Below, piece after piece: positions 1 through 64,000 of a stretch of DNA of 64,000 nucleotides. The stretch lies in contig CBDCTJ010000007.1 in NCBI GenBank assembly GCA_965222115.1, positions 1,952,001 to 2,016,000 of the forward strand, read 5' to 3'. Position 1 is the stretch's first letter. The number at the start of each line of letters is the position of its first letter. A program made the position numbers and the translations under genes. The notes under the pieces were generated by a model that made no database searches, was not told where the DNA came from, and saw only the letters and a list, made by a program, of their open reading frames with translations. This DNA is from Planctomycetota bacterium. GTDB taxonomy: Bacteria; Planctomycetota; PLA2; JAEUHO01.

Positions 1-258
1 GACGCCGTTTGGGAGTTCCAGGGCGCAGATACGCTCACGCCCGAGCCCAATGCAACTGCAACGGGTACGCCCACGCCCACGTCGGCAACGGGTCTCACGA
101 GTTGGGAGCCCGTGTCCAACATTACGGCAATCAACAACAAGCGTTGGGTGCGCTATCGCTGGCGTTTCTTCGTCGCCGATACGTACAACGGATGGGGCGT
201 CGGCACCGCCGATCCGCTGCCGCAAGTCACAGACGTAGTAATCCCGTTCCGGAAGTAG
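1..258 (+). CDS. 3' end of an uncharacterised (probably secreted) protein, truncated by window start
   Basis: Frame +1 is open from base 1 to TAG at 256-258 (DAVWEFQGADT...KRWVRYRWRFFV...LPQVTDVVIPFRK). Missing from the ORF track because there is no start codon. Confidence 0.75.
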   Translation, partial: DAVWEFQGADTLTPEPNATATGTPTPTSATGLTSWEPVSNITAINNKRWVRYRWRFFVADTYNGWGVGTADPLPQVTDVVIPFRK

Positions 259-349
259 GTTCCGCAAGCAGACACCTCAACCAGCAGACCTCAATTGGCG
301 GGCCGCATTCACGGTTCGGGCCGCCGATTCGATTGGTGGTCACTCGCTG

Positions 350-376
350 CGAGGCGCGTCGTATCGGCGCGCCTCG
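350..376 (+). terminator. GC-rich hairpin, possible intrinsic terminator
   Basis: CGAGGCGCGTCG-TAT-CGGCGCGCCTCG followed by TTTG, downstream of the first CDS; short U tract. Confidence 0.4.
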
Positions 377-516
377 TTTGCGTATGTCGAAGATGCGTTG
401 CGTCGCATTGGAGACGCGGCGTGGCCAGGTCCCGGACCTAGCTCGTCGTACCCCCTTTTCAGCGAGCGCATGAGTCGGTATCGTGGGGTCCCCAAGGTCA
501 AAGGACCGAATGCCCT

Positions 517-954
517 ATGCCCGAGAGCCTTCCCGCCGCAGTGAGCCTCCGTGTACCCACGGACCTCGTCTTTGTTCGCCCCGTGCGAAAGATGATCGAA
601 GGCTTGCTTGGGGGGCAAGGGTGGGGCGAAGACGATGTTGACGATGTGGCGATGATCGTTACCGAGGTCGTGCAGAACGCGATTGAGCATGGGTCGCGCG
701 CCGATGGCTCGGAGTGGATCGATGTCTCCATCGGGGTGCACGAGTCGTCGTTTTCGCTGGACGTGGCCGATCCCGGATCCGGCAAAGATCCTTCGATCGC
801 CGTCACCCATGATGTGAGCGAACCGCCGTCGTTGGAAGCCGAACGCGGTCGCGGTCTTTTCCTCATCCATCGGCTATCCCATCGATTTGAGCGCGTCCCC
901 GCCGAGAGTGGTGGCCTACGGGTCCGAGTACTAAAGGAGGCGGGGACACCATGA
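517..954 (+). CDS. Anti-sigma regulatory factor / Ser-Thr kinase (RsbW-like HATPase)
   Basis: N-box EVVQNAIEHG, G1 DPGSG, G2 GRGLFLI; ATGA overlap with the next gene. Confidence 0.9.
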   Translation: MPESLPAAVSLRVPTDLVFVRPVRKMIEGLLGGQGWGEDDVDDVAMIVTEVVQNAIEHGSRADGSEWIDVSIGVHESSFSLDVADPGSGKDPSIAVTHDVSEPPSLEAERGRGLFLIHRLSHRFERVPAESGGLRVRVLKEAGTP

Positions 955-2237
955 GCGATTCAATGTGGGATGTGCTCACGGGCAACCAAGAGCACGATCG
1001 CAGAAATGTGCGCGCGTTGCTCGAGTCGGTTCGTGAACTTTACGGCCGGCAAGCGCCCGCCGAACTTCAACGCCGTGTCGTGGATCGCGCCATTTCGGTT
1101 ACGGGCGCTGAGCGCGGAATGTTGTTTCTCGTAGGTGAGGACGAACAACTCCGCGCGGCGGTTGCGCGCAAGGGCGGTGCGGATGTTCCCCTGGATATGC
1201 CGCACAGCGGAACGGTCGTCAACAAGGTTTGGAGTTCCGGTAAGTCCTTTCACACGGTCGATACGGCCGAGGCAAGTCAGAGCTCCCTTAGCGCGTCCAT
1301 CGTAGCGCTCAAGCTTCTATCCGTAATGGCCGTGCCGCTTCCGGTAAAGGGCAAAGTCGCCGGTGTGCTCTACGTTGATAGTACCGCCCGGTCTCGTGAG
1401 TTCACCGACGCCGATATGACGGTGTTCGAAGTGTTGGGCGGCATGGTCGCTGTAGCTGTCGAGAATGCGCGGCTTTTGGGGGAAGAGGAAAAGAAGCAGC
1501 GTTACGAAGAGGAGTTGCGGATTGCGCAGCTCATTCAAACGCAGTTGTTTCCTCGAAAACTGCCACAAGGACCCGATTTCCAAATCGCAGCTGTGGGGCG
1601 GCCCTGCGAAGAGACCAGCGGCGACTACTACGATGTACTGCAACTGAAGAACGGAAACGTCGCTTTGGTGGTCGGCGACGTAAGCGGCCACGGTGTGGGT
1701 CCTGCGCTTCTCACCTCGTCTACACGGGCGTTGCTCCACTCCTATGTACATATGGGCATGGATCTCGTTCAAGTCGTCGAAAACCTCAACCAGTTCTTCG
1801 TGCGCGATGCACCTGACGACAAGTTCATGACGTTTTTCGTCGGTATGTTTGATCCGCGCTCACGCCAACTTCGATTCGTGAGTGCCGGCCATAACCCGCC
1901 GCTGATTTGGGTTGCCGCACGAGACGAGGTCGTCAGTTTGAAGCCTTCGGGGCCCGCGCTTGGCTTCCTTGATGAAGCCGTGTACGCATTGCAAATGACG
2001 GATCCGCTTGAGCCGGGCGACGTTGTTTTGGCCTACACCGACGGCCTCACGGAAGCGCGAAATCAGGCGGGCGACTACTGGGGCGATGACGCCATGATGC
2101 GCGTGTTTGTGGAGCAGGCCAAAGGCGGCGGCACGGCCGACGATATTCTCACGGGCGTCTTGCGCACGGTGGACCAGTACGTGGGCGACCAGCCCTGGGA
2201 AGATGACGTCACGGGCTGGGTCCTGCGCGCGTCGTAG
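951..2237 (+). CDS. GAF + SpoIIE/PP2C protein phosphatase (RsbU-like)
   Basis: GAF (SVMAVPL..GVLYVDS), then SGDYYD, GDVSGHG, SAGHNPP, YTDGLTEA, EDDVT motifs. Confidence 0.93.
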   Translation: MSDSMWDVLTGNQEHDRRNVRALLESVRELYGRQAPAELQRRVVDRAISVTGAERGMLFLVGEDEQLRAAVARKGGADVPLDMPHSGTVVNKVWSSGKSFHTVDTAEASQSSLSASIVALKLLSVMAVPLPVKGKVAGVLYVDSTARSREFTDADMTVFEVLGGMVAVAVENARLLGEEEKKQRYEEELRIAQLIQTQLFPRKLPQGPDFQIAAVGRPCEETSGDYYDVLQLKNGNVALVVGDVSGHGVGPALLTSSTRALLHSYVHMGMDLVQVVENLNQFFVRDAPDDKFMTFFVGMFDPRSRQLRFVSAGHNPPLIWVAARDEVVSLKPSGPALGFLDEAVYALQMTDPLEPGDVVLAYTDGLTEARNQAGDYWGDDAMMRVFVEQAKGGGTADDILTGVLRTVDQYVGDQPWEDDVTGWVLRAS

Positions 2238-2315
2238 CCCTTCCAGACCAACCTCGCAGCGCCGTCCAGAGATACGGCCATGGGTCCGGTCGTACCGGTT
2301 GGTATTCTGCGCGCC

Positions 2316-4031
2316 ATGATGCCCCCGAATCACAACAACCGCGACCACACCAACCGCGCTGCGACGCTAGCCCGCGCCCGAACGTCTCCATGGCCCTCGC
2401 TAACCATGCTGTTGTCACTGGCCATTGCGAGTTTCGTCTTTGGCTGTGGCGACGACAAGGGCGAGGAATCGACTGTGTCGACGTCGTCTTCATTTGTTGT
2501 GCCCGATCTGCCCGCCATCGTCCGTGGCAAGGGAGGCATGGAAGCCATCAAGAAGGCGTGGCCCCAGGCGTCGTGGTGGAAGGAAAAGCACGCGGTCACC
2601 CTTATGTTGGTGGGCGGGCAGCGCGGAAAACTCAAACCCTGTGGATGCAGCGCACCACAGCTCGGTGGCGTCACGCGTTTGGCCACCATTGTGGAGCGCA
2701 TGCGGCAACGCGCGTCGGCATCGGGCGGGGCCATTGCTGGTTTGGCGCTCGGCGGGTCGTTGGCCGATCATGATGAACCGCAACGTCGTACCAAAGCGTC
2801 CTATGTGCGCGCAATCTACTCGCTACTCAACTTTGCAGGTGTGCTGCTCGACGACGCGGACGTACGCGAACCGGCCATGACGCAGCCCTTTGACGACCGC
2901 GGCGAACTTGGTCGCCCGCGTCCTCCCGTCAATGTGCGCCTCTTGGCGAACAACTTTGCGTTCGAACAATCCCCCTACTTGGATCTACATCTAGGCCCTC
3001 TCGCCATGCGCGCGGTTCATGTGCTGGAGCCTGCCGATGCGGAAGCATTGACGCGAGGCGGCGCGGCGGAGGGGCACGTTTCGGTCACCATGGCGTTTCA
3101 ACACTCGCAACCGACACCTGAAACGCTCTGGCTTGTCGCGCTGGATCGTCGCTTCGACGGCACGTTGGATGAGTTGACGGCCGCGGTCGGACGACTTGGT
3201 CCCGCCATCGTTGTCGACGTCTCGGGTGGCGCGGGCGTAGAGCGTGTGGATGGACACGCCTTGAAACCCGGCCAAGAACCGCTCGTCGTATCGGTGGACG
3301 AACTCGGAAAGACCGTCGGCGTATTGGACTTGGACAAGAACGCAAAGGGAGTATGGGAAGCCAGCTACCGGCGCGTTCCGCTTCATCCAAGCATTGACAA
3401 TTGGTCCAGTGCACTTGGGAGCGAAGCCAAATCGCTGCTCGCGCTCTACAACCAAGACGTTAAGAACCAGGGCTATTTGCGCGACTTTCCCACGTCGCCG
3501 GACACCAGCGCGACGTTCGTGGGATCCGCGCGCTGCGCAAGTTGTCACGCAAGCATTCATGCGGCGTGGGCAAAAACCAAACACGCCCACGCACTCGACA
3601 CGCTGACGTCCATTCAGTATGACTACGATCCCGAGTGCATCCGTTGTCATGTCGTGGGGTGGGAGCGTGCCGATCGCGGGGGATGGATACGGCGTGCCAG
3701 TGGATTTCAAGATCCCGAACGCTCGGCGTTCTTGGGCGGTGTGGGGTGCGAAAACTGTCATGGTCCCGGATCGTTACACATCGACGACCCATGGAACCCG
3801 GCTCATTTCGGCGAAGCAGGTCCCAACACCCGCGCACCCTCGCAGTCCGACTGCATGCGTTGCCACGATATTGAAAACAGTCACGGATTCGCGGATGCCT
3901 ACGATCAATTTCGTGCCCACATCGATCATCGGGTCGTCGATCCCGCTACGCGGACCGTGGTGCCCGCCGGCGTTGAAGCCGAACTACGAGCAGCGGGAAA
4001 GCACAAGGGCGCCTACGGCTCAGGCCGATGA
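2316..4031 (+). CDS. Lipoprotein with UshA-like CGC N-domain and tetraheme c-type cytochrome (c554-like) C-domain
   Basis: Lipobox FVFGC; LKPCGCSAPQLGGVTR; four CxxCH (CASCH, CIRCH, CENCH, CMRCH). Start uncertain (2280/2316/2406). Confidence 0.85.
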   Translation: MMPPNHNNRDHTNRAATLARARTSPWPSLTMLLSLAIASFVFGCGDDKGEESTVSTSSSFVVPDLPAIVRGKGGMEAIKKAWPQASWWKEKHAVTLMLVGGQRGKLKPCGCSAPQLGGVTRLATIVERMRQRASASGGAIAGLALGGSLADHDEPQRRTKASYVRAIYSLLNFAGVLLDDADVREPAMTQPFDDRGELGRPRPPVNVRLLANNFAFEQSPYLDLHLGPLAMRAVHVLEPADAEALTRGGAAEGHVSVTMAFQHSQPTPETLWLVALDRRFDGTLDELTAAVGRLGPAIVVDVSGGAGVERVDGHALKPGQEPLVVSVDELGKTVGVLDLDKNAKGVWEASYRRVPLHPSIDNWSSALGSEAKSLLALYNQDVKNQGYLRDFPTSPDTSATFVGSARCASCHASIHAAWAKTKHAHALDTLTSIQYDYDPECIRCHVVGWERADRGGWIRRASGFQDPERSAFLGGVGCENCHGPGSLHIDDPWNPAHFGEAGPNTRAPSQSDCMRCHDIENSHGFADAYDQFRAHIDHRVVDPATRTVVPAGVEAELRAAGKHKGAYGSGR

Positions 4032-4121
4032 TGTGGCCCCTGCCTCGGTGTGAGCGAGCGAACCGGTCGCGCGAGACGCCGTTCTTCCTGTGAGAACCAA
4101 CGCCCCAAGTACCATGAAGCC

Positions 4122-5378
4122 ATGAGTGAAACCGACGCATCAACCGCAGGCACCGCGCCGACGAAATCGGCGTCGAATACCACACCGGTTCTCGTTGTGT
4201 CGGCGGTGCTTTGCAGTCTCGTGATGGGTGTTGTTGTGGCATTCGCGCTGCGTGCCCGTTCGTCGTCGGCGGAGGATGGTACGGCGCCCCTTGCGGGCGC
4301 GGCCTCCACGTACCGCGTTGCTGACGCGGCCGGTAGCGGCCAGGGGCTGTGCGGCGACGCCGATCCCGCGCTTCCGATAAAGGTCCGCTTTCATCTCGAC
4401 AAACCTGGCGTATACGACTTTGGCGATGTCAAGCAGGGCATTGTAGAAGAGCGAACGATTGGGTTTACCAACGATGGCGAAGGCCCGCTCTGTGTTCGAA
4501 GCGTCAAGGCCAGTTGCGGATGCATCAAAGCTTCGCTCGCCTCGGAGTCCCAACGCTACGAGCCCGGTGAATCGGGTGCGATTAAGATTATCCTCAAGAC
4601 CGAAGGCAGAGTTGGGGAGCTCAACAAGCGCATTGAAATGCTCACCAACGACGTCAAGCGACCGCGCAAGCACTTCATGGCGCGGGTCAACATATGCAAA
4701 GGCGTGCTGACCAAGCCGTCGTTTCTCAATTTCGGTCGTAGCGCGTTGCGCGCCACTATGAAATCACACCCGCTACGCATCATGTCACGGCCCAGCGAGC
4801 CCGCGTGGGAGATTACAAAAGTTGTCAAGCTGCCCGATCGTCCCGGGCAGGAACGAACCGACTACACGTTTCAAGTGAAGGAAAAAGACGATGATCAGTG
4901 GCGATCGCGCTACATCACCGTAGAGGCACCGGCGCCAATGAAGAAGGGCGTTGTTAAAGGTCGCGTGGAGATTCACACGACCCATCCCGAGCACCCCGTA
5001 CTAAGCGTCCGCATGAACGCCTATATCGTCGATCGCATTTTGATCATGAACAAGCGCGTAGCACTCGGTTACGTGCGGCGAGGGGAGGCCACGAAGCCGT
5101 CGCCAGCCACCCGCGTTCATCTCTATGCCGCAAGCCCGGCCGTCACATTCAAACTGTTGAGCGCGTCGGTGGAGCCCAAGACAGGCGACCCGGTCGATCC
5201 CCGAGGCACCGGCTTTGCCGTGAAGACGGGTCGAGATCGCAAAGGCCCCTTTGCCGAGGTGATTTATGACGGGACACCGTTTGACCCCGGCCTATTGGAA
5301 GCGCAACTGGTCCTCAAGACGGATGACCCGCACCAATCCGAGATTCGCATTCCGGTCCTGGCGACTCTACGCGAATAA
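4122..5378 (+). CDS. Membrane-anchored DUF1573 (Ig-like) domain protein
   Basis: N-terminal TM helix; YDFGDV..FTNDGEGPL..VKASCGC..YEPGESGAI motif; further Ig-like modules. Confidence 0.8.
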   Translation: MSETDASTAGTAPTKSASNTTPVLVVSAVLCSLVMGVVVAFALRARSSSAEDGTAPLAGAASTYRVADAAGSGQGLCGDADPALPIKVRFHLDKPGVYDFGDVKQGIVEERTIGFTNDGEGPLCVRSVKASCGCIKASLASESQRYEPGESGAIKIILKTEGRVGELNKRIEMLTNDVKRPRKHFMARVNICKGVLTKPSFLNFGRSALRATMKSHPLRIMSRPSEPAWEITKVVKLPDRPGQERTDYTFQVKEKDDDQWRSRYITVEAPAPMKKGVVKGRVEIHTTHPEHPVLSVRMNAYIVDRILIMNKRVALGYVRRGEATKPSPATRVHLYAASPAVTFKLLSASVEPKTGDPVDPRGTGFAVKTGRDRKGPFAEVIYDGTPFDPGLLEAQLVLKTDDPHQSEIRIPVLATLRE

Positions 5379-5530
5379 CGACCTCACAAGCGTCGATCCG
5401 GACGCCAATTCGGTGGCGCGTCGATGTCCGGGTGCGAACCGCGAGCGTTTGCGCGTCGATGAGGTAATGTACGCCGTTCGTTCGGATCGATGGGCTTCAT
5501 GCCTACGACGCCCCTGGGAGGCCCACCATC

Positions 5531-7357
5531 ATGTGCGGGATCATTGGTTACACCGGATCGTCGCAGGCGCTCCCCATTCTGATTCAGGGCATCCGCCTGT
5601 TGTCGTATCGCGGCTATGACTCCGCCGGCGTTGCTATTCATCAGGGGGAGACCATCGCGATCGCTAAGGACAAAGGGCGCATTGCCGATCTTGCACCTCG
5701 TTGGGATCCCAAGGCGCTGGCGGGCACAACCGGCATCGGCCATACGCGTTGGGCCACACACGGCGGCGTCAACCGCAAGAATGCGCATCCCCATACCGAC
5801 GTGCCCACGCATGTTGCGGTTGTACACAATGGCATCATTGAAAACGACCTTGCGCTTCGCGAAGCGCTCGAGGCGGACGGGGTCACCTTTGCCTCCGACA
5901 CCGACACAGAGATTGTGGCCCACCTATTTGCCAAACACTTCGAGGGCGACCTGGTAGCCGCCGCCGCCGTGGTCATGAAGGCATGCCACGGAACGTTCGC
6001 CCTTGCGATTCAACATGTTTCCGATCCCACAGCTTTGGTTGCCGTGCGCCGCGGCTCACCGCTTCTGATTGGACTGGGGGTGCGTGAGAATCTCGTTGCG
6101 AGCGACTTGCGCGCGTTGGCCGGTCGTGCGGATTCCGTAGTTGACATGGGCGAAGATCAAATCGCCCTTGTGCGCCCCGACGGTGTTGAGCTGTTCCATA
6201 TGGATGGTTCGCCGGCCGAACTCCGCACACGCGAGTTGGGTGAGCAAGAGCGTGATGTGGATAAGGGCGGCCACGCGCATTACATGCTCAAAGAGATTCA
6301 TGAGCAGCCCGAACGCTTGTACGAGCTAATCGCGGGTCGCTTGGATCATCCAAAGGGCGACGTGCGACTCGACGAAGTACCACTCGACGACAAAGCGTGG
6401 AACTCGTTAGAACGCATTGATCTTATTGGATGTGGTACATCGTTTCACGCATGCATGTTCGGTGCTTACCTATTGGAAGCCTTTACCGGCATTCCCTCGC
6501 GCGCCATGATGGCCCACGAATACGATGTACGACGACCCCACTTATCCGAACGTGTCTTGGTGGTGGCGGTGTCGCAATCCGGCGAGACCGCCGATACCAA
6601 AGTGGCCATGCAAGTCGCTACCGATGGCGGTGCGCGCACACTCGGTGTGCTGAACGTACGCGACAGCATGATTGGTCGCAACGCGGACGGCGTGATCGAT
6701 ATGCACGCCGGTCCCGAGGTTGGCGTAGCGAGTACCAAGGCCTACACGGGGATGCTTGCCGCGCTCTCGCTCTTGGCGATCCGCGCGGGACGGGCGCGCA
6801 ATCGAAACGCCGCTGAGATCGACGCCTTTGCCGACGCACTCCGCACGGTGCCCGACTTGATTCGTCAGGTGATTGATCGCGCCGACCCCATACACGATGT
6901 CGTCCGCGAAATCTACCGTGCGGGCAATATGCTGTATTTGGGCCGTGGTGTGGACGCCGCGACAGCTCTCGAAGGCGCCCTCAAGATGAAGGAAATCTCC
7001 TACATCCACGCCGAGGGCTACCCCGCCGGCGAAATGAAGCATGGGCCCATCGCATTGGTTTCCTTCGAAGTGCCTACGGTTGCGATCGCCACCAGCGGTC
7101 CGTGGCGCGAACGCATGCTTGGCAACGTTCGTGAAGTGCGCGCTCGTGATGGTCTGGTGATCCTCGTGGCGTGCGAGGGCGACCGCGATGCGGGCAAAGT
7201 CGCCGATTTCGTTCTGCGGGTACCGGAGGTCCACCCTTGGCTGGCCCCGCTGATCAACGTCATACCCTTACAAATCCTGGCCTACGAAACAGCGAAACGA
7301 CGCGGCTGCGATATCGACCAACCGAGAAACCTCGCCAAGACGGTGACGGTGCAGTGA
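5531..7357 (+). CDS. glmS: Glutamine--fructose-6-phosphate transaminase (isomerizing)
   Basis: MCGIIG start, YRGYDSAG, GHTRWATHG, SQSGETADT, GEMKHGPIAL, C-terminal PRNLAKTVTV. Confidence 0.98.
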   Translation: MCGIIGYTGSSQALPILIQGIRLLSYRGYDSAGVAIHQGETIAIAKDKGRIADLAPRWDPKALAGTTGIGHTRWATHGGVNRKNAHPHTDVPTHVAVVHNGIIENDLALREALEADGVTFASDTDTEIVAHLFAKHFEGDLVAAAAVVMKACHGTFALAIQHVSDPTALVAVRRGSPLLIGLGVRENLVASDLRALAGRADSVVDMGEDQIALVRPDGVELFHMDGSPAELRTRELGEQERDVDKGGHAHYMLKEIHEQPERLYELIAGRLDHPKGDVRLDEVPLDDKAWNSLERIDLIGCGTSFHACMFGAYLLEAFTGIPSRAMMAHEYDVRRPHLSERVLVVAVSQSGETADTKVAMQVATDGGARTLGVLNVRDSMIGRNADGVIDMHAGPEVGVASTKAYTGMLAALSLLAIRAGRARNRNAAEIDAFADALRTVPDLIRQVIDRADPIHDVVREIYRAGNMLYLGRGVDAATALEGALKMKEISYIHAEGYPAGEMKHGPIALVSFEVPTVAIATSGPWRERMLGNVREVRARDGLVILVACEGDRDAGKVADFVLRVPEVHPWLAPLINVIPLQILAYETAKRRGCDIDQPRNLAKTVTVQ

Positions 7358-7411
7358 CCCCCTTTGGCGAAGCTACAGTTGGTGCTCTGAATCGAACGTA
7401 CGGCCTAAGGA

Positions 7412-10213
7412 ATGCGGTCGAACCAATGGACGAGGCTACCCATGGATGCAGTTAATCCCCGAACCGGCTCGGGCGAGATTTCCAGTCTCGGCCTTCGCGA
7501 TGTGACGGTTGTAACGCCATGCGATACAACCGAGCGCAGCGCGTTTACGACAAGCTCACGCGCGAGATGGGCAGTGACACCGACGACGCATGAGCGCGCA
7601 CTGCGTGTGCGCCAACTGTTGCGTACAACGGCCATGGCGAGCGTGGCGGCGCTCATGAGCCTTGCCATGTTCGGTACAGCCTTTGGTGAAGACTTCCCAC
7701 TGGGCGATCCACCTGCCGAGAAGATTGTCGAAGAAGCGAAGAAGACTGCGTCGGACGTAGCCAAGAAAGCTGGCGAAGTTGCGGAAGCCGTTGGTGAAGC
7801 CGCCGAGACGGCTGCGAAGCCAATCAAAGACGCTGCAAAGAAGGCGGCCGACGCGCTAGCGAAAGACTCGTCGAGTACGAAAGATGAGCCCAAGGCCGAG
7901 TCCAAAGCCGAAGCGCCTAAGGACAACGGGCAAAAGCAACCCGCGGCTGCGGGGACAACCGGCGCAACCGCACCCTCGCCAGACGGCGCGAGTGCAGCGT
8001 TGGAGCGCGAAAACCCCGGCACACCGATTCCACCCGCGCCGGGAACCTCAACAAACGCACATGCTCCCAACCCGATGGCGCCGCGTGCCGTTCAGTACCG
8101 TTTGGAACAGCGATACGATCCGCGTACCGGGCGGCGTTTCTATGTGCGTGTACCGGTCGTACCGACTGCTGTAAGCGCACGGGCAACGAATCCGCAAGGC
8201 ATAGGCGGCCGCCAACCCGCCGCCCAGCCACCCCTTCCAACTCGCGTTGGCCAAGTCGCCACGGCCGACCAACTTGCTGGCCAAACGTGGGTCGAGGTAC
8301 TTCCCGACGGTCGCCGCATTTTGCATCGTCCCAAGACGGCGGGCACACGTCCCAACGGCACACCCAATACGGCGGACGCACCCGCGTCACCGGGTTCTTC
8401 ATCGCAACCCGGGCAGCCCGAGCCTGCCATCGGCGACACCGGCGCGCCGCCAACCAGCAATGGTGGCCAGTCACCGAACGGCACAATTAGTCCTGGAACT
8501 ACAGGTAGTCCCGGAACTACAGGTAACCCTGGATCCGCCGCCCCCGATTCCGGCATTGGCATGCCGCCCGCAGAGGGCGCATTCCCGGAGCCCACGGCCG
8601 ATCCCGATGGTGCGGAACGTACAGCCGAAGATGCAGAGGAGGACTCGCCCGGAGCTTCTTCTAAGAATGAAACGGATGATGCCGGCCAGCCCTCGGAAGG
8701 GGATGACACCAATCCCTTCAACCCCGGCGAAGACGCTGACGCGACGAATGCTGAAGAATCCGGCGCTACCGATGCCAATGCGAGCGATCCGGCCTCCGCC
8801 GCCCCCGCGGCCAAAAACCTGCCAACGCCCGGCTCAAGTGCCGATCTGGGGACTCTGCCAGGATTGAAAAAACCCCTGGCGCCGCCAGCCGTGGATCCTG
8901 CTAGCAATGACCCCGCAGATTATGGCGACCCTCGCCATGTGGGTTCCGGTGGCTTTGAAGATGTGGGTCCGCCTTCACCTCCCGCCAGTTCGTCGAAAGA
9001 GCCCGCGGCTCCGACGTCCACTGAGACAGACGACGGTGGATCGATTTGGGCACCAGCCGAAGATGACACGACAAGCGAAGATGTGCCGGAGGGTGCTGCG
9101 CCCACGGGAACGTCAACGCCTGTAGGTAAATCAGGCGAAGATGAAATCTGGGCCCCCGCAGCCGATGCACCGGGTTCCTTTGAAGATATCGATCGTCCTG
9201 CTCGAACCGATTCGGTGCCCGCCTCGACCGCCTCTTCCTCGTTGCAGGCACGGGTTCAAGAACACATTACGCTTCTGCGTGATCGACCCGGTAGCGCGGG
9301 CGTTACGGCATATCCCGGCAGTCTGATTCAGCGCTCCCCAGCGGATGTGGCATTGGAACCTCGCCGAAAGGCGTGCGTGATCGCATTCTTTGATGACACG
9401 TCGCGCGGTTCAGCAAACTTCGCCGCCGATGTTCTTCCCGTGCTTGCCAACTACCGCGATGAAATCGAGTTTGTTGCGATTGAGCAAAACTCCGACGCGA
9501 AGCCAAGTCCCACCGAAGAGCGCGTTGTGCGACGCTATTTGCAAGCCGTGCCCGGGTTGGTCGTGTTGCCCCCCAATCGAGACGACCCGCGCATTTTCAA
9601 CAGTCGCTATACCGCGGACGACATTGAAGAGGCGTTGGAACTTGCCGTGCGCGCACCCACGGCGTCTTCGCCATCGCGTCCCGTCGGCTCAGGGCCCATC
9701 GACGACGGTGGAACCGAACCTCCGTGGCATCCCAACGACACGCCACTTGTGCGTGAGCCCAAGAATCCCGCGGGACGCTTGGCGGGCGATGAGATTCGCA
9801 CCACGGCCCGTGCACACGCAGACGAACTCCGACGCAATGCTGGTGACCCCGATCTTGTCGGATATCCGCGATCCCTGCTAAGTACTACGGCCCCGGCCGC
9901 CATTCTTGAGCGCGGCCAAAAGCCGCTCGTGATTCTGTTTTATGACGACAGCGCGAAGGCTTCCGACCGACAAGCCGCCGAATTCTTGCCACTGCTGATT
10001 CGTCGCAGCGACGACATCGACCTCATTTTGATCGATGTGAGCACAAAGGCCGAGTGGAACGCGGTGGAACAGAAGATTGTTCGAACCTACTACATGTCCT
10101 ACGTACCCACGACGGTCGTACTCACGTCGCGTCGTGCGCCCGTGCGCTCCTGGTACCACCTGGTTCGCGCCCGTGACTTGGAACGTGCGATCAACGAGGC
10201 CGCGCGAAAGTAG
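7412..10213 (+). CDS. Exported low-complexity protein with two C-terminal thioredoxin-like domains lacking CxxC
   Basis: Signal-like segment near M at 7634 (likely true start); long Pro/Ala/Asp-rich region; duplicated ~130 aa domain ending in xVP cis-Pro motif. Confidence 0.7.
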   Translation: MRSNQWTRLPMDAVNPRTGSGEISSLGLRDVTVVTPCDTTERSAFTTSSRARWAVTPTTHERALRVRQLLRTTAMASVAALMSLAMFGTAFGEDFPLGDPPAEKIVEEAKKTASDVAKKAGEVAEAVGEAAETAAKPIKDAAKKAADALAKDSSSTKDEPKAESKAEAPKDNGQKQPAAAGTTGATAPSPDGASAALERENPGTPIPPAPGTSTNAHAPNPMAPRAVQYRLEQRYDPRTGRRFYVRVPVVPTAVSARATNPQGIGGRQPAAQPPLPTRVGQVATADQLAGQTWVEVLPDGRRILHRPKTAGTRPNGTPNTADAPASPGSSSQPGQPEPAIGDTGAPPTSNGGQSPNGTISPGTTGSPGTTGNPGSAAPDSGIGMPPAEGAFPEPTADPDGAERTAEDAEEDSPGASSKNETDDAGQPSEGDDTNPFNPGEDADATNAEESGATDANASDPASAAPAAKNLPTPGSSADLGTLPGLKKPLAPPAVDPASNDPADYGDPRHVGSGGFEDVGPPSPPASSSKEPAAPTSTETDDGGSIWAPAEDDTTSEDVPEGAAPTGTSTPVGKSGEDEIWAPAADAPGSFEDIDRPARTDSVPASTASSSLQARVQEHITLLRDRPGSAGVTAYPGSLIQRSPADVALEPRRKACVIAFFDDTSRGSANFAADVLPVLANYRDEIEFVAIEQNSDAKPSPTEERVVRRYLQAVPGLVVLPPNRDDPRIFNSRYTADDIEEALELAVRAPTASSPSRPVGSGPIDDGGTEPPWHPNDTPLVREPKNPAGRLAGDEIRTTARAHADELRRNAGDPDLVGYPRSLLSTTAPAAILERGQKPLVILFYDDSAKASDRQAAEFLPLLIRRSDDIDLILIDVSTKAEWNAVEQKIVRTYYMSYVPTTVVLTSRRAPVRSWYHLVRARDLERAINEAARK
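8489..8524 (+). repeat. 18-nt tandem repeat x2 (SPGTTG) inside CDS
   Basis: AGTCCTGGAACTACAGGT AGTCCCGGAACTACAGGT. Confidence 0.8.
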
Positions 10214-10265
10214 CGCTACTGAGCAGCGCTACTGAATACAAGCAACGGGCGTCGGCTTGGGTCCA

Positions 10266-10898
10266 CTACTGCCACGTATCGATGCGGGCTTCCAAGTGAG
10301 GTAGGGCCGTCGCCAAGCGTGTCTTGGCGCGGTGGAGCAATTGCCCCACACTCGATGCACTGATGTTCAATACACGCGCAATCGTCTTGTAGTCACAGCC
10401 ATCCAAGTAGCGCATGGTGAGTAGCAACCGATCCCGATCGGGCAACGCTTGCAGGCCCTCCCGGAGTTCCTGTAGTGCTCTGCGCTTGTCATCTTCACGC
10501 AGTAGACGATCCGCTCGGGTGTGGGTGGATACATCCGGTGCTTCAGACGCGCGCTCCAGGGGAAGCGGCGTTCGCCGGCGACGTCGGAGCCACCGAATCA
10601 CTTCGGTACGGATAATGACCCCCAGGTACGTCGAGAGTCGATACTCGGGTTTGTAGGCCTTGAGCAGTGCCCGTTCGCGGCGAACAAGTGCCAACAAAAC
10701 GTCGGCCACGATCTCGTCGGTGTCAACGTCGTCGGCCCGTCCGGAATAGTGTCGCAGCAAGCGGCGCACGAGGGCCCGCAGCAAAGCGCCATAGCGATCT
10801 AGAAAGAGCTCCCACGCACCGCGATCCCCCTCGGCGCACCGTCGCGCGAGCTCGGCTTCGGTTACGTCATCGTTCGACGGGGGGGTGGGCGGATTCAT
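10266..10898 (-). CDS. ECF RNA polymerase sigma-70 factor
   Basis: GDRGAWELFLDRYG (region 2); LQALPDRDRLLLTMRYLDGCDYKTIARVLNIS..SVGQLLHRAK (region 4). Confidence 0.92.
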   Translation of the reverse strand: MNPPTPPSNDDVTEAELARRCAEGDRGAWELFLDRYGALLRALVRRLLRHYSGRADDVDTDEIVADVLLALVRRERALLKAYKPEYRLSTYLGVIIRTEVIRWLRRRRRTPLPLERASEAPDVSTHTRADRLLREDDKRRALQELREGLQALPDRDRLLLTMRYLDGCDYKTIARVLNISASSVGQLLHRAKTRLATALPHLEARIDTWQ

Positions 10899-11089
10899 GA
10901 TTCTGTTAGGGAACACCACCCCCGGTGAGCAGGTTTTGTGCCGATGGATGGAGACGCGCTTTCATGTCCAGCCTACCTGGGTTCGTCTCGGCCTTCGGAA
11001 AGTCCGTTGCCGGTAGAACGTGGCCGCCTTACGCAAACAGGGGGCGCCACCATGCGTAGGATAGCCGTGCACGTAGTTTGGAGGACTCC

Positions 11090-11941
11090 ATGAAACGCGC
11101 CCGAGGTACGCCTGCCGTCGGACGGTTCAGCTCTCCCGCTGTTGGAAGCCCGGTAGCCGGCTCCCCTCAGGTCGAACTGCAGACTGGCGTCAAGCTGTCC
11201 GTCGAACTATCCGCAGAGGGATCCGTATTGTCTCCTTCGGGGACTTTGGCGGCCGGCTCGTTGAAGTCCGGCACGCCCGCCGGTCATTCCGCCACTGCCA
11301 ATGGCAAGCGCGCGGCTCGCCTCGCCAAGCGGCGTGAAGAGCAGGCGCGGGATGTCGTCATCGTGCGTGCCATTCTTGGGGGCGACCCCGAAGCGTTTCG
11401 GCAACTCGTCGATCGCTACCAGCAACCGCTCTTCTGGATCGCGCGCGACATCCTGTTGGATCGCGATGAGGCCTTGGATGTCGTGCAGGAGTGTTTCGTA
11501 CGCGTGCACGCGGCGCTCACGCGCTTCGATCAGAGTCGCAGCTTTAAGAATTGGATATTTCGCATCGCGCGCAACCTCGCCATCGACATGTATCGACGAC
11601 GTCGACGGCGGCCCGGATCGGTGGAAGACCCTGCGGTCTATCAGGACGTTGCACCCGAAGCGGAGCGATCGCAATTGGGGGGACCGAGTGATGGTCGAGC
11701 ATCGCTGACGGAGATCAAACAGCGTGTACGCGATGTAATGAATGCGCTCCCGCTTGAATACCGTCTCGCGTTGACGCTACGTGATTTTCACGGCCTTACG
11801 CCCCGCGAAGTCGCACGGGTTACCGATTGCAGCTATGCCACCGCGCGTTGGCGACTCCACCGCGCGCGCGCGTTGTTTCGCGCGTCTTGGCAAGATCGAT
11901 TTGGCCATGCGATACCCGCGCCTGCAGGAGGTGTGTCATGA
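11090..11941 (+). CDS. ECF RNA polymerase sigma-70 factor (SigE/SigW-like) with N-terminal extension
   Basis: GGAGGA RBS; GDPEAFRQLVDRYQ, DVVQECF, FKNWIFRIARNLAID, LPLEYRLALTLRDFHGL..REVA. Confidence 0.93.
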   Translation: MKRARGTPAVGRFSSPAVGSPVAGSPQVELQTGVKLSVELSAEGSVLSPSGTLAAGSLKSGTPAGHSATANGKRAARLAKRREEQARDVVIVRAILGGDPEAFRQLVDRYQQPLFWIARDILLDRDEALDVVQECFVRVHAALTRFDQSRSFKNWIFRIARNLAIDMYRRRRRRPGSVEDPAVYQDVAPEAERSQLGGPSDGRASLTEIKQRVRDVMNALPLEYRLALTLRDFHGLTPREVARVTDCSYATARWRLHRARALFRASWQDRFGHAIPAPAGGVS

Positions 11942-12927
11942 GTCCTATGCACCACAGGGATAGCATCCAAGACGAACGGGTTGTGATTGGCGAAGCAACC
12001 GGCGATGTGAACCATGAGGGCGTTGACCAGCAGGTTCGGGCACTTGTAAAGCGAGTAGAGCGCGCATTGGATCTTGGGCAAGACGTTTCGCCCGACGATG
12101 TGGATGCGTTACATACGCTTTCGCCCCTGCTTTGTAGGGCGCCGTCCACGCCGCGGCGCGCGCGGTTGCGTTCACGTTTGGCCGCGGTGGAAGCGCGGTT
12201 GGGGCTTAGGGCGCGCACCGAACCCGCGTCATCGTTTGAAGGTCTATATGAACGCGTGGCCACGCGTGTGGTGGAGGAGTCGGCCACAAGCGTGGATGCC
12301 GCGGGCGAAGCCGTGCGCTGGCGCCGCGCTGCGCTCTCAAACTCATTCTTGGATGCTCCGCGTGCGCTCATGTGGTGGCGCGTTGCGGCGTGCACCGCTG
12401 TGGCGTTGCTTGCGGTGGGGGCGTGGGCTTGGCAAGCGTCGAGCGATGGCGACTCACGCGCAACGATTGCGCGTGGGGATTCTGATGTTCTGCATCGAAG
12501 TCGCGTGATAGCCGACGACGATATGCGTCATGGCCTGCTGACCCTACACCCTTATGGCAACGACGCTGAAAACAACGGCGTCGAAGATTGGGCAGGAGAC
12601 GTAGAGCCTGTCACGGACCGGCCCTTGCTCGCGCGACCCGTTCGGTTCGGCGCGAATTCCAATCCGGATCCATCGGAAGGTATGTATTCAAGTGCACTCG
12701 TTAAATCGCGAAAAGACGGCGTAGAGGCACTTACAGGCCGCCAGATACGGTTTTCCAAACATCCCGGTTCGTCGTCCTACTCGGTGTGGATTGAATCCGA
12801 TGCGGGTGAGCCAGAGATCATGTTGTTTGTAGACCGCAATCAGACGATTCGCACTCGCGTGAGGTCACGTAGCGGTTCGCGCGCTGCCATCCATTCAAGT
12901 GGCGAGCGAACCGAAGATCGTAAGTAG
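11938..12927 (+). CDS. Putative membrane-bound anti-sigma factor
   Basis: ATGA overlap with the ECF stop; single TM (WWRVAACTAVALLAVGAWAW) mid-protein. Function inferred from position. Confidence 0.6.
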   Translation: MSPMHHRDSIQDERVVIGEATGDVNHEGVDQQVRALVKRVERALDLGQDVSPDDVDALHTLSPLLCRAPSTPRRARLRSRLAAVEARLGLRARTEPASSFEGLYERVATRVVEESATSVDAAGEAVRWRRAALSNSFLDAPRALMWWRVAACTAVALLAVGAWAWQASSDGDSRATIARGDSDVLHRSRVIADDDMRHGLLTLHPYGNDAENNGVEDWAGDVEPVTDRPLLARPVRFGANSNPDPSEGMYSSALVKSRKDGVEALTGRQIRFSKHPGSSSYSVWIESDAGEPEIMLFVDRNQTIRTRVRSRSGSRAAIHSSGERTEDRK

Positions 12928-12936
12928 CAGCGACTC

Positions 12937-14181
12937 ATGAATCCATCGTTTGCATCCATTTCGTCGTTGGCGTTTGTAGCTGGCGTGCTGGCCTTCATGG
13001 GTCCGGCCTATGCCGAGGAACAGGCGGCGCCTGCGTCGAAACAACGCGCCCCCGCCAAGCAAACGAGCCCATCCCCGTCCGCACCGTCTGCACCTACACC
13101 GGCTACATCTACACCCGTTTCGATCGATGTATTGAGGCGCGTAAAGCAAAGTACAGCGCGCGTTGTGTGGCGAGATCGTGTACGCCCCGCGGTGGTCACG
13201 CGGCGCAATGCAATCGCCATCGATGCCGATCAATACCTTTTGATGGCAGGTCCACCGCCGGAAGTTACGGCGGGCGCCATTACCGTGACGCACGCAAATG
13301 GACTATCGGGCCGTGCCAGGGTGATTGCAGGCGACACGGAAGCAGCGTTGACACTTTTGCGCCTACCGGGTCATGGACTACCTGCAGTTGCGCTTCGAAA
13401 CGAAACTTCGGCGACGCTGGCGCATCGAGGTGAGCGCGTTGCCATGGTAAATGCCGCTGGCGCGATTGCGCGCGGCGCGCTGCGATCGTTCGGCACGCGC
13501 GTCACGGTGCGTCGAGGGCGTTTCCGTAGCCAGTCGTTGGGACTGTTGGAAGCGGGGCTTGCCACCGTGGCGGATGACGTCGGCAGTCCGTTTGCGGACG
13601 TGAATGGACGGGTTATTGGATTGTTCTTGGCCCATCGCGTGGCCAATACGACGAGTCGTGAAAGGGGCGCAACGCGCACCGGTGTAACGCTTCGCCCGCA
13701 TGTCGTTTCGTCGTATGCGATTCCCGCATCGACGATTGCGGTGGTGTGGCCACTGCTTCGCGATCGCGGACGTGTACCGCGCGCCATACTTGGGTCTCAC
13801 GTGAAAGCCAGGCCCGCACCTGCCGAGTTGCGTGAGCATCTTTGTGCCGGTTGCCCATCCTTCGTGATTACTCAGGCTGCCACGATTGGGCTCGGCAACG
13901 ACGATGTGTTGCGCTCCAACGATGTCATTGTTTCGTTCAATGATCTTCGGTTGCCCGAGGGGGCTAGCTTGGACGAGGCACTGCTTCCCTATCGCCCTGG
14001 CGATTCGATTCGTGTGCGCGTGTTGCGCGGCGGAAAACCAACGGAAGTGGTCGTCAAGCTGAAAGAGCGCCGACAGACCGCCATTTCGATAGGCGGGGGC
14101 GGAATTCAGATTCGTCAGCAGGTTCGTTCGAAGGCTCGCTCCGGCGCTGCGGCAAGTACCGAATCGCCCGACGAGCGGTAG
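12937..14181 (+). CDS. Exported HtrA/DegS-like trypsin-fold + PDZ protein, catalytic triad degenerate
   Basis: Signal peptide; ARVIAGD..LTLLRL, GERVAMV, GSPFADVNGRVIGL; PDZ (NDVIVSFN..RPGDSIRVRVLRGG). Confidence 0.75.
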   Translation: MNPSFASISSLAFVAGVLAFMGPAYAEEQAAPASKQRAPAKQTSPSPSAPSAPTPATSTPVSIDVLRRVKQSTARVVWRDRVRPAVVTRRNAIAIDADQYLLMAGPPPEVTAGAITVTHANGLSGRARVIAGDTEAALTLLRLPGHGLPAVALRNETSATLAHRGERVAMVNAAGAIARGALRSFGTRVTVRRGRFRSQSLGLLEAGLATVADDVGSPFADVNGRVIGLFLAHRVANTTSRERGATRTGVTLRPHVVSSYAIPASTIAVVWPLLRDRGRVPRAILGSHVKARPAPAELREHLCAGCPSFVITQAATIGLGNDDVLRSNDVIVSFNDLRLPEGASLDEALLPYRPGDSIRVRVLRGGKPTEVVVKLKERRQTAISIGGGGIQIRQQVRSKARSGAAASTESPDER

Positions 14182-14308
14182 TATCAGGGTTGCCCAATAC
14201 GGGGACAATGAAGTGTTTTGTTTGTATTGAGCCAAGTATGGTCAAGGGGCCCTGAAATCCCCATTATTTAGCGTCCCACGTCGATCTCGGGCTGTCTATA
14301 CCCTCTCG

Positions 14309-16342
14309 ATGCCTACGGATCGACCCCAAGACTCCCGCTTTCCCCGCGATCCCCGCCTAATGGGTCGTGCCGGGGAGCCGCACGCAAGAGCCGACGACGC
14401 CAACAAATGGATCTTTGAGGCGAATGAATGCCTTGAGATTCCCGAGCAGCGTTCTTCGTGGCGAGATTCGTCTTCGCAGACTGGAGAAGACGTAGGAGTT
14501 GATCCGAGCCTCGTATCGACATTGCTAGCCGACGAGGCGCTTCGCCGGCTCGTGATCGAGGTGGCTCGCGTGGAATTGGAAGAGGAATATTCGGCCGGGT
14601 CCGATTCGGTGGCTCACGTTGGTGGTCCCACCGCCGATCGACTCGCAGAGAATGGACTCGCAAGCGTTGGTGCGGGGAGCCCTGGATTGGCGCCCACCAT
14701 TCGCCAGGCGGCCATTCGTGCCTTTAGTGAGTCGTTGGCTTTTGATGAGTCATCGAATGTTCTAAATGGTGCTGGCTCAAATGGTGTCTCGCCTTCGCTC
14801 AGGCTCGTAACAGTGTCCAATCGAAAGGCCGAGTCCAATCGAGAGGCCGATGAGAAGCAGTCGTCGGCTGCTGCTTCTGAACGTTCTGCGGGGAAGGCCA
14901 ACACGTCGTTTCCTTGGATCCGCATTGCGGCGTTGGTGTTGGTCGCCGTGGGTACCGCCGCGTTGTGGGTCGGGTCCACGCCCACGAAAGCCGAGGCGGG
15001 GTTGTCGCTCCAACGCATTGGTCGTCTCAGCCATCGTGGTGCGGTGTGGTCCCTTCCCAGCATTGAGCCCGCGCGCATTGCGCATAAGGGCGAGTCGTTT
15101 ACGCCTCGTGAAGATGAATGGGTGTCGGTCGGACTCACGCATGAGTCGATGGTGGTCGTCGGCACCGGCGATCGCGTGCGCGTCGTTCCCGCGGAGGAGG
15201 TTTTCGCTTCGTTTGATGTCGACTCGATTGAAGCCAATCGCCACACAAAAGCACTTGGCGCATCGATCCGTCCAGGTCAGGGCATGCTTCGCTTGGAAGC
15301 GGGCGAAGCACGTATTGCGTGCAAGCCCGGTGAACCGGTGGTGTTGGCCATAGGTACCGCTGGTGTGCTCGTCGTGGACTACGGCGCGGTCCATGTCGTC
15401 TTGGAGAGCGGGCTTGCGCATCCGATTGAGTCGGGACGATCGACGGCACGAATCGCAAGTGATGTGAGCGCGCCTCTCATTGCGCTCGCGCCTCGCAGTC
15501 GCGCCGAGTTTTATCCATCCGGCCGATCGAACACGGACTCGAGCACTGCATCGAGCGAGGTGTCGTCAACAAACGATGCAACATATGAGAGTTTTGTTTT
15601 GTGCGCCGGCGCGCGCGCATTGGTTGGCGACGGCTTTGTTGAGCCCGTAGGGGCGGCCGATCTTTCGCTGTTTCGTGAGCTTCGATTCTTCGGCGGTCAT
15701 GTGCCGCGTCCCTTGGCACAGCCACGTGTTCATCCGCGTCGATTCCGCGTGGGCGGTGTAGTGGCTCGCACGGGACGGCACGAAGTCTCTTTAGGCTATC
15801 GTCGATCGACGAAGCGCGATAGTGAGCGCAAGCAACCGGAAACCCATGCGGCCTATTACATTGCCCGACTCTCCTATCGGCCGCCGCCGGCATTGGCGGA
15901 TGCACAGTCGATTCGTGTAGAACTGCGGGCGCCGAAGGGCGCGGCCGCTTGGCTCTTGCGTGAGCCCATCGCGTTGAAAGACCTTCGCGTTCTCAAATCA
16001 CCGCCTGCGTCGGCGGTAGTGAACGATGCGAATACGGCGTCGCATGAACCGAGCACGGCTCATTTCGAGCTCGCGCTTCCCCGCGGTTGGTATGCCGCGC
16101 TGAACGGTCGCCCACTCGAAATTGCGCTCTGGTTGCCCGTGTCTCGGGCGGTGCAGAATCAAGGATCCGGTACGCCGTCGTCGCGACCGTCGCGTTTTGG
16201 TCGGCTCGGCGTCTTTGACGGCGTAACGTTTGTTCTTGAGGAAGGCGACGGCGTGTACGACACGCCGCGTAACGATTCAAATCCTTGCTCCATTCCTTCT
16301 GGAAATGAACCTGCTTCCACGACGAAGCGGAGGAATTCATGA
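14309..16342 (+). CDS. Single-pass membrane protein, FecR/anti-sigma-like
   Basis: TM WIRIAALVLVAVGTAALWV followed by a beta-rich region with LRLEAGEARI (FecR-like); ATGA overlap with the next gene. Confidence 0.5.
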   Translation: MPTDRPQDSRFPRDPRLMGRAGEPHARADDANKWIFEANECLEIPEQRSSWRDSSSQTGEDVGVDPSLVSTLLADEALRRLVIEVARVELEEEYSAGSDSVAHVGGPTADRLAENGLASVGAGSPGLAPTIRQAAIRAFSESLAFDESSNVLNGAGSNGVSPSLRLVTVSNRKAESNREADEKQSSAAASERSAGKANTSFPWIRIAALVLVAVGTAALWVGSTPTKAEAGLSLQRIGRLSHRGAVWSLPSIEPARIAHKGESFTPREDEWVSVGLTHESMVVVGTGDRVRVVPAEEVFASFDVDSIEANRHTKALGASIRPGQGMLRLEAGEARIACKPGEPVVLAIGTAGVLVVDYGAVHVVLESGLAHPIESGRSTARIASDVSAPLIALAPRSRAEFYPSGRSNTDSSTASSEVSSTNDATYESFVLCAGARALVGDGFVEPVGAADLSLFRELRFFGGHVPRPLAQPRVHPRRFRVGGVVARTGRHEVSLGYRRSTKRDSERKQPETHAAYYIARLSYRPPPALADAQSIRVELRAPKGAAAWLLREPIALKDLRVLKSPPASAVVNDANTASHEPSTAHFELALPRGWYAALNGRPLEIALWLPVSRAVQNQGSGTPSSRPSRFGRLGVFDGVTFVLEEGDGVYDTPRNDSNPCSIPSGNEPASTTKRRNS

Positions 16343-19300
16343 TGCAACGAAATCTTCGAACGCCTGCCGAACACGGCGTGGCCATGATCATCGTCATCTC
16401 CATTTTGGTGACCATGCTGCTCATTGCCGTGCCGTTTGCGATGAGCATGCGCCAAGGTGAAGAGCGCACCGAAGCCGTGGCCGCTAAGCATCGCGCCATT
16501 ACGGATGCTCAGGTGTTGAGCGATTTGGTGAAGGCGTTCTTGCAAGGGACGCGTCCCGAGCAAGAGGCCGCGCTGCGCACGCGTGGGGGCGGGGCGCTCG
16601 GCGTTGACGCCGATCCCAATGTGGACTCGCTTGCCGAGATTACGCCCGATGAGCGATTTCGTTCAAAGGCTGCGGAGATCATTACCGAGCAGTGGATCAC
16701 CGATCCCGCCATGGCGGCGCGCGCACAGAGTTTGAAGGCACGTGGGCTCTCGCCCCTTAACGATGATCGTGGTTCGATTTGGACCGTGCGTGTGCAAGAT
16801 GCACAGGCGCGCATCAATGTGAATAGCGGCGCCGTATGGTTGCTCGCCAATGTCATGGGTGCGGCCACACTCTCAGAAGATGTGGACGGCGGCGCCACCG
16901 ACATTCCCGTCAGCAACGTTGTGGCACCCCTCGCAGGGTTCCCCGGGTTCCCCAGAGAGAACGGCTTCATTCGCATTGGTCGTGAGGTCATTAGCTACGA
17001 ACAGTTCGATGGCTCGGCATTTCGCAATTGCACTCGAAGTGCACTGCAAGATTCACCGCTTGGCGACAATGGTACGGCCGAAGAGTACGAGCAGGGCACA
17101 CCGGTCATCGATTACGTGGCCTACAAAGTGGCGACCCATCTTTTTGCAAGCAAGCCTGGCGAAATCAACCGCTTCCGCACGGTGGAAGAACTCAAGAACA
17201 TCGCCACCTGGGGTGGTGGCGGCACCATGCTCTCCGATCGCCTTGAACAGTTGGAGCCATTCCTCACAGCCTTTAGCCGGCGGGAAACTGCCGGGGGCTG
17301 GATGGCGGAACAACTCGTCACCAATCAGTTGCCCGAGTCCCTGGAAACGGGTAGCGCCGATGTAGTGAAGGTGCGTGACCTCGTCAATCCCGCGGGGAAC
17401 TCGTGGTACGTAAATCCCGGTACGCCCGTACGCATTTCAAATGGCGTGCACACGGCCTACCAGATGGTCGCCAACTTGGGTGATCTAGACGGCCGTCAAC
17501 GAGGTCGCCAGTTCGCTTTGGCGGGTACGGTGGGCAGTCTCGGTGGTGACATCACCTTCGAAGGTGGCGAAACGCGCGTCGCTGCGTTTGCACCCTATCC
17601 CATCAACATCAATACGGCGTCGCGGGAAGTCCTGTATGCCGTCATGGCCAACGTGCAGCTATGGCGCGCGAAATCGGACGAACAGATTGTCACGCCCAAG
17701 TTGGCGTGGATGTTGGCGGAGATGATTGAGCGCGAGCGCAAGGGCGCATTGTCCGTCGATGCCGAGTCCGGCGAGCGCCGCAGTGGTCCGTTTCGCCATG
17801 CTGAGGATTTCGGCCGCTTTCTCGGCAAGCTTGTGGATGCGGGCACGCTCAAGCTCGCACAGCAAGCGGCGCTGTATTTGAACGCCACCAATCCACACTG
17901 CTCAGAACTGCGTTTTGGTACCGCGCCGTGGAACTATCGCACGTTGGATGTCTATCACGTGGAGACGCGTGTTGCGCTCAATAATCGCGTGGGTGAACAG
18001 ATTGCGGTTGCGGGCACGCGCGAAGTTGTTGAAATCGGTAGCGATAGCACCTGTGTATGGAGCATCGACTCGCAGAGTGAGTTCGAGCAGCGCTTGGAGC
18101 AGGGCCACGGCGCCAAGTGGACCACCACGTTTCCCTACAACGTGACGTTTAAAAATGAGGGATTGGCCCACATTCAGCCCGGGATTCGCGGGCCGCAGCA
18201 GTTTATTCGTGAGATTTATCCAAGCGACGACCGCGAGGAAGACCTCGGGGACGTTCGTATGGAGCCGGCGCGCATGCGTTTGCCCGGTGCGCAGGTCATC
18301 GACAACTTTGATTCGCGTTATTACGCCTACGGCCATTACACCGTGTACGACGGCGTCTATCGCAAGCGCACCAACCAGACGTTGATGGGTCGTCGCGACA
18401 AGGTCGTGCGTCCGTTCAAAATGTCGTTCTGGTGGCGCCCCTATTCCAGCGCCAACTGGACAGCGTTTGATTGCGCGCGCGAAAAGTTCGAAGATCGTTT
18501 TGCGATCTTTGTGACCGACAGCGAAAACGGTGGGCAAGAGCTGGTATTCCGTTGTTGCGCGAGCACGCTTGAGCAGCGCGGTGCGGAAGTCTATGTTCCC
18601 CTGGAGCGCATCGGCTACGAACCCGGTACGTGGTACCACATCGACGTGAGTTGCCGAGGGGAAGATCCCTCCACCATGCAACTGCTAGTTGATGGTGTGG
18701 ATGTTGGTATTCGCCGCTCGTTTACCTATTTGCGATCTTCGATTTCACAATCCGACGAGGAGATCGGCGTGGAGTCCACTGCGGGTTTCCCACCGCGCGG
18801 TGCACTGCGTATTGGCAACGAGATCATTGAGTACGATCTACTTGCAGGCGATACGGGATTTAGTGAGCTACTGCGCGGCGCACGCGGCACCACGGCGGGG
18901 GATTGGGCCGAGGGCACACCGGTGCACTTGCTTGGCTATTCACTGCCCATTACCGTGGATGTCATGAAGGGTGGCGCCACGCTCGAGGACGGGCTCGGCA
19001 AATGGCGCGCAGTTCGCATTGTGAGCGATGAAGACTCGTTGACGGTCAATGTGGGACCCAATGGCGACATGCCCATTGTGATTTTCGGGTATGCCCCCGA
19101 GAACACAGAGCCCACGCTTGAGATCACGGGTATGTGGAATTATGACGACACCGAGTGTACCGATGCGTTTCAGTCAGAAGGATTTGCGCTCCTCGGTTGC
19201 CCCAAGCCAACGTTTTCCGATGGTGTTAATGCAGAAGAAGAGCCGGAGGTCATTCTCGGTGGCCATGAGGTTGTCTACTACACGAAGAACGGGAACTCCT

Positions 19301-21927
19301 TCACCGTTGAGCGCTTTCAAAAGACCGCGTGGCAAGGGGCCGCAGAGCCCTACTTCTTGATTTCGGGGGCGGATGCGGGTGCGGGGAAGTTCAACTTTCC
19401 CTGTTACATGTTGCCCATATCGATCTTAGCAAGCGGCGGGCAGGATCCCGATGCTTATCTCAATCCAGCGGTTGTGGAACATCGAGAGATTCTTGGTCGG
19501 TATTACAACAATAGTGAGTCTGCGCGCATCTTGATTGGAACCGACGATCCTGTGGATCAACATGAAGTGATTCGATATGACTCCATCGATACGCAACGTG
19601 CGCAGACGGGCGCGTTGTTTCTTCGCGACCGTGCGTTGGGCAGAATAACGCGACATTTCTTTGGAAACTCTGAGACGATTGAAGGTGGTTCATCCACCAA
19701 TCCAGATCCCGACCCTGACCCCGATCCGGATCCAGATCCCGATCCCACGCCAGATCCCGGTCCTGGTTCAGGGGGTGGTAGTGGCGGAGGTGTCATCGAT
19801 CCGGTGCCGGGCGATGGTGACGCGCCCCAACCCAATGGTGAGATTCCTCCTGGTTTGAGAGATCCGGAAGACACGCCCAGCACGGAAGATCCAGATGAGG
19901 GTGAGACACCGACGGAACCCGGTACGGGCGAGCCTGATGAGGGAGAGGGCGAAGGCGGTAGCGAAGAACCAGATGAGCCCACTGGCGAGACGCAAGAAGA
20001 GGAAGAGAGTGGAGATAGTCTTCTCGATGGAGAGGGGGAAGGCGTCGAAGAAGATGACGTGGACGACAACGGAAGCGATACAGGGGGTGACAACGGGGAG
20101 GGTACGGGTGGTGCCAAGCCCACGCCCGAAGAGCCCACAGAAGACGAGAGTGGTGGTGGTGAATCTGAGTCATCACCCGAACCTGATCGGGAAGACGAGA
20201 TCATTCCCAATCAAGTTCTGCAGGATGACGTCGAGGTTGATGAAGACGTGCCACAGGAGGACACCGAGTTCGGTCTGGGCCGAAATGTGTACTACGAGCC
20301 GTTGGGGCCGAGAACCGCGATCGATGAATTGGGGTTCCGTGGCGTGAACGGAACAGTTCACCGTGATCACGCTTCCGGAGGTGAAGAACGCAACAGCCGC
20401 GTGATTCCTTGTTTCCGCGTATGGCAAGGTGGCTCGGGCATCACCGCTCGTGTGGGTCGCAACGACCGCATCACTTTGACGAGCGGGAGCCTGGAGGATC
20501 CAGTCGAGTATGAAGTCGGCATCCGTTGGGCCAGTAGCGATTGGGTCGCGCCGGAAGACTTTCCGCCTGAACGTATTAAGGCGGCCGTACAGGGCGCGCG
20601 TACGATTCGTACGGATTGGCGTGAGTTTCCTCGGGCACTTAAGTTCCCCTCGGGCGAACTACCGAGTCGTTTAGGCCGAGAGATTGAGTTTGGCCAGAGT
20701 ACGGTGTCGGACAGCGGCATTGCTACGGCCTTCATGGATGACCTGCATATATGGCGACAAGATCTCGATCCACCGCTGCGTGTGGTGAATGAAGAAGAGA
20801 TCACGCCCACGACGCCCGAGATCGCCGTAGTCAATACCGTCAATTTGCGTGAAGTATCGGACTTTGATGGGTTCCGCGCCAGCGGCGGCCTGATCATGGT
20901 TGAAAGCGAGATCATTTACTACCGCGGATACCGCGTGGACGGTGAGCGCACCTACGTCTTTGAAAACTGCATTCGTGGCGTGATGGGCACGCGCGCACGT
21001 GCCCATGCCATTGGTGCCAAGGCGCGCTTGCTGGCCGACATTCCCGCATCAACGCTGCAAGGGGGGCTCGCACCCGAGTCGTCGTCGATTCCTATTGCGG
21101 ATGCACGCAACTGGCCCAGCGAGGGTCTTGTGCGCATCGTTGGCGAGGAAACGGTCGAGTTGGCCCACTACACCCGTAAGAGTGGCGCCGACCTGATTAT
21201 GCCCGAGTCGCTGGATGCCGATCGGCGTTCCCGTGGACGCGGGTTATTCCGCGGTCGCTTTGGCACCGAAGCCATGTCGCATGACTCCGATCAGGTCGTG
21301 TTCTTCCATCCCTACCGTTTCTGGGATCGCTTTGCGCCGCGTGCGGCGGAAGACGGGGACGCGTTCCCCGGTGTACACGATCATCCCGAGACGTCCTACC
21401 TTGAGCTCGGCACCAAGGTGCACTCGGCCTATTGGCGTGGATTTACATGGCAAGAGAACCTGATCGCCAACTCGCGAGGTGCTGGAAACACGTTCGACAG
21501 CAGTGTCGGTGATGGCAGTGGCGCGCTTGATGTGATTGTGCTGGCGCGCTTCAATCCCAACGTCCCGTGGGACAGTACGCGCGTCATGGATATGCGCGAT
21601 GCGTCAAGCGGGCTCGGGCAGACGTCGGGCGACAAGCGGGATGCCATGGATGCCCTGTTCGTGTTTGACGCACCGGGCGAAGGCGTGATCGGGTCTGGAC
21701 TGAACGGTCATCACTTGGGTGTTGAATCCGACACGGCCGAATTCCGGGTCTACTTTGACTACAAGCCAAATGCCTATGAGGCCATGGACTTCCCGTCTAC
21801 ATCGGGCACGGTCTTTGATGATGAGCGCGTGTTCGTCAATGACTGGAAGTCCACGCCGTGGCTTCAGGCGCTCCGCGCGTCCTATGTGAGCCGAACGAAG
21901 ACGCGTTACCGCGTGCCGTTGCGATAG
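16339..21927 (+). CDS. Giant (1862 aa) GspK/PilX-like pseudopilin with LamG-like domain, repeated beta modules and acidic linker
   Basis: EHG|VAMIIVISIL prepilin-like N-terminus; DAQARINVN and ININTASREVL GspK-like motifs; FKMSFWWRP..WYHIDV..LLVDG LamG-like. Confidence 0.75.
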   Translation: MMQRNLRTPAEHGVAMIIVISILVTMLLIAVPFAMSMRQGEERTEAVAAKHRAITDAQVLSDLVKAFLQGTRPEQEAALRTRGGGALGVDADPNVDSLAEITPDERFRSKAAEIITEQWITDPAMAARAQSLKARGLSPLNDDRGSIWTVRVQDAQARINVNSGAVWLLANVMGAATLSEDVDGGATDIPVSNVVAPLAGFPGFPRENGFIRIGREVISYEQFDGSAFRNCTRSALQDSPLGDNGTAEEYEQGTPVIDYVAYKVATHLFASKPGEINRFRTVEELKNIATWGGGGTMLSDRLEQLEPFLTAFSRRETAGGWMAEQLVTNQLPESLETGSADVVKVRDLVNPAGNSWYVNPGTPVRISNGVHTAYQMVANLGDLDGRQRGRQFALAGTVGSLGGDITFEGGETRVAAFAPYPININTASREVLYAVMANVQLWRAKSDEQIVTPKLAWMLAEMIERERKGALSVDAESGERRSGPFRHAEDFGRFLGKLVDAGTLKLAQQAALYLNATNPHCSELRFGTAPWNYRTLDVYHVETRVALNNRVGEQIAVAGTREVVEIGSDSTCVWSIDSQSEFEQRLEQGHGAKWTTTFPYNVTFKNEGLAHIQPGIRGPQQFIREIYPSDDREEDLGDVRMEPARMRLPGAQVIDNFDSRYYAYGHYTVYDGVYRKRTNQTLMGRRDKVVRPFKMSFWWRPYSSANWTAFDCAREKFEDRFAIFVTDSENGGQELVFRCCASTLEQRGAEVYVPLERIGYEPGTWYHIDVSCRGEDPSTMQLLVDGVDVGIRRSFTYLRSSISQSDEEIGVESTAGFPPRGALRIGNEIIEYDLLAGDTGFSELLRGARGTTAGDWAEGTPVHLLGYSLPITVDVMKGGATLEDGLGKWRAVRIVSDEDSLTVNVGPNGDMPIVIFGYAPENTEPTLEITGMWNYDDTECTDAFQSEGFALLGCPKPTFSDGVNAEEEPEVILGGHEVVYYTKNGNSFTVERFQKTAWQGAAEPYFLISGADAGAGKFNFPCYMLPISILASGGQDPDAYLNPAVVEHREILGRYYNNSESARILIGTDDPVDQHEVIRYDSIDTQRAQTGALFLRDRALGRITRHFFGNSETIEGGSSTNPDPDPDPDPDPDPDPTPDPGPGSGGGSGGGVIDPVPGDGDAPQPNGEIPPGLRDPEDTPSTEDPDEGETPTEPGTGEPDEGEGEGGSEEPDEPTGETQEEEESGDSLLDGEGEGVEEDDVDDNGSDTGGDNGEGTGGAKPTPEEPTEDESGGGESESSPEPDREDEIIPNQVLQDDVEVDEDVPQEDTEFGLGRNVYYEPLGPRTAIDELGFRGVNGTVHRDHASGGEERNSRVIPCFRVWQGGSGITARVGRNDRITLTSGSLEDPVEYEVGIRWASSDWVAPEDFPPERIKAAVQGARTIRTDWREFPRALKFPSGELPSRLGREIEFGQSTVSDSGIATAFMDDLHIWRQDLDPPLRVVNEEEITPTTPEIAVVNTVNLREVSDFDGFRASGGLIMVESEIIYYRGYRVDGERTYVFENCIRGVMGTRARAHAIGAKARLLADIPASTLQGGLAPESSSIPIADARNWPSEGLVRIVGEETVELAHYTRKSGADLIMPESLDADRRSRGRGLFRGRFGTEAMSHDSDQVVFFHPYRFWDRFAPRAAEDGDAFPGVHDHPETSYLELGTKVHSAYWRGFTWQENLIANSRGAGNTFDSSVGDGSGALDVIVLARFNPNVPWDSTRVMDMRDASSGLGQTSGDKRDAMDALFVFDAPGEGVIGSGLNGHHLGVESDTAEFRVYFDYKPNAYEAMDFPSTSGTVFDDERVFVNDWKSTPWLQALRASYVSRTKTRYRVPLR
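19702..19758 (+). repeat. (Pro-Asp)n dipeptide repeat in CDS
   Basis: PDPDPDPDPDPDPDPTPDP encoded with mixed synonymous codons. Confidence 0.85.
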
Positions 21928-21986
21928 CGACTACCGCAATCGCTCGTTCAGGCGGGCAAAGCACCCTGTAACGGGCGATCGCCAGC

Positions 21987-22016
21987 AAGGGACGTCTCCA
22001 TTTGGGGGCGTCCCTT
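21987..22016. terminator. 13-bp hairpin between the giant pseudopilin gene and efp
   Basis: AAGGGACGTCTCC-ATTT-GGGGGCGTCCCTT (two G-U pairs). Confidence 0.5.
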
Positions 22017-22117
22017 CTCAATTGCGTCGATGATCCGTCCGTCCATAGCAAAGAATCTCTCGCCGAGGCCACCGGGGCGGATAGCCTGCGTGCGTTCGAG
22101 TACCGGAGACCTCACTG

Positions 22118-22681
22118 ATGGACGCCACTGGAATACGTAAGGGCACCTACCTGACCCACAAGGGCGCGCTCTGGCAGGCGGTGGAAGTGACCCACCGAAC
22201 GCCCGGCAACAAGCGCGGCTTTGTGCAGGTCAAGCTGCGCAATGTCCAAAGTGGCACGCATATCACCGAGCGATTTTCGTCCAACGAAGACGTCGAACGG
22301 GCGTGGCTTGACTCGCGCAAAGCTCAATACCTCTACGACGACGCGCAAACGGGCCCGGTCTTCATGGATTCGGAGACCTACGAACAGTTCGGTTTGAGTC
22401 GCGAGGTGCTTGGCGATGCCATGAATTACGTACTTGAAAATGCCGAGGTCGAACTCACCTTTTATGAGGGCCAAGCAATCGGGTTGGATCTCCCTGCCAA
22501 AGTGGACCTCGTGGTGGTCGAAACCGAGCCCGCGGTCAAGGGCGATACGGTCAGCGGCGTCTCCAAGCCCGCAACGTGTGAAACCGGCGTTGTCGTCAAG
22601 GTCCCCGGACACATCAAGGTGGGGGATAAGATTCGCGTAAGCACGTCCACCGGGGAGTTTCAGGAACGCGTCAATAAGTAG
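22118..22681 (+). CDS. efp: Elongation factor P
   Basis: HRTPGNKRGFVQVKLRN, FMDSETYEQ, TEPAVKGDT, KPATCETG, VPGHIKVGD. Confidence 0.97.
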   Translation: MDATGIRKGTYLTHKGALWQAVEVTHRTPGNKRGFVQVKLRNVQSGTHITERFSSNEDVERAWLDSRKAQYLYDDAQTGPVFMDSETYEQFGLSREVLGDAMNYVLENAEVELTFYEGQAIGLDLPAKVDLVVVETEPAVKGDTVSGVSKPATCETGVVVKVPGHIKVGDKIRVSTSTGEFQERVNK

Positions 22682-22719
22682 GGCGTCGAGAAGTAAGGCG
22701 TCAATGCGAAGACGTAGGG

Positions 22720-23448
22720 GTGGCAATCCGCATGAGCAGGCCTCTCCGCAAGCGTCTTGTGAAGAAGTTGCTCGCCTCACGCGCGACACTCGCGGTGGCG
22801 TCGCCCTTGTTGCGGCTCTATCGCATGGTGGCGTATGGCGGCTTTCTGTGGCGTCATGATCCCACTCTGCTTCGGCTGATGCGCAGTCAAGAGCCCGTTA
22901 TCTTCGCCGTCTGGCATCAGGACTTTGTCCACACGCTTGGCTACATCTCTCGCTGGAACACAAGGCGGCGAACCTATGCGCTTGCCAGTGCAAGCCGAGA
23001 CGGATCGATTGCCGCGACCGCCGCGGAGTCGGTAGGGTTTCGTGCACCGGTGAGAGGCTCGTCGGCCAAGGGCGCTGCGCGCGCTCTGCGTGGATTGCGG
23101 CGCTTGAGTCGTGACGATCCGCGCGCATCGATCACCATTGTGTGCGATGGCCCGCGCCCACCGGCGCGCGTGCTACAGCCCGGCGTCTTGCATATGGCCC
23201 AGGCCTCCGGTCATCCTCTATGGCTCCTGCGAACGTCATTTCATCAACGTAAGGAACTGTCGAGAAGTTGGGCACGGTTTCATCTGCCCTTGCCGTGGTC
23301 GCGCGGTGTGGTTGCCTGCGATGGACCCATTCACGTGCCCGCTTCCCTGTCGCGAAGTGAACTTGATGCGCTCCGCACGCATATCGAACAGCGCCTCAAC
23401 GCATTGGCCGGGGCTGCTGATCGCGTGGCGCAAGCGCTTGATTCATGA
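22720..23448 (+). CDS. DUF374 / lysophospholipid acyltransferase family protein
   Basis: IFAVWH, ASASRDG, VRGSS, DGPRPPARVLQPG, SWARFHLPLPWSR. Confidence 0.88.
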   Translation: MAIRMSRPLRKRLVKKLLASRATLAVASPLLRLYRMVAYGGFLWRHDPTLLRLMRSQEPVIFAVWHQDFVHTLGYISRWNTRRRTYALASASRDGSIAATAAESVGFRAPVRGSSAKGAARALRGLRRLSRDDPRASITIVCDGPRPPARVLQPGVLHMAQASGHPLWLLRTSFHQRKELSRSWARFHLPLPWSRGVVACDGPIHVPASLSRSELDALRTHIEQRLNALAGAADRVAQALDS

Positions 23449-23672
23449 TTTGTGGGGCGTCGCTGAGGCGCGTCGATCATAGAGTGCCAGCCCAGCGGGG
23501 AGTAGGAGCAGATCACCGACGAGTGCTGCCAGCATCATCGCACTCATGAGTTCCGCAGATCGACGAGTCGGCAAGAACGTGGACGTCATCATCAGGGCCA
23601 TGCCGAGGAGTATGATCCGTGTGGTCAACATCATGGCGCGACCGGTTGTCTTCAGTGACACATCGAGTGCGT
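23443..23672 (-). pseudogene. C-terminal remnant of an MMPL/RND transporter
   Basis: SLKTTGRAMMLTT..STFLPTRR..MLAALVGDLLLLPA matches the last two TM helices of MMPL proteins; no room for the remainder. Confidence 0.7.
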
Positions 23673-24671
23673 CTACGCGTGCTCCGGGTCAAACGATGAG
23701 TAGGCCGGGTAGGTCTTGAGCTCGGGATGGGGGCGCGACTTGAAGCGTTTCATGCGCCAATTCCAGAGTTCCGGTTGGGCTCGAATGACGTCACTGAGCA
23801 CGTCGTTGATGCGCGTTGTGAGTTCGAGCACCATCTCCGACGGCACATCACTTGTAAGACCTTGATTGAGGTCGGGGCCAATCCACACCCGGTAGCGCCC
23901 GTTTGGCTTGGGAAAACAGAACACGGGCAGGAGCGGCACGCGCGTATGGACTGCGAGCCACGCCGGGAGGGGCGTTGTGCGTGAGGGATGACTGAGGAAA
24001 GGCGAATAGATCCCGCCATACTTCTTGCGCACATTGCGGTCCACGAGGAGTGCAGCAATGCCGCCACGTCGAACGACCTTTGCAACCGCCGCAGCGCCGC
24101 CCTTGCGAAACACATTGACGAGATCGGCGTGGCTGCGCAGCTCTTCCATGATGACGTTTAGTGCGGGGTGAGTGCTCGGCTCGGCGAGAAACACAGTGGG
24201 CGGAAAGTCTTCAAAGGCGGTGCGCATACCCAGGAGCAATTCCCAGTTTCCCACGTGGCCTGAGACAAGCACGCCCCCTCGGGCGCGAAGGGCTTCAACC
24301 GTGGCGCCTTCGCTCGCGTCGGCAGGCAACTCGACCCAATCCAGAAACGACTTCTTGGTGAGGGGTTGCAAATGGAGCAAGAGCGCCACGGCACGTGTGG
24401 CCTGCCGATAGCTCGCCTTGTGAATGCGCTTCGCCTCGTTCTCGGGCAGTGACTCGCCGAGTACCGTGCGCATATTGACGCGTGCGATGTGCCACGCGCG
24501 GCGATCGAGCACGGATAGCGCGCTGCCCACACCATCGCCGGTTGCCAAAATCCAATGCGACGGGAGTGCGGTGACGATTTTGATGATGCCGCGAAAGATC
24601 CAGGTCATCGAGGTCCGCACCATGGGGTGGGCAAAGATGCGGTGGCGAAGCGGGAGACGATCGGAGGGCAT
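23673..24671 (-). CDS. Lipid A lauroyl/myristoyl acyltransferase (LpxL/HtrB family)
   Basis: SGHVGNWEL, ALLVDRN, PFLSHP, IRAQPELWNWRMKRFK. Confidence 0.9.
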   Translation of the reverse strand: MPSDRLPLRHRIFAHPMVRTSMTWIFRGIIKIVTALPSHWILATGDGVGSALSVLDRRAWHIARVNMRTVLGESLPENEAKRIHKASYRQATRAVALLLHLQPLTKKSFLDWVELPADASEGATVEALRARGGVLVSGHVGNWELLLGMRTAFEDFPPTVFLAEPSTHPALNVIMEELRSHADLVNVFRKGGAAAVAKVVRRGGIAALLVDRNVRKKYGGIYSPFLSHPSRTTPLPAWLAVHTRVPLLPVFCFPKPNGRYRVWIGPDLNQGLTSDVPSEMVLELTTRINDVLSDVIRAQPELWNWRMKRFKSRPHPELKTYPAYSSFDPEHA

Positions 24672-24824
24672 GAGCGCGCATCCTACGGAGGGCAGACGCT
24701 CGATCGACGGGAAAGCCCGATGACGAATCTCACCGCGCTACCCGACGCGAATCGTGCGTTGACCGCGCGGCTGTGAATAATCAGGCCGCCGACCGTCTCG
24801 CGATCTACCGGAGCCGCATCGCCC

Positions 24825-25682
24825 ATGGCCACACCCACCGTGCGTCTCCAATTCGACGATCTAGCGCCCTACCTCCTACTCAAGAATGGGAACTTTCTCT
24901 ACAAGGTTCCGTATCAAAATGGGCACGCAGTCATCAAGGTCTACGTCGGAAGTCGCGGGCGCTGGGGTCGCTTCACGAAGAGTATCGCCAACGTCTGGTT
25001 GTATGGGCAGACCTCCTATTTTGTTGGGACGCGCCTGCGGATTGAGCGCGAATGCATGGAGCTTTGGCAGTCGCATGGCTTTCGAACATTTGAACTCTAC
25101 GATCACGTAACCGTGGACGCGCCGAACTGTCCCGAAGGTGCATACCTGGTGATGGAATATGTGGCGCGCCCGAAGCTCTTTGAAATCCTCTGCGACACAT
25201 CGCGGAGCGTGGAGAAACGGTTCGAAATCTACCGTCGCTTCTTGGCCGAGTGGAGTCGCCGGCACGAGTTGGCCATTGAACTCCAGGAACCCAAGTTGGT
25301 GCATGAGAACGGCGACGGCAAACACGCCATGTTGATGGAAGACGGTTCGTTTCTGTGGTTCGACTTCGAAATGATTTATCGCTCGCGCCGCCACACCGAT
25401 CGTCATGTGTCGCACGAAATTATGCAGTACATTTGGCAGATGCTTCGCAAGGTTCCCGCCGACATTCAAGCGGCGTTCTTGGAAGAGACGGTGACGCACT
25501 ATCCCGTGCCAAAGCGCCTCGAAGCAGCGCACGATCTCTTCTTGCGCCATCCGAATCTGTTCATGCGTATGGCGCGAGGGCTGGACCGACGTTTGACCAA
25601 GCGGGGGAAGAAACTCACCAGCAAGTACAACGTCGCGCGCAAACTTCGCGACGTTCTGCGTGAGTCGGGAAGGTGCTCGTAG
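24825..25682 (+). CDS. Protein-kinase-like fold protein (Kdo/WaaP-like), atypical catalytic loop
   Basis: AVIKVY, helix-C E (RIEREC), LVMEYV, VHENGDGKH, WFDFE. Confidence 0.7.
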   Translation: MATPTVRLQFDDLAPYLLLKNGNFLYKVPYQNGHAVIKVYVGSRGRWGRFTKSIANVWLYGQTSYFVGTRLRIERECMELWQSHGFRTFELYDHVTVDAPNCPEGAYLVMEYVARPKLFEILCDTSRSVEKRFEIYRRFLAEWSRRHELAIELQEPKLVHENGDGKHAMLMEDGSFLWFDFEMIYRSRRHTDRHVSHEIMQYIWQMLRKVPADIQAAFLEETVTHYPVPKRLEAAHDLFLRHPNLFMRMARGLDRRLTKRGKKLTSKYNVARKLRDVLRESGRCS

Positions 25683-25686
25683 GCCC

Positions 25687-26502
25687 ATGAACACACTCCC
25701 GATGATTCCGGGGGGCACACTGGTCCAAGGTCCCAATGCGCGCGGCGGCAACATGCTCTATCGAGTTGCCACGCCCGACGGCGATCTCGCGCTCAAGCTC
25801 TATCGACAACGCAAGGCGGCTTGGCGTGCACCGTTTCGTCGGCTTGCACATGCGATCGAAGGTAAGCGGGGCACATCGCCAAGCGCCCGATGCGAAACCG
25901 AACGAAGGACGCTCGAATGTTGGCAGCGTCATGGCTTTTCGGCACCGCGGTGGATGGATCGTCCATGCCCCGACGATGTGAATCCTCCGTTTCTTTGGAT
26001 GACGTGGTTGGCCGGCGTCGTGCTTCGAACAGCGTTGGAAGATCCCGACGTGGGGTCGCAGCAAAAGTCGCGATGGATGGAAGCGCTTGCCGATTCGATG
26101 TCGGCGCGCCACACGTGTGCTCTGGCAGAACGCGAGCCGTTGCTGATTCCCGAACATCCTCACGTACAACACGTGATCGTGCATGAAGACAGCGTGTCCG
26201 TGTTCGATCACGAGGGGGGATACGCACCGCGTTATCCAATTCGCCAGGCCATTGCTGCCGAGTTGGCGGGAACCGTTCGCTCCGCCTTGCGCGCGGCGCC
26301 GAACATGGAACGCGAGCTAGTGACGTCGTTCGTGATGGGCTACAAGGAACGAGACCGGGCAGTGACCATTTGCAAAGAGGCCCTCGAAGGGCGCGGAATC
26401 ACACGGCGCGTTCACCGTTGGGACGACGAACGTAGACGTCCCGACTTCAGCAAAGCGAAAGCACTGCGTATGCTGCTCGGCGCGTTTCGTACAGCAACGT
26501 AG
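25687..26502 (+). CDS. Second protein-kinase-like fold protein, paralogue of the upstream gene
   Basis: GNMLYRV, LALKLY, CETERRTLECWQRHGF, PEHPHVQH, VFDHE align with the upstream protein. Confidence 0.68.
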   Translation: MNTLPMIPGGTLVQGPNARGGNMLYRVATPDGDLALKLYRQRKAAWRAPFRRLAHAIEGKRGTSPSARCETERRTLECWQRHGFSAPRWMDRPCPDDVNPPFLWMTWLAGVVLRTALEDPDVGSQQKSRWMEALADSMSARHTCALAEREPLLIPEHPHVQHVIVHEDSVSVFDHEGGYAPRYPIRQAIAAELAGTVRSALRAAPNMERELVTSFVMGYKERDRAVTICKEALEGRGITRRVHRWDDERRRPDFSKAKALRMLLGAFRTAT

Positions 26503-26526
26503 CCCAGCACATTGACGTCGCGTTCC

Positions 26527-26688
26527 TTATGCGACGACCGCCAGTAGCACGGCGAGCATCACCATGACGGCGGCCCAGCCTTCGCCGGCGCATTCGCCGA
26601 CGAGTCGCTGCAATGCGTCCGAGAAACGAGAGTCGTTTCTGTCTTCCAGGTTGACGCTTCGGTAGTAGGCGGTTCGGTTTGTGGACAT
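26527..26688 (-). CDS. Small (53 aa) tail-anchored membrane protein
   Basis: AGGAGG RBS, then MSTNRTAYYRSVNLEDRNDSRFSDALQRLVGECAGEGWAAVMVMLAVLLAVVA*; fills the intergenic gap; below the track cutoff. Confidence 0.6.
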   Translation of the reverse strand: MSTNRTAYYRSVNLEDRNDSRFSDALQRLVGECAGEGWAAVMVMLAVLLAVVA

Positions 26689-26861
26689 GGCAGATCCCTC
26701 CTGCTGGGACCGAAAGTAGTGTTAGTGTCGGACAGCTCCCGCGCGGCCGCCCTAAGTTGCGTGTTTTCATGTGGTTGCGGCGTTTTGGGTGCGAGTGGAG
26801 GCGCTCACGGCGTTGCGCTCGGACTCCACTGCCGGCGCTGACGCGCGCTCGGTAGGCTCGG

Positions 26862-28646
26862 GTGATGCGGAATTCAGCTCTTTCGGATCTCACCAGGACG
26901 TCGGTGTGGATCCTTCTCGTGTTGGTAGGCGTTGCCATTGTTGGGGGCGGGCGCGGCGAACTCGCGCGGGCGGACGGCGAATCTGAGAACAAGGCGGCGC
27001 CAGCCTTGCGCTACCTCACATCGAGCGACGTGATGCAAACGCTCAAGCAGTTGAAGCTAGATCACACGATGCCCGAAGGCATGGATTGCCTCGTGCTCAA
27101 GTACGGCAAGAGCGCACTCGATCGACCACTTGCTGCGATATTCATAGGCCGTAAACAGGCGCCCACCGTCTTGGTGCACGGTGGACTCATGGACCGAGAT
27201 TGTGCTGGTACCGTCGCTTGCGTGGAATTGGCGCGTCGCATCCTCGCCAATATTGACACCCATACGAAGTCTGTCTCGTGGCTCATCATTCCCGCGCCGC
27301 ATCCCGATGCGCTCGATGCGTTTCTGGCGGGAAGACCTAGTAGAACGCACAAGTCCTACTTGGTGGATCGCGACTTGGATGGCACACGCGGGGAGGACGG
27401 ACCGCACGATATCAATGGCGACGGTGTGGTTGCCGAGATGCGAATACGAGATGCATCCGGTACCTGGGTTCCCAGCGAAAAGGACAACGAGTCTTCAAAG
27501 AAAGACGAATCAGAGGCATCGCCGAGTTCAGGCCGGGAAGAAATGGAAGACGCCGGTGTGGATGCGCGCCGTGCCGTGTCATACCGGCTGTTGGACGAAG
27601 GTGCGGACCTCGATGGGGATGGTGAAATCGGGGAAGACCCACCGTCGCTCGACCTCAGTCGCAACATGACCGGTTATTGGACGCACGCGGGTCCGTGGGG
27701 TGGCGAAGGGCCTTTTCCTGGGTGGGCGCCCGAGACGAAGGCGCTCATGGATCTCACGTACGGCATCACAAATTTGGTGGCCTGGTACAGCTTCACCAGT
27801 TCGGGCGATGAAATCCTCCGCGCGAATGCCAATGGAAAGATCAACGATGCCGATGGCGCCCTCTACAAGCGCATTGCCGCCGCTTTGAAAGAACGCGTCG
27901 GCCTCAAGACCATCAAAGCATCCGACTCCTACGAAGCGGGCAATCCTGGTTGCGATCTCGACTGGGCGGGTGTTCACCTCACTGTGCCGGCGTTTCGCGT
28001 TCCCATTTGGCGCTTGCCGATGATGCCTATGAAGAAAGCGGCGAAGGACTCTTCTAACGATGAGGAGGTCAAGAAGAGCAAGGCAAAGGATGAGGCGAAA
28101 CCAAAGCCATACGCCTCTTGGCTGGCGTGGGATGAAGCCGAAAACGGCGGGGAAGGGTTCATGCCTTGGACTGCACACAAGCATCCAACGTTGGGTGACG
28201 TGGAACTAGGAGGCTGGAAACCCTTCTATCGCTATGAGCCCCCCGAGTCTTATCTCTCCGCGGCAGTTGCGGCAGTCGTCGAAGCGCCACTTGTTCACAG
28301 CGAGTTTGCGCCGGCGTTGAAGCTTACGTTTGAAACCAAGTCGCTCGGGGTAGGCATTGTTGAAGTCACCGCACGAGTCATGAACGTTGGCCACGTGCCT
28401 ACCAGCACAGCGAGTGCCCGTAAGCGCAAGCGCTCCATGAGCGTGCGCGTGGAATGGGACCTAGCGGGTGACGTCACGCTTGTTGGCGGAAAGCGTCACG
28501 TGCGGGTTGGACACTTGGACGCAGGCAAGGCGTCCAAAGAACTGCGTTGGCTTCTCAGGAAGAATGATGGGGCGGCGCTTCTGGGCACGCTCAAAGCTCG
28601 GCATCGTGTCGCGGGATCGGTTTCGGAGGAGGTTCGGGTTCCATGA
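26862..28646 (+). CDS. Exported M14 carboxypeptidase homologue, probably inactive
   Basis: Colinear with the next gene's M14 domain (DxDxDG insert, GPFP..PET, HPTLGDVELGGWK), but Zn ligands are missing. Confidence 0.8.
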   Translation: MMRNSALSDLTRTSVWILLVLVGVAIVGGGRGELARADGESENKAAPALRYLTSSDVMQTLKQLKLDHTMPEGMDCLVLKYGKSALDRPLAAIFIGRKQAPTVLVHGGLMDRDCAGTVACVELARRILANIDTHTKSVSWLIIPAPHPDALDAFLAGRPSRTHKSYLVDRDLDGTRGEDGPHDINGDGVVAEMRIRDASGTWVPSEKDNESSKKDESEASPSSGREEMEDAGVDARRAVSYRLLDEGADLDGDGEIGEDPPSLDLSRNMTGYWTHAGPWGGEGPFPGWAPETKALMDLTYGITNLVAWYSFTSSGDEILRANANGKINDADGALYKRIAAALKERVGLKTIKASDSYEAGNPGCDLDWAGVHLTVPAFRVPIWRLPMMPMKKAAKDSSNDEEVKKSKAKDEAKPKPYASWLAWDEAENGGEGFMPWTAHKHPTLGDVELGGWKPFYRYEPPESYLSAAVAAVVEAPLVHSEFAPALKLTFETKSLGVGIVEVTARVMNVGHVPTSTASARKRKRSMSVRVEWDLAGDVTLVGGKRHVRVGHLDAGKASKELRWLLRKNDGAALLGTLKARHRVAGSVSEEVRVP

Positions 28647-31600
28647 AGCTGTTACGCCTATTGGCATTGGCATGTGTAGTTGCCGTACTTGCACCGTCGT
28701 CTGAAGCCAAAGACGCAGGTTACAGCACGCTGCCGAAGACGGTGAGAGACATTCACTTCGAGCGCTACTACGACGTGGAGGCGCTTTATGCTGCGATGAA
28801 GGTGTTGCATGCGGCTTATCCCAAGGCGTCTACGCTTGAATCCATGGGCAAGAGCCGAGAAGGCCGTGAGCTCTTGGTGATGACCATCTTTGATCCCGCG
28901 ACGGGCGATCCCCACAGAAAGCCGGCCATGTACGTGGACGGGAATACGCATGGCAACGAGGTCCAAGCGTCCGAAGTGTGCCTCTGGATTGTCAAGACAT
29001 TGCTTACGAGAAACGATGCGTGGACCAAGTCCCTCCTGCGTCATGTCACATTTTACGTAGCGCCCTGCGTCAATCCGGATAGCCGCCACCGTTTTTTTCA
29101 CACGCCTCAAACGCCACACTCTCCGCGCGGTGTCATGCGTCCGGTAGACAACGACCGCGACGGCTTGATTGATGAAGATGGGCCCGACGACTTGGACGGC
29201 GATGGCCACATCTTGCAGATGCGCATCAAAGATCCCGATGGCGATCGCGTCGTTGATGAACACGATGACCGACTGATGCGACGTACGAAGGCTGGCGAGA
29301 AGGGCACCTATCGCATGCTGGGCCGCGAGGGTCGCGACGACGACCAAGACGGTCTGTTCAACGAGGACGGCGAAGGCAGTGTGGATCCCAATCGCAACTG
29401 GCCCGGACATTGGCGACCCAATGCGGAACAGCGCGGGGCAGGACCGTATCCACTTTCGGAGCCGGAGACGCGTGCCACGGCGCTATGGATGTTGGGTCGT
29501 CCGCACATTGCGGGCGTTCAGAGTTTCCACAACGCGGGCCGCATGATTCTGAGGCCCCCAGCGGCGTTTACCGACAAGGAAGCCGGCCTGTTGGGTGCCG
29601 ACAAGAAGCTCTACGAAGAACTTCAGCAACGCGGCCTCCACATTCTGCCTACCTATCGCGCCCTGCAGATTCGCGAGGATCTCTACCGCGTGTATGGCGG
29701 CTTCGTCGATTGGACTTACTTCGATCTAGGCATCTTTTCGTTTACCAATGAACTGTGGGGCGATCTCGACTACGAGCGGCCCTATGACGACAACGAGAGT
29801 TCGGTTGAGAAGCAGCGCGCGCGCTTGAAGTGGAACGACCACGCACTTCACGGCGGCGGCTTTGAGCGATGGCGTGAAATCGATCATCCCGATCTTGGCA
29901 AAGTCGAGGTGGGCGGTTGGAAGCGATTTACAGTCCGCTCCAACCCGGTGGATTATCTGCAGAATACGTGTGCTCGAAACGGGCGCTTCGCTTTGGAGCA
30001 CGCCGCGTCGCTGCCTCGCGTGTCGATGACTATCGCTGCGGTCAAAGACGACCCCACGGCATGGGATGTCACGCTCACCAACGATGGGTTGTTGCCCACC
30101 ATTGGTGCCATGGCCAAGAAGCACGGTGTCTTGCCGCCGGATCGCATACGTATGAGTGGAGCCAAGATTGTTGCGGCCGTTCGTCGGAAGACTGCCGCGC
30201 CCAGCACGCCTCTTCCCGTGGAGAGAGGCGTCGTGGAGCTTGAAGGGGGCGTGCCGAGTAAAGGCCGCGTTATGCTGCGCGTGTTTGTGGAGGGCGACGT
30301 TACCGGTGCATCGCTTTCGAGTCGCTTGGGCGGTGAGATTGACGCTGCAGTTGATAAGTCCACGCCAGCCGACAAGGGCGCGAACGAAGGCGACAAAGGC
30401 GACGGAAGTAGCGCCGGGAGCGACGATCGAGTTGAGCGCAGCGAGCGCCCGCAGCCCCTCCCCAAGAACCCTGTTCCCAATCCGAACAAACCAGTTGGTG
30501 AACTCGTTGACACAGACGAAGAGTCCGGCGACAGCCCTTGGTTTACGAACATCGCCGCAGACGTTGGACTCGGTGACGCTCAGGCGAAAGGATGCGTACT
30601 CACCGATTTGAATGGCGACGGCTACTGGGACCTCTGCCTCGACAAACAGCGCTTTTATCTAAGCAAGAAGGGCGAGAAATTTACACCCCATGAGAAACAC
30701 GGAATCGAGTTTCCGGTTGTAAACCATGTGCCTCTTGGCAAAGATGGCAAGGGCAATATGGCCAAGGCCAAGGAGAGGCCTCACGTTCCGCAGTATCTCT
30801 ACTTCGCCGACGTCAACAATGACGGTAATCAGGACGCGCTTTGGGGCGTGCACAGTTCATGGGACGTGTTCACTGGACGCGCTTGGAAACGCGTGCCCGA
30901 GTGCGACCACGGGTTACGCAGTCGTGTGTATCTGGGCGATGGCAATGGCGGCTTCAAAGCCGGACCCACGTCAGAGTACACAAGTGACGAGAAAGCAGGC
31001 CCTGCGATGGCATTGGCCATTGTTGACGTCGACGGCGACGGTGTGCTCGATTTGTATGAAGGGCGCGAGTACCGACAGTACGGTGTGCTTTACGGATGTG
31101 GCGTAGACCGGCTTTTTGCCGGTGATGGGAAAGGCGGATTCAAGGACCGTACAAACCAAGCCAATCTTGAAACGCGGCCCGAACCCGGAACAAAGACCAG
31201 CTCACGGCCCAGCTATGGCGTGACGCACTGCGACTACAACAATGATGGGCACCAGGATCTGCTGCAACTTGCGTATGGCCGTCAATGGAATTACCTGTGG
31301 AAGAATAATGGAGATGGCACGTTTACAGATGTTGGCCACGAGACCAACTTTGCCGGTGACGCCATCACTCATGGCAAGTACCCGCGTGGAAACAAACGGC
31401 GTCCCGAGCAACCGTTTCGAAGCAATGGCAATACGTTTGATTGCGCGGTGGGCGACGTGGACAACGACGGCGACATGGACTTGTTCCTTGGATGCATCTG
31501 CCACCGTTGGGCGGGTGAAGCTTCGGATCTGCCGTCGATGCTCTGGAACGAGGGCGAAAAGAACCACTTCAAGTTTCGACGCGAAACGGTGGTGGATCTC

Positions 31601-32272
31601 TTGCCGAAGCGCGAGTTCCGAAGTCCGAACTGGAACTACGGCGATCTTCATGTGGCCTTCGCCGACATAGACAACGATACGCGTTTGGATCTACTGATTG
31701 GCAGCGGCGACTATCCCGATGGGCAGTTCCTGCGTTGCTACCGGCAAAAGGAAGACGGCAAATTCGAAGAAGTCACCGTGGCGTGCGGATTCAACTGGGA
31801 AGGCTGTGGTGCTCTGTCCATCGGAGATATCGACCGTGATGGCGACGTGGACATCGTTGCCGGGCGTTCGCTACAACGACTCAATAAGGCCCATCGCGAG
31901 AAATATATGGGCGGCCTTGAGAAGGGTGTCGTTGGCATATTCCGCAATGACATCAACAATGGAAACCATTGGCTCAATGTGCGCCTACGCGGCAAAGGCA
32001 AAGGCGGCAGCAATCGCAGTGGTATTGGCGCGCGCATCCTCGTCACCACCGGCGAGGTCACGCAAATGCGCGAAATCCGCTGCGGTAGCGGTCTTAGCAA
32101 TCATCAAGACCCGCCCGAAGCCTGCTTCGGCCTTGGTAAAGCTACGAAAATCGACAAACTAGAAGTTCGTTGGCCCGGGAAGAAGTCTAAGTCTCAGGTG
32201 TTTAAGAATGTTCCTGTGGATCGGTTCTTGGAGATTGCGGAAGGATCGGGGAAGTACAAAGTGATGAAATAG
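28643..32272 (+). CDS. Exported M14 zinc carboxypeptidase fused to FG-GAP/CRTAC1 ASPIC-UnbV domain
   Basis: HGNE, DPNRNW, SFHN, TNEL; many DxNxDGxxD repeats; C-terminal NHWLNVRLRG..NRSGIGARI..FGLG..LEVRWP. Confidence 0.9.
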   Translation: MKLLRLLALACVVAVLAPSSEAKDAGYSTLPKTVRDIHFERYYDVEALYAAMKVLHAAYPKASTLESMGKSREGRELLVMTIFDPATGDPHRKPAMYVDGNTHGNEVQASEVCLWIVKTLLTRNDAWTKSLLRHVTFYVAPCVNPDSRHRFFHTPQTPHSPRGVMRPVDNDRDGLIDEDGPDDLDGDGHILQMRIKDPDGDRVVDEHDDRLMRRTKAGEKGTYRMLGREGRDDDQDGLFNEDGEGSVDPNRNWPGHWRPNAEQRGAGPYPLSEPETRATALWMLGRPHIAGVQSFHNAGRMILRPPAAFTDKEAGLLGADKKLYEELQQRGLHILPTYRALQIREDLYRVYGGFVDWTYFDLGIFSFTNELWGDLDYERPYDDNESSVEKQRARLKWNDHALHGGGFERWREIDHPDLGKVEVGGWKRFTVRSNPVDYLQNTCARNGRFALEHAASLPRVSMTIAAVKDDPTAWDVTLTNDGLLPTIGAMAKKHGVLPPDRIRMSGAKIVAAVRRKTAAPSTPLPVERGVVELEGGVPSKGRVMLRVFVEGDVTGASLSSRLGGEIDAAVDKSTPADKGANEGDKGDGSSAGSDDRVERSERPQPLPKNPVPNPNKPVGELVDTDEESGDSPWFTNIAADVGLGDAQAKGCVLTDLNGDGYWDLCLDKQRFYLSKKGEKFTPHEKHGIEFPVVNHVPLGKDGKGNMAKAKERPHVPQYLYFADVNNDGNQDALWGVHSSWDVFTGRAWKRVPECDHGLRSRVYLGDGNGGFKAGPTSEYTSDEKAGPAMALAIVDVDGDGVLDLYEGREYRQYGVLYGCGVDRLFAGDGKGGFKDRTNQANLETRPEPGTKTSSRPSYGVTHCDYNNDGHQDLLQLAYGRQWNYLWKNNGDGTFTDVGHETNFAGDAITHGKYPRGNKRRPEQPFRSNGNTFDCAVGDVDNDGDMDLFLGCICHRWAGEASDLPSMLWNEGEKNHFKFRRETVVDLLPKREFRSPNWNYGDLHVAFADIDNDTRLDLLIGSGDYPDGQFLRCYRQKEDGKFEEVTVACGFNWEGCGALSIGDIDRDGDVDIVAGRSLQRLNKAHREKYMGGLEKGVVGIFRNDINNGNHWLNVRLRGKGKGGSNRSGIGARILVTTGEVTQMREIRCGSGLSNHQDPPEACFGLGKATKIDKLEVRWPGKKSKSQVFKNVPVDRFLEIAEGSGKYKVMK

Positions 32273-32538
32273 GTGGGGCTCTTGTGGAGTCGTTCCGTGT
32301 TGTCTGCGAGAGGGCGACGCTCATCTCACGCAGAGGCGCAAAGGACGCGGGGGCGCAGAGGGCGGCCTGTTTAGGAGCGCGGCCTTGCGGAAGTGGGCAC
32401 TGCTTGGTGGGGGAGGGGACTTGAAGAAAAAGCTCACACGAAGAGCGCCAAGGAACGAAGCGCAGGCGTGGCGGAGCAGTGTTCGAGAATGTGGAGGAGT
32501 GTCTGGTGGCGGGACGGTTTTTTGGAGAAGAAGGCTCT

Positions 32539-34462
32539 GTCGCGGTAGGGACTCCGGTTTCCCGGAGCCCCCCGCACAGATCCCGGCGTGCGGATTTCCC
32601 GCACCGGGCTCCTGCCTTAGGTAATGACGCGCAAGTTCATGTAGGGACGTTTGTGACGGATGCGAAGGCTTGGGAAGTAGCGTTTTTCCAAGGCATACAT
32701 GCGACACCAGGAACACCGTGAGCGTTGGCTACGCCGCCGTAGGTGGTTGCGCCAGATGCGCAGGAGCCGCCTCCGAAAGAGCTGGAGCGCTGTGCCGTTA
32801 TCGGGGATGGCATGATAGTTCAGCCAGCCCCGCATAACAGACGCGAGCCATTTAGCCACACGTACGGGTTTCCAGTGGAGTCGTTTTCGGAGCGCATCAC
32901 GGATGGCTCGTAGCGTGGCTACCAGTCGATCCGCACGCGTTCTGCGTACAACCTTGAAACGGCCTTTCCGGGTAGTTGCGCATATGTGCGTAAAGCCCAG
33001 AAACTTGAATGTGGGCGGCTTCCCTTCACCGCGTTCCGCTCGGTTTACCGCTGCAAAGCGGCCAAACTCAATCAGACGCGTCTTGTCGGGATGCAGTTCC
33101 AGCTTGAACGTGTTGAGGCGTTCGCGAAGTTCCCGTAGGAATCGCTCAGCCTCGTTCTTGTACTTGAATCCCACCACAAAGTCGTCAGCGTAGCGCACGA
33201 TGATGATGTCACCGCGCGCATGGCGCCGCCGCCACTGGTGGGCCCACAGATCAAAGGCGTAGTGCAGGTACACGTTGGCAAGCAGCGGACTAATGCCGCC
33301 CCCTTGCGGGGTGCCTGCCTTCGTCGGCCTGCGCACGCCATCTTCCATAACGCCCGCGTGCAACCACTTCTTGATAAAGCGATGCACACGTTTGTCCGCA
33401 ATCCGGTGCGAGATGAACTTCATTAGCCACTCATGGTCGATGGCATCGAAAAACCCACGAATGTCTGCATCAAGCACCCAGTTCACCTTCTTGCGCTCGA
33501 TTCCCACGCATAGGGCGTCCAGCGCGTTGTGCTGGCTGCGCCCGGGGCGGAAGCCGTAGCTGAACCCGAGAAATTCCTCCTCGTACACCGTGCCAATCAC
33601 CTCCGAAGCTGCGCGTTGGACCACGCGGTCCTCAATCGCAGGCACACCGAGTGGACGCTGCCGTCCATCGGCCTTCGGGATGTACACACGTCGCACCGGA
33701 GGCGCTCGGTACGCGCCGCGCTTGAGGCGATCGGACAAGTCCACGAGATTATTCTCAAGGTTCTTGCCGTAGGCCTCCCACGTAACCCCATCAACGCCGG
33801 CTGCGCCTTTGCGCTTGAGGCTGAAGTACGCCTCTCGAAGTCGGTCCACGGAGTACACGTGGTGCCAGAGCGTGGTGAACTTCTCATCTTTTCGTTCCAC
33901 AGCAACTTGCCGTACCCGATCCATCTTCTGGTTCAGAACATTCCGTATCTGCGCACGGGTTCTGCTTCGTCGGATCGAGTTCCCCTTGGCCAAACCCCTT
34001 CCCTTCACGTCCTCCGCAGACCGGGACGCATCCCGACCCTTGTTCGGTCGCTTCTTCGGTACTACGGGTTTGTCCGACTGCCTGCGTTCGTTCATCGTCG
34101 GCGTGACCTCATTGAGGTTCCCGACGCGGACCCGTTGCCAAAGGCGGGCCAAACGTAGGCTCTCTCAGGTTCCGTATGGAAATCTATTGGGGCATGCACC
34201 GGGTCTAAGACCGCGCAGGAGCAACTGGACGCTCGCCAAGGACGCACCCAGCCGTGTTGCCTTCTCACGTTGGTGATCGTGTCGGCCTCCTGGAATTTCA
34301 TCGTGGTTTCGCGGCTCAATACCGGGCCTACCTCCCCTCTGTCTACGCTTCGCAGCGCGCCCTTACGAGCGCCCACGCAAGACACGAGGCCGGCGTGAGT
34401 GGCTAGCTCTTCGCCGTAAGACTCTTTCATTCTCTGATCTCCATCGGCTTATCCTGACGCAC
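32539..34462 (-). mobile_element. Complete bacterial group II intron (1924 nt, IIB-like, tentatively class E)
   Basis: 5' GTGCG at 34462; domain V GAGCCCGGTGCGGGAAATCCGCACGCCGGGATC; domain VI ending CCCTACCGCGAC at 32539; EBS1 CACCAA (34270-34275) pairs with IBS1 TTGGTG (34463-34468). Confidence 0.92.
32617..34095 (-). CDS. ltrA: Group II intron reverse transcriptase/maturase (no endonuclease domain)
   Basis: AAGVDG, IPKADGRQRPLG, SYGFRPGR, GTPQGG.ISPLLAN, RYADDF, FLGF, X domain GWLNYH; ORF intact. Confidence 0.96.
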   Translation of the reverse strand: MNERRQSDKPVVPKKRPNKGRDASRSAEDVKGRGLAKGNSIRRSRTRAQIRNVLNQKMDRVRQVAVERKDEKFTTLWHHVYSVDRLREAYFSLKRKGAAGVDGVTWEAYGKNLENNLVDLSDRLKRGAYRAPPVRRVYIPKADGRQRPLGVPAIEDRVVQRAASEVIGTVYEEEFLGFSYGFRPGRSQHNALDALCVGIERKKVNWVLDADIRGFFDAIDHEWLMKFISHRIADKRVHRFIKKWLHAGVMEDGVRRPTKAGTPQGGGISPLLANVYLHYAFDLWAHQWRRRHARGDIIIVRYADDFVVGFKYKNEAERFLRELRERLNTFKLELHPDKTRLIEFGRFAAVNRAERGEGKPPTFKFLGFTHICATTRKGRFKVVRRTRADRLVATLRAIRDALRKRLHWKPVRVAKWLASVMRGWLNYHAIPDNGTALQLFRRRLLRIWRNHLRRRSQRSRCSWCRMYALEKRYFPSLRIRHKRPYMNLRVIT

Positions 34463-35103
34463 CACCAAGGACACGAAGGCCACCAAGCGCGGCTCGATAT
34501 GTGGACACTGCGTTCCATGAGGACGATCAAGGGGCGCAAGCGTCGCAGAATGCGGGTCGTGAAGATGGGGAATGGGCTTCAAGCAGTGCGTTGTTTGAAT
34601 GGGCACGCTAAGAAACAAAGCAACGAAGGCGCAAGCGTCGGAGAGCGCCTCTTGACGGGGGCGTGCGCATTCGGGGCGGAACGCTCTTTGAAGAAGAGAG
34701 TCTCTCCCAGGGCAGACGTGAGCTAGCGCTACTGATGAAGTAGTAATTTTGCTCGGAGCGGCGGCGCGGGCTTTAGGTGGGGTCGTGTCGCTTTGATGGT
34801 GGGAGAATGCTAGTTAATTCGCGGTCAACGTTCTTCATGACCCTACGACGGATGATCATTGTCTTCGCCGATAGTAGGCCGCAACATGGTCAACGGCCCC
34901 TTAGGGCCTTGGGTCAATAGCCTTATATGAACAGAGGCCGCCCTGAAAGGGCGCCGGAAGCGCGCATAACGCCAAGGGCTTGCATATTTCAATTCGATGC
35001 ATCCGCAAGTCAAACACATTCATTGGAATTGCGGTCAAGAAACGCAGTGCCGTATTCGTCACTCGGGTGCGTCGAATGCGTTACGTGTGCTATACCTAAC
35101 GTG

Positions 35104-36366
35104 ATGAGTTTCCCATTCTCACTAACGCACTTCAAACGGCCCGGCTTGCCTGAGTTGGAGATGGTAAAGATTGACGCATCGGTGATGCGGTCTGTTGCGG
35201 CAGGCAATATGGCAGTTGATAGCGCGATTCATGTATTTGTTGGCGACCATGAAGTTTCGCCGGCGGACATTGATGCGATCCGGAACGCTTGGCCTATCGA
35301 TGGAGCAAGTTTTTCCGGCGCTCGTGCTTGCGGCCCCAGCGTGTTGAAGGCGATCCTGGCGATTCCATCGCTGAAGGTGTTGCATGTGCGGGCGCTTGGC
35401 GAGGAGTTCAACACGGTCCTCGAGCAGCTTAGTAAGGCCTCGAGTCTAGAAGTGCTGACAACGGACAACTGTTGGGGGATGACAGAAAAGGGGTATTCGG
35501 AACTCACGAAGTTGTTCAATCTTAACTACCTCTACCTTGAAGAATACAACATGGGGGCGGATGACTTTGCGCAACTGGCGTCAATACCGTCCCTTGCGAG
35601 AATTCGGCTCATCGGCGCGGGTTTCGAGGATCTGTGGCCTCTCTTTGGAAGCAGGAGCATTCAAGAAATTTGGCTGAACGGAAGAGGAAGGATTTCTGAC
35701 TCTGAGGTCCTCAAATCTCGCGTGGAGGCCTTGAAGCTAGAGGGCGTGGAGCTGTTCCCCGATGAAGTCGACATGCATTGTGCCAAACCTCGCCTCGAGC
35801 ACCTACAAGTTTGGGCGCCCACCTTGTTTGCGGGCGGTCGCCTCAGGCACGTCGCCAAGAATCTTCGCGTCGTCCTTATTCAGTGTGTTGGAACCGCTTT
35901 GCACGATGTGCTGACCGCATTGCAGGCGGCCCCCATCCGCGCCTTGTCGATGAGCAAAATCGATCCATCGGTTGCAGGTACGCTGTCAAGCGTGACGGAG
36001 TTGCACTCGATGGAGGCGCTTGCGCTCTCCTGCGATTACCTCGACGCTTTGCCGCTGGATGTACTGTCTCGAATGCCGACATTGCGTGTGCTCAGGCTAA
36101 ATGGCACCGCTGGGCGTACAACGATCAGGAACATTCGGGAGATCGTGGACCGTTCGTCGATTCGAATCTTGGATCTTATGCACGTCAAGTCATCAGAGGA
36201 ACTCATTGAGCTTCCCGGACATTCTATGACAACCCTCGTGCGCCATCCGAACGCAACGTGGAGCTTGAGCGATGTGGAGGCAGCGCTTCATGTAGCCCGT
36301 TGGCGGCCTACACATGCCGCCACGCTCAGACAATTTCGGTACTACCCATGGGAAAGCACTGTCTAG
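35104..36366 (+). CDS. Leucine-rich-repeat-like protein
   Basis: Recurring LxxLxL units (IPSLKVLHV, SSLEVLT, LFNLNYLYL, MPTLRVLRL, IRILDL). Start uncertain. Confidence 0.65.
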   Translation: MSFPFSLTHFKRPGLPELEMVKIDASVMRSVAAGNMAVDSAIHVFVGDHEVSPADIDAIRNAWPIDGASFSGARACGPSVLKAILAIPSLKVLHVRALGEEFNTVLEQLSKASSLEVLTTDNCWGMTEKGYSELTKLFNLNYLYLEEYNMGADDFAQLASIPSLARIRLIGAGFEDLWPLFGSRSIQEIWLNGRGRISDSEVLKSRVEALKLEGVELFPDEVDMHCAKPRLEHLQVWAPTLFAGGRLRHVAKNLRVVLIQCVGTALHDVLTALQAAPIRALSMSKIDPSVAGTLSSVTELHSMEALALSCDYLDALPLDVLSRMPTLRVLRLNGTAGRTTIRNIREIVDRSSIRILDLMHVKSSEELIELPGHSMTTLVRHPNATWSLSDVEAALHVARWRPTHAATLRQFRYYPWESTV

Positions 36367-36692
36367 CCAGAAGTTGCGGTCAGGCGCGTGTCGCAGTGCG
36401 CCAAGGCTAGGCCCAGCGAAACGGGTCGCTGCTCGGGGTTGCGCTTCTTCCCATAGGTTTCGCCCTCAAAAGGTGGCGGAATTGTGACGGGATGGGGTTT
36501 CGAGGCAATGGGCGGCAGGGTGCCTTATGCGTAGCAGCCTATTCGCCTACGTTGCTTTCTGATGACCCGAATTGCTTGCTATGGTGAGGTCTGTCATGGC
36601 GTCGATCGATGGGTTGCCGAGGTAGCTCGGTTGCTCGTGTGCACGAAGTTTGGCACCAATGTGAGTCGTCGACCCACGACCGCTGGAGGAAC

Positions 36693-38396
36693 ATGGGTAC
36701 CTCAAACCTTCTGAATACGAGCACGCCGAATCTCAAGGCACTCTTAAGTAACGGGCGAGTGTATCGCGTACCTCCGTTTCAGAGAGACTATTCGTGGCGA
36801 CGGGAGAATTGGGAAGACCTGTGGTTGGACCTTCTTGAGCTTACGAAGGGGGCCACTCGTCAGCATTACATGGGGGCTGTAGTCTTGCGCCAGGAAGGGG
36901 CCGAGGAGTTTCAAGTAATCGATGGACAGCAGCGCCTCGCAACTTTAAGCCTCGTGGTGCTTGCCGTCGTAAAGCGCTTACTTGTGCTTGCTGACGATGG
37001 AATTGAGCCGGATCAGAATCGTGAGCGAGCAACTCTTCTTCGAAGCGCATTTATCGGAACTAAGCAGGCAGGATCATTGATCGAAGCCAGCAAGTTAACT
37101 CTTAATCGAAACGATAAGGGGTTTTATGAGGGAACGTTGGTGCAGCTACGTGATCCCGTTAGTGTTCGGACGCTCAGCGCATCCGAGAGGTTCCTGTGGG
37201 GTGCATTTTGTTATTTCCGCGATCGCGTTACGGAAGAATTTTCAGAATATAGCGGCCAGCAGCTCGCCGAATGGATCGAGTCACTTGTTTCCGTACGCCT
37301 ACTTTTTATTCAGGTCACCGTCGAAGATGAAGTTGGGGCATACACAGTTTTCGAAACACTAAACGCGCGTGGTCTTGACTTGACCGCTGGAGACCTAATA
37401 AAGAACTACTTGATGTCGAAAGTAGAACAATCGGGAGAAGGAGATTTGGCATTCGTGCTGGACAAGTGGAGCCGAATCTCGGCGCACGTTCGCGCTGGAA
37501 GGCTGCCCGAATTCTTGCGACATTACTACAATTCCCGGTATCCGTTTGTAAGAAAGGACCGTCTGTTTCGCGGTATCCGAAACCGCGTAGCTACTGCGGA
37601 CCAAGCAATCGCGTTGGTGGAGGACCTGGAACGAGCAGCGGTGCGTTACGGCGCCTTGTCGGCGGGCGATAACGAGTTCTGGTTGGACTTTGACGGTGCC
37701 GCACGTCATGTGAGGGCGCTCGTCTTGTTTGGCGTTGGGCAATATCGGCCGCTTGCGCTAGCGGCGCTGGACAAGATGGACGGAAATGAGGTCGTAACCG
37801 TTCTGCGAGATTGTGTCACTCTATCGATGCGCTTCAACATGGTTGCGCGACGCGGGACGCATGAACTGGAAAAGCGATACAATTTGGCAGCTATTGCTGT
37901 GACGGAGGGGAGAGCCGAAACTGCGGCGGAGATTAGAAAATTCTTACTACCCGCATACGTTGACGATGAAGAGTTTCGTTCTGACTTTGAACGGTATCAA
38001 CTCCCACGCAGCCCTAAGGGGAAGAAATTGGTGCGCTACGTCCTTTGCGAACTGGAGCACCAGAACTCTGGCCAAGACCTGAGTTGGGGCAGCCTGAGAG
38101 CGACCATAGAGCACATTGTGCCCGAAAGTTTGACTGCGGAATGGGAGGAGTGCTTTCCGTCGACTAGGCATGCTGAACTTGTCGATCGGCTTGGAAACTT
38201 CGCTCTGCTTGAGTCGGGACTAAACAATCAGATAGGGCAAGAGCCCTTTTCAGAGAAAGTCCTCGCTTTTCGGAAAAGCCAGTATCAACTCACTCAGGAA
38301 CTCGGTCAACTGAGTGAATGGACGCCCGCTGCATTGACGGAGCGCCAGAAAGGACTCGCCAAAATGGCTACTGCCATTTGGCGATTTCCGTCTTAG
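36693..38396 (+). CDS. DUF262 + DUF1524 (HNH) GmrSD-family type IV restriction/defence nuclease
   Basis: GGAGG RBS; VPPFQRDYSW, DGQQR, FETLNARG, IEHIVPE..GNFALL..LN. Confidence 0.92.
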   Translation: MGTSNLLNTSTPNLKALLSNGRVYRVPPFQRDYSWRRENWEDLWLDLLELTKGATRQHYMGAVVLRQEGAEEFQVIDGQQRLATLSLVVLAVVKRLLVLADDGIEPDQNRERATLLRSAFIGTKQAGSLIEASKLTLNRNDKGFYEGTLVQLRDPVSVRTLSASERFLWGAFCYFRDRVTEEFSEYSGQQLAEWIESLVSVRLLFIQVTVEDEVGAYTVFETLNARGLDLTAGDLIKNYLMSKVEQSGEGDLAFVLDKWSRISAHVRAGRLPEFLRHYYNSRYPFVRKDRLFRGIRNRVATADQAIALVEDLERAAVRYGALSAGDNEFWLDFDGAARHVRALVLFGVGQYRPLALAALDKMDGNEVVTVLRDCVTLSMRFNMVARRGTHELEKRYNLAAIAVTEGRAETAAEIRKFLLPAYVDDEEFRSDFERYQLPRSPKGKKLVRYVLCELEHQNSGQDLSWGSLRATIEHIVPESLTAEWEECFPSTRHAELVDRLGNFALLESGLNNQIGQEPFSEKVLAFRKSQYQLTQELGQLSEWTPAALTERQKGLAKMATAIWRFPS

Positions 38397-38492
38397 CGCT
38401 CACACGGGCAGCAGAAGGCTCGAATTGACTTTACGCGGCTCATGCAAGGGGATGGGAACTCGGTGTCTCCCTCGATCCGCATTCGAGGCAAT

Positions 38493-39782
38493 TCATGCCT
38501 TTCCGTTCGAACTATCGGCTAGGCCCGCGGCTGACCTGTCGCTGCCGTCATTGCGCGCATACACACGTACCGCCATGCGCTCATCGGCCTGACGTACGCG
38601 GAGGTACATCCCCCCTTCGAGCTCAAGCACGTCGGCCGAAACGGGAATGCGATCGAGGCGCGCTTGCAGAATGCCGGTGACGGTCGTGTTCTCTTCCTCT
38701 TCGTCCGCGAAGACAACATCGCAGTTGAGGAAACGAGCCACGTCACGGATGCGGGTGAGGCCGTGGACCAAGGCTTCGGTGCGCGACAGTCGCTTAACAA
38801 GTCCTTCGGTGACGTCGAGCTCGTCGATGGCTTCGCCCACGAGTTCTTCCACGAGGTCGTCCATCGTGACGATGCCTTCGGTGACGCCGTACTCGTCAAT
38901 GACTACGGCCATACGGCCGTGGGCGCGTTGCACATCGCGCAAAACGTCGTCGACCTTTTTGCTGGTTGGAACAAACAACGCTTTGCGCTTGAATTCGCCG
39001 ACCGTTTTCTCCTCGCCGCCTGTTGCGAGGGCCACCAGTGCATCGCGGCGCGCCAAGATTCCCGTCACGGCATCGAGGTCGTCGTCATAGATCGGAAACT
39101 GTGCGTGATTGGCACTCAACAGAATCTCGCGAATGCTTGCAAGTGGTGTGTCGGCCTTGAAACCACGAATGAGGCGTCGCGGCGTCATAACGTCTTCGGC
39201 CGTAATGTCGTCGAGTCGAAACACGCGCTGAATTAGTTCGACCTCGCGCGAGGCGATGTGGCCGCCCTCTTCGCCGAGCCGCGCGAGCTCCTTAATCTCC
39301 GATTCGCCGCCCGCGAGCACGCGTGACGACGGTTTGGCCCAACCCACGATCAGATCCACCAGCAACACGAGCGGGCGCAATGCCATGCTGACCCACTGCA
39401 ATAGGGGCGCAACGAGCATGGCAATCGGTTCGGGAAGCGCTTCACCGAGCACCTTGGGGACGATTTCACCAAAGGCGATGATGGCCAATGTCTGCGCGGC
39501 GATAAAGGCGAACATGCCGCCCGTGCTGTCGATCACGGTGGTGGCGTAGGCCGAGATTGCCGCGGTGCCGGCAATGGCGAAGATGTTATTGAGGATCACA
39601 ATGGAAGCGAGCGTGCGTCCGGGCTCGCGCTTGAGCGCCAGCAACCGGTCGGCGCCCTTTTCACCATTCTCCACGCGCACCCGTATGCGCGCTTCGCTCG
39701 TGGAGAGGAGCGCCGCCTCGCTAAGGGAGCAGAAAAAGGAGCCGGCCAGATTTCCGACAACGTAAAGGATGAGTTGCAACAT
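38493..39782 (-). CDS. Hemolysin-family CNNM/CBS/CorC protein
   Basis: FFCSLSEAALLS, FGEIVPK, DVMTPR, VIDEYG.TEGIVTMDDLVEELVGE. Confidence 0.93.
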   Translation of the reverse strand: MLQLILYVVGNLAGSFFCSLSEAALLSTSEARIRVRVENGEKGADRLLALKREPGRTLASIVILNNIFAIAGTAAISAYATTVIDSTGGMFAFIAAQTLAIIAFGEIVPKVLGEALPEPIAMLVAPLLQWVSMALRPLVLLVDLIVGWAKPSSRVLAGGESEIKELARLGEEGGHIASREVELIQRVFRLDDITAEDVMTPRRLIRGFKADTPLASIREILLSANHAQFPIYDDDLDAVTGILARRDALVALATGGEEKTVGEFKRKALFVPTSKKVDDVLRDVQRAHGRMAVVIDEYGVTEGIVTMDDLVEELVGEAIDELDVTEGLVKRLSRTEALVHGLTRIRDVARFLNCDVVFADEEEENTTVTGILQARLDRIPVSADVLELEGGMYLRVRQADERMAVRVYARNDGSDRSAAGLADSSNGKA

Positions 39783-40049
39783 GGGTTTGCCTGCCTACGC
39801 AGGAGCCGCAGAGCCGAGGCTCAGTTCGAAAACTCCTCTACTACGCGATCCGATCCACTCGCTGCGAGTTGCGTCCCATTGAAATTGTCATCCTCGACGT
39901 GAACAGATCACGTCTGCGGGTCAATTTCTCGGTCCATCAACTCTCGCGTCGGTCTCGAACCGCTCGCTACGAGGCTTTTCAAACAGAGCCTATACGCCCC
40001 CGCGTGAATTGCATAGATTCCATGGCATTTCCCGCAAATGGTGACCCAG

Positions 40050-40814
40050 CTAAAAGGTGTGCAAGGCTCCCTGAGCGGCCATGCGAATGCGGGTATCGCC
40101 CAGCGCCGCCAGCTCGTTTCGAATTTCGGCGGCATAGCCAGGCTTGACATGAATGACGAAAATGGGGACGTCCTTGTTTAGCGAGGCCAGGTCGTTGGCC
40201 AGAAGCTGAGGTGTCATATGGCCGCTGCGCGTTGCCAAAGCCTCGTGGTGATTGGGGAAACTGCACTCCACGAATACGGCTCGCAGATCATCCGTCGCCG
40301 CGGCAAGATTCCACACCGCCGTGGTGGACGTCGTGTCGCCGGCAATGATGATTGACGCATCGCCGGAACGGATGCGAAAGCCCAAGCACGGCACACTGTG
40401 ATTCATCTCGCACGCGGTGAGCTCGTAGCCGTCGATCCATGTGGATGACTCACCTGCTTCAACAAATTGCCAATCGAGTACATCGGCACCATTGTGTTGA
40501 AGGTGCGTCAGGTCTGGCCACACCACATCGTTGAATATGTGCTCTTTCAAAGCCTTTTGGGTGAGGCGGGTCGTCAATAGCTTCAGCGTATCGGGTTTGC
40601 CCATGAATCGATTGGCCACAAAGAGCGGTAGCGACCAGATGTGATCCACATGGGTATGCGTGATGGCGATTCCACGAATCTTCAGTTGCGCCGCAAGTGG
40701 CAGGCTGTCGGTGAGCGCCCCTGCGTCGACCGCCACGACGTCGTCGATGAGGTAGCACGACAGCCGCGTATTCGGCGCACTTCCCCCCCCGCAACCTAGG
40801 ACTCGAATCTGCAT
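40050..40814 (-). CDS. 3',5'-cyclic nucleotide phosphodiesterase, metallo-beta-lactamase fold
   Basis: VLGCGGG, VDAG, THTHVDH, HIFNDVVWPD, ECSFPN, GHMTP. Confidence 0.88.
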   Translation of the reverse strand: MQIRVLGCGGGSAPNTRLSCYLIDDVVAVDAGALTDSLPLAAQLKIRGIAITHTHVDHIWSLPLFVANRFMGKPDTLKLLTTRLTQKALKEHIFNDVVWPDLTHLQHNGADVLDWQFVEAGESSTWIDGYELTACEMNHSVPCLGFRIRSGDASIIIAGDTTSTTAVWNLAAATDDLRAVFVECSFPNHHEALATRSGHMTPQLLANDLASLNKDVPIFVIHVKPGYAAEIRNELAALGDTRIRMAAQGALHTF

Positions 40815-41011
40815 GTGGGCCGTAGCCTACCGCCGACGGCCTCATTGCACAGAAACACGGTGCGCGGAATCCCGCGAACCCATCGACGCCGTGGGGTCCG
40901 GTGGAGTTGACCGATTTTGTTGGCGACGGCTAGCATATGGGCGCAACGCCGCAGCTCATGAGGGTCCGCTAGGACGAGCCTTCGTACGGCGATTGCAAAA
41001 ATAGCCCGCGT

Positions 41012-43108
41012 ATGTCGGCGCGTACCACTCTCGGGAGAGCATCGGTGCAACAGAGCCCGCTAATTGGCGTCATGAAGATCTTGGCCTTCATCGCACTTGC
41101 ATTCATGGTTTGGCTCACATGGTGGCAGGCCGATCGACGCGAGCAGCGCCTCGACGAAACCCGCAAACAGATCTCCGGTATCAAAAACGACATTACGAAG
41201 ATGCGCGGTGCCGTAGACAAACTCACTTCGTCGATTCGATCCGGCATCGTAGTTACCGGGCAGTCTTCAGTTTCGCCAGGCTCGTCCGGATCGTCGGGCG
41301 TAGCGAAGAAGAACATCCCTCCGCCTCCTGCGTACCTGAGTGAGAAGGCAAAGGCGCTTTGGGGGCGCTACGAGAACTACTTCACGCCCGAAGACGATCC
41401 GATTGAGATTCCCCCGCTCGACACGAAGGGCGCGGACGTCGATGGCCGAATCAACTGCTGGTTCCTCGGGAAACCCGCTGCCAAGGTCAACTGGGTCACC
41501 GGCAACGACAGCAATATGACCACGCAGGTTAGGGAGTATTGCGAGAGCAGGCTTGGCCGTGTACACGATCGAAACCCTTCCCTTTGGAAACCTGAGTCTG
41601 CTGTTCGTGTAGAGGTGAATCGCGAAGATGTTGGGGATACTCCTAAGTTCTGCGAGTGGGTCGTCTTCTTGCGCGACGACATGTACTGGCACACACCCCA
41701 GGTAGACCTCACGAAATATCCGCATCTGGCCGGCGAACACAAGGTGACCTCGCGCGATTTCAAGTTTCGCCTCGATCTCATTCTTAATGAGGACGTTGAC
41801 TGCGCCAGCTTGCGCAACTACTACAGCGAGTGTGCAGGCATCGAGATCGTTGATGACTACTGTTTCATTGTTCGTTGGAAGAAGCCGCAGTACAACGCGA
41901 TTACGTTCACCCTTGATCATAGACCGGCGCCCTACTTCGTATTCGCATTTGATGAAAAGGGACGCGAGTACGACGACAGCGAAGTGGGTGCGGCCTTCAA
42001 CACCCATTGGATGTATCGAGACTTCAAATTCGTAGGCCACGGACCCTATTACGTGGCTGAGTTCAACCCATCAAGTCACGTGCTGTTGCGCCGATTCGAT
42101 CGCTACTTTGGTGAGACGAGCCTCCCTAAGGAGATTCGCCAAGAGATGTTTCCAGCGGCGAAGATGGCCGTAGACAAGATGGAAAGCGGTGATTTTGACT
42201 ACGTGCGTATGTCTGCAAAGGACTGGGACAAGAAGGTCAACAGCGGGAAGGAGACGCCGTTCAATGACGGTTCCATGGAAGAGGAGTGGGCATGGGACAC
42301 CGGCTACTATTTCATCGCGTGGAAAACGACGCACAAGATCTTTCGAGACGTTCGCGTACGTCGCGCCATGACCATGGCGTGTGACCGCAATCGCGTGCGC
42401 GACGTGATTCAGCACGGAAAGTCGAAGGTTCTCACGGGGCCGCAGCACGTGAACTCGCCCTTCAATCCGCCTGATTTGGAGCCGTTGCCCTTCGACCTCG
42501 AAGCGTCAGCGGCGTTGCTCAAAGAGGCGGGTTGGGAAGACACCGATGGCGATGGCGTACTCGACAAACAGTTGGAGAAGGGCGCGGAGCGGACGGATTT
42601 TCGCTTCGTTGCAACGTTACCGAGCGGCAGTGAGCGCGCCGATGCAATCTTCAAGATGTTCAAAGAAGACCTGCGCAAGATTGGCGTCGAAATGACCATC
42701 ACACGCATGGCGTGGGCGCAGTTTGGCGAAGAGGCACTCGATGGCCGCAGCTTTGAGTGTACGACGCTCGGATGGAACGGCAGTGGTTGGGAGAGTGACC
42801 TCTATCAGATCTGGCACAGCAGTCAGATCAAGTCGGCGCGATCGAGTAATTTTATCGAGTTCAATGACAAGGTGACGGACGAGCTCATTGAACGGCTCCG
42901 CGCTACATTCGATGTAGATGAGCGCGTCCGTCTCCAGCGTAAAGCACACAAACGAATCGCAGAACTTCAGCCGTATACGTTTCTGACCACGCGGCGCATT
43001 CCTTGGTTTTCCTGGAAACACCGCGTTGGCAATTTCGCTGCAGGTACGCGATACGCCGTGCGTCCTGCCGTTCGCATGACGCCTATGTTTGTGAAGTCGC
43101 CCGACTAA
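41012..43108 (+). CDS. Oligopeptide-type ABC transporter substrate-binding protein (family 5)
   Basis: N-terminal TM/coiled coil; VGHGPY, FRDVRVRRAM, LLKEAGWEDTDGDG, IAELQPYTFL. Start may be 41045/41072. Confidence 0.9.
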   Translation: MSARTTLGRASVQQSPLIGVMKILAFIALAFMVWLTWWQADRREQRLDETRKQISGIKNDITKMRGAVDKLTSSIRSGIVVTGQSSVSPGSSGSSGVAKKNIPPPPAYLSEKAKALWGRYENYFTPEDDPIEIPPLDTKGADVDGRINCWFLGKPAAKVNWVTGNDSNMTTQVREYCESRLGRVHDRNPSLWKPESAVRVEVNREDVGDTPKFCEWVVFLRDDMYWHTPQVDLTKYPHLAGEHKVTSRDFKFRLDLILNEDVDCASLRNYYSECAGIEIVDDYCFIVRWKKPQYNAITFTLDHRPAPYFVFAFDEKGREYDDSEVGAAFNTHWMYRDFKFVGHGPYYVAEFNPSSHVLLRRFDRYFGETSLPKEIRQEMFPAAKMAVDKMESGDFDYVRMSAKDWDKKVNSGKETPFNDGSMEEEWAWDTGYYFIAWKTTHKIFRDVRVRRAMTMACDRNRVRDVIQHGKSKVLTGPQHVNSPFNPPDLEPLPFDLEASAALLKEAGWEDTDGDGVLDKQLEKGAERTDFRFVATLPSGSERADAIFKMFKEDLRKIGVEMTITRMAWAQFGEEALDGRSFECTTLGWNGSGWESDLYQIWHSSQIKSARSSNFIEFNDKVTDELIERLRATFDVDERVRLQRKAHKRIAELQPYTFLTTRRIPWFSWKHRVGNFAAGTRYAVRPAVRMTPMFVKSPD

Positions 43109-43162
43109 GGTGCATGTGCGAACCCCGACGCCCCCGGTTGCGCCCTGCGATGGAGAAGCCAA

Positions 43163-44632
43163 GTGCTTGAGTACATCGTAAAGCGAGTGCTGCTTATGAT
43201 CCCGACGTTCATCGGGATCTCGTTTTTGGTGTGGCTTATCATGACACTTGCACCCGGTGAACCTGCAGGTGCATCACAGCAGTCCAGCGACGGACAGGCC
43301 GATGCCAAAGACGCCGAGTCGGGCGACAAGAGTCAGCGCAATTTTCGTCGGCAGTTTGGACTCGATCGACCGCGCTTCATTAACACATGGACCACGCTCG
43401 ACAAGAAGGAGGTACTTGAAGCATTGGACGCCGATTTGCGGGGTGCCGGAAGCGGCCCCGATGCAGTCTCGCCAAGCGCGCTCAAAGACGCCAAACGCAA
43501 GCTGCTCGACTGGCAACGCTACGCCATTCCGCCACTCCTAGAGATCGTGAAGGAATCGGGCGACAACCCACGACTCCAAGATCGCGCGCTCTCGTACCTG
43601 CGCCGGTCGGCCTATACCATTCGCACACCGTATCCTGCCAGCTACGTTCCCACGGAAGCCGAATCCAAACGTGATCGCAAGATTGAAGCCTTCAATCGGG
43701 AACTTGATACGGCTACTTACCGCTGGAGCGACGAATCAACTGCGCAAGAACGGCAAGCGGTACTCGACAACTGGAACACGTGGTTCGAAACGCACAAGCA
43801 TGAGTTTGACTACTCCACCTGGGAAGTGTTCAAAATCGGAGTCACCGACACACAGTTCGGTAAGTACTGGGGTGGATTGCTAAAGCTCGATTTCGGGCTG
43901 AGTCTGCGCACCCGAGAGCCGGTGCTTAAGATGATTCTTAGCAAGCTCAAGTACAGTCTGTCGCTCGCCGTGCCGTCCTTCATTATCGCGTGGATTTTGG
44001 CGGTGTTCTTGGGCGTATTTAGCGCCACGCACCCGAACACACCTACCGACCAAACGCTCAGCGTATCGCTCTATATGCTCTATAGCATTCCGAGCTTCGT
44101 CATGGGCACGCTCTTGCAGCGTTGGTTGGCGGTCGAGCACGGGCTCTTCCCCATATCGGGATTTGAGTCGCCGGATGCGTTGCAGACCATGACCACGTGG
44201 GAGCATTTCAAGGACGTGCTTTGGCACATTACGTTGCCACTCATCGTCTACACCTATGGGGGCCTCACGTACATTTCGCGCCAGGCACGGTCGGGCATGC
44301 TGCAGGTACTCAAGTCCGACTACGTGCGCACCGCGCGCGCCAAAGGGCTGCCGGAACGGTCAGTGATTTGGAAGCACGCGGTGCGAAATGGCATCATGCC
44401 CATCGTCACGCTGCTTGGAACGGCCTTGCCTGTACTGCTCGCCGGAAGTGTTTTTATCGAATACATATTCAACATTGACGGATTCGGGCAGCTCATGATC
44501 AACTCCATACTTGATAAGGACTATAACGTCGTTATGGCCGTGCAGTTGTTCGTTGCCGTGCTCACGCTGGTGGGTCTACTTCTCACCGACATCATCTACG
44601 CAGCCATGGATCCAAGGATTACGTTCAAGTGA
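43163..44632 (+). CDS. ABC permease OppB/DppB-type with large inserted domain
   Basis: YIVKRVLLMIPT..LAPGEP; DYVRTARAKGL..HAVRN; DPRI. Confidence 0.92.
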   Translation: MLEYIVKRVLLMIPTFIGISFLVWLIMTLAPGEPAGASQQSSDGQADAKDAESGDKSQRNFRRQFGLDRPRFINTWTTLDKKEVLEALDADLRGAGSGPDAVSPSALKDAKRKLLDWQRYAIPPLLEIVKESGDNPRLQDRALSYLRRSAYTIRTPYPASYVPTEAESKRDRKIEAFNRELDTATYRWSDESTAQERQAVLDNWNTWFETHKHEFDYSTWEVFKIGVTDTQFGKYWGGLLKLDFGLSLRTREPVLKMILSKLKYSLSLAVPSFIIAWILAVFLGVFSATHPNTPTDQTLSVSLYMLYSIPSFVMGTLLQRWLAVEHGLFPISGFESPDALQTMTTWEHFKDVLWHITLPLIVYTYGGLTYISRQARSGMLQVLKSDYVRTARAKGLPERSVIWKHAVRNGIMPIVTLLGTALPVLLAGSVFIEYIFNIDGFGQLMINSILDKDYNVVMAVQLFVAVLTLVGLLLTDIIYAAMDPRITFK

Positions 44633-46704
44633 GAGACAGCGGCACACCACCAGAGCAAAGGGGCACTGCCGACGTGCCACCTGCCACCGACTCGCTTGCC
44701 CTCGCGCGCGTAAGTCAATGGGACATCATTGCCAAGCAGTTCCGCAAGAATCGACTCGCAGTTTGGGGACTGCGGGTCACGGTGACCTTGGTGCTGTTGG
44801 CGTTCTACGCGCCCGTCATAGCCAGCGGTGTGCCCTTTGTATGGAAGCGGCCACAGGACGACGCCGTGAGCTATCCGTGGCTCACCACGCTCATGAACAA
44901 GGGCGTGTGGGAGCACACGCTCGACCGCTTGTTCAATTTGGGAATGCTCGTCCTCACGGTCTACCTGCTCGCAGCACTGGTGATGCGCGTAGTACCCGCA
45001 TGGCGTGCGTCGTGGCAACGTGTACGAGGCCGCGTGCGGCTTGCTCTCTTGGGCGTGTTTCTCGTCCTATCGATTGCGCATGTGTTTCAAGAGTCCATCG
45101 CTGCGTCATGGTCTTGGTTTGGCTGGTTTTTGTTGGCTGCGGGATTGGCAGCTGCAGCGGTTTGGTGGATTGGGCGCCGGGCCAATCGAACGATTGCATG
45201 GTGGGCAGTGCGAGGCGTGGGTGTTCTGATTCTTGTAGCCGTATGCGCCAAGTGGATTCCCTTTCTCTCCGACGAAACCCGCAAGGTGAACTATCGGGAG
45301 CCGGTCAACATGGTTCGCGACGCGCGCGACCTCGCCCAGGCGCTCCCTATCGTTGAAGACCTTCTCGCTCGCGATGACGACCTCACGAAAAATTGCAAAC
45401 AGGCTATCGAACAATTGGCATTAGCGAAGACCGAGTTGCAACGCCAGGAAGGCGAGGCGGCGCTGTCGATCTTTGCGAAACTCGACGAGCTCGCGTCGGA
45501 CATTCAAAAGACCGAGAACCAGGCGCGCACGGATGCCATGGCGTACACACGTCGGCTTGCGCGGTTGTCGGGCGATGAATCAAGTGATCGAATGCGCAAC
45601 GTGATCGAGACGTTGAGCAACAACAAGAACAGTGCGCGGGAGGCGATTGCAGCGGCCATGGCGTCGCTGGATGGCGATCGGTCCAATGATGGCGCCAAAA
45701 TGCGTCGGAAGTTTGGTTCGCTCAAGTCGAAGATTGAAGAACAACTCACCTCGCTTCCCGCCGCGTTGCGTTCCGGCCTACGAAGCGCCCAATCCGATTC
45801 CATGCGCACGCTGCTGCGAAGCAAAGAGACCGCCGCGTTGCCAAGTCCCGCGGCCAATGACCCCTTGACCGCCCTCGGATTGCCTACTTCGAATCAGGCA
45901 CGTGCCTACGTCGCCTTTGCCGAGCGAAACTTGGCTGACCACATACGCGTGATGACCCATGTTCCCTACGGCTACGACGATCAACTCCCCAGGAAGTATG
46001 ACAAGTTTCGACTTAGCATGGACTTCGCGCGCGGCGAACGCCACTACTTGGGCACCACCGAGAACGGCGAAGACGTATTCGTTCGCATGCTCTACGGGCT
46101 AAGGATTGGCCTCACGATTGGCATTGTGGCGGTCTCCCTGTATGTGCTCATTGGGATCATTATGGGCGCGCTCGCTGGATTCTTCCGCGGCCGCGTAGAC
46201 ATGATCATTATGCGTATTGTGGAGATGATGCTCTGCATCCCGGGCTTGTTCTTGATTCTCACGATCGTGTCGATCTTCGAGAAACGAACCATCTTTCACA
46301 TCATGCTGGCCATTGGCCTCGTGAGTTGGACGGGCGTGACTCGACTGGTGCGCGGTGAATTCCTACGCGAGCGCAATCGCGAATACGTGACGGCGGCTCA
46401 GGCCATGGGCTACTCCACGCCCCGCATCATCTTTCGACACATTCTTCCCAACTCAATGGGCCCCGTCTTGGTTGTGGCCACATTTGGCGTGGTGGGGGCG
46501 ATTCTCACGGAATCAGGGCTTTCCTTCCTGGGACTGGGCGACGCCAACGTGCCGTCGTGGGGCGCGATTCTTGAGCACGGGAAGAACAATGAGTATTGGC
46601 ACTTAATTCTCCCGCCATCAGTTGCCATATTTATCACTGTGACGGCGCTCAACTTGGTGGGGGACGGCCTCCGCGACGCGCTCGATCCCAAGCTCCGCGA
46701 CTGA
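44629..46704 (+). CDS. ABC permease OppC/DppC-type with large inserted region
   Basis: QFRKNRLA; HYLGT..GEDVF.R; EYVTAAQAMG..HILPN; GDGLRDALDPK. Confidence 0.92.
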   Translation: MRDSGTPPEQRGTADVPPATDSLALARVSQWDIIAKQFRKNRLAVWGLRVTVTLVLLAFYAPVIASGVPFVWKRPQDDAVSYPWLTTLMNKGVWEHTLDRLFNLGMLVLTVYLLAALVMRVVPAWRASWQRVRGRVRLALLGVFLVLSIAHVFQESIAASWSWFGWFLLAAGLAAAAVWWIGRRANRTIAWWAVRGVGVLILVAVCAKWIPFLSDETRKVNYREPVNMVRDARDLAQALPIVEDLLARDDDLTKNCKQAIEQLALAKTELQRQEGEAALSIFAKLDELASDIQKTENQARTDAMAYTRRLARLSGDESSDRMRNVIETLSNNKNSAREAIAAAMASLDGDRSNDGAKMRRKFGSLKSKIEEQLTSLPAALRSGLRSAQSDSMRTLLRSKETAALPSPAANDPLTALGLPTSNQARAYVAFAERNLADHIRVMTHVPYGYDDQLPRKYDKFRLSMDFARGERHYLGTTENGEDVFVRMLYGLRIGLTIGIVAVSLYVLIGIIMGALAGFFRGRVDMIIMRIVEMMLCIPGLFLILTIVSIFEKRTIFHIMLAIGLVSWTGVTRLVRGEFLRERNREYVTAAQAMGYSTPRIIFRHILPNSMGPVLVVATFGVVGAILTESGLSFLGLGDANVPSWGAILEHGKNNEYWHLILPPSVAIFITVTALNLVGDGLRDALDPKLRD

Positions 46705-46751
46705 CACAAAAGGTACAACGGATCGCGATGTTCTCTGGGTAGAAGGTTTGA

Positions 46752-48347
46752 GTGACGAGTGAACCAGCCCCACCCGAGTTGCAGCCAGAATCCGTAGCTC
46801 GATCGGCCAGCGTCGTATCCGGCGCAGTCATGGGTTCCCGCGTGCTTGGCTTGGCGCGAGAAGCAATCTTCGCGGCAATCTTTGCCACCACGAAGGTGGC
46901 CGACGCCTATTTCTTTGCGTTTCGCATACCGAATTTGTTGCGTGACTTCTTTGCCGAGGGCGCGTTGGCGTCGGCGTTCGTGCCGACCTTCGCGGAAGTA
47001 CGGGAGAAGCAGGGCGAGCAACGCGCGTTCATGCTTGCGCGTCGCGTCTTGGGCACGCTTGCAACCTATGCCGCCTTGGTGGCCTTGCTCGGCATTGTGT
47101 TTGCACCCTTTGTGGTGTCGATTGTGGCGCCACAAGCACCGGCCGACATGCGGCCACACACGATTCTGCTCACGCGCATCATGTTCCCGTTTCTTGTTGT
47201 TGTGGCACTTGCAGCCGTTGCCATGGGCATTCTCAATACGTATCGGCGCTACTTTGTTCCCGCCATTGCGCCCGCAGCGTTCAATGTCGTTCTCGTTGTG
47301 GGAGGTATCGCGTTGCTGGTGTTCGGGGGCGATGCCAAGACTTCACTCACGTGGTGGGCGGGCCTCGTTGTCGTAGGTGGGTTGGCCCAACTGCTCGTAC
47401 AAATTCCGTCGTTACGGCGCATAGGATTTCGTGGGTGGCCATCCGTCGATCTGAAATTCAGCGACCCGTACGTGCGCCAAGTGGTGCGGCGCATGGGACC
47501 CATTGTGCTTTCGGTTGCCGCAACCAATATCATGCTGGTCATTACGACGGCACTTGCTTCACGTGAAGAGGGATGGGCGTCTTCCCTAAGCTACGCGTTT
47601 CGATTGGTCCATTTGCCAATCGGCATCATTGGCGTGGCACTGGGCACGGTGCTGTTGGCCGCCGGTTCGCGTAAGTCGGCGACCGATGATCACGCGGGGC
47701 TCGATGAACTCATCCGTCGCGGCGTTCGACTGAACTGGTTCTTGGCGCTTCCCGCCGCCGTGGGCCTGTTCACATTGTCCGAGCCCATCGTGCGGCTTAT
47801 CTACGAACGCGGAACCTTCGATCAATCGAGCACCCTGCAAGTTGCGCGTGTTCTGCGTTGGTACGCCGGCGGCATTGTGTGTTACGCCGGCATCAAAGCG
47901 GCGGCGCCACACTTTCTTTCGCGCGGCGACACGAAGACACCCATGCTGTGTTCGCTTGTGGGCATCGCGGTCAATCTCGTGGTCGCACTCACGTTGATCG
48001 GATCTTTGGGCGTGGCCGCACTTGCACTCGCTGTTGCCGCGGGTGCCTCCGCCAATTATGTCTTGTTGCGCGCGCTGGGTTCACGCCGCTATGGCTCGGC
48101 CTCATCACCGGGTTGGACGTTTCTAGCCAAGTGCGGGCTTGCGGCCGGACTTATGGGTGTGGGCGGCTGGGCGATTGCGACGTATGTGCTTGATGCGGAG
48201 CGGGTCGAGTCCGGGCTCGTCCTGGGGCTGCTCACACTCGCATTCGCGGCGCTGCTTGCGCTCATCTATTTCGTGATCGGTGCGCTCTTGGGGATCCCGG
48301 AGGCTCGTGCGTTGGGCTCGCGGTGGCGACGTCGGCAGCCGATCTAG
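46752..48347 (+). CDS. murJ: Lipid II flippase MurJ (MviN)
   Basis: SRVLGLARE, AFRIPNLLRDFFAEGAL, YERGTF, DTKTPM. Confidence 0.96.
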   Translation: MTSEPAPPELQPESVARSASVVSGAVMGSRVLGLAREAIFAAIFATTKVADAYFFAFRIPNLLRDFFAEGALASAFVPTFAEVREKQGEQRAFMLARRVLGTLATYAALVALLGIVFAPFVVSIVAPQAPADMRPHTILLTRIMFPFLVVVALAAVAMGILNTYRRYFVPAIAPAAFNVVLVVGGIALLVFGGDAKTSLTWWAGLVVVGGLAQLLVQIPSLRRIGFRGWPSVDLKFSDPYVRQVVRRMGPIVLSVAATNIMLVITTALASREEGWASSLSYAFRLVHLPIGIIGVALGTVLLAAGSRKSATDDHAGLDELIRRGVRLNWFLALPAAVGLFTLSEPIVRLIYERGTFDQSSTLQVARVLRWYAGGIVCYAGIKAAAPHFLSRGDTKTPMLCSLVGIAVNLVVALTLIGSLGVAALALAVAAGASANYVLLRALGSRRYGSASSPGWTFLAKCGLAAGLMGVGGWAIATYVLDAERVESGLVLGLLTLAFAALLALIYFVIGALLGIPEARALGSRWRRRQPI

Positions 48348-48430
48348 TGTTGTTAGGGCGGGCCGAAACCGTCCAACGCCGCATGCTCGGTGGACCTGGC
48401 CGCAGACGGCTGTGTACGCCTCGGACCCCT

Positions 48431-51217
48431 ATGCCCGAAACGAACCACCAGCCCTGGCCATCCGTGTGCACTGCGCTGTTTGTGCTTTGTATTGTTATGC
48501 TCATCGCGCTGCCAGCATCTGCCGACGAACGAAAGCGACCCCCTCGTATCCCCAACGAACAACTTCCTCCGCCCGTCATTCGAAAGGTACGTGGACCGCG
48601 CAAGATGTCGAATGCGAAGTCGTCGTCGGAACCAAAGCGTGATCGATCTGCAAGCAACGATGAAGACCTTGACGCACCCAAGCGGCCCGATGACGGGAGG
48701 GACGAAGACAGCTCTCTCGATGCACCCAAGCGTCCCGGGAATGACGATGGCAAAGCAACGCCGGGCGAAGTACGCCTCAAGTTTGAACGGCCCCAAGGCG
48801 TCTTGCGTTACATCCCTGCCGACAAGGACGTGGAAGGTAGCAGCGCGCGCATTGTCATGATCGGCAATCCACGCATTGAACGCGACGAACATGTGGCCAC
48901 TACTGGCAAAGAGAAAGGCAAGACGGTACCCGCATTGTCGGTCAAGGGTCGCGTCTTCGTCGTTTGGGTGGATCCGAAGGGAGTACCCGAGCTGGAAGTA
49001 TTCGGCGGGGCGCTGACCGATGAGGACGAGGAAGAGAGCGAGAAAGGCGGAGATACGTCAAAGGAAGACGAGTCGAACGTTTCCCCATCGGACGACAAGC
49101 CTAGCAACACAAGTGATCGCGCAACCAATGAAGCGTCGGTTGTTCCCGAGTTTGTTTTGGGCATCTATGCGGAGGGCTCGGTCGAGGTGGCCTTTGGCGA
49201 TCAACGGTTTCGATGTGATCGCCTGTATCTAGATCCCAAGACGTATCGCGGGATGTTGGTGGCGCCTCGCTTTGACGGCCGCATACTCGATAAGGAAATC
49301 AAGAAGGGGCTGCCGTTGCATCTCAGCGCCAAGCGTTCGCTCTTGGTGGCGCGCGGTCGCATGCTATTTGAAGATGCAGAACTATCGACAAGTCGTGCCA
49401 ATGATCGTATCGCCCTGCGTATACGCGAGCTCACTGTAGAAGAGTTCTCCAAAGCCCTGGACAACGACGAGAAACCCACGCCACACTTTTTGGGATTCCA
49501 ATCGGCATCCACACAGCGCTATCGGGGCAAGCAGATAGTTCTGCGCGGTGAAGGTATCGACCTCATCACGGTCCCCGAGTTTGAGATCGGTGCATCGGAC
49601 GCAAGTGAAGGGTTGCCCACACTGTATCGCCGCGTGCGAGCCGGCAATCGTGGGCGATTGGGTCGCTGGGGGTTTGTTGATCTGGGAACTCCGATTGGCC
49701 CAAAGGATGATCCCTTCGGCGATTTGGAAGGCACAATTGGCGGCTACACGCGTCGTGGTTTTGGCCTTGGCTCGACGTTTCGATGGAAGCGTCTCCCATT
49801 TGCGCCCTCGCTCAAGAGCGGTGGGCGCGTGGAGGCCTTCGGTGTCTATGACATCGAGGATTTCGATCAACTCGGCACGCGTTCGCCCGATTTTCGTGGC
49901 CGCGTGACGAGCGAAAGTCGCACGTACTTGCATGACGATCTCGCCTTAGATCTTGAGGTACACCATTTCAGCGACCGCGGGTTTCAGCGCGAATTCTTTG
50001 AGCGCGATGCCCTCGAACACAAGGATCGCGAATCCTATGCGCGTCTTCAGTGGCGCCCGTCCGGGGATCCCACGACCGTTGCAAGTTTCATTTACAAGTG
50101 GCACCAACGACCCTTCGCTACGGAGACAACGATTCAGCCCGGCATTGACGTGTATACGTCGTCGTTGCCGTTGTTGGTGCCAAGTCGACGCGGTGGTTTG
50201 GGGATCGACGTTACATCCGATACGCACGCGGGCCGTCTCGAACGCCGGTTTGACGAGGATGTTCCGTTGCGCGACCACGGCGCGTGGCGCGTGAGCAATG
50301 ACACGAAGATTCATGCCGGCTTGAGCGTGGGCGACTTGCGGCTCTCTGGCTACATCGGTGGAAGTGCCGATTGGTACCGTGATCGAAATGATGGCGGCCG
50401 CGATCTTACGCGCGGCGCGTTTCTAGCCGGTACGCGTGCGAATCTACAATTCCATCGAGTGTGGTCGGATGCAAAGGGCACCTGGCTCGAGTTGGACGGC
50501 TTGCGACATATTGTGGATCTTGGCGTTGGGTTTCATGGACGCTTTGCCGACAGTCACGACCCCACCGATGTGCCCTTCTTTGATCGCCGTGAATTGAGTG
50601 AAGGGCGTAGGGCCATTGAACTTCGAGCCCGTAATCGGTTTCAAACCCGTCGTGGCGGCGGCACGCCAGAAGGGGGCCCGAATCTTCGATCACTCTTGGA
50701 TCTTGAGGTGGGCTACAAGTACTGGATCGATGGTGTGGGTCCCTTCGGTAGACGATCACCCGGCGCATTTGATCTCTCGTTTTCGGGCGAGCCGCGCGAT
50801 GGCTACCGCATATTTGGGGAGGCCGAGTTTGATTTGAGCCGCGGACTGGAGCATGCAGCAATTGCAACGCAGTCGCATTGGTTGTGGCGAGGCAAGCGCA
50901 TGGATGCACAACTGGGCTCGCGCTACGTACGGGACTTCAGCCTTTCGCTAGACGCTCGTTTGGAGTATCGCTTCAGCCCTCGGTATTCGTGGCGCTTTGA
51001 CGAGAGCTACGACTTCATCGAGGAGCGCAATACGATCCGTGGCATGCTCCGTCGCTATAGCGATGATCATCATTTCGATATCGGGCTGCAGGTTGGGCAG
51101 GGCGGCGTAGTGTCGCTTCAAGCGTCCTTCGAGCCCACGCTGGATGGGCGCGATCCGGTCTCGCCTCTCTTCGAGGACGAGCCAGCGCTCAGTCTTGACG
51201 GTATTCTCCCTGAATGA
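48431..51217 (+). CDS. lptD: LPS-assembly outer-membrane protein LptD-like
   Basis: Signal-like segment; IYAEGSV..CDRLY N-domain; YTRRGFGLG, SDRGF.REFF, LRHIVD, RNRFQTRR beta-barrel motifs. Start uncertain. Confidence 0.75.
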   Translation: MPETNHQPWPSVCTALFVLCIVMLIALPASADERKRPPRIPNEQLPPPVIRKVRGPRKMSNAKSSSEPKRDRSASNDEDLDAPKRPDDGRDEDSSLDAPKRPGNDDGKATPGEVRLKFERPQGVLRYIPADKDVEGSSARIVMIGNPRIERDEHVATTGKEKGKTVPALSVKGRVFVVWVDPKGVPELEVFGGALTDEDEEESEKGGDTSKEDESNVSPSDDKPSNTSDRATNEASVVPEFVLGIYAEGSVEVAFGDQRFRCDRLYLDPKTYRGMLVAPRFDGRILDKEIKKGLPLHLSAKRSLLVARGRMLFEDAELSTSRANDRIALRIRELTVEEFSKALDNDEKPTPHFLGFQSASTQRYRGKQIVLRGEGIDLITVPEFEIGASDASEGLPTLYRRVRAGNRGRLGRWGFVDLGTPIGPKDDPFGDLEGTIGGYTRRGFGLGSTFRWKRLPFAPSLKSGGRVEAFGVYDIEDFDQLGTRSPDFRGRVTSESRTYLHDDLALDLEVHHFSDRGFQREFFERDALEHKDRESYARLQWRPSGDPTTVASFIYKWHQRPFATETTIQPGIDVYTSSLPLLVPSRRGGLGIDVTSDTHAGRLERRFDEDVPLRDHGAWRVSNDTKIHAGLSVGDLRLSGYIGGSADWYRDRNDGGRDLTRGAFLAGTRANLQFHRVWSDAKGTWLELDGLRHIVDLGVGFHGRFADSHDPTDVPFFDRRELSEGRRAIELRARNRFQTRRGGGTPEGGPNLRSLLDLEVGYKYWIDGVGPFGRRSPGAFDLSFSGEPRDGYRIFGEAEFDLSRGLEHAAIATQSHWLWRGKRMDAQLGSRYVRDFSLSLDARLEYRFSPRYSWRFDESYDFIEERNTIRGMLRRYSDDHHFDIGLQVGQGGVVSLQASFEPTLDGRDPVSPLFEDEPALSLDGILPE

Positions 51218-51711
51218 GCCAACCCAATGTCGTCGCGGTCCTGCCCGGGACATTTGATCCCGTCACCCTCGGCCACCTCGACATCATTGAGCGAGCGGCG
51301 GGTCTTTGCGACAGCCTCATCGTGGCGGTGGCATCCGAGGGACGCAAATTTCTCTTTTCCGTGGAAGAACGAATCGCACTCATCGAACGAGCCATCCAGG
51401 GGACGGCATTCGAAACGAGGACAGCGGTCAAGTCCTTCAGTGGATTGCTCGTAGACGCGGTACGCGGATGGAATGGAACGCTGCTCGTTCGCGGCGTACG
51501 GGGTCCAAGCGACGTTGACTATGAAATGACCATGGCCCACGCCAATCGCGATTTGGCGCCGGAGCTTGAGACAGTGTTCTTGCCATCCACGTCCACACTG
51601 CATGCTGTGAGCGCATCGTTGGTGCGCGAGGTGTCGTCGCTGGGCGGCGATGTCTCATCGTGGGTACCACGTCATGTTGTGAAGGAACTCAAGAAGCGCA
51701 ACAGGAACTGA
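51214..51711 (+). CDS. coaD: Phosphopantetheine adenylyltransferase
   Basis: PGTFDPVTLGHLDIIER, RGVR..DYE..MA..N, VSASLVREV. Confidence 0.97.
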   Translation: MSQPNVVAVLPGTFDPVTLGHLDIIERAAGLCDSLIVAVASEGRKFLFSVEERIALIERAIQGTAFETRTAVKSFSGLLVDAVRGWNGTLLVRGVRGPSDVDYEMTMAHANRDLAPELETVFLPSTSTLHAVSASLVREVSSLGGDVSSWVPRHVVKELKKRNRN

Positions 51712-51760
51712 CCGCGCTGCCTGTACATCGAATCGGCCCAACGCATTTGTAGGAGTCACC

Positions 51761-52324
51761 ATGCCAACGCTTATCGAACTTTGGATCCCCATACTCGTGT
51801 CGGCCGCTGCCGTCTTTGTGCTGAGTTCCATACTTCACATGTGTGTGCCCATTCACAAGCACGACCAAAAGAAGCTTCCCAACGAAGATGAGGTGCTGGA
51901 CGCCATGCGGAAGCAGGGGGTTGTTGAGGGATCCTATCGCTTTCCCATGATGTTCAACATGAAGGATATGCACAGTCCTGAGATGATGGCCAAGCTCGAT
52001 GCGGGGCCATCGGGCTACATGGTCGTGTTTCCCAAGGGACCGTGGAAGATGGGCAAGAGCCTGCTTCATTGGTTCCTGTATTCGATTCTCATCGGTGTTG
52101 TTGTTGCCTATCTTTGCACCATAGGGCTTCCGAAAGGATCTGCAGACGTATTTCGATTTACCGCAACGGCCGCGTTCTTGGCGTACGGCATTGCCGCCAT
52201 GCATGACTCCATTTGGAAGGGCATCGCATGGGGCGTTACCGCGAAGTTCATCTTTGATGGCTTGCTCTATGCCCTGGCGACTGGGGCCGTGTTTGCGTGG
52301 CTCTATCCACAAGTTGCTGCGTAG
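51761..52324 (+). CDS. Uncharacterised integral membrane protein
   Basis: AGGAG RBS; four hydrophobic helices. Confidence 0.75.
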   Translation: MPTLIELWIPILVSAAAVFVLSSILHMCVPIHKHDQKKLPNEDEVLDAMRKQGVVEGSYRFPMMFNMKDMHSPEMMAKLDAGPSGYMVVFPKGPWKMGKSLLHWFLYSILIGVVVAYLCTIGLPKGSADVFRFTATAAFLAYGIAAMHDSIWKGIAWGVTAKFIFDGLLYALATGAVFAWLYPQVAA

Positions 52325-52414
52325 CCACATCACGATCATGACGCGAGAGTGACTTTGCACACGTTGTGCAAGGACAGTGACAGGGCGGTGATTCCTAGCC
52401 TCTACGTTTGACGC

Positions 52415-53062
52415 ATGAGCCGAACCGCTGTCTTCGCTGTTACTCTCTCGCTACTAGCTGGTGGCCTTGCCGCTTGCCAAAGCACTCGTCGATGCTGCTC
52501 GCCGACGCTCTGCGAACCCATCGGAATACCGGTACCTCCAGAGGAACTGAACCGAAAAGCCCAAGCCACCGCGCCTGCCACCTTCGTCGGTCCACGCGCG
52601 AATCAACTTCCAGCCATCGAGTTGTCAGAAGGCCTTCCACCAACGGGCCATCTATTAGCGAATCCTGCAAATCCAAACGCAACAACAATGCCAGTTCTGC
52701 CTCCACCGTCGGTCAGTTCAATCTCATCAAATTCAGGAGAGGCGCTCGCTTCGAATGCTTTCGAGCCCGAGGCGGTTTCGGCTGCCGATACAGTTTCTGC
52801 TGCCGATACCGTTTCTCCTGCCGATACAGGCGACAATGTACGCATGACGTTTGAATACTATGATGTGCGCGACCTAGCGAGCGCCGGAGAAAACCTCGAT
52901 CAGTTTCTCCAAGAGGTTGAGCGTGACGTACGCGCGTCATCGAGTCACCCGAATACCGTTGTGGATCGTAGAAAGAGCATTTTGATTATTCGTGCGTCTA
53001 AGCCCGGTCACGACGCCGTCGCGTCGATACTCAAACGCAAGCGTGAAGCAATCGGTCGGTAG
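52415..53062 (+). CDS. Hypothetical lipoprotein with C-terminal secretin-N/NolW-like module
   Basis: Lipobox GLAAC; YYDVRDL..ILIIRA..HDAVASIL. Confidence 0.6.
   Translation: MSRTAVFAVTLSLLAGGLAACQSTRRCCSPTLCEPIGIPVPPEELNRKAQATAPATFVGPRANQLPAIELSEGLPPTGHLLANPANPNATTMPVLPPPSVSSISSNSGEALASNAFEPEAVSAADTVSAADTVSPADTGDNVRMTFEYYDVRDLASAGENLDQFLQEVERDVRASSSHPNTVVDRRKSILIIRASKPGHDAVASILKRKREAIGR
52775..52828 (+). repeat. 18-nt tandem repeat x3 (VSAADT)
   Basis: GTTTCGGCTGCCGATACA GTTTCTGCTGCCGATACC GTTTCTCCTGCCGATACA. Confidence 0.9.
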
Positions 53063-53083
53063 GTCTTCCGATCGCCTCAATGC

Positions 53084-54835
53084 CTAGTCGGTGGCTTTGA
53101 TCAAACGGGTGGTCTTGGCATCGGCCGTCGTTAGTAGCATCGATTCGGCGGCGTCTCTTTTCAATTCAAACGACAACGTAGGGGCGGGTTCGGCGCGTGG
53201 ATTCCAGTTATACGAAGTCCATGAATCGTCCGCGTTGAGTACGAAACGCTTGGACAAGCCCTGGGGCGCGTCTTTCCTTGTCTCGTCGAACTTGAGGTAA
53301 CTCAACTTGCCATCCGTGAGCCCCATCGAAGCGATGCGTACACCTGACTTGAATGCAATTCTTAATTTCACCATCACGCGCTTCGGCCCTTGCACGTGCG
53401 ACGAGAGGGCAGCACAAGAAGCGAACGCTCCACACGCCTTCGTTTGCTTGGCCCAAATCGAATCCGTGAGCGTTCGTGCCCATGAAGTGGGTACCGATGG
53501 ATCGATCATGGCGCCCAACGCCTCATAATCACCTTTCGCTACTGTATCGATGATGCGGCGTGCCTTTGCGGCCGCCGCTTGACTCTTGGGGTCGCCCGCC
53601 TTCTTTGGCTCTATCAACGCTGCGGCGCCCATGCCCTCGCAGAAGAGCATAAGCCCGCCTTCTTGTGCCTCTACGCGAATGGCGTCTTGACTCCCTTCCA
53701 ACGTATACCGGCCATTGATCTTCTTGATGACTGAGTTCTTCGGCATTCGTATGGGCGGTGGCGCGGGCTCATGCACCGGCTGGTCTTCCATCATCGCGCG
53801 TATGTCACCCGACACGCGCCAGGATGGTGCCTCATTGACATTGGAGAGCACTACTACGCAGGCCTCGCGTGACGGCCACAAATCGAGTTGGCAGTGAAAG
53901 CCCTTCACGTCACCGCCATGCGTCACGCGCAAGTCGCCGCGCTTGGTCTTCGCGATGCGCCAGCCCAGTCCATAGCCCTGTTTCACGGGCGTAAACATCT
54001 GCTTCTGCAACGCACTTCCCATGAGCTTGCCGCTGGCCATGGCGTTTGAGAACGCCAAGAGATCCTTGGCCGACGTGACGAGCCCGCCCATGCCTTTGTA
54101 GTTCCACCCGTAGTAGCCATAGGCATGCTCCGCCGCCGTACGAACGACACTCGCACCGTCGTAAGCCGTGGATTGGCGTTTTGCCGAGAGCCTCTCGCCG
54201 GTGAACCCGCTGGACTTCATGCCGGCGGGTTTGAGTACATGCTTGTGCATATACGCTTCGTAACTACCACCCGATACGCGCTCGATGATTCCTGCCAACA
54301 GGGCGTACCCGCCATTCCAGTAGCCGAATGTGGACCCAGGAGATGCCGCCAAGGGTGGTGCCAAGTATGCCTGAACCGCGGCCTCAAGGTCTGTTCCTCG
54401 TCCGCTTGTTGATCGGGGCGAAACGCCTGAGGTATGACTCAGGAGTTGGGCAACGGTGATGGCTTGTTTATCGGGCGGTACGCCGGGTAGGTGATTACCG
54501 ATACGGTCGTCCAAGGAGAGTTTCTTCTGTTCGACCAGCTTAAGAATGCCGCAGGCGGTAAATGACTTGGTGATGGACGCGATTTCAAACAGCGTCGTGC
54601 TGTCGTTCTCGCGCTTCTTGGCACGATCCGCGAATCCGTAGCCGCGCTCAAATACGACGGCGCCCTTATCAGCAATGAGCACGCTGCCCGACCATCCCGA
54701 GTGCGCGCAACGTTTCAAGTGGGCGTCCAACGCTTTGGTATAGTTCGCGGATTTGGCGAAGACGAGCGATGCACCCGAATGAGCAACGAATAGGGTCAGC
54801 CCGACAAGCGCCACGCGCGTGAGATTCCGTATCAT
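53084..54835 (-). CDS. Exported serine hydrolase, beta-lactamase/class C family
   Basis: SITK, LLSHTSG, YWNGGY, HGG; signal peptide; GGAGG RBS. Confidence 0.92.
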   Translation of the reverse strand: MIRNLTRVALVGLTLFVAHSGASLVFAKSANYTKALDAHLKRCAHSGWSGSVLIADKGAVVFERGYGFADRAKKRENDSTTLFEIASITKSFTACGILKLVEQKKLSLDDRIGNHLPGVPPDKQAITVAQLLSHTSGVSPRSTSGRGTDLEAAVQAYLAPPLAASPGSTFGYWNGGYALLAGIIERVSGGSYEAYMHKHVLKPAGMKSSGFTGERLSAKRQSTAYDGASVVRTAAEHAYGYYGWNYKGMGGLVTSAKDLLAFSNAMASGKLMGSALQKQMFTPVKQGYGLGWRIAKTKRGDLRVTHGGDVKGFHCQLDLWPSREACVVVLSNVNEAPSWRVSGDIRAMMEDQPVHEPAPPPIRMPKNSVIKKINGRYTLEGSQDAIRVEAQEGGLMLFCEGMGAAALIEPKKAGDPKSQAAAAKARRIIDTVAKGDYEALGAMIDPSVPTSWARTLTDSIWAKQTKACGAFASCAALSSHVQGPKRVMVKLRIAFKSGVRIASMGLTDGKLSYLKFDETRKDAPQGLSKRFVLNADDSWTSYNWNPRAEPAPTLSFELKRDAAESMLLTTADAKTTRLIKATD

Positions 54836-54918
54836 GACACGACCTCCATCATCCAAATCGTTGCACGGGGACCAGGGGAACGAATCCTGGAAACTCGCGT
54901 ACGTAAGGGAACTGTGCC

Positions 54919-55701
54919 TTGGACGACACCGCCGCCGCCACTGCTTCCAAAGTCGCCAAGATTGTTCATCACGCCGACGCCATTCTGGCCGTGACGGGCG
55001 CAGGCATTTCTGTGGATTCGGGACTACCGACGTATCGTGGAACCGGAGGTATGTATACGGATCGTGATACCGACGACGGCATGCCTATTGAAGAAGCACT
55101 CAGTGGGCAGGTGCTCAAGCGTCGTCCCGATATTTCGTGGAAACATCTTTGGGTTCTGGGTGAGGCCCTGCAGGGCACGTCACCCAATCGCGGTCACGAG
55201 GTGTTGGTTGAGATGGAGCGCGCGATGCCTGCGAGTTGGGTACTCACGCAAAACGTGGACGGCTTTCATGCCGAAGCGGGTTCAAGGAATCTTATCGAGA
55301 TCCACGGTCGACGGGATCGACTCTCTTGCATGAGTTGTGACCGGCCACACCGTTTGAGCGAGCTCGTCGCCTCGGGTCGCGCGGCGCCGCCGCATCCGCC
55401 CACGTGCTTGGCCTGTGACGGGATCCTTCGCCCGGGCGTCGTGCTATTCGGTGAGATGTTGCCCGACGATGAGTACAACAAGTTGATTCAACTTGCCACG
55501 ATCCCGTTTGGCATGGTCATGAGCATTGGCACCTCAAGCCAGTTTCCCTACATTCAAGCACCCATGGTGTGGGCGCGCGATCTCGGCATTCCCACTGTCG
55601 AGATCAACATGGACGACACCCCCGTCACTGAGATCGCCACCTACCGTATGCGTTGCGGCGCTACCGAGGCGCTTGACGCGATCTGGGAGATGGCACAGTA
55701 G
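54919..55701 (+). CDS. cobB: NAD-dependent protein deacylase (sirtuin)
   Basis: TGAGISVDSGLPTYRG, TQNVDGFH, EIHG, two CxxC, RPGVVLFGE, GTS. Confidence 0.93.
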   Translation: MDDTAAATASKVAKIVHHADAILAVTGAGISVDSGLPTYRGTGGMYTDRDTDDGMPIEEALSGQVLKRRPDISWKHLWVLGEALQGTSPNRGHEVLVEMERAMPASWVLTQNVDGFHAEAGSRNLIEIHGRRDRLSCMSCDRPHRLSELVASGRAAPPHPPTCLACDGILRPGVVLFGEMLPDDEYNKLIQLATIPFGMVMSIGTSSQFPYIQAPMVWARDLGIPTVEINMDDTPVTEIATYRMRCGATEALDAIWEMAQ

Positions 55702-55767
55702 TCAATATCTCACGTCACGAGGTTCAGTTCTTTTCCGCATGCCAACTTGTGCGTACCGTGCGCGTTC

Positions 55768-56562
55768 ATGTCATGGCGCACATTCCCCACCCGCTTTTCG
55801 AACGCAACGCGCGGACTGCTTTATCGCGCCTATGAGCGCCGTCTGGTTCGGGAAGTTCGACGCTCTCCGGTTCCCGGCCACGTTGGATTCATCATGGACG
55901 GCAATCGCCGCCACGCGCGCGCCCTCAAGCGTCTTCCGTGGGAGGGGCATAAACTCGGATCCCAAACCGTCGAGGCACTCGTTGATTGGGGTCGCGAGAT
56001 CGGCATTCGCACGATGACGCTCTACGCGTTTTCAACCGAGAACTTTGACAGAAGCGACGCGGAAGTCGATGCGTTGATGCGCCTCTTTGCCGAGAAGCTC
56101 ACCGACATGGCTTCGGATGATCGCATCTTGGGCAATCGCGTCCATGTGCGCGTGCTTGGACGCACCGAAATGCTCCCCGCCGATGTCATTGCTGCCAAAG
56201 AGCTCGTCGAAACCACCACGCAGGACTTTGAGAACTACCGTCTCAACTTCTGCATTGCCTACGGCGGACGGCAAGAGATCATCGACGCCTTCAAATCGCT
56301 CATCATCAAAATCGAGCGTGGGGAGTTGGACGCCGAAGACATTAACGAGCGCATCTTGGGCGAACATCTCTACACCGGAGGCGATGACCCCGACTTGATC
56401 ATTCGCACCGGCGGTGAGGCCCGACTCAGCAACTTTTTGCTCTATCAAGCTGCCTATTCCGAGCTCTTCTTTACCGACGTTCACTTTCCGTCGTTTCGCA
56501 AGGTCGACCTCCTGCGCGTTATTCGTGCCTACCAACAACGCCAACGCCGTTTCGGCCGCTAA
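55768..56562 (+). CDS. uppS: cis-prenyltransferase (polyprenyl diphosphate synthase)
   Basis: IMDGNRR, YAFSTENF.R, YGGRQEI, PDLIIRTGGEARLSNFLLYQ, RRFG. Confidence 0.93.
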   Translation: MSWRTFPTRFSNATRGLLYRAYERRLVREVRRSPVPGHVGFIMDGNRRHARALKRLPWEGHKLGSQTVEALVDWGREIGIRTMTLYAFSTENFDRSDAEVDALMRLFAEKLTDMASDDRILGNRVHVRVLGRTEMLPADVIAAKELVETTTQDFENYRLNFCIAYGGRQEIIDAFKSLIIKIERGELDAEDINERILGEHLYTGGDDPDLIIRTGGEARLSNFLLYQAAYSELFFTDVHFPSFRKVDLLRVIRAYQQRQRRFGR

Positions 56563-56648
56563 GCTGTGCCCTCTTCCTTTCCCATATCCTTCTCCTAATC
56601 TGAATCTCTTGCCTCACCCCATCCCTTCTTCCTCGTATGGAGGCGTTC

Positions 56649-57953
56649 ATGTCGAAATGCCAACTGCCCCTTTTTGTCGCCATTGGTTTGCTGCTCATCT
56701 TCACGCCGTCCGCATTCGCCAAAGAACCAGCTGACGCACTCGACCAACCCAAACTCACCACCCCCAAACTAAACACCAAGAACTGGCGAGCAACACTCGA
56801 AGCCGTCATCCCCACCAAAAAGGAACTCGCCTGGCTCGACATTGGTTGGAAGCCCACGTTGTGGGATGCGGTCATCGAGGCACACAAGCAGAAGAAGCCG
56901 ATACTCCTGTGGGCGATGAATGGCCATGCCCTGGCATGCACCTGAAACAACGGCGTGATTGGCCGGCAAGTTTGTTGGTCGGATCCCGCGCTGGCGAAGT
57001 TGGCAGAAAAGTTTGTGGCTGCGAGCGATGAAGTGTGGCGCCTCCAGAATCGCAAAGACGTGGACTGCAAGTTCTTTCAGGGCTTCTGTGAGGAGGGACA
57101 CTACGGCGGTCGCACGAGACCAACGGGTACTCGCCAGGGCATCTACTGCTGCACGCCCTCCGGTCGATTCCTGGCATCGGTGAATACAACCGACCCCAAG
57201 CGCATGGCCCGCATGTTGAGCGAGGCGCTTGCCGCGTGGGCGAAGACACCCGAAGGTGACCGCTACCTGAACTACGACCCCGCCACCAAGGCGTCGTCAA
57301 TTGGTCGTGCCGAACAGAACGTACCCAAGGATGGTCTCCTACTGCGTGTGTATTCGCGCGACGTGCCGGCCCGCAAGGCCTCACGCGCGTGGCTTGAACT
57401 TGCCTGGAATGTGGATTCGCTTTGGTACCGGCGAGATGAGATTCGCGAGCTACTACCGAAGAAAATCGTCGTCGGAGCCAAGCAGATTTGGCCCGAAGCG
57501 TTGGCACAGCGGTTGATTCGCACGGGGCTGGTGGACAATGTGCGCGGGCAGACCCTTGCCTACGACGCCAACCACGTTCGGGATGCACAGATCAAATCCG
57601 AGATCACAGCAATCAACGAAGGCGTGGCCACCGTTCGCATATCGGGATCGACCCGAGCTTCTACGACCGAAGCCTGGCCCATTGGCGGGGAAGTCGCGAG
57701 TCTCAAGGGCGCGCGGGAGTTTGACCGCGGTGTGCGCACGACGTTGCTCGGTGAAGCACAGGTTCAATTGGACAAGCGTACGATCACCTCATTGGCGATC
57801 GCAGTCGCGGGAACCCGCTGGGGACGCACACGCTACAACTTTCGCGGTGGTGATGTCGATGAGGCGCCCATCGCCTTCGCAGTGCGTTTGGAACCCGATT
57901 CACCAATCGCGCGCGTTGCCCCCGCACACGTCTGGTCCTACGGCTGGGAGTAA
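56649..57953 (+). CDS. Putative exported selenoprotein (434 aa, Sec at codon 99), SelN/thioredoxin-like
   Basis: Track ORFs 56637-56945 and 56955-57953 are one frame interrupted only by TGA 56943-56945: GHALACT-U-NNGVIGRQVCWSDP. GGAGG RBS, signal peptide, downstream hairpin. Confidence 0.8.
56957..56985 (+). promoter_or_regulatory. Candidate bacterial SECIS element
   Basis: GAT-TGGCCGGCA-AGTT-TGTTGGTCG-GATC stem-loop; the G-containing apical loop begins ~23 nt after the UGA. Confidence 0.65.
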
Positions 57954-58048
57954 CGCGAACACGTTCGACTACTTGCTGCTTTGGATTCTCGACTCCGTGA
58001 GTACCTTGCACCTGCCGTCTTAGGCAGGGCGGTCAAATCGGAGCGGAG

Positions 58049-59110
58049 TTGATCAAGTACATCGGCTCAAAGCGGCGGCTGGTCCCCGTGCTACAGGCGA
58101 TCTGCAAAGGGGTCGGCGCGAGAACCGCGCTCGATCTCTTTACAGGCACAACGCGCGTCGCCCAGGCATTTAAGCGTGCGGGCGCCCATGTGACGGCCGT
58201 CGATGTCGCCACCTACTCCGAGATTCTCGCCAAGTGTTACGTGGCGCTCGATGCCGATTCGATCGATCGGGAGGAGCTCCAACAAGCGTTGGATGAACTC
58301 GCCGCGCTTCCCGCACGACCTGGCTACTTCACCGAGACGTTTTGTGAACGCTCGCGTTTCTTTCAGCCCGAAAATGGTGCCCGCGTGGACGCGATTCGTG
58401 AGCGCATCGAACGGGACTATGTCGATTCGAGGCTCTACCCGGTCCTGCTAACCAGTTTGATGGAGGCGGCCGATCGCGTGGACTCCACCACCGGTGTTCA
58501 GATGGCCTACGTGAAACGTTGGTCCAAACGATCGTTTCAGCCGCTCGAACTTCGTATGCCCGCACTGATTTCGGGTACTGGCGCCGCAGTTCGTATGGAT
58601 GCGCGCGCCTATCTTGACCAGTCTTCGATCGTGGATGTTGCCTATCTGGATCCGCCCTACAACCAGCACCGCTACTACACCAACTATCACATTTGGGAAA
58701 CGTTGGTGCGTTGGGACGCTCCCGAGCACTACGGGGTGGCCTGCAAGCGCATGGACTGTCGTGACGACGACACCAAGAGCGTTTTCAACAAGAAGCGCGA
58801 AATGCCCCTCGCGTTGGAAGACGCCGTCGCCGCTGTACGCGCAAAGCTCGTTGTGCTTTCCTATAACGACGAATCGTGGATCACGCGTGCACGCCTAGAA
58901 CAAGCGATGGCCGTGCATGGTCACGTAGAAACGCTTGAGTTTGATTCCAAACGCTATGTGGGCGCACAGATTGGCATTTACAATCCCGATGGGAAGCGCG
59001 TTGGTCAAATCTCTCATCTGCGTAATACCGAGTACGTGATTCTCGCCGGTGAAGCCGAGGTCGTGGCAGCCGCACGAAATGCGGTTCAGGCTCATCAAGA
59101 TCAGAGCTAA
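58049..59110 (+). CDS. DNA adenine methyltransferase (D12 class, N6)
   Basis: KYIGSK, DLFTGT (motif I), YLDPPYN (motif IV), LSYN. Confidence 0.92.
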   Translation: MIKYIGSKRRLVPVLQAICKGVGARTALDLFTGTTRVAQAFKRAGAHVTAVDVATYSEILAKCYVALDADSIDREELQQALDELAALPARPGYFTETFCERSRFFQPENGARVDAIRERIERDYVDSRLYPVLLTSLMEAADRVDSTTGVQMAYVKRWSKRSFQPLELRMPALISGTGAAVRMDARAYLDQSSIVDVAYLDPPYNQHRYYTNYHIWETLVRWDAPEHYGVACKRMDCRDDDTKSVFNKKREMPLALEDAVAAVRAKLVVLSYNDESWITRARLEQAMAVHGHVETLEFDSKRYVGAQIGIYNPDGKRVGQISHLRNTEYVILAGEAEVVAAARNAVQAHQDQS

Positions 59111-60561
59111 GCGGGTCCTTTGGGCCACGGACCGCGTATGGCAAGCGTCAGTCCTGCCTGGTGAAGATTGAGAAAGAGCGTCGCGCCATCCGGCGAAAAA
59201 CACGCGCCGGAAAACTCGCTTGTATCCAGTCGATTCACCGCAAAGCGATAGGACTCGCCCCTTGGTGTGAGGCCCCAAATCGCGTTGGTGCGTGCCGTGC
59301 CCACGCGCGATCGCGAGCGATCTTCACAAATCAGTAGGTCGCCCCACGGTGCAACGGTGATGTTGTCACACATGGCGGGCGCGTCCACACTGCGGCATTC
59401 GTAGATTAGCCGAAGCAGTCCGGGACGTTTGGATTCAGTCTCGGTGCCCTCATAGGGACTGGGTTCGTAGCGCCATACTTGCCCAAGTCCACGAGTGCCG
59501 CCTTCGGTGCATGCGAAGTAGATGCCGTCGGTACCGATCCAAACGCCCTCTCCGCGTACAAACGGAAACGCGCCTGCTGCGCGTCCTCGCAGGCGAAGAT
59601 CGTTCTTTGGCGCTGTCACATCGCGAAGCGGAATCCAGCGGGTGGGGGCAGCAATGCCCCGCAGCATGGCTCGACGTCGTGTATCGGTGGGGGCGAGCGC
59701 AAGCGCACATAGCTCTCCGCCCCGACGCAGTGCACCTGGGTGGCTAGGCACATAGCGATAGAACAGTCCATCCCGCATGTCTTCGGTCATGAATACGCAT
59801 CCGGATGGTCGATGGACGCCAGCGGCTTCGTGACGAAAGCGACCCATATGCGTAATCGGACTAGCGACTTGAATCCCGGTGTTGGTTGTAGCCTCGACTT
59901 CGAAGACAAATCCGTGCCTCAGTTCATCGTCTGTCGCGTGTGGATCCGTATCTTCTTCACACGTTAGCCATGTTCCCCATGGCGTCACGCCGCCTGCGCA
60001 GTTGCGCGACATACCGCCCATGGCGAGCACTTGGCGTTCGACGTCCAGTGAACGCGGATCCAATACAACTCGCGTGACGCAGCCCTTGGGAATTGAGCCT
60101 CGTGACTCATTGTGGCGTGGTGATCCGTAGGCGCAGCGTGCGTACGATGCCGTCAAGAGATCATTGTCGGGACCCCATGGACCCAGCGAAGGATCGTCGG
60201 AACGAAGCTCGTGGTTGCGCATCAACACAATGTGCCCACGATCGTCCTCGAAGGCGCCCATACCATCGGGTCGCGCGGGTACTAGCAGTCCATCGTTCAT
60301 GACCTCGCCCGTGACCGAGACGACGCGGTACGTAAATTCGCGTGGGAGATCCAAGATCGATTTGGGATCTCGCAGTGGATGGCCGAGTGCGCGTGCGTTG
60401 TGTTCGCTGACACCTACGACGCGCGCGAGGGCACTCAGTCCTCCAAATGCGAGCGACGTGGCCATGGCACGCCGAATCACGCTACGGCGTGTCACAGCAC
60501 AGATTGTGGGTTGTGGTTCTCCGCCCACGACCGTTGAACTACGGACCAAAGGACTAGTCAT
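59107..60561 (-). CDS. phoX: Tat-exported PhoX-family alkaline phosphatase (DUF839)
   Basis: TRRSVI signal, RNHE, NCAGGVTPWGTWLTCEE, GRFRHEA, DNITVAPWGDLLICED, EFSGACFSPDG. Confidence 0.9.
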   Translation of the reverse strand: MTSPLVRSSTVVGGEPQPTICAVTRRSVIRRAMATSLAFGGLSALARVVGVSEHNARALGHPLRDPKSILDLPREFTYRVVSVTGEVMNDGLLVPARPDGMGAFEDDRGHIVLMRNHELRSDDPSLGPWGPDNDLLTASYARCAYGSPRHNESRGSIPKGCVTRVVLDPRSLDVERQVLAMGGMSRNCAGGVTPWGTWLTCEEDTDPHATDDELRHGFVFEVEATTNTGIQVASPITHMGRFRHEAAGVHRPSGCVFMTEDMRDGLFYRYVPSHPGALRRGGELCALALAPTDTRRRAMLRGIAAPTRWIPLRDVTAPKNDLRLRGRAAGAFPFVRGEGVWIGTDGIYFACTEGGTRGLGQVWRYEPSPYEGTETESKRPGLLRLIYECRSVDAPAMCDNITVAPWGDLLICEDRSRSRVGTARTNAIWGLTPRGESYRFAVNRLDTSEFSGACFSPDGATLFLNLHQAGLTLAIRGPWPKGPA

Positions 60562-60754
60562 GTACTCACCTCAGGACACGAAATGTCTCCATCTGAGTAC
60601 ATGACGCACAACTCCTTCGTCGGCCACACCCCCGGGCAGTTTTTTTTGGAAATCGACAGGGCAATTCGATTTCACGTCTCCGTCTACCGAGCGGCTCAAG
60701 TGCGAAGCGACGTCCGGCATGTCGCTGTGCCTTGGCCAAGCAAAGGAGACTCTG

Positions 60755-61654
60755 ATGAATCGTCTACATCACCTTGCCCTTGCCTCGCTCGTTGTCGTGA
60801 GTGCGTTTGCGACCGGCTGTGGAGCCGGAGGCGGCATGGAAGAACCGACAGCTCCCAATGTCGCGCCGGGCACGCCCTCCGACGTGGACTTTCTGCATGT
60901 TGCCAATGGTGGAAACATCATTGGCCACGCAACGGAAATTCAGCACGCCTTACTGAACGGAAATCCAAACGCGATACTCTTGATTACGCAAGTGTGGAAT
61001 CCACCGGGGCTCGCTGGCACCTACAACAATCACGCCATTGGCGTGTGGTACCATCCCATCGCCCAGCGCTGGCGAATCTACAACGAGGACATTGCGGCCA
61101 TGCCTACGGGTGCGTCGTTCAACGTTCGGATTGTGAATACTGACCCTGATGCGTTTCACTGGATTGCGAACCCTGGAAACACCATTGGCAATCGGACGAT
61201 CATTTCGGACCCTGCATACGACGGCGATGCATCACTCATCATGCTGGCCACACACAATTACAATCCACCCGGCGGTGGCGCGGTTTACAACGACCACGCC
61301 ATGGGCATCTACTTCAACGGCGTAGGCCAGTGGTCCATTTTTAATCAAGACTTGGCCGCCATGCCGAACAATGCCGGGTTTAACGTTCTTATGCGCCAGC
61401 CGAGCGGCACCCAGTACGTCCATGAAGCAACTGCTGGCAACATCACCGGCAACTATACGCTCATCAGTCATCCAGATCTTGATGGGCGATGGGGCGCCGT
61501 GTTTCAAGTCACGCAAAATTGGAGGCCCAATGATGTGTATAACGACAAGGTGATCGGCGTGTTCTATCATGAAATCGAACAGCGATGGGCCATCTTCAAC
61601 CAAGACGTAACGAACATGCCTGTGGGTGCGGCGTTCAATATCAGTATTGATTGA
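60755..61654 (+). CDS. Lipoprotein with three tandem ~90 aa repeats
   Basis: AGGAG RBS; lipobox ATGC; three copies of T.NWNP..YN.H.IG.Y..W.IFNQD..MP.GA.FN. Confidence 0.85.
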   Translation: MNRLHHLALASLVVVSAFATGCGAGGGMEEPTAPNVAPGTPSDVDFLHVANGGNIIGHATEIQHALLNGNPNAILLITQVWNPPGLAGTYNNHAIGVWYHPIAQRWRIYNEDIAAMPTGASFNVRIVNTDPDAFHWIANPGNTIGNRTIISDPAYDGDASLIMLATHNYNPPGGGAVYNDHAMGIYFNGVGQWSIFNQDLAAMPNNAGFNVLMRQPSGTQYVHEATAGNITGNYTLISHPDLDGRWGAVFQVTQNWRPNDVYNDKVIGVFYHEIEQRWAIFNQDVTNMPVGAAFNISID

Positions 61655-61686
61655 CCCCATCTAGGCACACGTTCATTCGACCTACA

Positions 61687-61718
61687 TGCGGAGCGCAGCG
61701 ATCATGTTGCGCTCCGCA
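61687..61718 (+). terminator. Strong hairpin, likely terminator after the lipoprotein gene
   Basis: TGCGGAGCGCA...TGCGCTCCGCA perfect 11-bp inverted repeat followed by CTTCTCGTTTT. Confidence 0.6.
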
Positions 61719-61796
61719 CTTCTCGTTTTGGGCGCACTCGTTGGCTCCGCACTCTATGATGTGCGACACAATTTCGTTCGTTATGGCCAAGCGGAG

Positions 61797-64000
61797 ATGG
61801 AATCGCCCGTGTCTCGCCGATCCACCTGGGGAATGCTCCTGCTACTCCTGTCCGCGGGCATCTTTTTGTATGTTCGAGATCACTATGAAACACAGCATGG
61901 GACGCACTCGCCGGGTGCCGACGACGCAAGTAAGTTCGAGGGTACCGGGTTCACTCCCTACGTTGGCACTCGTAGAGTGCTTAGAGAGTCGCCGACGCCT
62001 AGTACAGCGCCTGTTCGTCACATGCCCGTCCAGGGTCGAGTAATTGATGCCGTGTCAGGCGTCGGTATCGCCGATGTTCGTGTTCATCTCATTCAATACC
62101 CTCGTGCCGTTGAACGGGTTCATTCGTCTACGAATCTCAATGGTGAGTTCTCAGTTGACGTTCCGGTATTCGACGACGCAAGCAAAAACGCGTGGATGGT
62201 GATCCCTCAGCACAGTCAGTACTTCGCGTCAATATGGTATGAAACTGACCACACTCAATCTGATCGGCCGCATGCGTCCAACAACAATTCGTTTGGACAC
62301 CTGGTGCTTGACGCCGCAGCAGAGCGCACGGAGCCCTTGGTCGTACGCATGGAGCCCGGTCAGTTGCTACATGGCATCGTATTGGATCCGGATGGCAAAC
62401 CGATTTCAGGCGCACGAATCGAAACAACAGAGTTTCCACCATCTGGTTCGTCTATGACCCGCGTTGCCAAGAGGCACTGGCTTCATATGTTTCCGGAAGT
62501 CCAAACGGATCATCGGGGACGATTCGCCGTTTCGAGGCTACCGCTAGAGCGAGCGTCGATTCACGTGTCTGCCACGCATGATCATTGGGTAGCGCGGTGG
62601 CAAGGACCGATCGATCCCGATCAGCATGAAGAGATTGAGATTACGATGGTGCGACCCGCCTCGCTCGAGATTCACGTCAAAGGAGCCAAAGGAAGCGCGT
62701 TCAACGCCACAGCCAGATCTGCCGGTCGATGGAACACGACAAGTTCACAGCGCAGGACAAGTGTAGCTTCGCCTATTGTCATCAAAGGACTGCCCCCGGG
62801 TTCCGCCGACGTCACGCTAAGCTCGGACGACGATCGCGATCGGGAGTCCAGTGTGGAAGTTTCGGATCTCAAACCCGGGGAACTACGACGTGTCGAGATC
62901 GAAGTGACGCGCGCCCACGTCGTGCGAGGAACTCTCGTTGACTCCAACGGATTCCACTTGAACGATGAGATACTGGAACTGCGCCCACCGAAACGTGAAC
63001 GCGCTATCGATTCCTCCAGGACATGGGACAGTGGCGAGTTTCGGTTTCGAAACGTGGAGACGCCCGGTCCCTTTGAACTATGGCTTGTGACGGGAGACCG
63101 TTCCGAGCGTTTAAGATCTCATGTCTTCGCTGATGGTAAGCGGATCGAGGTTGTGTCGAGCCAGACGCCGTTCGAGACGCTTAAGATTCAAGCGCTGGAT
63201 GAACGCGGCGCCGTATTTCGACGCGCGCATGTCAGCGTGGAGAGTCTTGATGACGCGAGTTGTGACGTCGAACGCGTGGGCGGGGAATCGCTTTTAGGCG
63301 AACATGCGTTTCGCGTGTCTGGGAAAGCGCCGGTGGTTGTCAAGATCTCGCCACCACGCGAGTCAGGCGCAGCGTCGTCTCCCTATTTCCATAAGTGTGT
63401 TTACTTGTCACGCATCCCCCGAGAAGTTGTTGAGATACAGTTGACGAAGTATCCCGAGCTTGTCGGGCAAGTCGTCGATGAGCGCGGCCAGGCGATCGTA
63501 GGCGCCAAACTAACGCTGAAGAATGGCGATGTTGTGTCCATTGATAGTCATGGATGCTTTCGCCATCCACTGGAGAACCACGAGAAACGTGGGTCGCGTG
63601 ATAATTATTTTGTGCGCGCCAAGCTCGTGGTGCCCGCCAATTTCCGGCCGGACCGCGAGCGCTCGCATCTAAGCAGCAGGTCGTTCAATCGGATTCTTGT
63701 GTATCGTCACGGCCGCGAAATTCGAGGTGGTTTGCTCGATGTTGATGGACGGCCGATTGCCCTCAAGAGCGTGCGTATAGACGCGCGCTGGGGCTCGATG
63801 CACGAAGGCATTGCTGTTGGCAAGTTCGCGACTGCGCATACGAATGATGGGGGGCGATTCCGATTCGCGGCGATGCCGGCAGGTTTGGTACAAGTCATTC
63901 TCAGTAAGAACGAACTCGCCGAACACGGCTACGTTTCAAAGAGTGCCTTTCTAAATGCTGGCGATGAAGAGACCAATTTTGTTCTTCGAAAAGGAAGCCG
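61797..64000 (+). CDS. Membrane-anchored protein with tandem carboxypeptidase-regulatory-like (prealbumin-fold) repeats, runs off window
   Basis: Frame open from 61686 to the window end; TM WGMLLLLLSAGIFLYV; repeats GIVLDPDGKPISGARI..TDHRGRF, GQVVDERGQAIVGAKL, DVDGRPI..TNDGGRFRF. Missing from the track (no stop). Confidence 0.85.
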   Translation, partial: MESPVSRRSTWGMLLLLLSAGIFLYVRDHYETQHGTHSPGADDASKFEGTGFTPYVGTRRVLRESPTPSTAPVRHMPVQGRVIDAVSGVGIADVRVHLIQYPRAVERVHSSTNLNGEFSVDVPVFDDASKNAWMVIPQHSQYFASIWYETDHTQSDRPHASNNNSFGHLVLDAAAERTEPLVVRMEPGQLLHGIVLDPDGKPISGARIETTEFPPSGSSMTRVAKRHWLHMFPEVQTDHRGRFAVSRLPLERASIHVSATHDHWVARWQGPIDPDQHEEIEITMVRPASLEIHVKGAKGSAFNATARSAGRWNTTSSQRRTSVASPIVIKGLPPGSADVTLSSDDDRDRESSVEVSDLKPGELRRVEIEVTRAHVVRGTLVDSNGFHLNDEILELRPPKRERAIDSSRTWDSGEFRFRNVETPGPFELWLVTGDRSERLRSHVFADGKRIEVVSSQTPFETLKIQALDERGAVFRRAHVSVESLDDASCDVERVGGESLLGEHAFRVSGKAPVVVKISPPRESGAASSPYFHKCVYLSRIPREVVEIQLTKYPELVGQVVDERGQAIVGAKLTLKNGDVVSIDSHGCFRHPLENHEKRGSRDNYFVRAKLVVPANFRPDRERSHLSSRSFNRILVYRHGREIRGGLLDVDGRPIALKSVRIDARWGSMHEGIAVGKFATAHTNDGGRFRFAAMPAGLVQVILSKNELAEHGYVSKSAFLNAGDEETNFVLRKGS

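Follow-up and report, generated by a model that had tools for sequence, protein, structure and literature searches.

A probable exported thioredoxin-fold selenoprotein of Planctomycetota, annotated as two genes, and its likely distant kinship to selenoprotein N

Gene structure and genomic setting

In the window, i.e., the whole 64,000-nucleotide stretch of Planctomycetota DNA analysed here, positions 56649-57953 of the forward strand form one frame of 434 codons followed by TAA, with codon 99 (56943-56945) as the sole in-frame TGA. Translation with table 11 breaks this frame into two pieces, a 98-residue ORF (56637/56649-56945) and a 332-residue ORF with a GTG start (56955-57953). A Shine-Dalgarno-like GGAGG (56639-56643, forward strand) is located 5 nt upstream of the ATG, and nothing Shine-Dalgarno-like was found in the sequence preceding the GTG at 56955. 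An earlier note on this DNA had described the two ORFs as one frame split by TGA, with a ribosome-binding site only before the first. Both points hold, as the 434-residue translation has one internal TGA with the junction described there. The whole gene with UGA read as selenocysteine (Sec) thus spans 56649-57953 (forward strand), a reading based on the frame, the conservation of the UGA column and the single copy of the gene in the source genome.

The N-terminus shows a probable cleavable signal peptide (residues 1-24; 56649-56720, forward strand), recognised by eye from its basic and hydrophobic parts and the sequence A-F-A. A hydrophobic stretch ahead of the domain was observed in 75 of 77 homologues compared to 26 of 393 internal control windows, in agreement with the signal peptide that the note had assigned to the first ORF. 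The signal peptide would lead the protein out of the cytoplasm, and we consider export very probable. The two annotations almost certainly represent a single gene, which encodes an exported Sec-containing thioredoxin-fold protein.

The flanking genes, both on the same strand as this gene, encode an isoprenyl transferase on one side and probably a DNA methyltransferase on the other. The same-strand neighbours within 54919-59110 comprise a sirtuin-type deacylase (over the cut-off), the isoprenyl transferase and a weak Dam-type methyltransferase match. These neighbours were not common to homologous loci, and a search for a conserved neighbourhood at the family loci gave none pointing to a substrate or reductant.

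Domain architecture

The protein contains a thioredoxin-fold domain of the Thioredoxin_7/AGR/DUF255 type with a helix in front (residues ~57-203; 56817-57257, forward strand) and a C-terminal beta-sheet domain with an invariant D-N-V-R-G-Q-T stretch (residues ~222-434; 57312-57950, forward strand). In the predicted model, the redox residue is located at the start of the helix following the first core strand of the thioredoxin fold. This is the place of the UGA (56943-56945, forward strand), read as Sec99 in the sequence G-H-A-L-A-C-T-U-N-N-G. The model is consistent with the thioredoxin-like redox fold that the note had proposed at the UGA, and a redox activity can be presumed. The resolving cysteine of the C/U-x-x-C motif is absent, since the window protein has U-N-N-G.

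Thioredoxin_7, DsbD-gamma, DsbH, AGR2/AGR3/ERp18 and DUF255 are related domains (PDB 3f9u, 2lst, 3ph9, 3ira and 2ju5). Compared to these domains, however, the window protein lacks C-x-x-C and has an extended G-H-x-L loop and a fused beta domain. It did not reach the Pfam cut-offs.

Selenocysteine machinery and family distribution

The note had named selA, selB, selC and selD as genes to look for. The first three are present in the genome, with selA at 481 bits, selB at 347 bits and tRNA-Sec at 72 bits, each above its curated cut-off. selD also scores above the cut-off, but its reading frame is broken by a frameshift at the end of contig C1, and no contig piece spans the gene. The C1 end duplicates the start of contig C7 in a 328-nt overlap inside selA, with 4 indels in 328 nt. 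Compared to contigs of run X4, whose study is possibly the assembly's own source, the C1 end shows ~24 indels and 2 listed substitutions. Because of these indels, we read the selD frameshift as a probable assembly error at an error-prone contig end. C1 and C7 can be joined via the selA overlap, and selD then lies directly after selA.

Searched against 1.8 billion representatives, the family profile retrieved 610 clusters (50% identity) at E of 1e-30 or lower. A profile of the C-terminal part, which does not see the Sec site, matched 121 of 401 Planctomycetota genomes, and selA was found in 117 of these 121, compared to 290 of the 401 overall. Among the four genomes without selA, G172 and G323 carry non-Sec forms and G354 is 67% complete, while the homologue in G004 (L037) has lost the N-terminal part bearing the Sec motif. 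Some homologues (P0127, P0173 and P0198) carry other fusions, namely to a PQQ/BamB-type propeller, to EF-hands (P0173) and to a SecDF head domain.

Conservation of the UGA column

In a set of 40 relatives, 22 of the 24 non-self matches carried one TGA at the codon-99 column, and the remaining 2 lacked the region. Among the best 80 GTDB loci, whose titles name mainly Planctomycetota and in several cases Armatimonadota, 79 had TGA at the Sec column and one lacked the region, a tally that, like the others given here, overstates independence because the loci and genomes counted are related. One of the GTDB search patterns required a Cys codon at this column, so that any bias would be toward Cys. 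Another 64, mostly divergent regions, which were picked by the C-terminal profile or L175 and several of which were chosen for stop-free frames, comprised 56 with Sec, 3 with Ser, 2 with Cys, 1 with Asp and 2 that were cut off. Of 260 database proteins retrieved, 244 matched only downstream of the motif, and the 16 that span it have, as read from the sequences, Cys (7) or no thiol (9) at the Sec column. In the Cys forms the frame is continuous across this column. Homologues with U or C at codon 99 and an alignment that continues across the UGA, both anticipated in the note, were thus indeed found, with UGA in 79 of 80 loci and Cys in 7 of 16 proteins; the thioredoxin fold would otherwise be cut after its first strand.

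The 56 Sec regions divide into 35 with C-x-U, 10 with C-U and 11 with neither, from which Sec rather than Cys97 appears to be the constant residue of the family, the Cys of C-T-U not being invariant. Furthermore, many members have lost Cys97, and roughly half of the non-Sec forms carry no thiol at this position, so the fold also has a role without redox chemistry.

A conserved SECIS-type hairpin

A bacterial SECIS-type hairpin was located at 56957-56985 (forward strand), with an upper stem formed by 56961-56968 and 56973-56980 and the loop AGUU at 56969-56972; a possible lower stem extends it to 56951-56993. Its first base is the 12th nucleotide past the UGA. It consists of a 4-bp and an 8-bp stem and has its loop 23 nt after the UGA. 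The upper stem has a stability of -8.7 kcal/mol, and the hairpin ranges from -8.7 to -10.6 kcal/mol. The SECIS model in the covered part of PMC13188914 places a G within the first two positions of the loop, 16-37 nt downstream of the UGA, and has a stability of at least -7.5 kcal/mol. The window hairpin agrees with this model, as judged by our own simplified filter instead of bSECISearch. The filter, set up after the same part of that paper, accepts an unbroken stem of at least 6 pairs with G-[GU] at loop position 1 or 2, the loop 16-37 nt after the UGA, and -5 kcal/mol or better.

Taken alone, the window hairpin does not exceed chance in stability (z of -1.0; 28 of 200 shuffles fold equally well), and 16.5% of synonymous recodings of the gene pass the filter. 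Its weight thus comes from conservation across the family and not from its own stability. In a set of 79 genes (the window gene and 78 loci, with L089 and L119 excluded), 68 passed the filter and 11 failed, compared to 12.7 expected from synonymous recoding and a pass rate of 5.6% when the filter was applied to other codons in these genes. The codons downstream of the UGA were unusual as well. Codon +7 was one of the Arg codons AGA (32), CGG (24) or AGG (16) in 72 of the 79 genes and CGC in 3, and codon +8 was CGG in 50, CAG in 24 and CGC in none, as opposed to the rest of these genes, in which CGC accounts for 1293 of 2354 Arg codons (55%) and AGA for 2%. The main stem register pairs in 81.7% of cells versus 23-53% when slid, and 20 compensatory changes were observed at the loop-closing pair.

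RNAalifold gave no single consensus for the 79 sequences, in which three registers are mixed. The loop lies in registers 19, 23 with a 3-base loop and 23 with a 4-base loop across the family, indicating that the hairpin slid along the coding sequence, and in the window's clade the register is shifted by one base. The stem-loop with a G in its loop that the note had seen 12 nt past the UGA is recovered, beginning at 56957 with the loop AGUU and with an excess in the family of 68 of 79. SelB would act on this hairpin, 12-40 nt past the UGA, to insert Sec at codon 99, and on these sequence grounds there is little room for doubt about the insertion. The recoding mechanism itself is ordinary.

Relation to selenoprotein N

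The note had called the protein SelN-like. Scanning metagenomes with a short motif yielded 31 loci, of which nine were used as full-length animal-type sequences and one was bacterial (L159). The profile built from these sequences retrieved UniRef and nr entries that bear the name selenoprotein N, which fixes the SELENON label. A search with L159 gave about eleven Planctomycetota proteins with a beta domain followed by thioredoxin and a D-D-x-S-C-U motif. These proteins (L159 and L162-L171, in G015, G039, G053, G067, G076, G194, G313, G355, G367 and G388) have the SELENON order and an in-frame UGA.

Profile comparisons were made with HHalign, whose values are pairwise and uncalibrated against a database. 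In the deeper profiles, the thioredoxin domain of the window family matched that of the bacterial SELENON-order proteins (97.8%, E of 1e-12, score 79) and that of animal SELENON (88.8%, E of 2.5e-6, score 43), with Sec in one column in both cases. Reversed and shuffled controls scored 14-28, at most 28 and 19 compared to 79 and 43, respectively. The beta domain of the bacterial SELENON-order proteins matched the animal one at 99.9%. The C-terminal domain of the window family, in turn, could be aligned along its whole length with the SELENON-type beta domain of the bacterial proteins (83.6%, E of 8e-6, score 41), compared to 12 for the reversed control and up to 22.7 for 40 block shuffles. Across 15 resamplings this score was 33-43. 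When members were compared singly, 6 of 13 scored above every one of 250 unrelated ORF pieces. The alignment was colinear over 128-167 columns and included a common stretch, F/W-x(3)-E/D-x(3)-L-L-P-x(4-5)-G-x(2)-W. In addition, the beta domain of L175 matched that of the window family at 97.9% and the SELENON-type domain at 91.3%. L175 and L192 (G403:C104:17662-19810) are a tandem pair of a thioredoxin-first C-U selenoprotein and a non-Sec paralogue, and it is the beta domain of this pair that bridges both groups.

Some comparisons gave weaker results. A beta-domain profile built from the GHPL-type (core) members only reached an HHalign probability of 42-50%. HMMER cross-searches of the beta domains against genome decoys were not significant (best E of 0.3). 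The beta domain of the window family compared directly with animal SELENON was likewise not significant (E of 0.16-0.18), with single sequences within the control range. This last result would fit a kinship of the thioredoxin domains that is merely Thioredoxin_7-wide, together with a convergence of generic beta sheets, the function being the same; so would the many Planctomycetota Sec-thioredoxins without the beta domain, which score similarly and fall between both groups in a midpoint-rooted tree. However, the colinear end-to-end alignment, the shared motif stretch, the far lower controls and the bridging protein argue against convergence, which we consider unlikely. The domains of the window protein are instead probably the two domains of the SELENON luminal core in reverse order.

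In the midpoint-rooted tree of 71 thioredoxin domains, animal SELENON and the beta-first bacterial proteins grouped at 99/98, and the window family was on a separate branch. The window protein resembles animal SELENON (SELENON/SEPN1) in its extracytoplasmic thioredoxin-fold domain of the same type with Sec in the same column, and probably in its beta domain, which is linked via the bacterial intermediates. However, the SELENON architecture of membrane anchor, EF-hand, beta domain and thioredoxin domain was not found. The thioredoxin domain precedes the beta domain in the window protein as opposed to the reverse in SELENON, a cleavable signal peptide takes the place of the membrane anchor, and no EF-hand was matched. 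Furthermore, C-T-U replaces the S-C-U dyad (C-T-U-N in place of S-C-U-G), and the SECIS is in-frame and bacterial. The bacterial SELENON-order proteins are likewise exported with the same Sec-UGA column and match in both domains by profile, but they keep the SELENON order and D-D-x-S-C-U and join the animals in the tree. They appear to be the better SELENON orthologue candidates.

Because these other Planctomycetota proteins group with the animal protein, the window protein would be a domain-swapped cousin of SELENON and not its orthologue. The label SelN-like thus stands for the distant homology with Sec in one column but not for orthology, given the separate branch and the reversed order. 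Similarly, the long C-terminal domain that the note had called uncharacterised is present, but by its profile match it appears to be a SELENON-type beta domain placed after the thioredoxin domain. We slightly favour the view that the SELENON luminal core is an old bacterial envelope module with both orders in Planctomycetota and their neighbours, with the window gene in a large, undescribed and circularly permuted branch and animal SELENON derived from a smaller branch of the other order.

Proposed function

In the predicted structure of the mature protein, the thioredoxin domain comes first and a large, curved beta domain second. Sec caps the N-terminus of the active-site helix, a position otherwise taken by the attacking cysteine. 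The selenolate would attack an oxidised thiol group or a peroxide on an envelope substrate selected by the beta domain. Because the usual resolving cysteine at +3 is absent, Cys97, in members that have it, or an external reductant would resolve the adduct. SELENON is described, in the covered part of PMC10650576, as an ER redox regulator of SERCA. Considering the fold, the position of Sec and this reported role, we lean toward a periplasmic selenolate oxidoreductase.

Sec99 could instead be a sensor of envelope oxidation or a ligand binder, with the two-domain unit relaying to a partner. The unit is indeed fused to Ser/Thr kinases in P0124, P0231, P0249 and P0251, where it is C-terminal after a hydrophobic stretch, and three of these four have no thiol at the Sec column. 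EF-hands are present in the homologue P0173 as in SELENON (PMC10650576, in the part covered), and an invariant Q-G replaces the Pro seen in the alignment before the beta hairpin of SELENON. However, most members of the family occur as separate exported proteins with no signalling gene nearby, and the strict retention of costly Sec fits catalysis, so that sensing is rather improbable. Still less likely is the binding or detoxification of a soft metal(loid) in the periplasm by His-x-x-x-Cys-x-Sec ligands. The His of the motif is nearly invariant in the core family, and the C-x-U/C-U selenoproteins catalogued in Table 1 of PMC13188914, as far as covered, include metal-handling ones, but both His and Cys97 are replaced in divergent members that retain Sec, and no recurrent metal-resistance genes occur near family loci. 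The indel errors at the contig end and the two ORFs called in databases might point to a sequencing error or to a genuine stop, in two genes or a pseudogene. This reading is refuted for practical purposes by the recurrence of the codon at one alignment column in Planctomycetota, Armatimonadota and other groups, the truncation of the fold that a stop would cause, the continuous Cys forms and the synonymous-site constraint just downstream of the UGA.

Comparison with known selenoprotein families

No NCBIfam model matched the window protein at E 0.1, and Pfam gave no match. One family member touched NF041382 at E 0.09, and none of 126 aligned members matched Sec.1, NF041072, NF041382/3 or NF041199 at E 0.01. 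According to the covered part of PMC13188914, the family shares an in-frame SECIS and a thioredoxin-type fold with these catalogued selenoproteins, which bear C-x-U or related motifs, i.e., Sec.1, the ferredoxin-thioredoxin reductase-like NF041072, the VPGUxxT proteins (NF041382/3) and Trx7/PDZ (NF041199). No entry for the family, nor a SELENON-like one, was recognised in the covered part of the 119-family table of that paper (2026), where the comparison by sequence covered the families with an NCBIfam or Pfam model. A literature search found no paper on the family, with BSepDB (PMC13326102) and deep-Sep (PMC12013277) covered in part, and no description was found in the covered parts of SelCysML (PMC13745706) and PMC4807772 with its Table S9. 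The note had claimed that standard pipelines would miss the protein, and the family is indeed split in two in databases and has no Pfam/NCBIfam model. The added point is the probable two-domain, reverse-order kinship to SELENON in a family that appears large and uncatalogued.

Since the family is cut in two in databases, selenium use by Planctomycetota is under-counted. If both domains are swapped SELENON homologues, the human myopathy protein, for which a search of solved structures gave no match, would acquire soluble bacterial relatives suited to expression, crystallisation and assay, natural Cys variants among them, and its non-thioredoxin region would be defined in evolutionary terms. If an old bacterial module with both orders is the true origin, soluble bacterial versions would be working models for the structure and direct chemistry of SELENON.

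Other Sec-thioredoxins were observed as well. The source genome (G000) has frames with UGA at a thioredoxin-type active site at C7:385693, C3:503399, C1:30977 and C7:1777813, with the motifs F-C-U, I-W-U, G-U-P-P-C and G-U-L-G-C and weak matches to the family profile. Many further exported Planctomycetota Sec-thioredoxin families without the C-terminal beta domain (L173-L191), nearly all with UGA, carry motifs such as G-L-U-S-A-G-H, G-C-U-A-A-G and F-C-U-x-N.
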